Shown here one piece after another: positions 1 through 32,000 of a stretch of DNA of 32,000 nt. Position 1 is the first letter of the stretch, and every line of letters starts with the position of its first letter. The notes beneath the pieces were generated by a model. It was not told the DNA's origin. It saw nothing but the letters and a program-made list of their open reading frames with translations, and ran no database searches. The DNA comes from Erysipelotrichaceae bacterium (lineage in GTDB: Bacteria > Bacillota_I > Bacilli_A > Erysipelotrichales > Coprobacillaceae), in assembly GCA_028698185.1 (NCBI GenBank), contig JAQVDW010000014.1, positions 1 through 32,000 on the forward strand, read 5' to 3'. Made by a program: the position numbers and the translations under genes.

Positions 1-614
1 GCTCGCTGCTGTGGTTCGTGGGAATCCATGGCGGAATGATTGTAATGCCAATCCTGTCGATGCTTTACATGCCGGCATTGCTGGAAAACCTGGCTGCATT
101 TGAAGCCGGAACCCAACTTCCTAATATCATCACCTACTCGACCTGGTCGCTTCTTGCTTCATTAGGTGGGGCCGGGGGAACTCTGGGGCTTTGCATCCTG
201 ATGCTGTTCCTGTCAAAATCGGCCCGCTACAAAACGCTAGGAAAACTAACTATCGGTCCGGGAATCTGCGGCATCAATGAACCGATCACATTCGGTTATC
301 CGATGATGCTCAACACCGTAATGCTTATTCCGATGGTGGTCACTCCGGTGGTCACATTCCTGATCAGCTATTTCGCTATGTCATCGGGAATCGTCCCTTG
401 CCCTAACGGGGTAACCGTGGCTTTGGGAACACCGGTGATATTCTCGGGATTGCTGGCAATCGGTTGGCAAGGTGCAGTGTTGCAGGTGCTGTTGATAATC
501 GTGCAAATGGCTTTCTACTTCCCATTCTTCAGACTGTCAGACAAGATGGCCTACGATGAAGAACAAGCCAATGAACAAATGAAATCCATGGAAGAAAAAG
601 CGCTGAACGCTTAA
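1..614 (+). CDS. PTS EIIC permease, cellobiose/lactose (Lac) family, C-terminal ~200 aa only (5' end outside window)
   Basis: The frame stays open back to nt 3 (SLLWFVGIHGG...). This W-F-x-G-I-H-G motif occurs mid-protein (FWVIGIHGT) in the complete paralog at 6240-7559. 'GINEPITFG' parallels 'NINETMTFG' in that paralog. The sequence is hydrophobic and multi-TM. Confidence 0.85.
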   Translation, partial: SLLWFVGIHGGMIVMPILSMLYMPALLENLAAFEAGTQLPNIITYSTWSLLASLGGAGGTLGLCILMLFLSKSARYKTLGKLTIGPGICGINEPITFGYPMMLNTVMLIPMVVTPVVTFLISYFAMSSGIVPCPNGVTVALGTPVIFSGLLAIGWQGAVLQVLLIIVQMAFYFPFFRLSDKMAYDEEQANEQMKSMEEKALNA

Positions 615-621
615 CCATTTA

Positions 622-660
622 GGGAAGAATAGGGGAGAACCCTGTTCTTCCTTATTGATT
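622..660 (+). terminator. Possible weak intrinsic terminator or hairpin after the EIIC gene
   Basis: GGAAGAA (623-629) pairs with TTCTTCC (645-651), with an inner GGG/CCC. A T-rich but interrupted tract (ttattgattt) follows. Confidence 0.35.
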
Positions 661-678
661 TAGAATTGAGGAGAAACT

Positions 679-2148
679 ATGAAACCAAATATTGTATATT
701 TTGTCGCCGATCAGATGCGATCGGACTCGTTGGCCCATATGGGCAACAAAGCAAGCATCACCCCGAATCTTGACGGGCTGACCAGAGAAGGTGTGTCGTT
801 TAGAAACGCCTATTGCCAGAATACGGTTTGCGTGCCATCGCGGTGTAGCTTCTTGACCGGACTATATCCCCATACAACCGGACATCGGACTATGCACTTC
901 CTGCAAAATCCAGATGAACCAAATTTCCTGCGGACGATGAAAAACAGCGGTTATGAGGTCATCTGGATCGGCCGCAACGATGTCATCCCGGCGGACCGCT
1001 CGAAGGCCGAATACTGCGACGTCTACTTCGACGGTCTTGAAAAGATCGACAAGAAGGACGTGGTAAAAAGCGCCGGATGGAAACATCGTGACCCTGATGA
1101 AGTCGATTTCAACTCGCCGGGATATTACGCCCATTATATCGGCAAAATCAGCGAACAGCAGGCCCGCAGCGGTTCCTACATGATGAATGACTGGATTGCC
1201 TTGGAGAGTGCGATGGAATATCTCGAGCACCGCAAAAGCGATAAGCCATTCTTCCTTTATCTGACCCTGACTTATCCCCATCCGCCATATGCCTGTGAGG
1301 ATCCTTGGTTTTCAATGATCGACAGGAGCCTGGTGAAAAAGCGTCGGCCTAGCGCAATGACCTTGAAGGATAAGCCCTCAATGCTCCAAGAAATCGCCAG
1401 AAAACAGAACCTGGCTGATTGGGGGGAGGACAATTTTACCGAGATGCAGGCTACATATCTGGCGATGGTGGCTCGATTCGACCATCAGTTCGGTATGTTC
1501 AAGGACAAACTTCAGGAACTTGAATTGTATGACAACACGAGCATCTTTGTCTTCAGTGACCACGGCGATTACACGGGCGATTATGACATCGCTGAAAAAG
1601 TTCAGAACTGTTTCGACAATCCGGTTTGTAACATTCCCCTGATCGTCAAGCCGGCAAAACAGTTCGCCCTCACGCCAAGGGTGAGTGACGCCCTGGTGGA
1701 ACTTGTCGATCTGAGCGCGACAGTCGCCACAATGTGCGATGTGGAGATCGAATATGTCCAATTCGGCAAGTCGCTATTGCCGGTATTGGAAAAAGAGCAA
1801 GAACACAAGGATGCAGTATTTTGTGAAGGAGGACGGATCCATGGCGAAACCTGGGCAATGGAAAGAGGGCATGGCCCCGAATCCCAATATTGGCCCCGCC
1901 TGGATACCCAATCAAGTGAAGGACCTGAACACACCAAGGCAGTGATGATCCGGATGGGCGATTTCAAATACGTCAAACGTCTTTACGAAAAGGATGAGCT
2001 GTACGATCTGGCAAACGACCCCGATGAACTGTGCAATATCATCGATGAAAAGCGCAATCAAAGCATAGTGGCGATATTCAAGGCCCGGATGCTCGACTGG
2101 TTCATCGAAACCGGCGATATTGTCCCAAATCGCCGCGACCTGCGCTAA
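679..2148 (+). CDS. Sulfatase (arylsulfatase family), Cys-type, apparently cytoplasmic
   Basis: 489-aa ORF with SD GAGGAG 5 nt before ATG 679. It has the 'VADQMRSD' N-terminus and the sulfatase signature C-x-P-S-R in 'CVPSRCSFLTGLYPHTTGHR'. No N-terminal signal peptide or TM segment is visible. Confidence 0.9.
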   Translation: MKPNIVYFVADQMRSDSLAHMGNKASITPNLDGLTREGVSFRNAYCQNTVCVPSRCSFLTGLYPHTTGHRTMHFLQNPDEPNFLRTMKNSGYEVIWIGRNDVIPADRSKAEYCDVYFDGLEKIDKKDVVKSAGWKHRDPDEVDFNSPGYYAHYIGKISEQQARSGSYMMNDWIALESAMEYLEHRKSDKPFFLYLTLTYPHPPYACEDPWFSMIDRSLVKKRRPSAMTLKDKPSMLQEIARKQNLADWGEDNFTEMQATYLAMVARFDHQFGMFKDKLQELELYDNTSIFVFSDHGDYTGDYDIAEKVQNCFDNPVCNIPLIVKPAKQFALTPRVSDALVELVDLSATVATMCDVEIEYVQFGKSLLPVLEKEQEHKDAVFCEGGRIHGETWAMERGHGPESQYWPRLDTQSSEGPEHTKAVMIRMGDFKYVKRLYEKDELYDLANDPDELCNIIDEKRNQSIVAIFKARMLDWFIETGDIVPNRRDLR

Positions 2149-2167
2149 TAAATTATACCGATTTTTT

Positions 2168-2193
2168 AAAAGAACTCGCTGAGTTCTTTTTTT
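2168..2193 (+). terminator. Rho-independent terminator of the sulfatase gene
   Basis: AAAAGAACTC (2168-2177) pairs with GAGTTCTTTT (2181-2190) as a perfect 10-bp stem with a 3-nt loop, running into a T-tract. Confidence 0.7.
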
Positions 2194-2206
2194 GTTTTAG
2201 CGAAAT

Positions 2207-2236
2207 AAAAAAACAAGCCGCTGACAACACGGCTTG
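2207..2236 (-). terminator. Rho-independent terminator of the chrA pair (minus strand)
   Basis: CAAGCCG (2214-2220) pairs with CGGCTTG (2230-2236). A7 on the plus strand (2207-2213) gives a U-tract after the hairpin on the minus strand, directly downstream of the stop at 2256. Confidence 0.7.
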
Positions 2237-2255
2237 ATCCTGAAAAGATTCCAGC

Positions 2256-2792
2256 TCAGATGAACATGTATCCGACCATGCCGGCCAGCCCGCATGTCAG
2301 CATCGTCAGTATCGGCGAGAACCGGAATTTCCTTAGAAGCACCAGTCCCAGGATGGCAATGGCAATCCCGAAATAGTTGATTCCATCATCGAAAGCCATC
2401 AGCTTGAAAATCGAGATCCCGGCCCCCAATATCAGGGCGACAACCGCCGGCCGTAGTGCGGAAAGGACACCCTGGATCACGGATAGGTTCTTGTATCTGT
2501 AGTAAAGGAAGCTTAGTATGCCGACGATCATGATTGACGGAGTGACACAGCCGATGGTCGCGATCAATGCTCCGGGCAGACCGGCAACTTTCGTTCCCAC
2601 GAATGTCGCGGAGTTTACCGCTATCGGGCCCGGGGTCATCTCGGCCAGAGTGATAAGATCGGAAAACTGGGTCATCGTCAGCCATTGCAGTTTAGTGACA
2701 ATCTGTTCCTGGACCAGAGGAATGGCCGCCATTCCTCCGCCAAAACTGAAGGCTCCAATTTTGAAGAAGCTTATGAACAGTCTAACCAGCAT
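2256..2792 (-). CDS. chrA: Chromate ion transporter (CHR family), short-chain half, downstream partner
   Basis: 178 aa and multi-TM, with the CHR-type motif 'FSFGGGMAAIPL'. GGAGG lies 9 nt upstream of the ATG. It overlaps the upstream partner by 11 nt. Confidence 0.85.
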   Translation of the reverse strand: MLVRLFISFFKIGAFSFGGGMAAIPLVQEQIVTKLQWLTMTQFSDLITLAEMTPGPIAVNSATFVGTKVAGLPGALIATIGCVTPSIMIVGILSFLYYRYKNLSVIQGVLSALRPAVVALILGAGISIFKLMAFDDGINYFGIAIAILGLVLLRKFRFSPILTMLTCGLAGMVGYMFI

Positions 2793-3360
2793 TGTTTCCC
2801 GCCTCCTTTTTGAATTTTGGCAAATTCACCAGACTCGACAGCATCCCGACCAAAGCGCAGCCAAGGATGATCATGGTCACGGGCAGGCCTAAAAACAGTT
2901 TGAGGACAAGACATACAGCCAATAATGTGATTATCAAAGGACTTCGGGTTTTCAATAATTTAAGGGAGAGGTCGAAAACCGTATGGAAGATGATTGCCAC
3001 CACGCCTGATTGCATCGCCTTCAAAAACAGCGAAATATGGTAGTTGCTCCTGAACTGGTCGTAAAACAGTGATATAATGGAGATGATCATGATCGGGGGC
3101 AGGACGGTGCCAAGTATCGCCAAGAGGGCCCCGGGCAGTTTTCCGATTTTGAAGCCGATCAATATGGCGGCATTGATGGCGACGGCCCCGGGCGCCGACT
3201 GGGCAATGGCAATCAGATCGAGCATTTCATTGTCCTCGATCCAGCCAAGCTCCTCGACGAATTTGGCCTTCATGAGCGGGATGATGACATAGCCGCCCCC
3301 GAAGGTGAATGACGACAGGTAGAAAGTCGAACTGAACAAGGTCAGATATTTATTTTTCAT
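2782..3360 (-). CDS. chrA: Chromate ion transporter (CHR family), short-chain half, upstream partner
   Basis: 192 aa and multi-TM, with the motif 'FTFGGGYVIIPLM'. A strong SD (GGAGGAGG) precedes ATG 3360. Confidence 0.85.
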   Translation of the reverse strand: MKNKYLTLFSSTFYLSSFTFGGGYVIIPLMKAKFVEELGWIEDNEMLDLIAIAQSAPGAVAINAAILIGFKIGKLPGALLAILGTVLPPIMIISIISLFYDQFRSNYHISLFLKAMQSGVVAIIFHTVFDLSLKLLKTRSPLIITLLAVCLVLKLFLGLPVTMIILGCALVGMLSSLVNLPKFKKEAGNNAG

Positions 3361-3458
3361 TTGATATTCCTCCTCCCTATCATTTTAATCCAAATGCATG
3401 TATAATAAAAATATATATAATTAATGTGATTTATATCTAATTTATTATGGAGGTCAAG

Positions 3459-4322
3459 ATGAATATCAACTACTTGCGGATTTTCAAAACGGTATGCGAC
3501 GAGGGTGGGGTTACCAAGGCCAGTAAAAAACTCTATATAGCCCAGCCTTCGGTTTCGCTGGCGATAAAGGAACTTGAGAAGAATTATGAAGTGAAGCTGT
3601 TCGACCGGATTTCCCGGAAGCTAATCCTGACGGCCAAGGGCCAGCAGCTCTATGATTATGTGACCGACATCCTGCCGCTGATCGATGAGATCGACGAGAA
3701 GCTCAGGGAAGGTGACCAGGTCGGGGGCAGATTGCGGATTGGAAGCTCGGTCACTTTTGGGAATTACTACCTGTTCGATATCATCCAGGCGCTAAAAAAG
3801 GAATATCCCGATCTGGAATTCCAGCTCACCATCGATTCTTCTTATGCGATTGAGGAGCTTGTCGCAAACAACGATGTGGACTTGGGAGTCATCGAGGGTC
3901 ATAGCCACATCGACAACATCAACAGCCGGGTGATCATGGAGGACGATCTTGTTTTTGTCAAGAGTCGCGATTTCCCCAAAGGCATCGGTTCATATGATGA
4001 TCTCAATGGCTGCGAGGTGCTGCTGCGCAATCTTGGCTCGGCCCACCGTGAGATTTTTGACGGACTGATGAAGGCCCATGATATAAATCCGAAAATCGTT
4101 CTGGAATCGATCAGCACCTCGGCCCTGATTGAAGGATGTATCAAGGGACTGGGGGTGGCATTTTTGCCCCATAAATTCATCGTGGGCCATCTTGAACATG
4201 GCCTTGAGGCCATCGCCGCTTTGGCGACGGTCAAACGGAATTACTTTCTGATTACCCACCAGAACAAGTATGTCAGCAACAATATGGAGATTTTCATCAG
4301 GGAATTGGAAAAAATCAAGTGA
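3459..4322 (+). CDS. LysR-family transcriptional regulator
   Basis: N-terminal wHTH ('YLRIFKTVCDEGGVTKASKKLYIAQPSVSLAIKELE') plus a ~200-aa co-inducer domain. It is divergent from the chrA pair. GGAGG (3449-3453) lies 5 nt before ATG 3459; the ORF-track start at 3447 sits inside that SD. Confidence 0.9.
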   Translation: MNINYLRIFKTVCDEGGVTKASKKLYIAQPSVSLAIKELEKNYEVKLFDRISRKLILTAKGQQLYDYVTDILPLIDEIDEKLREGDQVGGRLRIGSSVTFGNYYLFDIIQALKKEYPDLEFQLTIDSSYAIEELVANNDVDLGVIEGHSHIDNINSRVIMEDDLVFVKSRDFPKGIGSYDDLNGCEVLLRNLGSAHREIFDGLMKAHDINPKIVLESISTSALIEGCIKGLGVAFLPHKFIVGHLEHGLEAIAALATVKRNYFLITHQNKYVSNNMEIFIRELEKIK

Positions 4323-4337
4323 CAGCTCCGGTTTTTG

Positions 4338-4346
4338 TGGTAGAAT
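4338..4346 (+). promoter_or_regulatory. Extended -10 promoter element (TGgTAGAAT) for adenine deaminase
   Basis: TG at 4338-4339, then n, then TAGAAT at 4341-4346, about 29 nt upstream of ATG 4375. No good -35 element. Confidence 0.45.
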
Positions 4347-4374
4347 GTCTTTTATTGTCTAAGAGGTAAATAAA

Positions 4375-6090
4375 ATGGATAAAAACAAACTTAAGAAATT
4401 TCTGGCGGTCGCCCGCCATGAGGTCTTAGCGGATCTGGTCGTCACCAACTGCAATATTGTCAATGTCTTCTTGAAGAGAGTTATTTCCGGGAACGTCGCT
4501 ATCTGCGACGGTCTGGTGGTGGGCATCGGAGAATATCAAGGTAAACAGACGATTGACGGAGACGGGGCCTATCTGGCACCGGGTCTGATCGACGCCCATA
4601 TCCACCTTGAATCGACTTATCTTGGAGTGGAACAGGCGGCCGGATTGATGATGACCCGGGGAACGACGGCCATCATCGCGGATCCCCATGAGATCGTGAA
4701 TGTGGCCGGAGCCCAGGGCATGATGTACATGCTCGATGCGGCGGCCAATACTCCCCTTGCAATCAAATACATGCTACCCTCATGCGTGCCTGCCTGCGCC
4801 ATCGAGGATCTGGTCACCCCCTTCACGGCGGAAGACATGCGCCAGTTCGCCGGCCATCCCGACATCATCGGCCTTGGTGAAATGATGGATTATCCCGGGC
4901 TGATTAGCGGCAGCGACGAGGTGCTCGACAAGATATTGTTCGCCGCTCAAAACGGCCTGATAGTCGACGGCCATGCACCGATGCTCAGTGATGGCATTCT
5001 CGACGGTTATGCGGGGGCCGGGGTCCGCACCGACCATGAATGCACCACTGTTGAGGAACTCAACGACCGGATAAGCCGGGGCATGTATGTGATGCTGCGC
5101 AACGGTTCGGCGGCCAAGGATCTTGAAAACCTGTTGCCCGGTGTCAATGAGAACTCATCGCGCTATTGCCTTATTTGCAGTGATGACAAGGAAGTCGAGA
5201 ACATCATCAACCAGGGCCATCTCGATGAGAGCCTGCGCATCTGTGTGCGCCATGGTATCGACCCGATTGTCGCCATCCAGATGGCGACAATCAATGCGGC
5301 GGAGTGCTACAACCTGAACGATCGCGGGGCAATCGCTCCGGGACGTCGGGCGGATCTTGTCTTTTTCGACGATCTGACCGATTTCAACGTCAGCCGGGTC
5401 ATGATTGGCGGAAAGATGGTATTTGCCAACGGACAGCTCCAGGTCCCGATCATACCGACAAGCCATGATTCAGTCGCCAACTCGATGCATGTCAAGGACT
5501 TCTCAATCGACAGTCTCAAGCTGCACCTCAAAAGCGAAGAGACGGTGGCCATGGCCACTTTGCCCCATTCCCTGCTGACAAAAAAAATCACGGTCAGACC
5601 TGTCAGGGACGCTGATGGCTTTTTTAGATTTTCTAATGACGGTCTCAACAAGATCGCCGTTATCGACCGGCACCGCCGTAGCGGCGCAGTCGGACTCGGT
5701 CTTATCAAGGGTTTTGGCATCACTCAGGGGGCATTGGCGCTGACGATCGCCCATGATTCCCACCATCTTATTGTCATCGGTGCTTGTGACTCTGACATGG
5801 AGGTTGCTGTGAATCATCTGATTGAATGCCAGGGCGGGATTGTTGTTGTAAGTGGCGGCAAGGTCATCGGGGAACTGGAAATGCCGATTGCCGGGCTGAT
5901 GAGCGATCTCGACCCGATTGTCGTAAAAGACAAACTGGCCAACATCCATGAACAGTGCGCCAATGTCCTGGGAATCAGGGAAAACGAGCCGCTGGTCAAA
6001 CTTTCATTTATGGCCTTGCCGGTCATTCCGGAGATAAAGATGACCCCGAAGGGGCTGTTCGATGTGAGCGAATTCAAACTTATAGACTAG
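4375..6090 (+). CDS. ade: Adenine deaminase
   Basis: 571 aa. The N-terminal amidohydrolase pattern 'LVVTNCNIVNV...APGLIDAHIHLES...TAIIADPHEIVNVAG' is typical of the Ade/AdeC family. SD GAGG is upstream. Confidence 0.9.
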   Translation: MDKNKLKKFLAVARHEVLADLVVTNCNIVNVFLKRVISGNVAICDGLVVGIGEYQGKQTIDGDGAYLAPGLIDAHIHLESTYLGVEQAAGLMMTRGTTAIIADPHEIVNVAGAQGMMYMLDAAANTPLAIKYMLPSCVPACAIEDLVTPFTAEDMRQFAGHPDIIGLGEMMDYPGLISGSDEVLDKILFAAQNGLIVDGHAPMLSDGILDGYAGAGVRTDHECTTVEELNDRISRGMYVMLRNGSAAKDLENLLPGVNENSSRYCLICSDDKEVENIINQGHLDESLRICVRHGIDPIVAIQMATINAAECYNLNDRGAIAPGRRADLVFFDDLTDFNVSRVMIGGKMVFANGQLQVPIIPTSHDSVANSMHVKDFSIDSLKLHLKSEETVAMATLPHSLLTKKITVRPVRDADGFFRFSNDGLNKIAVIDRHRRSGAVGLGLIKGFGITQGALALTIAHDSHHLIVIGACDSDMEVAVNHLIECQGGIVVVSGGKVIGELEMPIAGLMSDLDPIVVKDKLANIHEQCANVLGIRENEPLVKLSFMALPVIPEIKMTPKGLFDVSEFKLID

Positions 6091-6109
6091 CTGCGGCTGG
6101 TCTTTTTTT
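6085..6109 (+). terminator. Intrinsic terminator overlapping the ade stop codon
   Basis: GACTAGC (6085-6091) pairs with GCTGGTC (6096-6102) with 1 mismatch and loop TGCG, followed by T7 (6103-6109). Confidence 0.55.
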
Positions 6110-6202
6110 GGCAGGAATTTTCATTATCAGGCCCTAAACTCCTTTAATTATGCTACCCGGTTGCCAAAACAGGGCAATCGCCTTTTGGTAGCGCATCTAA
6201 AC

Positions 6203-6211
6203 TGGTAAGAT
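6203..6211 (+). promoter_or_regulatory. Possible extended -10 (TGgTAAGAT) upstream of the EIIC gene
   Basis: TG at 6203-6204, then n, then TAAGAT at 6206-6211, about 29 nt upstream of ATG 6240. The -35 is weak. Confidence 0.3.
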
Positions 6212-6239
6212 AGTAGCAGTCGAAAGGAGAGTTTATTAT

Positions 6240-7559
6240 ATGGGTGATTTTTTAACCGAGAAGTTATTGGTGATTGCTTCCAAAATGTCGTCGCAACGGC
6301 ACATGGTCGCTATCAAAAACGCATTTACGGCATTGCTGCCGATCATCATCACCGGGGCGTTCTGCGTCCTGTTTGCCAACGTAGTCTGCTCAACAACTAC
6401 AACAGGTATCTCTTTAGCCAAATTGCCGGGGATGGCATGGCTATCTAATTTCACGGACATGTTCAACGCGGCATATTATGCCTCATTGAACTTCCTGACA
6501 GTTCTTGCCGTAATCCTGATTGCGATTGAACTTGGAAAAGTATTGAATCACAAAGAAACAATCGTGCCGATCGTGGCCCTGTCTTCCTATATCAGTCTGT
6601 GTGACACGTTCTTGAAAACAAGTGTCGAAGGTCTGGCTGATCCGGTGACCATCGTCAATGTCCTGCCAAGAGCGTTCACCAACGCCCAAGGTCTGTTCCT
6701 GGGGATGATCACCGCTCTGGTTGCAACCGAAATCTATGTGAAAATCGTTGACAGCCGCAAGCTGGAAATAAAAATGCCGGATACCGTTCCGACCAACGTC
6801 TCACATTCATTCAACATCCTGTTCCCTTCAGTTATCACAATCCTGTTGATTTCGGGATTCGGATTGCTGTTCAAGACTGTGTTTGGAATGACCCTCTACG
6901 ATGCCATCGGGACAATGATCCAGACACCGCTGCGCGGGGTGCTTACCGGTCTGCCCGGATACCTGCTGATCTTTGCTTTGTCATGTGTTTTCTGGGTTAT
7001 CGGGATCCATGGTACCCAGGTGTTAAAGCCGGTATATCAGGCGACTATGCTTGAAGCGGTATTGGCCAACACCGAGCTTGTGAATGCCGGTCAGGCACCA
7101 AAATACATTCTTAATGAAGCTTTCATCTCAGTTTTTACAACAATGTCGGGAGCGGGAATCACCATCGGCCTGATCATCGCCATCCTGATTGCTTCAAAAC
7201 GTGATGATTTCAAAGCCATCGCCAAGCTTTCAGTGGCACCGGGTCTGTTCAACATCAATGAAACAATGACATTCGGGTTGCCGATCGTATTGAACCCGTT
7301 GTTTATGATTCCGTTCATCCTGGCACCGATCCTGACAGCTTCGTTTGCCTATTTCATGACCGTTATCGGCTTTTGCGGATATATGGTCTATGCAGTGCCT
7401 TGGACAACGCCGCCATTGCTTATCGCGTGGCTGGCTTCGGGGGGAAGCATGGGTGCGGTGATCACTCAGGCAATCTGCATCGTAATATCAACCTTGGTAT
7501 ATCTGCCATTCGTATTCGCATCAAACAGAACAATAAATCAAGAAGCAGTAAGTGAATAA
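6240..7559 (+). CDS. PTS EIIC permease, cellobiose/lichenan (Lac) family, full length
   Basis: 439 aa with ~10 TM segments and the motifs 'FWVIGIHGTQV' and 'NINETMTFGLPIVLNP'. SD AAAGGAGA is upstream. No EIIA or EIIB gene is present in the window. Confidence 0.9.
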   Translation: MGDFLTEKLLVIASKMSSQRHMVAIKNAFTALLPIIITGAFCVLFANVVCSTTTTGISLAKLPGMAWLSNFTDMFNAAYYASLNFLTVLAVILIAIELGKVLNHKETIVPIVALSSYISLCDTFLKTSVEGLADPVTIVNVLPRAFTNAQGLFLGMITALVATEIYVKIVDSRKLEIKMPDTVPTNVSHSFNILFPSVITILLISGFGLLFKTVFGMTLYDAIGTMIQTPLRGVLTGLPGYLLIFALSCVFWVIGIHGTQVLKPVYQATMLEAVLANTELVNAGQAPKYILNEAFISVFTTMSGAGITIGLIIAILIASKRDDFKAIAKLSVAPGLFNINETMTFGLPIVLNPLFMIPFILAPILTASFAYFMTVIGFCGYMVYAVPWTTPPLLIAWLASGGSMGAVITQAICIVISTLVYLPFVFASNRTINQEAVSE

Positions 7560-7570
7560 GGAGTAGTAAA

Positions 7571-7813
7571 ATGAACCGCAGCCGCAAAGAGAACATCATG
7601 GATTTGAAACAACAGTTAAACACGCCTAGCCAAAATTCCATCAAGGCGTTCACCCGCTACAAGCTGGCGACTTATGTGTGCAACATTGTTGTGCCACCAT
7701 ATGGTCTTTACCGGCTATGGTCCAGACAAAGCGAGTTTTGCCTAAGTGAAAAGATCGCCCAGACGTTTGTGGTGAGTGTGTATGTGACGACTTTAATCCA
7801 ATCATTGATCTAA
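7571..7813 (+). CDS. Small hypothetical protein (80 aa), probably membrane-associated
   Basis: Consensus SD AAGGAG (7558-7563) lies 7 nt before ATG 7571, directly after the EIIC stop, and a strong terminator immediately follows. The N-terminus is polar and the C-terminal half is hydrophobic. I recognise no family. Confidence 0.5.
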   Translation: MNRSRKENIMDLKQQLNTPSQNSIKAFTRYKLATYVCNIVVPPYGLYRLWSRQSEFCLSEKIAQTFVVSVYVTTLIQSLI

Positions 7814-7832
7814 AAGTCCTTCGGGACTTTTT
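7812..7832 (+). terminator. Rho-independent terminator (TTCG tetraloop)
   Basis: AAAAGTCC (7812-7819), TTCG loop, GGACTTTT (7824-7831). Confidence 0.75.
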
Positions 7833-7868
7833 CATATTGGTAAAAATCACTCGAATGGGCTGAAAATT

Positions 7869-7877
7869 TGGTAGAAT
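7869..7877 (+). promoter_or_regulatory. Extended -10 promoter element (TGgTAGAAT) for the RpiR gene
   Basis: TG at 7869-7870, then n, then TAGAAT at 7872-7877. This is the same 9-mer seen upstream of ade. Confidence 0.4.
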
Positions 7878-7893
7878 CAAATGGGTGATAAAA

Positions 7894-10258
<2,365 letters not shown>

Positions 10259-10259
<1 letters not shown>

Positions 10260-10276
10260 GCGGAACATATTCCGCC
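10259..10276 (+). other. Stem-loop without a U-tract between the GH1 and AEC genes
   Basis: GGCGGAA (10259-10265), CATA loop, TTCCGCC (10270-10276). No T-run follows, so it could be an mRNA-stabilising or processing hairpin or a weak terminator. Confidence 0.3.
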
Positions 10277-10300
10277 AATAAATACGCAAGGAGAATTTCA

Positions 10301-11224
10301 ATGGATTTAACAGTGGTAATAAATGTCATGGTTCAGCTGTTTTTGGTTATGGGACTTGGCTATTTCATGATGAAAAAAAGTATATTGGACCGTGAAGTGT
10401 TGAAGAAGTTGAATTACATGGTTTTGTCCATTACTACTCCGGCTTTGATTTTCGCATCGGTCTGCGGCGACAATGACGCCTCGACTGGTGTTGTCCTCTA
10501 TGTGGCGGCAGTATCGTTCATTTTCTATCTGGTTTTGCCGGTTGTCGCCTTCATTCTTATCAAAATCATGAGAATCAAAAAGCCCCGTCAGGGACTGTTC
10601 ATCTTCATGACGATATTCTCAAATGTCGGGTTTATCGGTTTTCCGGTGATGAAATCGATCTTTGGCAACACGGCCGTGTTCTACACCGCAATCTTCAACC
10701 TGATGTTCAATTTCGAAGTGTTCACCCTCGGGGTGTTGCTTATCAACCATGATAAAGGGGAGAAGGCGACCGTCGACTTCAAGAATCTGATCAACCCCGG
10801 GGTTATCTCATCTGTTCTGGCCATCATCATCTATTTCGCTAACCTGCAGATGCCATCGCTTTTGATCTCGACTGCGGAAATGGTCGGCGGGATGACCACG
10901 CCCCTTGCCATGATCATTATCGGAGCCAACCTGGCTTTGATAGATGTAAAGGACGTCTTCAACGAGATTGTCGTCTATCCCTACACGTTTGTTAAACAGA
11001 TCATTTTGCCGATTATCGCCTATCCGCTGATTGCCTACTTCGTCAAGGACCCGCTGATCCAGGGGATCACGTTGGTGAACCTGGCCATGCCGGTTGGCAA
11101 CAGTGCTGTTTTGTTTGCGACAGAGTATGACCATGATGTCTCCCTGGCTGCCAAGACGGTGTTCATCACCACTCTGTTCTCGGTCTTCACAATCCCTTTG
11201 ATTGTCGGACTGTTTCTCACCTGA
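10301..11224 (+). CDS. AEC-family (auxin efflux carrier / Mem_trans) permease
   Basis: 307 aa with ~10 TM segments and a two-half organisation around a central hydrophilic loop, typical of AEC/malate-permease-like proteins. AAGGAG lies 7 nt upstream. Confidence 0.8.
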   Translation: MDLTVVINVMVQLFLVMGLGYFMMKKSILDREVLKKLNYMVLSITTPALIFASVCGDNDASTGVVLYVAAVSFIFYLVLPVVAFILIKIMRIKKPRQGLFIFMTIFSNVGFIGFPVMKSIFGNTAVFYTAIFNLMFNFEVFTLGVLLINHDKGEKATVDFKNLINPGVISSVLAIIIYFANLQMPSLLISTAEMVGGMTTPLAMIIIGANLALIDVKDVFNEIVVYPYTFVKQIILPIIAYPLIAYFVKDPLIQGITLVNLAMPVGNSAVLFATEYDHDVSLAAKTVFITTLFSVFTIPLIVGLFLT

Positions 11225-11247
11225 TCCTGGAATCCAGGATCTTTTTT
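11223..11247 (+). terminator. Rho-independent terminator
   Basis: GATCCTGGA (11223-11231) pairs with TCCAGGATC (11233-11241), followed by T6. Confidence 0.75.
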
Positions 11248-11291
11248 ATTTGTCCAGCCGAGGGCAAACAAGTGTATTCGTGTCAGGAATA

Positions 11292-11300
11292 TGTTATAAT
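11292..11300 (+). promoter_or_regulatory. Extended -10 promoter element (TGtTATAAT) for the aminopeptidase gene
   Basis: TG at 11292-11293, then n, then TATAAT at 11295-11300. Confidence 0.4.
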
Positions 11301-11323
11301 TGTACATATTTGGAGGAATGATT

Positions 11324-12550
11324 ATGTTTAAAGAAAACTTACAGAAATACGCCCGCCTGCTGGTCGAGAGCGGGCTTAATGTCCAGGAAGGGCAAGTGGT
11401 GGCGGTGATGGCTACCATCGAAGCGGTCGAGCTTGTCCGCGAGGTGACCAAGGCGGCATACAATAGGAAAGCCAAGGAAGTTCGGGTTCTATACGATGAT
11501 GAATTCGTGACACGCCAGAAGTATCTGAATTCTCCCCTGGAAGTGTTCGAGAGTGTGCCTAAATACATCAGCGAGTTCCGCAACGAACTGGTGGAACAGG
11601 ATTCATGCATCCTGTTCTTGCGCGGTGACGATCCGGAACTTCTCAAAGGATGCGACCGTGAGAAAGTGGCGGCCAACACTAAAAACATGATGCTCGCGCT
11701 CAAACCGTTCAATGACAAGCGTGACAATATGGAACTTTCATGGTGCATCGGGGCCGTCCCAAGTGCGGCCTGGGCCAACAAGGTATATCCGGATATGGCT
11801 ACCCATGAGGCTATCGAAGCCCTGTGGCAGGCGATATTCAAGGTGACATACACAACAAAGGATGATCCTGTGGCATTCTACAGCCAGAACAAGATCAACT
11901 TCGAGAACCGGGTGAAATATCTCAACGATCTGAAGATCGAATCGCTGCATTACAGAAATTCCCTGGGAACCGACCTTGTGGTCGAACTCCCTGAGAAGTA
12001 CCTTTTTGCCGGCGGCGGCAGCTATCTTAGCAACGGGGTGTACAACTTCCCGAACATTCCGACCGAAGAGGTTTTCACCGTGAACAAGAAGCATGGGGTG
12101 AACGGTATTGTCTACAGCTCGATGCCGCTCAATTACCATGGCAATCTCATCGAAGACTTCTCGTTCAAGTTTGAGGACGGCAAGATCGTCGAAGCCAAGG
12201 CCCGGGTCAATGAAGCGGTTCTCAATGACATGATCTCGCTCGATGAAGGAGCCTGCTATCTAGGCGAGGTGGCCCTTGTCCCTTACGACAGCCCTATCAG
12301 CAATCTCAATACTTTGTTCTATATGACCTTGCTTGATGAAAATGCTTCTTGCCATTTCGCAATCGGAAATTCCTACATCGAATGTCTTGATGGCGGATTG
12401 ACGATGAGCGAAGAGGAAAAGAAGGCCCAGGATGTCAACGAATCCCTGACCCATGTCGACTTCATGGTCGGCACAAGCGACCTGGAAATCATCGCGACTA
12501 CCAGAGACAATAAAAAAGTCCTTATCTTCAAGGATGGAAACTTCGTTTAA
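11324..12550 (+). CDS. Aminopeptidase, M29 family (PepS/AmpS-like)
   Basis: The ~408-aa length and the N-terminus 'FKENLQKYARLLVESGLNVQEGQVV' are typical of M29 aminopeptidases. GGAGGA (11312-11317) lies 6 nt before ATG 11324; the track start at 11300 is TTG. Confidence 0.8.
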   Translation: MFKENLQKYARLLVESGLNVQEGQVVAVMATIEAVELVREVTKAAYNRKAKEVRVLYDDEFVTRQKYLNSPLEVFESVPKYISEFRNELVEQDSCILFLRGDDPELLKGCDREKVAANTKNMMLALKPFNDKRDNMELSWCIGAVPSAAWANKVYPDMATHEAIEALWQAIFKVTYTTKDDPVAFYSQNKINFENRVKYLNDLKIESLHYRNSLGTDLVVELPEKYLFAGGGSYLSNGVYNFPNIPTEEVFTVNKKHGVNGIVYSSMPLNYHGNLIEDFSFKFEDGKIVEAKARVNEAVLNDMISLDEGACYLGEVALVPYDSPISNLNTLFYMTLLDENASCHFAIGNSYIECLDGGLTMSEEEKKAQDVNESLTHVDFMVGTSDLEIIATTRDNKKVLIFKDGNFV

Positions 12551-12580
12551 AAAACACAGGCCAAGAGGCCTGTGTTTTTG
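12549..12580. terminator. Bidirectional intrinsic terminator between convergent genes
   Basis: ACACAGGCC (12554-12562), AAGA loop, GGCCTGTGT (12567-12575), flanked by an A-run upstream and a T-run downstream. Confidence 0.8.
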
Positions 12581-12582
12581 TA

Positions 12583-14262
12583 TCATGCTGTGTATTCTTC
12601 AAGGAGCTTTTCGATTTCATGGTAACGGGGATCATTGTTCTGGTAATACAGGTAGGCTAGTTCCTGGTAGATGTTGGCGATGAAACTCCGGAAATGGGGA
12701 TCGATCATGCTTAGCTCCTGGGCGTTGGAAAGTGACTGCAGGCAGAACTCGATTGCCTTGTCGTAGTCCTGGAGCGCCAGGTAATATTTGGAAAAAAGCT
12801 TGTAAGTCTTGGCCTTTTCCTCGAGCAAGTACTCGACCTGGTCGATTTCGGTTTTTTCAAGCAGTGATTCGAGGACAAGCAGATTTTCATACAATCGGTC
12901 AAGGTCCTTCAATGCCAGGTGGTTCTGGGCGATCAGCCGGTAGATCGGCGCGTACTGGATCTTGTCGACATATATCTGGTCGTAACAATTCAATGCGGCT
13001 CGAAGATTGGTGAGCGACTGGTCGAATTCATGGAGATAGTAGTCGGTCTCGCCGATGATTAGATAACAGCTGCCAATCAGGAAGTGGAATCTTTCATCGG
13101 TCGCCTTGATCTTGGAAAAATATTCCAGGGCAATCTGGCCATAATCCTTGGCTTTTTCGTAATCCTTGAGGCCTAGGTGGCATACGGCAAGGATCCGGTA
13201 GACGACGGCCACGTCATAATTTATCATATCCTCGTCGTTGTCTTCCCTTGCGATGTTCTGGAATGAACCTAGCGCCTTTTGGGCGAATTCAACCGCTTCC
13301 TTGTAGCGGTCAAGATGGCTGCAGGTCTCGGCGACTGTAAGATAAATCGGGCCAAGAGCGTAACTGTCCTCGTCATTGATCATGAGCAGGTAGAACAGCG
13401 ACTGCTTGAGTGAATCCAGCAGTTTTGCATTCTTGTTCAGGTTTCTTTGCAGGGTGGCCAGAACGAGGTAGCTGTCGGCGAGGTTCGAGATGCCGTTGGG
13501 ATCTTCGGGACTCATATTGTATAGCTCGAGGCGGGCATTGATTGCCGCCTGGGCCGAATCGACAGCCAGACCAAACCGGTTGAGACTGGTGTTGAGCCGG
13601 GTAACCTGCTGGTGATAGATTGCCAGGTAAAGAAGGTAGTTGCGGCTTTTCTTGTTTTCGAACAGGTTCAAATAACGCCAGGACTGTTCCAATGAACGCT
13701 CGACTTGGTCGTATTTTTGGACATTGAGCAAATGGTTGGTGTGGATCAGGTTGTTGAAACCTATTTCGTGAATCTGCACGGGTTTGAGATAACCCACGTC
13801 GATTCCATTAAGGGTATTCAGGTATATCTCGTAATCGTGGTGCATCTTTTTTTGGTGGTAATAGTTGATCAGGTTTATCAGGGAATTTACGTACATCGGG
13901 ATGTAGATGTCGTCTTGCGCTGAGAGTTCCTGGTAATCCTCGACGCCGCTGCGGAGGTAGTCCTGAGTGTTCTTGGCAAAATCCAGTTTGACTGACAGGC
14001 TGCCAAGCAGACTGTTGATATAGGCCCGGTCCTGCATGTTGATCTCGGTCAAATCGAGATGGACGAGGGCCTCATAGGCCTCTTCGTACGATTCGAAAGC
14101 ATTAAGCAGCGAGGCGTATTTGATGGAAAAATAAATCTGCCCTTCCTTGGTGAGCCGGTGCGACAAAAGCAGATCCTCATACAGTATGATCAATTCCCCG
14201 GCGCCCTGCTCATCCAAAGGCCGGTTTTCCAATTCTTCTATTTGTTTTAGTATATCTTCCAT
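12583..14262 (-). CDS. Stand-alone tetratricopeptide-repeat (TPR) protein, ~559 aa, no other recognisable domain
   Basis: All-helical, with repeated TPR-like units such as 'YEEAYEAL', 'DRYKEAVEFAQKAL', 'KDYEKAKDYGQIALEYF' and 'QDYDKAIEFCLQSL'. SD AGAGAGGT lies 5 nt before ATG 14262; the track start at 14292 is less likely. No HTH, signal peptide or TM segment. Confidence 0.8.
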   Translation of the reverse strand: MEDILKQIEELENRPLDEQGAGELIILYEDLLLSHRLTKEGQIYFSIKYASLLNAFESYEEAYEALVHLDLTEINMQDRAYINSLLGSLSVKLDFAKNTQDYLRSGVEDYQELSAQDDIYIPMYVNSLINLINYYHQKKMHHDYEIYLNTLNGIDVGYLKPVQIHEIGFNNLIHTNHLLNVQKYDQVERSLEQSWRYLNLFENKKSRNYLLYLAIYHQQVTRLNTSLNRFGLAVDSAQAAINARLELYNMSPEDPNGISNLADSYLVLATLQRNLNKNAKLLDSLKQSLFYLLMINDEDSYALGPIYLTVAETCSHLDRYKEAVEFAQKALGSFQNIAREDNDEDMINYDVAVVYRILAVCHLGLKDYEKAKDYGQIALEYFSKIKATDERFHFLIGSCYLIIGETDYYLHEFDQSLTNLRAALNCYDQIYVDKIQYAPIYRLIAQNHLALKDLDRLYENLLVLESLLEKTEIDQVEYLLEEKAKTYKLFSKYYLALQDYDKAIEFCLQSLSNAQELSMIDPHFRSFIANIYQELAYLYYQNNDPRYHEIEKLLEEYTA

Positions 14263-14414
14263 AGGGCACCTCTCTTTACTATATTCTACCATCTAATCGA
14301 AAACGATACAAACAAATATCCCGACATTTGAGTAGCGCTATCAACTTTTTGTGTAACTTATTGTCAGCAAGAAGTTTGTTTTGTTGAACAATACCATTAA
14401 TTGGCGGTTTGGTG

Positions 14415-14443
14415 TTGAAAAACGGGCGCCCACCAAGTAAAAT
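14415..14443 (+). promoter_or_regulatory. Sigma-A-type promoter for the HTH triad (TTGAAA-17-TAAAAT)
   Basis: TTGAAA at 14415-14420, a 17-nt spacer containing the GGGCGCCC palindrome, and TAAAAT at 14438-14443. A short palindrome TTGTTgAACAA lies upstream at 14381-14391. Confidence 0.5.
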
Positions 14444-14482
14444 TAATGTAGAATATTTCAAAAAGTCATGCGGGGGCTATTT

Positions 14483-15613
14483 ATGAACGAATTTGTCACG
14501 ATGTTGAACAATTTTATCGAGAACTCCGGTATCTCACAAAGCCAGATTTCGCGGGATGTGAATATCAGCCGGACCAAACTGAACAAGTGTCTTAACGGCA
14601 AAAGAAACCTGACATATCAGGAACTCGACCAGATCTGCAAGTATCTGTCTCTCTCTAGTTTCCAGGAAAGCGTGCTCAAACAGGCATTCACCAACCGGGA
14701 CCTGACCGGATTGCAGCATCGGAATTTCGCCGAACTTGACAACCTGTTCCGCAACATCCATGAGGTCAAGAAAATCGATTGCAACCAGATGATAATCCAT
14801 CCCCGCAATCAGATAGAAATCAGCCAGGGCCATTACTTCGGCCGGCTCAACGTCATAACGATGATCAAGAAGATAATCCGCGCCCATTATGACTTGAAAC
14901 ATAAGGCTGATCTGGTCATGAACCTGCCCCTGTACGATAATCTGCTGCGCCAGTTTTTCATCGAGATATTGTGCAATTTCAACTCGAACTTCCAGATAAC
15001 CCACCTGATTCCAATCAATCACGAGGACAGCATGGTCAATGAGGAATTCAATGTGCTCAATGTGCTCAACCAGGTGGTGCCCCTGGCAATGTTGGGACAT
15101 TACCGATACAACAGCTGGTATTTCGATGCCTACCTGCTGAAAAACGAATTCAATATCTACCCTTATTTCATAATCGTCAATAATGTGGCTTTGTTTGTTT
15201 CGGGCGACCTGAAAAACCTCATGGTCGATAAAAACGGGGAGGCGATCAGGTATTACACCAAAGTGAGCGAACTGCAGAAATTGGCTTCAAAACCCCTGGT
15301 CAGACAGACGAGTGAAGTTCCCGACCTTGACTACGATATCATTTTCTCCGACGAACGGGCGGTCAGGGAGACATACCGGGCCGCAAAAATGGTTTCAATC
15401 AGAGAAGCAAAGGAGATTTACCGGAAAAACACCAAACTCCCTTACAATGATGGCAGCCGCAACACGCACGAGGGAATAAGTATCTTCTTCAAGGATGACC
15501 TGTTGGTAATCAAGCTCAATGACAACCGGAGCGACTGTCTGATGATTGAAAACCGGAATCTGATCAATTCTTTCAAGGATTATATCCGCGCCAATATCAC
15601 AGCAAATATCTGA
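14483..15613 (+). CDS. XRE-type HTH protein with an uncharacterised ~310-aa C-terminal domain (paralog 1 of 3)
   Basis: N-terminal HTH 'SGISQSQISRDVNISRTKLNKCLNGKRNLTYQELDQICKYLSL'. Its C-terminal motifs are shared with the two downstream genes. The alternative start is 14468. Confidence 0.8.
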   Translation: MNEFVTMLNNFIENSGISQSQISRDVNISRTKLNKCLNGKRNLTYQELDQICKYLSLSSFQESVLKQAFTNRDLTGLQHRNFAELDNLFRNIHEVKKIDCNQMIIHPRNQIEISQGHYFGRLNVITMIKKIIRAHYDLKHKADLVMNLPLYDNLLRQFFIEILCNFNSNFQITHLIPINHEDSMVNEEFNVLNVLNQVVPLAMLGHYRYNSWYFDAYLLKNEFNIYPYFIIVNNVALFVSGDLKNLMVDKNGEAIRYYTKVSELQKLASKPLVRQTSEVPDLDYDIIFSDERAVRETYRAAKMVSIREAKEIYRKNTKLPYNDGSRNTHEGISIFFKDDLLVIKLNDNRSDCLMIENRNLINSFKDYIRANITANI

Positions 15614-15632
15614 TTGCAGGAAAGGAGCAACT

Positions 15633-16577
15633 ATGTTCGGAGAAGTTTTGAAAAAAATCGTGGATGAAAGCGACATTTCGCTAGCGAAGCTCAGTCGTTC
15701 CAGCGGGGTTTCCCGTTCAATGCTTTATAAGGTGATCAAAGGGGAAAGCGGGCTTTCTCAGGAAAAATTCACCCAGCTGGTAAATACCGAGCTTTTCAAT
15801 GCAAACCAGGTCACGGACCTGATGGATGCATATCTTCTAAGCTCCAACTCCGCCAGAGATGGCAAAGGGGTCATCCGTGCCTTGAACTTCATTGAAAATC
15901 TCCAAAGGAACCAATCGCGCAAAGTGAGCGAACATGTCGAACCGGTCAAAACCGAAGGCTACCAGATGCTCTATGGAAAAGAAAATATCGGAAACATGTT
16001 AAGCAGCGCCCTGGCGAACTATCAAAAGGAGATATTGATCCTGAATCAGGAAAAATCGCGGGTGGAAAAACACATCCCTGAAACAGGGAAAAACATCATC
16101 ATCCTGAAGAACATCAGTGACCTGTCGAAAAAAGTCACAAATCTCAATGACGGTCTGCTTGCCTGTTTGCGCAATCCGGATCTCGAATTGTACTATACCA
16201 CGGTGCCGACGCTCAATATCTCCATTTACGACAATTATATTCTTGTCGATGATGTCTTATACATGTATGACAGTGGCCTTGGTTCGATGGCATATACATC
16301 CAATAAAAGGCGGATCAGATTTTTCAAAGGTATATTTCTTGAGCGTCTTGAGTCTGCCAACCGGTATTTCAAGTTGGAACCGCTGTTTAAAAACTATCAG
16401 GAGGTCCTGAAAATTGACGACCGGCAGTCCATAATTTTCAAGGACCAGCATTATTACATCAAAAACGGCAGCCGGGTCATAAGCCTGGACAAGATGCTGG
16501 AAGATGATTTAAGCGACTATTTTGCCAAAGGAGTCCAGGATGTCAAAATTCACAAAAAAACTGCAAGAACTGATTGA
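15633..16577 (+). CDS. XRE-type HTH protein with an uncharacterised C-terminal domain (paralog 2 of 3)
   Basis: N-terminal HTH 'SDISLAKLSRSSGVSRSMLYKVIKGESGLSQEKFTQLV'. SD AAAGGAG lies 5 nt before ATG 15633. It shares the motifs 'NYILVDD..Y.YDSG' and C-terminal 'LSDYF'. Confidence 0.8.
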   Translation: MFGEVLKKIVDESDISLAKLSRSSGVSRSMLYKVIKGESGLSQEKFTQLVNTELFNANQVTDLMDAYLLSSNSARDGKGVIRALNFIENLQRNQSRKVSEHVEPVKTEGYQMLYGKENIGNMLSSALANYQKEILILNQEKSRVEKHIPETGKNIIILKNISDLSKKVTNLNDGLLACLRNPDLELYYTTVPTLNISIYDNYILVDDVLYMYDSGLGSMAYTSNKRRIRFFKGIFLERLESANRYFKLEPLFKNYQEVLKIDDRQSIIFKDQHYYIKNGSRVISLDKMLEDDLSDYFAKGVQDVKIHKKTARTD

Positions 16578-17982
16578 AAAGTATGATGTGCCCACATCCA
16601 AACTGGCCAAAGTGCTGGGTGTCGACAAGGAGGACCTGGCGCTTGTCTACGATGAATCAATCGTTTTGAATCGGGAAAATTACCAGGAACTGGTAAAGAC
16701 TATGGATCTGAACATCATCGAGGCCCGCGAGCTTGAAAAGCTGTTCAATATCTATGTCTTTGGCGAGGACGAATACAACTACAAGACGAAGATCCGTGAT
16801 TTTCTAGAACAAATCTCATTTAAAATCAACTGGGATCTTGACAAGAACTACTTCTGTGAAAATGCCCGGCTTTACAAAAACGCCTATCAGGACAGTTTCT
16901 ACCAGTATGAAAGCCAGATGTCGCTGATCCTGGCAATCAAAAGGGTTGTCAACAGTTCGCTTTGCAACGACGAAAAGACCAGGATCCGCCTGGTCTACAA
17001 TTTCAACAACGAGTATCTCCTTGGCTATTTTTATGAGATTTTTTCCAGCTACCAGGTCAATCTGGAAATAACCCACCTGACGACATTTGGCGGGCTGCAC
17101 AACGGCGATTTCGATTTGAACATATTGTCGTATCTGATATCCCTGGTCCTGGTGTCGGATCTCAATTACAATTGTTTTTACAACAACGATTACCAGCGGT
17201 TGGTAGCTGGAGATTTTAGCAACTACATGATTGTCAATGAGAAAACCTTCATTTTCGATGACCCGCTAAGCCGGGGAATGCTTATCAGCGATCCTGGCCA
17301 GGTCGAGGCGTTCACCAAGAAGTTCGACGATTCTATCAAGATGTTCAAGCCGATGGCGTACCGCTGTGATTCGATCGACAGGTTCAACGAGATCTACCGG
17401 CACATCAACCGGGAAATGGTTTATTACTCGATCGAACCCGGCGTCTATCTCAACAATTTCCTGACCCGGGAGATGCTGCTCAAATACTACAACTACGCGC
17501 CCGACCAGTCCGAAAAGATCGCCGACAAGATGCTCAAGACCTTAGGCAGAAAAAACCGCCAGCGGGTCTACAAGATAGTGGTCACTGTCGAAGGGCTGAG
17601 CGATTTCGTGATCAACGGGGTGAACAATTCCTTCCCCCAGGTTGCCAATCTGCGCTACACTGTGGAAGAAAGAAAACAGATCCTGGAGGAAATGATCGAA
17701 GGGGTGAGAAACGACACTTACCAGCTCAATATCATCAATACCAAGAGCTTAATGCTGCCCCAGTCGCTGGTCACCGTGGCTTCCCACAAATCCGGCCTGT
17801 TTTTCACCATGGTGCGCGATTATGGAAATGAATCGGGGAATATTTCGTTCTATCTCGACGACCCGGCTCTAGGCAAGCTTTTCTGTGATTTCATCGACAG
17901 CCTGAAAGATGACAATGTTGCTTACAATAAAGAGGATACATTGTTGCTTTTGACCCAAATGATAAACGGTTACTTGGATTGA
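16540..17982 (+). CDS. XRE-type (degenerate) HTH protein with an uncharacterised ~420-aa C-terminal domain (paralog 3 of 3)
   Basis: N-terminal 'DVPTSKLAKVLGVDKEDLALVYDESIVLNRENYQELVKTMDL'. AAGGAG (16528-16533) lies 6 nt before ATG 16540, inside the last 38 nt of paralog 2. 'NLEITHL' matches 'NFQITHL' of paralog 1. Confidence 0.8.
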   Translation: MSKFTKKLQELIEKYDVPTSKLAKVLGVDKEDLALVYDESIVLNRENYQELVKTMDLNIIEARELEKLFNIYVFGEDEYNYKTKIRDFLEQISFKINWDLDKNYFCENARLYKNAYQDSFYQYESQMSLILAIKRVVNSSLCNDEKTRIRLVYNFNNEYLLGYFYEIFSSYQVNLEITHLTTFGGLHNGDFDLNILSYLISLVLVSDLNYNCFYNNDYQRLVAGDFSNYMIVNEKTFIFDDPLSRGMLISDPGQVEAFTKKFDDSIKMFKPMAYRCDSIDRFNEIYRHINREMVYYSIEPGVYLNNFLTREMLLKYYNYAPDQSEKIADKMLKTLGRKNRQRVYKIVVTVEGLSDFVINGVNNSFPQVANLRYTVEERKQILEEMIEGVRNDTYQLNIINTKSLMLPQSLVTVASHKSGLFFTMVRDYGNESGNISFYLDDPALGKLFCDFIDSLKDDNVAYNKEDTLLLLTQMINGYLD

Positions 17983-18009
17983 TGTGCGAAATAAGCTTGG
18001 ATTATTGGG

Positions 18010-18039
18010 TTGATTACCTGTGCGCTATTTTTGTATAAT
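18010..18039 (+). promoter_or_regulatory. Near-consensus sigma-A promoter (TTGATT-18-TATAAT) with no annotated gene downstream
   Basis: TTGATT at 18010-18015 and TATAAT at 18034-18039, with an 18-nt spacer. A TGTGCG direct repeat (17983-17988 and 18019-18024) flanks the -35. Confidence 0.55.
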
Positions 18040-18090
18040 TAATGTCACACCTATAGTGGCATATTGCAATCTTAAAGAGAGTGGTCTAGA

Positions 18091-18129
18091 ATGATATCAG
18101 GTAATACGAAATGGGGAATAATAATATAA
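18091..18129 (+). CDS. Candidate 12-aa micro-ORF (MISGNTKWGIII), highly tentative
   Basis: ATG 18091 lies ~52 nt after the -10 and is preceded by AAAGAGAGTGG, which resembles the SD used by the TPR gene (AAAGAGAGGTG). The C-terminus is hydrophobic. A 12-aa ORF can easily arise by chance. Confidence 0.2.
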   Translation: MISGNTKWGIII

Positions 18130-18275
18130 TTCGTATTGCTGAATTTTGTTGGGGCTCTTTCTATGCTCGGGAAATTTTTATATGTAGTGTCGATTAAGGT
18201 TAATGGGGATTTCCTTTAATCAACGGAAACGATTGTATTCATAATAACTTGAGACTTCGGTCTGATCGTTCGGGG

Positions 18276-18304
18276 GACAGTTAATTTATTAGCTGTCTTT
18301 TTTC
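18276..18304 (+). terminator. Weak hairpin plus T-tract that could end the small plus-strand transcript
   Basis: GACAG (18276-18280) pairs with CTGTC (18293-18297) around a 12-nt AT loop, followed by T7 (18298-18304). The stem is only 5 bp. Confidence 0.3.
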
Positions 18305-18323
18305 GTTGCTGATTTGACCTGAC

Positions 18324-18352
18324 AAAAAAACGGAACTCTTAAAAAGTCCCGT
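18324..18352 (-). terminator. Intrinsic terminator of the hydrolase gene (minus strand)
   Basis: ACGGAAC (18330-18336) pairs with GTCCCGT (18346-18352) with 1 mismatch. A7 on the plus strand (18324-18330) gives a U-tract on the minus strand, just after the stop at 18359. Confidence 0.55.
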
Positions 18353-18358
18353 AAATCA

Positions 18359-19606
18359 TCATATATGGTTGGCAATCCATGACCATGAGTCCAATCCGGT
18401 CACGTCGTCGAAGGCCTCGTTGTTGTCGAAATAGATCCATGACCAATGCCCGTTGTATCGGTAAGGATTACCCTTGTCATCGGTGTATTTTCCGGATGTG
18501 TCTATCACCATGTCGGTTGTCGCCACGGCGAGGTTCTTTGCTCCGGCATTTTTGAGCCGTTCAATTACCGGGATTTCATACAACAGCGGATCGACCACCT
18601 GATCGTCATTGGAATAAATGAAGTAAAGCGGCTGGTCTTTCAATCGGTTGATGTCGTCGTCGCTTACCCAACCATCAAGTTTGGCGGCGCAAATCGGAAC
18701 TCCGGCAGCGAAGTAACCGGGATAGCTGGTCATCATTTCCAGAACCATGAAGCCGCCGTTGGAACACCCGGTGAGCACTACCTTGCTTGCGCCGCATTCG
18801 TTTTTGTGGCGTTCGATCAGCTCCATCAGGCTTTTGGTATACAGGCTTGATCCCTCGGCGGTGAAGTCGCCGCTGCCATCATCCATCCACATTGTCGGGC
18901 ATTGGGGCGCCAGAATGGCGGCGTTCTTGATGGTTTTTTGGAATTTTTCTCCGGCCAGGGCTCCGGCCTTGTTTCCTAGCACCGGCATGTAGGCGTCGCT
19001 ATTGTCCGTCCCGCCTTCGCCCATGCCATGGAGCCAGACAACCAGGGTTTCATAGCGTGACTTTGGCTTGTAGCTAACGTAATCGTAGCTTATGCCCGAT
19101 TCTGTCATATGGTTCGACAGTTCGAACATATCGACGGATGTCACGATTCCCGTCGCCTCTCTGGCTATGTCCAGGCAAGCGAACTGGCCTTCTGGTGTCT
19201 CTAGCGTTGCTCCTTCTTCAAGAGCGAATGTCAGGAAGTAGGGGTCCGACCATGAGTTTTTCTGGGTCTTCATCGAAAAAAGCAACGGCGATCCCGTTTC
19301 CGGGCTGACATACATCTTAAGGGCAATATGGTAACTTGGACCTTCGCACCTGTTGCCTGAACTGTCGCAAAGATAAGCGTCTGTGACTTCCCGTCTGGTC
19401 TTGTTGATAACTACCGGGAAATCCGTGCCGGTCCAGTCGGTCTCCTGTTTGGTTTCGAATACCAGAAAATCCTTGGCGTCGACCCTGCTTATTTTGCGCT
19501 CCATGGTCAAGACAGCTTTGTTTACCCCTGCGCCCCAGTCGTATCCCGTCACCAAGAAGCTGTAGGTTCCGGTTATCGGTGCGCTGCGCATTTTTTTTGA
19601 ATTCAT
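18359..19606 (-). CDS. Alpha/beta-hydrolase (serine esterase/peptidase-like) with an extra ~170-aa N-terminal domain
   Basis: Nucleophile elbow 'LTGCSNGG' (G-x-S-x-G) and 'VVWLHGMGEGG', with candidate triad Asp ('SNDDQVVD') and His ('NGHWSW'). No signal peptide. GGAGG lies 7 nt before ATG 19606; the track start at 19612 is 1 nt from the SD. Confidence 0.75.
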   Translation of the reverse strand: MNSKKMRSAPITGTYSFLVTGYDWGAGVNKAVLTMERKISRVDAKDFLVFETKQETDWTGTDFPVVINKTRREVTDAYLCDSSGNRCEGPSYHIALKMYVSPETGSPLLFSMKTQKNSWSDPYFLTFALEEGATLETPEGQFACLDIAREATGIVTSVDMFELSNHMTESGISYDYVSYKPKSRYETLVVWLHGMGEGGTDNSDAYMPVLGNKAGALAGEKFQKTIKNAAILAPQCPTMWMDDGSGDFTAEGSSLYTKSLMELIERHKNECGASKVVLTGCSNGGFMVLEMMTSYPGYFAAGVPICAAKLDGWVSDDDINRLKDQPLYFIYSNDDQVVDPLLYEIPVIERLKNAGAKNLAVATTDMVIDTSGKYTDDKGNPYRYNGHWSWIYFDNNEAFDDVTGLDSWSWIANHI

Positions 19607-19678
19607 CGTCATACCTCCGTGTCGTTGATTAAATTATATTTCATCTTCAAGCCGGAGGTCTTTCCAAAATGTAACTGA

Positions 19679-20518
19679 TTATGGGGTTGTGGCTAACTTC
19701 TCCTTGTAGGCGGAAGGTTTGAGCTGGTAACGCTCCTTGAAAATCCGGTCAAATGACTTGTAGTCGCTAAAACCGTTTTTCAGGGCGATCTGGGTAATGT
19801 TGAGATTGCTCGAATGGAGATCTATTACGGCGTTTTCAAGGCGCTGGGCGTCAATGTATTGCTTCATCGTCATCCCGGTCCCCTCCTTGAACAAACGCGC
19901 CAGGTAACCATATGAAAGGTTGAATTCGTCGGCAATGAATTGGGGTGATATCTTGTCGGCAAAGTTGACATCGATATAGTTGATTATGTCGGCAATCACC
20001 TGGGAATTCTTGCTGGAACGGAGGTTTTTCCGGGTGTCGACAATGGCCATGGCGCCAAGAAGCTCGCCAAGCAGGACTGCGGCATAACCGTTGATGACGA
20101 TGTTGCCGAACCCGTCGTTTTTTGTATCGATCAGGCTGTCCAACAGGCCGACCAGTTTTTCTTTTTGGGTGCTGTCGAGCTTGTTTGTGAATGTGACATC
20201 CTCAATCTGGGGGTAGAGCAGTTCCGCGAATTTGTAATCAATCTGGATGGCGTAGCCCTGGTATTGCCGGGGTTGCTTGTTGATAAAGGTGTGGATTGAC
20301 CGGGAGTTTATCAGATAAAACTCTCCTTGAGCCACTGAGATCAGGTTGCCGTTTTCCCAAAGCAGGGTTTCGCCTTTAGTTGGATAGATCAGCTCCAGGG
20401 AACGATGCCAGTGCTTTGGTATCTTGTCGGGAACCTGGTCTTCTTTGATGTCGAAATAGAGCGTTTTAACGTACTGGTGGGGGCTTCTGGTTATTTTTTC
20501 ATATATGATATTGTCCAT
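19679..20518 (-). CDS. AraC-family transcriptional regulator (cupin-like N-terminal domain + dual HTH)
   Basis: C-terminal 'IADEFNLSYGYLARLFKEGTGMTMKQYIDAQRLENAVIDLHSSNLNITQIALKNGFSDYKSFDRIFKERYQLKPSAYK'. SD AGGAGA lies 6 nt upstream. Confidence 0.9.
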   Translation of the reverse strand: MDNIIYEKITRSPHQYVKTLYFDIKEDQVPDKIPKHWHRSLELIYPTKGETLLWENGNLISVAQGEFYLINSRSIHTFINKQPRQYQGYAIQIDYKFAELLYPQIEDVTFTNKLDSTQKEKLVGLLDSLIDTKNDGFGNIVINGYAAVLLGELLGAMAIVDTRKNLRSSKNSQVIADIINYIDVNFADKISPQFIADEFNLSYGYLARLFKEGTGMTMKQYIDAQRLENAVIDLHSSNLNITQIALKNGFSDYKSFDRIFKERYQLKPSAYKEKLATTP

Positions 20519-20538
20519 GGCTTGTCTCCTTGAGCTAT

Positions 20539-20567
20539 ATCATACCAAATTTTGCCGGCTTTGAAAA
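20539..20567 (-). promoter_or_regulatory. Promoter of the AraC gene (minus strand: TTTTCA-17-TGgTATGAT)
   Basis: The reverse complement of 20539-20547 is TGGTATGAT (extended -10). The reverse complement of 20562-20567 is TTTTCA, at 17-nt spacing. Confidence 0.45.
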
Positions 20568-20605
20568 CGCAACCAGCGGATTTTATCGATTTGAAAAAGG
20601 CGAAT

Positions 20606-20629
20606 ACGGTTCTTGGACCCGTTTTTTTT
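20606..20629 (+). terminator. Terminator-like hairpin plus T8 on the plus strand with no upstream plus-strand gene
   Basis: ACGGTTC (20606-20612), TTG loop, GACCCGT (20616-20622) with 1 mismatch, then T8 (20622-20629). It lies ~125 nt upstream of the first polysaccharide gene. Confidence 0.4.
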
Positions 20630-20698
20630 GATTATTGGCATAATACCGTTTAAACAAGGAAATATTTGATAAAAAGCTAGAAGATAAAATCTAATCCG

Positions 20699-20706
20699 TG
20701 TATAAT
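20699..20706 (+). promoter_or_regulatory. Possible -10 region (TG-TATAAT) for the GT-wzx-rml operon
   Basis: TATAAT at 20701-20706 is immediately preceded by TG. No convincing -35 element. It lies ~48 nt before ATG 20754. Confidence 0.35.
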
Positions 20707-20753
20707 TGTTACCGTGTAGTTAGCTACAAATATCCAATAGCACAGGAGTTACT

Positions 20754-21728
20754 ATGGCAAAAGCTTTGTTCATAACAACCAAAAATCTTGATTATTTGAG
20801 AAATGTTCAAGAGATAGAAATATTAAAACAAAAATACGGCCAGGTCGATGTGATCGGTTCGTCGGCCAAAAAATATTCGCAAAGGCTTAAGACGGTTTAC
20901 CTTGAGCTTATGTCAATCGACGCCTCCGTATACGAGGAAGTGTTCGTCGGGTTCGCCCCGCAGCTTATTCTGCCTTTTTTTCGCAAATTCAAGGGCACCC
21001 GGCTGACAATCGATTTTTTCATCTCGGTGTATGACACCCTGGTTCATGACCGCAAAAAATTCAGGGACAAGGGACTGGCAAGCAGAATCTTCCACCATAT
21101 CGACCAGGCGACGCTCAGGGCCGCCGACCGGGTAATCTGTGACACCAATGCCCATGGCGACTTCTTTTCCGCCGAGTTCAATATTCCCCGCGCCAAGATC
21201 GAGACGCTTTATCTGAGTGCGGACACCTCGATATTTTATCCGGATGAGAGTGTGGAAATGGATCCGGTGTTCACTGTCCTGTATTTCGGATCGATCCTGC
21301 CGCTCCAGGGAGTGGAGATCATTCTTGAGGCGCTAAAGAATTTTGAAAATGATGATACCATCAGATTCGTGATTATCGGGCCTATGAAAAAGAATGCCCC
21401 CAAACCGATTCAGGAAAACATAATCTATCATGACTGGCTAGACCAGGTTTCCCTGGCCCGGGAGATAAACAAGAGCCATCTTGCCCTGGCTGGTCACTTC
21501 AACGGTACGGTGCAAAAGGCGCGAAGGACAATTCCCGGCAAAGCCTATATATATGAGGCATGCCACAAGCCGATGATCCTGGGCGACAATCCGGCAACAA
21601 GGGAACTTTACCATGAAGGGGACCTTGGAATATATTTTTGCGAAATGTCGAATCCCCAGGCGCTGGCGGACCTGATTTCAAGTATCAGGGACAGGCATTA
21701 TGAAAACAAGGGTAACGCCCATGCTTAG
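20754..21728 (+). CDS. Glycosyltransferase (GT-B fold, GT4-like)
   Basis: 324 aa. The C-terminal half resembles retaining GT-B transferases ('FVIIGP', 'GKAYIYEACHKPMILGDNPATRELY'). It is the first gene of the polysaccharide operon. SD AGGAG lies 5 nt upstream. The family call is by eye only. Confidence 0.65.
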   Translation: MAKALFITTKNLDYLRNVQEIEILKQKYGQVDVIGSSAKKYSQRLKTVYLELMSIDASVYEEVFVGFAPQLILPFFRKFKGTRLTIDFFISVYDTLVHDRKKFRDKGLASRIFHHIDQATLRAADRVICDTNAHGDFFSAEFNIPRAKIETLYLSADTSIFYPDESVEMDPVFTVLYFGSILPLQGVEIILEALKNFENDDTIRFVIIGPMKKNAPKPIQENIIYHDWLDQVSLAREINKSHLALAGHFNGTVQKARRTIPGKAYIYEACHKPMILGDNPATRELYHEGDLGIYFCEMSNPQALADLISSIRDRHYENKGNAHA

Positions 21729-22998
21729 AAATTTCATTCTTTTTAGCAAAAACATCAAAAAAGATTCATTTTTGTTTAACACGATCAGCGCGATTGAAAA
21801 CTCGTTCCAGACGATGGTGCTCCTGCTGGTCATCACCCGGCTGGCACAAATCGAGGATTCGTCAATCTTTGTCATCGCCTATGCGGTGGGCAACCTGGTC
21901 ATGACCATCGGCAAATACGGCACCAGGAATTTCCAGGTCACCGACATCAAGGAAGAGTACAGCTTTTTCGAATATATCCAGGCCCGGGCGGTCACTACGC
22001 TTTTGTTGTTCATTGCGGTGGCATTTTATCTGTTAAAGGGGCTGGCTATCGACGGGATGACGCTTTACAAGTCGGGGTGCATCCTGCTTGTGTGCATGCT
22101 CAAGGCGGTTGATTCCTTCGAGGATGTTCTCCATGGCCGGCTGCAGCAGCTGGGCCGTCTCGATGTCGCGACCAAGATCCTGGCGGTCCGCTACTTCGTT
22201 TTCATCGTCCTGTTTGCACTCCTGTATCTGGTCCTACAAAACCTGATGGCGGTCCTGATCGTCACGAATGTCGTCAACGTTTTGCTGTCTGGTTATCTCA
22301 ACCTAATTCCCAAGGAATATTATCAGTTCCAGCGAAAAGCCGGAAAAAACAAGATCGCATTGATGCTAAAGGAGGTATTTCCATTGGCTCTGGGGATGAC
22401 CTTGATCATGTATCTGGGCAATGCGCCAAAATATACAATCGACGGCTATTTCACCGATCTGCAGCAGACTTCGTTCAATATCATCTACATGCCGGTTTTC
22501 ATCATCGGGCTTTTCTCGTCATTTATCTTCTCGCCACTGATGAAAAGCATGGCCGAGGCCTGGGCGGGAGGCCAGATCAAGAAATTCCAGGCGATTGTCA
22601 AGCGGCAGCTGGGGCTGATTGTGCTTTTCACAACCGGGGCGATAGTCGGTGGCTATGTGATCGGTCTCAGGTTGCTCGAAATGGTGTACGGTGTTTCCCT
22701 GGCCGGGGAAATGTTCAATCTGGTGTTGTTGCTTGTTTGCGGCGGTCTGATCGCGCTGATGACGTTCTATATAGCTTTGTACACGATCTGGCGCAGGCAG
22801 AGTATCGTACTTGTGATACTGGCTTTGGCTAGCGGTGTCTATTTCATCGGGGCCAATCTGGTCATGGTGAATTTCGCCACGACCGGTCTGATTATGTTTT
22901 ACCTTGCTTGCCTGTTGGCCGGCGATTTGGGTTTGGCCATCTATGGCGGGCTGATTGTACACGACAATAATAAAATCATAAATGGAGGGGAAATATGA
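21721..22998 (+). CDS. wzx: Polysaccharide/oligosaccharide flippase (Wzx-like, MOP superfamily)
   Basis: About 12-14 TM helices across ~425 aa, located between a GT and the rml genes. AAGGGT lies 7 nt before ATG 21721 (8-nt overlap with the GT gene). The alternative ATG at 21700 is the track start. The stop overlaps the rmlA start (ATGA). Confidence 0.75.
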
Positions 22999-23873
22999 AA
23001 GGGATTATTTTAGCAGGGGGCAGCGGAACAAGGCTGTACCCGTTGACTCAAGTTACAAGCAAACAGTTGCTGCCGGTTTATGACAAACCGATGATTTATT
23101 ATCCACTAAGCATCCTGATGGATGCGGGGATACGGGAGATATTGATAATCTCGACACCGGAAGACACGCCAAGATTCCAAAATCTTCTTGGTGATGGCAG
23201 CCAGTTCGGGATTGAACTGGCGTACAAGGTCCAACCAAGTCCCGACGGTCTGGCCCAGGCATTCATTCTTGGGGAAGAATTCATCAATGGCGAAGCTTGT
23301 GCGATGATCCTAGGTGACAATATCTTCAACGGCCATGGTCTGGTCAAATGTCTAAAAGCGGCGGCAAGCAAGAAAGAGGGGGCCACTGTCTTTGGTTATT
23401 ATGTCGACGATCCCGAACGTTTCGGGGTCGTGGAATTCAACGCGGCCAAACAGGCGGTGTCGATTGAAGAGAAGCCGGTGCACCCGAAATCTAACTATGC
23501 GGTCACCGGGCTGTACTTCTATGACGAAAAAGTCGTGGAATACGCCAAGTCAATCAAACCGTCACCACGGGGCGAACTGGAGATCACCGATCTCAACAAG
23601 ATCTACCTGGAAAAAGGCAAACTCGATGTCGAGTTGCTAGGCAAAGGGTTCACCTGGCTCGATACAGGAACCCATGATTCCCTGGTGGAGGCGACCAACT
23701 TCGTCTATACAATGGAAAAACACCAAAACCACAAGATTGCCTGTCTTGAAGAAATAGCCTACCTTAATGGCTGGATTGATGAAACCAAGATGAAAGAGGC
23801 AATCGAGTTGTACAAGAAAAACCAGTACGGGGCTTACCTGCAGGATGTCCTTGATGGCAAGTATATAGTTTAG
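22995..23873 (+). CDS. rmlA: Glucose-1-phosphate thymidylyltransferase
   Basis: '[18 protein letters not shown]...[18 protein letters not shown]' is the canonical RmlA/RfbA N-terminus. 292 aa. Confidence 0.95.
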
Positions 23874-23882
23874 GAGCATATA

Positions 23883-24461
23883 ATGAAAAAAATTGAAACG
23901 AAAATACCGGGAGTGGTCATCATCGAACCCGATGTCCACGGCGACCACCGGGGCTATTTCATGGAGACCTACAACCAGGCCAAGTTCCAGGAGCTAGGCA
24001 TCGACAATGTCTTTGTTCAGGACAACATGTCATTCAGCGCGGCCAAAGGGACGTTGCGGGGAATCCATTTCCAGAACGAACCGATGGCCCAGGCCAAGCT
24101 GGTCAGCTGCACCCGCGGGACTGTGATTGATGTGGCGGTCGACTTGCGCAAGGGTTCACCGACTTACAAGCAATGGGTGGCGGTGGAGCTCTCGGAAGAA
24201 AACAAGAAGTTCTTCTTCATTCCCCGTGGATTCGGGCATGGCTTTTTGACCATCACCGACAATGTCGAATTCCGCTACAAGGTCGACAATCTCTATTCGA
24301 GCGAACATGACCGGGGCATCCGCTATGATGATCCGGAAATAAATGTCGACTGGGGCAGCCTGCTCAACGGCATCGAGCCGATACTTTCAGCCAAAGACAA
24401 AGAGGGGCCGACATTGGCAGAGTCGGACTGCAATTTCATCTATCAAGGAGAATCAAAATGA
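23883..24461 (+). CDS. rmlC: dTDP-4-dehydrorhamnose 3,5-epimerase
   Basis: 'GVVIIEPDVHGDHRGYFMETYN...GIHFQ...KLVSCTRGTVIDVAVDLR' is the RmlC cupin signature. 192 aa. Confidence 0.95.
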   Translation: MKKIETKIPGVVIIEPDVHGDHRGYFMETYNQAKFQELGIDNVFVQDNMSFSAAKGTLRGIHFQNEPMAQAKLVSCTRGTVIDVAVDLRKGSPTYKQWVAVELSEENKKFFFIPRGFGHGFLTITDNVEFRYKVDNLYSSEHDRGIRYDDPEINVDWGSLLNGIEPILSAKDKEGPTLAESDCNFIYQGESK

Positions 24462-25480
24462 AAATATTAGTAACCGGGGGAGCCGGATTCATCGGCGGAA
24501 ACTTCGTCCATTATATGGTGGAAAAATATCCTGAAGACCAGATCGTCAATCTGGACTTGCTCACATATGCGGGTAATCTGGAAACATGCCAGAAAGTCGA
24601 AAACCAGCCCAACTACAAGTTCGTCAAAGGGAACATTGCCGACCGCAAGTTCATCTTCGACCTGTTCGAGAAGGAAAAATTCGATGTTGTGGTCAACTTT
24701 GCAGCCGAGTCGCATGTCGACCGTTCAATCGAGGATCCGGAAATTTTCGTCAAGACAAATGTCATGGGAACGACGACTTTGCTTGATGCCTGCAACAAGT
24801 ATGGCATCAAACGTTATCATCAGGTCTCGACCGATGAGGTTTATGGCGACTTGCCATTGGACCGTCCGGATCTTTTCTTCACCGAAGAGACCCCGCTGCA
24901 TACCTCGAGTCCCTATTCGTCATCAAAAGCGAGTGCCGACTTGTTTGTGCTGGCCTACCACCGCACCTATGGCTTGCCGGTGACGATTTCCCGTTGTTCG
25001 AACAACTACGGACCTTACCATTTCCCAGAAAAGCTGATTCCGCTGATGATTGCCAGAGCTCTCAACGACGAACCTTTGCCAGTCTATGGCAAAGGGGACA
25101 ATGTCCGCGACTGGCTCCATGTCTATGACCACTGCGTGGCGATCGACCTGATTGTGCGCAACGGCAAAGTCGGGGAGGTTTACAATGTGGGGGGCCACAA
25201 CGAACGGACCAACCTCGAGGTGGTCAAGACCATCCTGAAACAGCTTGACAAGCCTGAAAGTCTGATCCAGTTTGTCGAAGACCGCAAAGGCCATGACCGC
25301 CGCTATGCGATCGATCCGACCAAACTGGAAAGCGAGCTGGGCTGGGTGCCGACCTACAATTTCGACACCGGAATCAAACAGACAATCCAATGGTACCTTG
25401 ACAACAAGGAGTGGTGGCAACACATCATCTCTGGCGAATACCAGAACTATTTTGCCGATATGTACGGCAAGAGGCTTTAG
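24458..25480 (+). CDS. rmlB: dTDP-glucose 4,6-dehydratase
   Basis: 'MKILVTGGAGFIGGNFV', 'STDEVYG' (Asp/Glu acid-base pair) and 'PYSSSKASAD' (Y-x3-K). Its start overlaps the rmlC stop (ATGA). Confidence 0.95.
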   Translation: MKILVTGGAGFIGGNFVHYMVEKYPEDQIVNLDLLTYAGNLETCQKVENQPNYKFVKGNIADRKFIFDLFEKEKFDVVVNFAAESHVDRSIEDPEIFVKTNVMGTTTLLDACNKYGIKRYHQVSTDEVYGDLPLDRPDLFFTEETPLHTSSPYSSSKASADLFVLAYHRTYGLPVTISRCSNNYGPYHFPEKLIPLMIARALNDEPLPVYGKGDNVRDWLHVYDHCVAIDLIVRNGKVGEVYNVGGHNERTNLEVVKTILKQLDKPESLIQFVEDRKGHDRRYAIDPTKLESELGWVPTYNFDTGIKQTIQWYLDNKEWWQHIISGEYQNYFADMYGKRL

Positions 25481-25481
25481 G

Positions 25482-26324
25482 ATGAGGGTTCTAGTAACCG
25501 GAGTCAAGGGCCAGCTAGGATACGATATCGTCCGGGTTTGCCAGGAAGAAGGAATCGAAGCCATCGGGGTCGATATCGAGGAGATGGACATTACCGACTG
25601 TGAAGCGGTGGCAAAAGTCATCGGTCAAAGTGGAGCCGACGCGGTGATCCACTGCAGTGCCTATACGGCGGTGGACAAGGCCGAAGAGGACATTGACACA
25701 TGCAACAAGGTCAATGTGGAGGGAACCCGCAACATCGCTCTGGTATGCCGGGAACTGAATATTAAAATGATGTATTTTTCGACTGATTATGTCTTCGACG
25801 GTCAAGGGGAGAAACCATGGCAGGTCGATGACGCACCCAGTCCCATAAATGTCTATGGCCAAAGCAAATACCTCGGGGAACAGGAAGTGAGAAACCTGGT
25901 CAAGGAACACTTCATCATCCGCATTTCCTGGGTGTTTGGCATCAATGGCAACAACTTCGTCAAGACGATGCTCCGTTTGGGTAACGAAAGGGATGAGCTC
26001 AATGTGGTCGATGACCAGATTGGAGCTCCGACCTACACCTATGATTTGGCCCGGCTCGCGGTTGCCATGATCCAAAGCGACAAGTATGGCACTTACCACG
26101 TCACCAATGAAGGCGACACTTCCTGGTATGAATTCGCCAAGGAGATTTTCTTCCAGGCGGGAGTTGAGGTCAAGGTCAATCCGGTGTCTTCAAGCGAGTT
26201 CAAAAGCGCGGCCAAACGGCCATCGAACAGCAAAATGGACAAATCCCGGCTGGATGAGGCCGGATTCGGGCGGCTGCCAAGCTGGCAGGATGCGCTCAAA
26301 CGCTACCTGGTCGAACTGCAATAA
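25482..26324 (+). CDS. rmlD: dTDP-4-dehydrorhamnose reductase
   Basis: 'MRVLVTGVKGQLGYD...VIHCSAYTAVDKAE...STDYVFDG...YGQSKYLGE'. GAGG lies 7 nt before ATG 25482. The track start at 25272 lies inside rmlB. Confidence 0.95.
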   Translation: MRVLVTGVKGQLGYDIVRVCQEEGIEAIGVDIEEMDITDCEAVAKVIGQSGADAVIHCSAYTAVDKAEEDIDTCNKVNVEGTRNIALVCRELNIKMMYFSTDYVFDGQGEKPWQVDDAPSPINVYGQSKYLGEQEVRNLVKEHFIIRISWVFGINGNNFVKTMLRLGNERDELNVVDDQIGAPTYTYDLARLAVAMIQSDKYGTYHVTNEGDTSWYEFAKEIFFQAGVEVKVNPVSSSEFKSAAKRPSNSKMDKSRLDEAGFGRLPSWQDALKRYLVELQ

Positions 26325-26367
26325 TAAACGGATAAATATGTGAATTTACCCATGATTCAAATAGGGC

Positions 26368-26397
26368 AAAAAAAGGGCTTGTACAGCCCCTTTTTTT
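26368..26397. terminator. Intrinsic terminator ending the rml operon
   Basis: GGGCT (26375-26379) pairs with AGCCC (26385-26389), flanked by A7 and T7. Confidence 0.6.
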
Positions 26398-26434
26398 GTG
26401 GTCAAGATAATGATTTTTTGATGGACAACAGGGG

Positions 26435-26491
26435 ACAATTGCGGTAATATTGTTGTTGTGATTTTTTTGATAAACAATAAGGATAATATTG
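26435..26491 (+). repeat. Two copies of an 18-nt imperfect direct repeat, ACAAT-N5-TAATATTG
   Basis: The copies lie at 26435-26452 (ACAATtgcggTAATATTG) and 26474-26491 (ACAATaaggaTAATATTG), 39 nt apart, upstream of the manC promoter region. Confidence 0.5.
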
Positions 26492-26564
26492 ACAAATCCT
26501 GGATCTTGAGACCCAAACGGGTCGCCGGGGCAATCCAAGGAATGTTTCAAAAGATATTTATTTA

Positions 26565-26573
26565 TGTTATACT
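26565..26573 (+). promoter_or_regulatory. Extended -10 promoter element (TGtTATACT) for manC
   Basis: TG at 26565-26566, then n, then TATACT at 26568-26573, with a weak -35 (TTTCAA, 26545-26550) at 17-nt spacing. Confidence 0.4.
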
Positions 26574-26608
26574 TGAAATAACAGTATATGGAAAAATGGA
26601 GGAATTTT

Positions 26609-27652
26609 ATGTTAAGCGCATTAATCATGGCCGGAGGACGGGGAACCCGTTTCTATCCATTGTCAACCGATGACCGTCCCAAGCAGTTTTTGAACCTGAT
26701 CGGGGAGAAGACAATGATCCAGATGACGGTGGACCGTCTGTTGAAGATCATGCCCATGGAGCGGATCTTCGTGGCGACCGGTGCCAAATATGTCGATCTG
26801 ACCAGAGAGCAGCTGCCGGAATTGCCTGAAGGCAATATCATCGTCGAACCGGTAGGCCGCAATACGGCGCCTTGTGTCGTTTTTGGAGCGATGCAGGTCA
26901 ATGCCCTGTTCCCATCGGACAACCTGGTCGTGCTTCCTTCGGATGCACTGATTCAGGATGTCGAGGAGTTCTGCAACGTCTTGAAAGCGGGTGATGCCTT
27001 CCTGGACAAGAACGAGGAAGCGGTAGTGACCATTGGAATCGAGCCGACCCGGCCGGAAACCGGATATGGCTACATCAAGCAGACCGACCAGAGTGAACTT
27101 GTCAACAACTACCAGATCAAGAAAGTGGAACGTTTTGTGGAAAAACCGGACCTGGACACTGCCAAGGAATACCTGGCTCAGGGCGGTTATTTCTGGAATG
27201 CGGGAATCTTCATGTGGAACGTCGACTATGTGGAAAAACTGGCAAGAGAGCATATGGAGGACACCTATAATAAACTCCGGGAAATCGGTAGGGTCAACAG
27301 CGAAGGATATGAAGAACGCTTGTTCGAACTTTATCCTTTGTGCGAATCGATCTCGGTCGACTATGCCCTGATGGAAAAGATCGACACAATCAACGTGATC
27401 CCGGGATCGTTTGGCTGGGATGATGTCGGGACCTGGGCGGCGCTCGAGCGCTATTTGCCCCAAGACGCCCATGGCAACATCACCAAGGGACGTTTCTATG
27501 TCGACAACGCCCGCAACAACATCATTTTTTCAACCAAAAAAGAAGTGGTTTTCCTGGGTATGGATAATGCCTTCTGCATTGAAGCCGACGACATGATTGT
27601 CGTGGGAACTAGGGACCAGCTAAGCGCGGTCCATGAACTAAGAAATAGATAG
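26609..27652 (+). CDS. manC: Mannose-1-phosphate guanylyltransferase (GDP-mannose pyrophosphorylase, no PMI domain)
   Basis: 'MLSALIMAGGRGTRFYPLSTDDRPKQFL' nucleotidyltransferase N-terminus, ~347 aa. GGAGG (26598-26602) lies 6 nt before ATG 26609; the track start at 26588 is probably an over-extension. Confidence 0.9.
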   Translation: MLSALIMAGGRGTRFYPLSTDDRPKQFLNLIGEKTMIQMTVDRLLKIMPMERIFVATGAKYVDLTREQLPELPEGNIIVEPVGRNTAPCVVFGAMQVNALFPSDNLVVLPSDALIQDVEEFCNVLKAGDAFLDKNEEAVVTIGIEPTRPETGYGYIKQTDQSELVNNYQIKKVERFVEKPDLDTAKEYLAQGGYFWNAGIFMWNVDYVEKLAREHMEDTYNKLREIGRVNSEGYEERLFELYPLCESISVDYALMEKIDTINVIPGSFGWDDVGTWAALERYLPQDAHGNITKGRFYVDNARNNIIFSTKKEVVFLGMDNAFCIEADDMIVVGTRDQLSAVHELRNR

Positions 27653-27666
27653 ACGAGGTATACGTT

Positions 27667-30354
<2,688 letters not shown>

Positions 30355-30359
30355 TAATG

Positions 30360-30398
30360 AAAGGATGGTATAGCTTGGCCATCCTTTTCTTGTTTTTT
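30360..30398 (+). terminator. Rho-independent terminator after the fusion gene
   Basis: AAAGGATGG (30360-30368) pairs with CCATCCTTT (30379-30387), followed by a T-rich tract (ttttcttgtttttt). Confidence 0.8.
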
Positions 30399-30453
30399 AT
30401 CAATCCAAGCCGCCGATAATCCGGCTGTTGCTGTTTTAATTCGTTCCCAATTG

Positions 30454-30462
30454 TGCTAAAAT
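30454..30462 (+). promoter_or_regulatory. Possible extended -10 (TGcTAAAAT) upstream of the GT2 gene
   Basis: TG at 30454-30455, then n, then TAAAAT at 30457-30462. This would give a ~150-nt leader before ATG 30619. Confidence 0.35.
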
Positions 30463-30618
30463 AGGTTACTGGATAGCCGGATGAAGATAAGAAATTATTT
30501 TGATTTTAAGAAGAAAAATTCAAACGGCCATCAGCCTTTCAAAACTGGCGCCAATCGCCGCAAATATAAACATGTCGTGCCTGAATAACAGGGCAGACCA
30601 AGGGAGTTTTCAAACCAG

Positions 30619-31377
30619 ATGAAAGATGTGGAAATTTCAGTTATCATGCCGGCTTACAATGCCGGAAAATATATAAAAGAGGCTATTTCAAGCGTGATTG
30701 ACCAGACCGGTGGCTATGCGACCGAGACAATCGTGGTCAATGACAACTCGTCAGATGACACCAGGGCCATTGTGGAAAGCGTGCAGCGGGATTATCCCGA
30801 TAGCTCCATCGTCCTGATCAACAACGAGTGCAATCTGGGCGCTGGCGGTTCGCGCAATCTGGCAATCGCCCGGGCCAAAGGCAAGTATGTCGCATTTTTG
30901 GACAGCGACGATTACTGGTCGACCGACAAACTGGCCCGACAGATGCCCTTGTTTGAAAATTGCGGGGCCGAGTTCGCCTATGGTGCGCGCAGCCTGATCG
31001 ATCCGGATGGAAAACCGGTCAAGGCTATCATTCCCGTACCCTTAAAAGTCGGTTACAATCAGCTGTTAAGGACCAATGTCATTCCCTGTGGCAGCGTCAT
31101 TGTCAAAAAGGACATCCTGCCAGATCCGCCCTTTGTGCGCGACGACATCCACGAGGATTACATCCTGTGGCTAAGGCTCCTGCAACCGGGCAGAATTGCC
31201 TATGGCATCAATGAGCCGTTGCTTTATTCCCGCCTGGCTCCCGGGGGCAAATCGCGCAACAAATTGAAATCGGCCTGGATGAATTATCAGGTGTATCGCC
31301 ATTTTGAAATTCCGGTATGCAAGGCCCTGGTTTTGATGATATCCTACGCCATTGCGGGATTTAAAAAATATAAATAA
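30619..31377 (+). CDS. Family 2 glycosyltransferase (GT-A fold)
   Basis: 'ISVIMPAYNAGKYIKEAISSVIDQT', 'VVNDNSSDDT' and the DxD motif 'FLDSDDYW'. 252 aa. Confidence 0.85.
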   Translation: MKDVEISVIMPAYNAGKYIKEAISSVIDQTGGYATETIVVNDNSSDDTRAIVESVQRDYPDSSIVLINNECNLGAGGSRNLAIARAKGKYVAFLDSDDYWSTDKLARQMPLFENCGAEFAYGARSLIDPDGKPVKAIIPVPLKVGYNQLLRTNVIPCGSVIVKKDILPDPPFVRDDIHEDYILWLRLLQPGRIAYGINEPLLYSRLAPGGKSRNKLKSAWMNYQVYRHFEIPVCKALVLMISYAIAGFKKYK

Positions 31378-31380
31378 ATA

Positions 31381-31427
31381 AAATAGAAATCAATCTCAAT
31401 TTCTATTTAACTTGAATTATTCAAGTT
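31381..31427. repeat. Two adjacent perfect AT-rich hairpins (inverted repeats)
   Basis: AAATAGAAAT (31381-31390) pairs with ATTTCTATTT (31399-31408) around an 8-nt loop. It is followed immediately by AACTTGAA (31409-31416) pairing with TTCAAGTT (31420-31427) around a 3-nt loop. Confidence 0.6.
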
Positions 31428-31444
31428 GGAAAAGTGAGGAATTT

Positions 31445-32000
31445 ATGGATAAACCTAGAATCAAGGAACGTTATAAACATTTAGTCAACCTCTTTGCGAA
31501 TATTGTTTTGGTCGCAGTTGAAAGCTTCGCTTTCGCCTACAGCTGGCATCACCATTATTCAATAGCTTTGGAGAACCCTTATTTCAAAAACGGGGATATT
31601 TTGGTCGTGTTGTTTTACATGCTCATAATGTTTTTTGTGACCAACACTTTCAACGGTTACCGGATTTCCTATCAACGGACTCTGGACCTTTGCATCACCC
31701 ATATCGTGGCGATCGTGACAACAAATGTGCTGGCTTTTGGCCTTATCTCACTGATTGCGCGGGGTCTGGTTTTCCCAACTTCCCTGTACAAGGTGGCCTC
31801 TTTCCAGGTCGCCTTTGTGGTGCCTTGGATAATTTTAGTTAGATACGTCTACAAATCACTCTACCCGCCCCGCGAGCTGTTTTTCATTTACGGCGACCGG
31901 GCGCCGGTGGAGCTTATCAACAAGTTCAAAAGCCGCGATGACAAGTTCGAGATAATCGGGGCCATGAAATACACGACTTACAGCCGCCGCTTGTATCAGG
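31445..32000 (+). CDS. Polyprenyl-phosphate glycosylphosphotransferase (WbaP/WcaJ/CpsE-like priming enzyme), N-terminal part (3' end outside window)
   Basis: I translated this myself, because the ORF has no stop in the window and so is absent from the track: MDKPRIKERYKHLVNLFANIVLVAVESFAFAY... It has 4 TM helices followed by 'ELFFIYGDRAPVELINKF...FEIIGAM', the layout of the N-terminal TM plus CoA-binding-like region of large priming transferases. AGGA lies 4 nt before ATG 31445. Confidence 0.6.
   Translation, partial: MDKPRIKERYKHLVNLFANIVLVAVESFAFAYSWHHHYSIALENPYFKNGDILVVLFYMLIMFFVTNTFNGYRISYQRTLDLCITHIVAIVTTNVLAFGLISLIARGLVFPTSLYKVASFQVAFVVPWIILVRYVYKSLYPPRELFFIYGDRAPVELINKFKSRDDKFEIIGAMKYTTYSRRLYQ

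Follow-up and report, generated by a model that had tools for sequence, protein, structure and literature searches.

Three tandem XRE-headed paralogs with a predicted PLD-like sensor domain in a conserved Coprobacillaceae operon

Three consecutive genes on contig JAQVDW010000014.1 of a gut bacterium of the Coprobacillaceae (labelled Erysipelotrichaceae bacterium, assembly GCA_028698185.1) encode proteins with a helix-turn-helix (HTH) type head followed by a long C-terminal region. The locus raises the question of what these C-terminal regions are and what three such proteins do side by side. We analyzed the first 32,000 nucleotides of the contig, referred to here as the window, together with orthologous loci and the wider protein family. 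We think it probable that the genes are three diverged copies of an unmodelled type of one-component regulator, which combines an XRE head with a dead-PLD sensor and has the sensing and heteromer roles proposed below.

Arrangement and relatedness of the three genes

The three co-directional genes form one operon (Table 1). We took the ATG at 14483 as the start of paralog 1 because its orthologs begin with MNEF or MSEF. Paralog 2 follows after a gap of 19 nt with an AAAGGAG of its own, and the 38 nt overlap between genes 2 and 3 places the SD and ATG of paralog 3 inside the end of paralog 2, exactly as a preliminary description of the locus had read it. Operon and overlap are kept in all five Coprobacillaceae loci found (the window, L001, L002, L009 and L010), which represent at least two species. 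The junction in L001 and L002 has the same arrangement as in the window (AGGAG, 6 nt, ATG) with an overlap of 20 nt, and the gene calls in L009 and L010 overlap too. Within the candidate operon promoter, the window, L001 and L002 share identical GTTGAAA and AGTAAAATTAA blocks, and the remaining spacer diverges.

Table 1. Positions of genes and candidate elements in the window
Feature	Position	Strand	Description
TPR-repeat protein gene	12583..14292	-	569 aa, no HTH; Pfam TPR_12, TPR_2, TPR_8; divergent from operon
Promoter candidate of paralog operon	14415..14443	+	sigma-70-type TTGAAA-17-TAAAAT; promoter scan, 10/12 matches
Paralog 1	14483..15613	+	376 aa; canonical XRE HTH with basic recognition helix, helical linker, predicted PLD-like lobe 1, lobe-2 remnant
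Paralog 2	15633..16577	+	314 aa; XRE HTH, helical linker, predicted divergent PLD-like lobe 1, lobe-2 remnant
Gene 2/gene 3 junction	16528..16577	+	SD AAGGAG 16528-16533; ATG 16540; paralog 2 stop 16575-16577
Paralog 3	16540..17982	+	480 aa; XRE-fold head, two linker helices, predicted PLD-like lobes 1 and 2, C-terminal helix
Palindrome TGTCAC-N7-GTGGCA	18043..18061		directly upstream of the -35 box of the sRNA promoter; candidate operator
sRNA promoter candidate	18064..18092	+	TTGCAA-17-TAGAAT; promoter scan
Candidate new structured sRNA	18096..18303	+	about 208 nt; four helices and intrinsic terminator; GGGG/GGA-rich loops

The proteins had been described as paralogs from motifs seen by eye, and the open reading frames, lengths and quoted peptide blocks proved exact, with similarity above chance. 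Paralogs 1 and 3 matched by BLASTP over 289 aa (E = 2e-8), and hhalign of their ortholog profiles gave 97% probability (E = 9e-11). Removal of the first 94 residues left 93.5% and E = 2e-7 over 135 columns. As judged from these alignments, the two are clearly related beyond the HTH. Full-length paralog 2 aligned by profile with 95% probability to paralog 1 and 79% to paralog 3. Without its HTH it matched the other two at E = 1.5e-3 and 0.011, and a 79-sequence profile of the wider family at E = 1e-4 with a score of 34.5, against 21.5 or less in column-shuffled controls (n = 20). Its tail matched that of paralog 1 at E = 4.5e-3. Against the same family profile, full-length paralog 2 reached 99.1% (E = 7e-19) and the HTH-less paralog 1 profile 99.4% (E = 4e-21). 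Paralog 2 is related to the other two more weakly, yet above shuffled controls. The 'Y-x-[IL]-V-[ND]' and terminal 'F-x-D-[YF]' blocks, which correspond to the motifs noted at first reading (Y-[FMI]-[IL]-V-[ND] and C-terminal F/L-x-D-[YF]-[IF]), stand in register in all alignments, and the terminal block coincides with the motif that the wider family conserves best (F448, D450, F451).

A predicted PLD-like sensor and its wider family

The C-terminal domain had been called unrecognized, and this holds for profile databases: no Pfam or NCBIfam model matched the post-HTH region, with only the HTH being recognized. Predicted structure did identify a fold. The AF2 model of paralog 3 (pLDDT 88.7, pTM 0.88) contains a lobe 1 at about residues 120-266 and a lobe 2 at about 273-454, with a DSSP element order, that of the PLD fold (beta-alpha-beta-alpha-beta-alpha-beta and a beta-hairpin), that repeats twice. 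A Foldseek search of the PDB with this model returned 27 matches at E < 1e-3 with probability of about 1.0, all to the PLD superfamily or TrmBL2: PssA (3hsi, 8yr5; 460-500 aligned columns), PLD3, PLD1/2, and TrmBL2 (5bpd, 5bpi) at E = 5e-5 to 9e-5 and a target-normalized TM of about 0.4. The next matches (E = 1e-3 to 4e-2) were likewise all PLD-fold, comprising further PLD1/2 chains, Streptomyces PLD (1f0i, 1v0w), Zucchini and NucT, and the single-lobe NucT gave a target-normalized TM of 0.62. Global TM-scores against two-lobed PLD enzymes were low (0.23-0.26, rmsd 16-20 Å), so the relative arrangement of the lobes may differ from that in these enzymes. The lobe duplication is supported by structure only, because no sequence similarity between lobes 1 and 2 was detectable (hhalign E = 0.11). 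For paralog 1, an independent AF2 model of low confidence (pLDDT 64) had as top matches the TrmB sugar-binding domain 2f5t (E = 5e-3), FAM83, NucT and Zucchini.

Since PLD-superfamily enzymes, the nucleases NucT, Zucchini and PLD3 among them, give the best structural matches, the proteins could be active nucleases or phosphodiesterases tethered to DNA by their HTH, for example in a defense or addiction module. We consider this very unlikely. As judged from alignments, a conserved His-x-Lys or HxK(x)4D motif is absent from both lobes in the three paralogs and in 79 family members, and no Lys occurs in columns conserved at 60% or more across the 79 sequences. At the position of the HKD motif the three paralogs read NYMIVNE, PYFIIVN or NYILVDD. 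The residues that the family does conserve are H179, N192, P201, Y210, P227-Y228-Y229, S240, D242, P302-C303, G352, G360, R378 and F448-x-D450-F451. In addition, PADLOC and PHROGs matched the HTH only, and the locus lies in syntenic chromosomal DNA flanked by housekeeping genes rather than in an island. We read the post-HTH domain as a catalytically inert PLD-like fold, with a pair of lobes in paralog 3.

A large C-terminal domain behind an XRE HTH, next to a gene for a TPR protein, might also suggest a peptide-sensing quorum regulator of the Rgg/PlcR/RRNPP kind or an antitoxin-like XRE regulator of the DUF5753/Scr1 type. By eye, we take the strand-strand-strand-helix element of these proteins to resemble the end of DUF5753. 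The preliminary description had rejected Rgg/PlcR in favor of a mixed alpha/beta domain, and the models agree in showing an alpha/beta sensor rather than TPR. Foldseek reached ComR only at E = 0.2 and through the HTH, and none of the three proteins matched DUF5753 (PF19054) or TPR models in Pfam at E <= 1. We also found no conserved small peptide ORF nearby, and in the orthologs indels disrupt the small ORFs of the downstream spacer. A peptide-sensing or DUF5753-type regulator is thus hardly credible, and the dead-PLD sensor remains our preferred assignment.

Searches with paralog 3 recovered 471 clusters at E <= 1e-3, most of them 470-500 aa long and aligned across the full profile, from Clostridia and Erysipelotrichales. 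The family is unnamed: HTH models are the only ones that match its members, and annotation is generic ('helix-turn-helix' or 'hypothetical' proteins). Elsewhere its members are single genes, and in two of five sampled contexts they are transcribed divergently from a neighboring operon, a typical placement for local regulators. The ancestral layout, which is also the family standard (two lobes, about 480 aa), is retained in paralog 3. In paralogs 1 and 2, lobe 2 is reduced to its last strand-strand-strand-helix element, which carries the motif F-K-D-Y in paralog 1 and L-S-D-Y-F in paralog 2. The unequal lengths (376, 314 and 480 aa) had been attributed to old duplication with insertions. Duplication stands, but deletion fits better than insertion because about 480 aa is the family standard and paralogs 1 and 2 are without most of lobe 2. 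These two are better explained as lineage-specific duplicates shortened by that loss.

Such truncation relative to the family standard, together with the somewhat faster evolution of paralogs 1 and 2 (pN about 0.20, vs 0.14 in paralog 3), could mean that both are non-functional copies of paralog 3 in decay. However, in each of the five loci their ORFs are intact and have SD sequences, even where identity falls to 37-38%, dN/dS is about 0.07-0.15 for all three paralogs with pN far below a saturated pS, and the best-preserved HTH of the three is that of paralog 1. Decay is a most improbable account. From the substitution rates, we conclude that purifying selection acts on each of the three paralogs over its full length.

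Proposed division of roles and candidate targets

The heads differ in how well they match known HTH models. Paralog 1 matched Pfam HTH_26 (E = 5e-8; 33.6 bits, cutoff 22) and HTH_3 (23.5 bits, cutoff 23), paralog 2 was borderline for HTH_3 (22.8 bits, cutoff 23; E = 9.5e-5), and paralog 3 had no XRE-type Pfam match, with a weak one to HTH_60 (19.9, cutoff 24.1). About half of the 79 wider-family members matched HTH_31 or HTH_3. The models of paralogs 1 and 3 nevertheless share a five-helix lambda-repressor-like N-terminal fold (helices at about 3-15, 19-26, 30-37, 45-55 and 59-70), with pLDDT above 90 for the paralog 3 head, and the head of paralog 1 can be superposed on C.BclI and C.Esp1396I at a target-normalized TM of 0.70-0.75. 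The recognition helix of paralog 1 has a net charge of +4/+5. In paralog 3 orthologs the charge ranges from -5 to +1, compared with 0 to +5 across 77 further members of the family, and it is net acidic in four of the five orthologs, the exception being P0009 (+1), and in none of the 77 others. By these sequence measures paralog 3 combines a degenerate, acidic recognition helix with a full sensor, and paralog 1 is the reverse, with a basic helix and a truncated sensor. Helix charge and motif loss suggest that paralog 3 has lost DNA binding. Hetero-oligomerization is more plausible because degeneration of head and sensor is complementary in paralogs 1 and 3.

The three proteins could instead be independent homodimeric regulators, each with its own ligand and operator, which share an operon through tandem duplication, form no heteromer, and include a paralog 3 that binds DNA via a non-canonical head. 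Several observations are compatible with this reading: family members elsewhere work as single genes, purifying selection extends along all three paralogs, the paralog 3 head is still XRE-folded, and gene overlap in operons is common and by itself no sign of complex formation. It sits poorly with the acidic recognition helix of paralog 3, with the three genes never being apart in the five loci, and with paralogs 1 and 2, which lack most of lobe 2 and hence cannot form a bilobed module alone. We regard independent homodimers as possible but rather unlikely.

The proteins are likely ligand- or partner-sensing transcription regulators, possibly heteromeric. We propose that a small ligand or a partner protein would occupy the cleft between the lobes of the PLD-like module and would thereby control DNA binding, a role that the PLD-like effector domain has in TrmB. 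The DNA-reading subunits would be paralog 1 and probably paralog 2. Paralog 3 would serve chiefly in sensing or modulation, probably within mixed oligomers, which the conserved translational coupling would favor. Likely targets would be the shared divergent promoter region, serving the operon itself and the TPR gene, and/or the sRNA promoter flanked by the palindrome. The TPR gene lies at the same position in L001, L002 and L009 with pN of 0.11-0.13 against pS of 0.6-0.75, making it a conserved neighbor and a candidate target or partner of the paralogs.

Just downstream of the triad lies a conserved, structured candidate sRNA that has a candidate promoter of its own and, next to it, a palindrome resembling an operator. 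The spacer that holds it is much more strongly conserved than the coding DNA on either side, and the candidate sRNA stands beside the operon in all five loci. RNAalifold predicted 56 pairs, 13 with compensatory double changes, and 94.9% of cells were paired; none of 500 shuffles reached the observed values, and slid controls gave 0-4 double changes. No Rfam family matched, and a covariance model matched the five triad loci only. The promoter hexamers are kept in the five loci (TTGCAA/TTGAAT ... TAGAAT/TAAAAT) with a varying spacer. The palindrome has a single match in the window, does not recur in the 14293-14482 region, and was not found in unrelated loci. It occupies the same place in L001, L002, L009 and L010, and L002 has a perfect TGTCAC-N7-GTGACA. 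We infer a link between palindrome and paralogs.

A bolder version of our proposal, which we offer as speculation and think improbable in its entirety, is that duplication split a one-component regulator into three subunits. Paralog 1 would read DNA, paralog 3 would sense through an intact bilobed pseudo-PLD and no longer read DNA, and paralog 2 would bridge them. Lobe-to-lobe pairing of the single-lobe paralogs, as in Nuc-type PLD dimers, would rebuild a ligand cleft, and the heteromer would control the sRNA via TGTCAC-N7-GTGRCA as well as the divergent TPR gene. Apart from this speculation, the Coprobacillaceae triad offers a natural case of complementary degeneration of DNA-reading and sensing parts, tractable for studying how one-component regulators turn multi-subunit, with the neighboring sRNA and palindrome as a concrete, testable candidate output.

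Comparison with known systems

A close architectural parallel is the TrmB family. TrmB has a wHTH, a coiled-coil helix, and an effector domain of two subdomains that hold sugar in the cleft between them (PMC4158304). P. furiosus TrmB and TrmBL2 resemble the triad in having an N-terminal HTH, a helical linker (a dimerizing coiled coil in TrmB), and a PLD-like alpha/beta effector (an eight-stranded alpha/beta subdomain in TrmB), and TrmBL2 and the TrmB sugar-binding domain were among the best Foldseek matches of the paralogs. The systems differ in the head (XRE/Cro-C1 here, winged helix in TrmB), in the second subdomain (a PLD-like lobe here, a flattened beta-barrel in TrmB), and in their hosts (bacterial Bacillota here, archaeal for TrmB). 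The three paralogs had no Pfam match to TrmB (PF01978) or Regulator_TrmB (PF11495) at E <= 1, nor did any of the 79 family members match PF11495 at E <= 0.01. Going by the models, the dead-PLD sensor of archaeal TrmB regulators is also coupled to an XRE head, here in full two-lobed form.

Paralog 3 resembles PssA and PLD enzymes in carrying two lobes of the same fold in one chain, and Nuc/NucT and Zucchini, which are single-lobe PLD dimers, share the lobe fold of the paralogs. Sequence identity to the PLD-superfamily matches is 8-14%. Unlike the enzymes, the paralogs are fused to a DNA-binding domain, and the HxK(x)4D(x)6GSxN motif is missing from them in the alignments. The corresponding strand-turn-strand is F-P-Y-Y-I-I-T...S-x-D in the family, and paralog 3 has N-Y-M-I-V-N-E there. 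The FAM83 domain DUF1669 (4urj), the second-ranked match of the low-confidence paralog 1 model, similarly reuses the PLD fold as a non-catalytic binding module, but FAM83 proteins are eukaryotic scaffolds without a DNA-binding head or a detectable sequence relationship to the paralogs.

Among XRE regulators, XRE-cupin proteins such as PsdR and MmyB-like XRE-PAS proteins likewise join an XRE head to a C-terminal small-molecule sensor, often beside the genes they regulate (PMC7901475, PMC3406030). Their sensor is cupin or PAS-like, whereas the one predicted here is PLD-like. Those families have Pfam models and characterized members, unlike the dead-PLD family. The latter amounts to an unmodelled family of likely bacterial transcription factors, with about 470 clusters (50% identity) in Clostridia and Erysipelotrichales of the gut, and its alignment could serve directly as the basis of a Pfam or NCBIfam model.

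A conserved operon of three XRE paralogs

We compared the three tandem XRE-HTH ORFs of the window (paralogs 1, 2 and 3) by BLASTP, which aligned paralogs 1 and 3 across 289 residues (E 2e-8) and matched paralog 2 to the other two in the HTH only. With five-sequence ortholog profiles, hhalign gave 97% for paralogs 1 and 3, 95% for 2 and 1, and 79% for 2 and 3. Once the first 94 residues were cut, 1 and 3 remained at 93.5% (E 2e-7, 135 columns), and paralog 2 fell to E 1.5e-3 and 0.011 against the other paralogs. Against an HTH-less profile of 79 family sequences, paralog 1 scored 99.4% (E 4e-21) and paralog 2 reached E 1e-4 with a score of 34.5, the maximum among 20 column-shuffled control profiles being 21.5; full-length paralog 2 matched the family at 99.1% (E 7e-19). 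Judged by sequence, a post-HTH domain common to paralogs 1 and 3 is beyond doubt. As its score exceeds the shuffled controls, paralog 2 is a real, if divergent, member of the family. The tandem paralogy proposed in the preliminary description is borne out by these profile alignments, and all the peptide blocks quoted there were found in the three ORFs. Paralog 2 without its HTH aligns at the same 'NY-I-L-V-D-D' block. Of the two blocks proposed as shared, 'Y-x-[IL]-V-[ND]' and 'F-x-D-[YF]', the latter turned out to be the best-conserved motif of the wider family of unnamed ~480-aa XRE proteins.

The DNA also confirms that the SD of paralog 3 (AAGGAG, 16528-16533) and its ATG at 16540 lie inside paralog 2. 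The stop codon of paralog 2 is at 16575-16577, the overlap measures 38 nt, and both overlap and SD are kept in 5/5 loci. A gap of 19 nt separates paralogs 1 and 2, and AAAGGAG precedes paralog 2 as its own SD.

Features of the paralog operon and of the spacer that follows it
Feature	Positions	Strand	Remarks
Promoter-like TTGAAA-17-TAAAAT	14415-14443		both hexamers invariant across orthologous loci
Paralog 1	14483-15613	+	376-aa ORF
Paralog 2	15633-16577	+	314-aa ORF
Paralog 3	16540-17982	+	480-aa ORF
Palindrome TGTCAC-N7-GTGRCA	18043-18061		operator-like; sole match in window; present in 5/5 loci
RNA promoter	18064-18092	+	hexamers conserved, spacer variable
Structured RNA	18096-18303	+	~208 nt; candidate new sRNA; G-rich (UGGGGA) loops
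Intrinsic terminator	3' end of the ~208-nt RNA

Besides the window, the triad was found in four loci, on two complete MAG chromosomes (OY776328 and OY780959, both labelled Coprobacillaceae) and two metagenome contigs. The unit of a minus-strand TPR gene followed by paralogs 1, 2 and 3 is kept in the window, L001, L002 and L009, with an M29 aminopeptidase gene on one side and esterase/AraC genes on the other; in L010 the three paralogs are present and the contig stops upstream of paralog 1. Among closer orthologs pN was 0.14-0.23, and pS was saturated at 0.6-0.9. Where computable, dN/dS was ~0.07-0.15 for all three paralogs and the TPR gene, so that a pseudogene reading, in which the copies are decaying, is poorly supported; none of the three copies is decaying. 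Elsewhere the window carries ordinary chromosomal genes (sulfatase, chromate transporter, LysR, adenine deaminase, PTS, GH1 and rhamnose pathway). PADLOC and PHROGs matched the HTH alone and thus gave no link to defence systems or phages.

The divergent neighbour in the four loci (12583-14292, minus strand) codes for an HTH-free TPR protein of 569 aa under purifying selection. It had no NCBIfam match, and its best PDB sequence match was a bacterial kinesin-light-chain-like TPR protein (E 1e-3). The divergent promoter region between this gene and paralog 1 holds an imperfect inverted repeat, G[AT]TACAAACAAA ... TTTTTGTGTAAC, at 14303-14360 in the window and 7769-7820 in L001. The weak repeat (ACAAACAAA / TTTTGTGTAAC) is common to these two loci and missing in L002, and is a possible, weak candidate for an operator.

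Fold and distribution of the post-HTH domain

The post-HTH domain had been described as unrecognised. This held for Pfam and NCBIfam, which saw nothing but the HTH in the three paralogs, and it did not hold for structure, where Foldseek on a model detected a PLD-like fold. Searching PDB sequences with either paralog 1 or paralog 3, or with an HTH-less profile, gave nothing useful, and matches in a BFVD fold search were limited to the HTH. With 13 sequences as input, AlphaFold2 gave a mediocre model of paralog 1 (pLDDT 64); the top Foldseek matches of this model were the TrmB sugar-binding domain (2f5t), FAM83 (4urj), NucT and Zucchini. For paralog 3, an alignment of 79 wider-family sequences yielded a model with pLDDT 88.7 and pTM 0.88. 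This model had 27 matches in the PDB at E<1e-3, all to the PLD superfamily or TrmBL2, including phosphatidylserine synthase (3hsi, 8yr5; 460-500 aligned columns), PLD3, PLD1/2 and TrmBL2 (5bpd, 5bpi; target-normalised TM about 0.4). Between E 1e-3 and 4e-2 there followed more proteins of PLD fold, namely further PLD1/2 chains, Streptomyces PLD (1f0i, 1v0w), Zucchini and NucT, and the target-normalised TM for single-lobe NucT was 0.62. DSSP gave the order beta-alpha-beta-alpha-beta-alpha-beta, beta-beta-beta, alpha twice, at residues ~120-266 and ~273-454. From the Foldseek matches and the repeated DSSP order, we conclude that paralog 3, as modelled, consists of an XRE head, a pair of linker helices and two PLD-like lobes; its fold and the limits of its lobes are read from Foldseek tables and DSSP strings. 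Sequence likeness between lobes 1 and 2, as a sign of internal duplication, was non-significant (hhalign E 0.11).

Columns conserved among the 79 sequences were H179, N192, P201, Y210, P227-Y228-Y229, S240, D242, P302-C303, G352, G360, R378 and F448-x-D450-F451; they include no catalytic HxK(x)4D motif and no conserved Lys. Judged by topology, and not by superposition, the 'Y-x-[IL]-V-[ND]' block would sit on the strand-turn-strand position that carries the catalytic HKD motif in true PLDs. A reading of the paralogs as active PLD enzymes would fit the fold and is poorly supported, since HKD is absent. RRNPP-type and DUF5753-type regulators are likewise poorly supported readings; an initial view of the sensor as a distant DUF5753 gained no support from Pfam and is superseded by the PLD-fold result.

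When a joint profile of paralogs 1 and 3, stripped of the HTH, was used for exhaustive HMMER searching, it recovered 471 clusters at E<=1e-3, of which 140 reached E<=1e-10. Most of the 471 are 470-500 aa long and were matched end to end. Only this search detected the wider family, whereas a word-indexed protein search returned just 4-5 clusters per paralog. Members elsewhere are singletons, in Eubacterium, Lachnospiraceae and similar genomes (a range known from sampling), and carry only the names 'helix-turn-helix transcriptional regulator', 'hypothetical protein' or 'VapI'. In 2/5 sampled contexts the member is divergent from the adjacent operon, and the remaining ones showed no consistent partner. 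One member is divergent from a type VII secretion/WXG100 operon (L012, 1-7467) and another from a zinc-ribbon/DZR/YARHG membrane-protein cluster (L011, 280-7476). These two positions hint at frequent control of envelope or secretion loci by the family.

The spacer downstream of paralog 3

Paralog 3 is followed by a spacer of 376 nt, which is conserved far better than the coding DNA on either side; this holds even for the locus whose proteins are only ~40% identical. We applied RNAalifold to five sequences of the spacer RNA and obtained 56 pairs, with compensatory double changes in 13; slid controls gave 0-4. Of the cells, 94.9% were paired, and none of 500 shuffles attained the observed values. 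G-U pairs occur in the plus-strand reading only. Because five sequences underlie it, we consider the proposed structure provisional.

No Rfam family matched the RNA in gathering or E-value mode, and a covariance model detected it in the five triad loci only. Six loci from a metagenome pattern scan were judged chance, as 0/6 matched that model. Small ORFs in the spacer (17983-18358) were rejected as peptide genes, their frame not being conserved, and complements of the G-rich loops within the window did not rise above chance. The palindrome at the sRNA promoter, which we infer to be a candidate operator for the XRE paralogs, did not recur in the divergent promoter region.

An intrinsic terminator at 18330-18352 on the minus strand serves the convergent EstA-like esterase gene (18359-19612). 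It lies ~25 nt from that of the sRNA, and the two terminators thus face each other in the spacer. In L002, whose genome is a more distant Coprobacillaceae, three tandem esterase-like genes (11858-16154) replace this single gene.

A possible division of labour and the relation to known regulators

The strongly differing lengths of the paralogs had been ascribed to insertions. We found instead that ~480 aa is the family norm and that roughly 100-170 residues of lobe 2 are missing from paralogs 1 and 2, which keep only the final strand-strand-strand-helix with F-x-D-Y/F, a tail homology with weak support (E 4e-3 to 4.5e-3). The recognition regions differ as well. The family consensus is 'g-x-e-R-T-x-i-q-k-x-l-s-G-e-R' with a net charge of 0 to +5 (n=77). 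Paralog 1 (ISRTKLNKCLNGKRN) is fully canonical at +4/+5, paralog 2 is intermediate at 0 to +2, and paralog 3 (VDKEDLALVYDES) ranges from -5 to +1 among five orthologs. PADLOC/PHROGs HTH models matched paralog 1, matched paralog 2 weakly and did not match paralog 3. We conclude that head and sensor show complementary degeneration in opposite directions, paralog 1 combining a good head with a truncated sensor and paralog 3 showing the reverse.

Taken together, each paralog joins an XRE head to a non-catalytic PLD-fold module, and one conserved operon encodes all three. They would act as transcription regulators. In TrmB, a PLD-like subdomain acts with a second one in sugar binding and in the control of DNA binding (PMC4158304); because of this parallel, the PLD-like module may sense a small molecule or partner in the inter-lobe cleft. 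Complementary degeneration, strict co-occurrence and conserved translational coupling led us to the hypothesis of a division of labour among the paralogs, possibly in mixed oligomers, which we hold tentatively and consider rather improbable. Its main rival is that the three are independent homodimeric regulators.

In the literature searched, no XRE-PLD-like regulator was described. The paralogs are predicted to work like TrmB-type and other XRE-plus-sensor regulators. They nevertheless fall outside the TrmB family, as they have neither of its defining Pfam domains and their second subdomain differs, and the absence of HKD sets them apart from catalytic PLDs. We rate as new the combination of this head with this sensor, together with the unmodelled sensor family itself.
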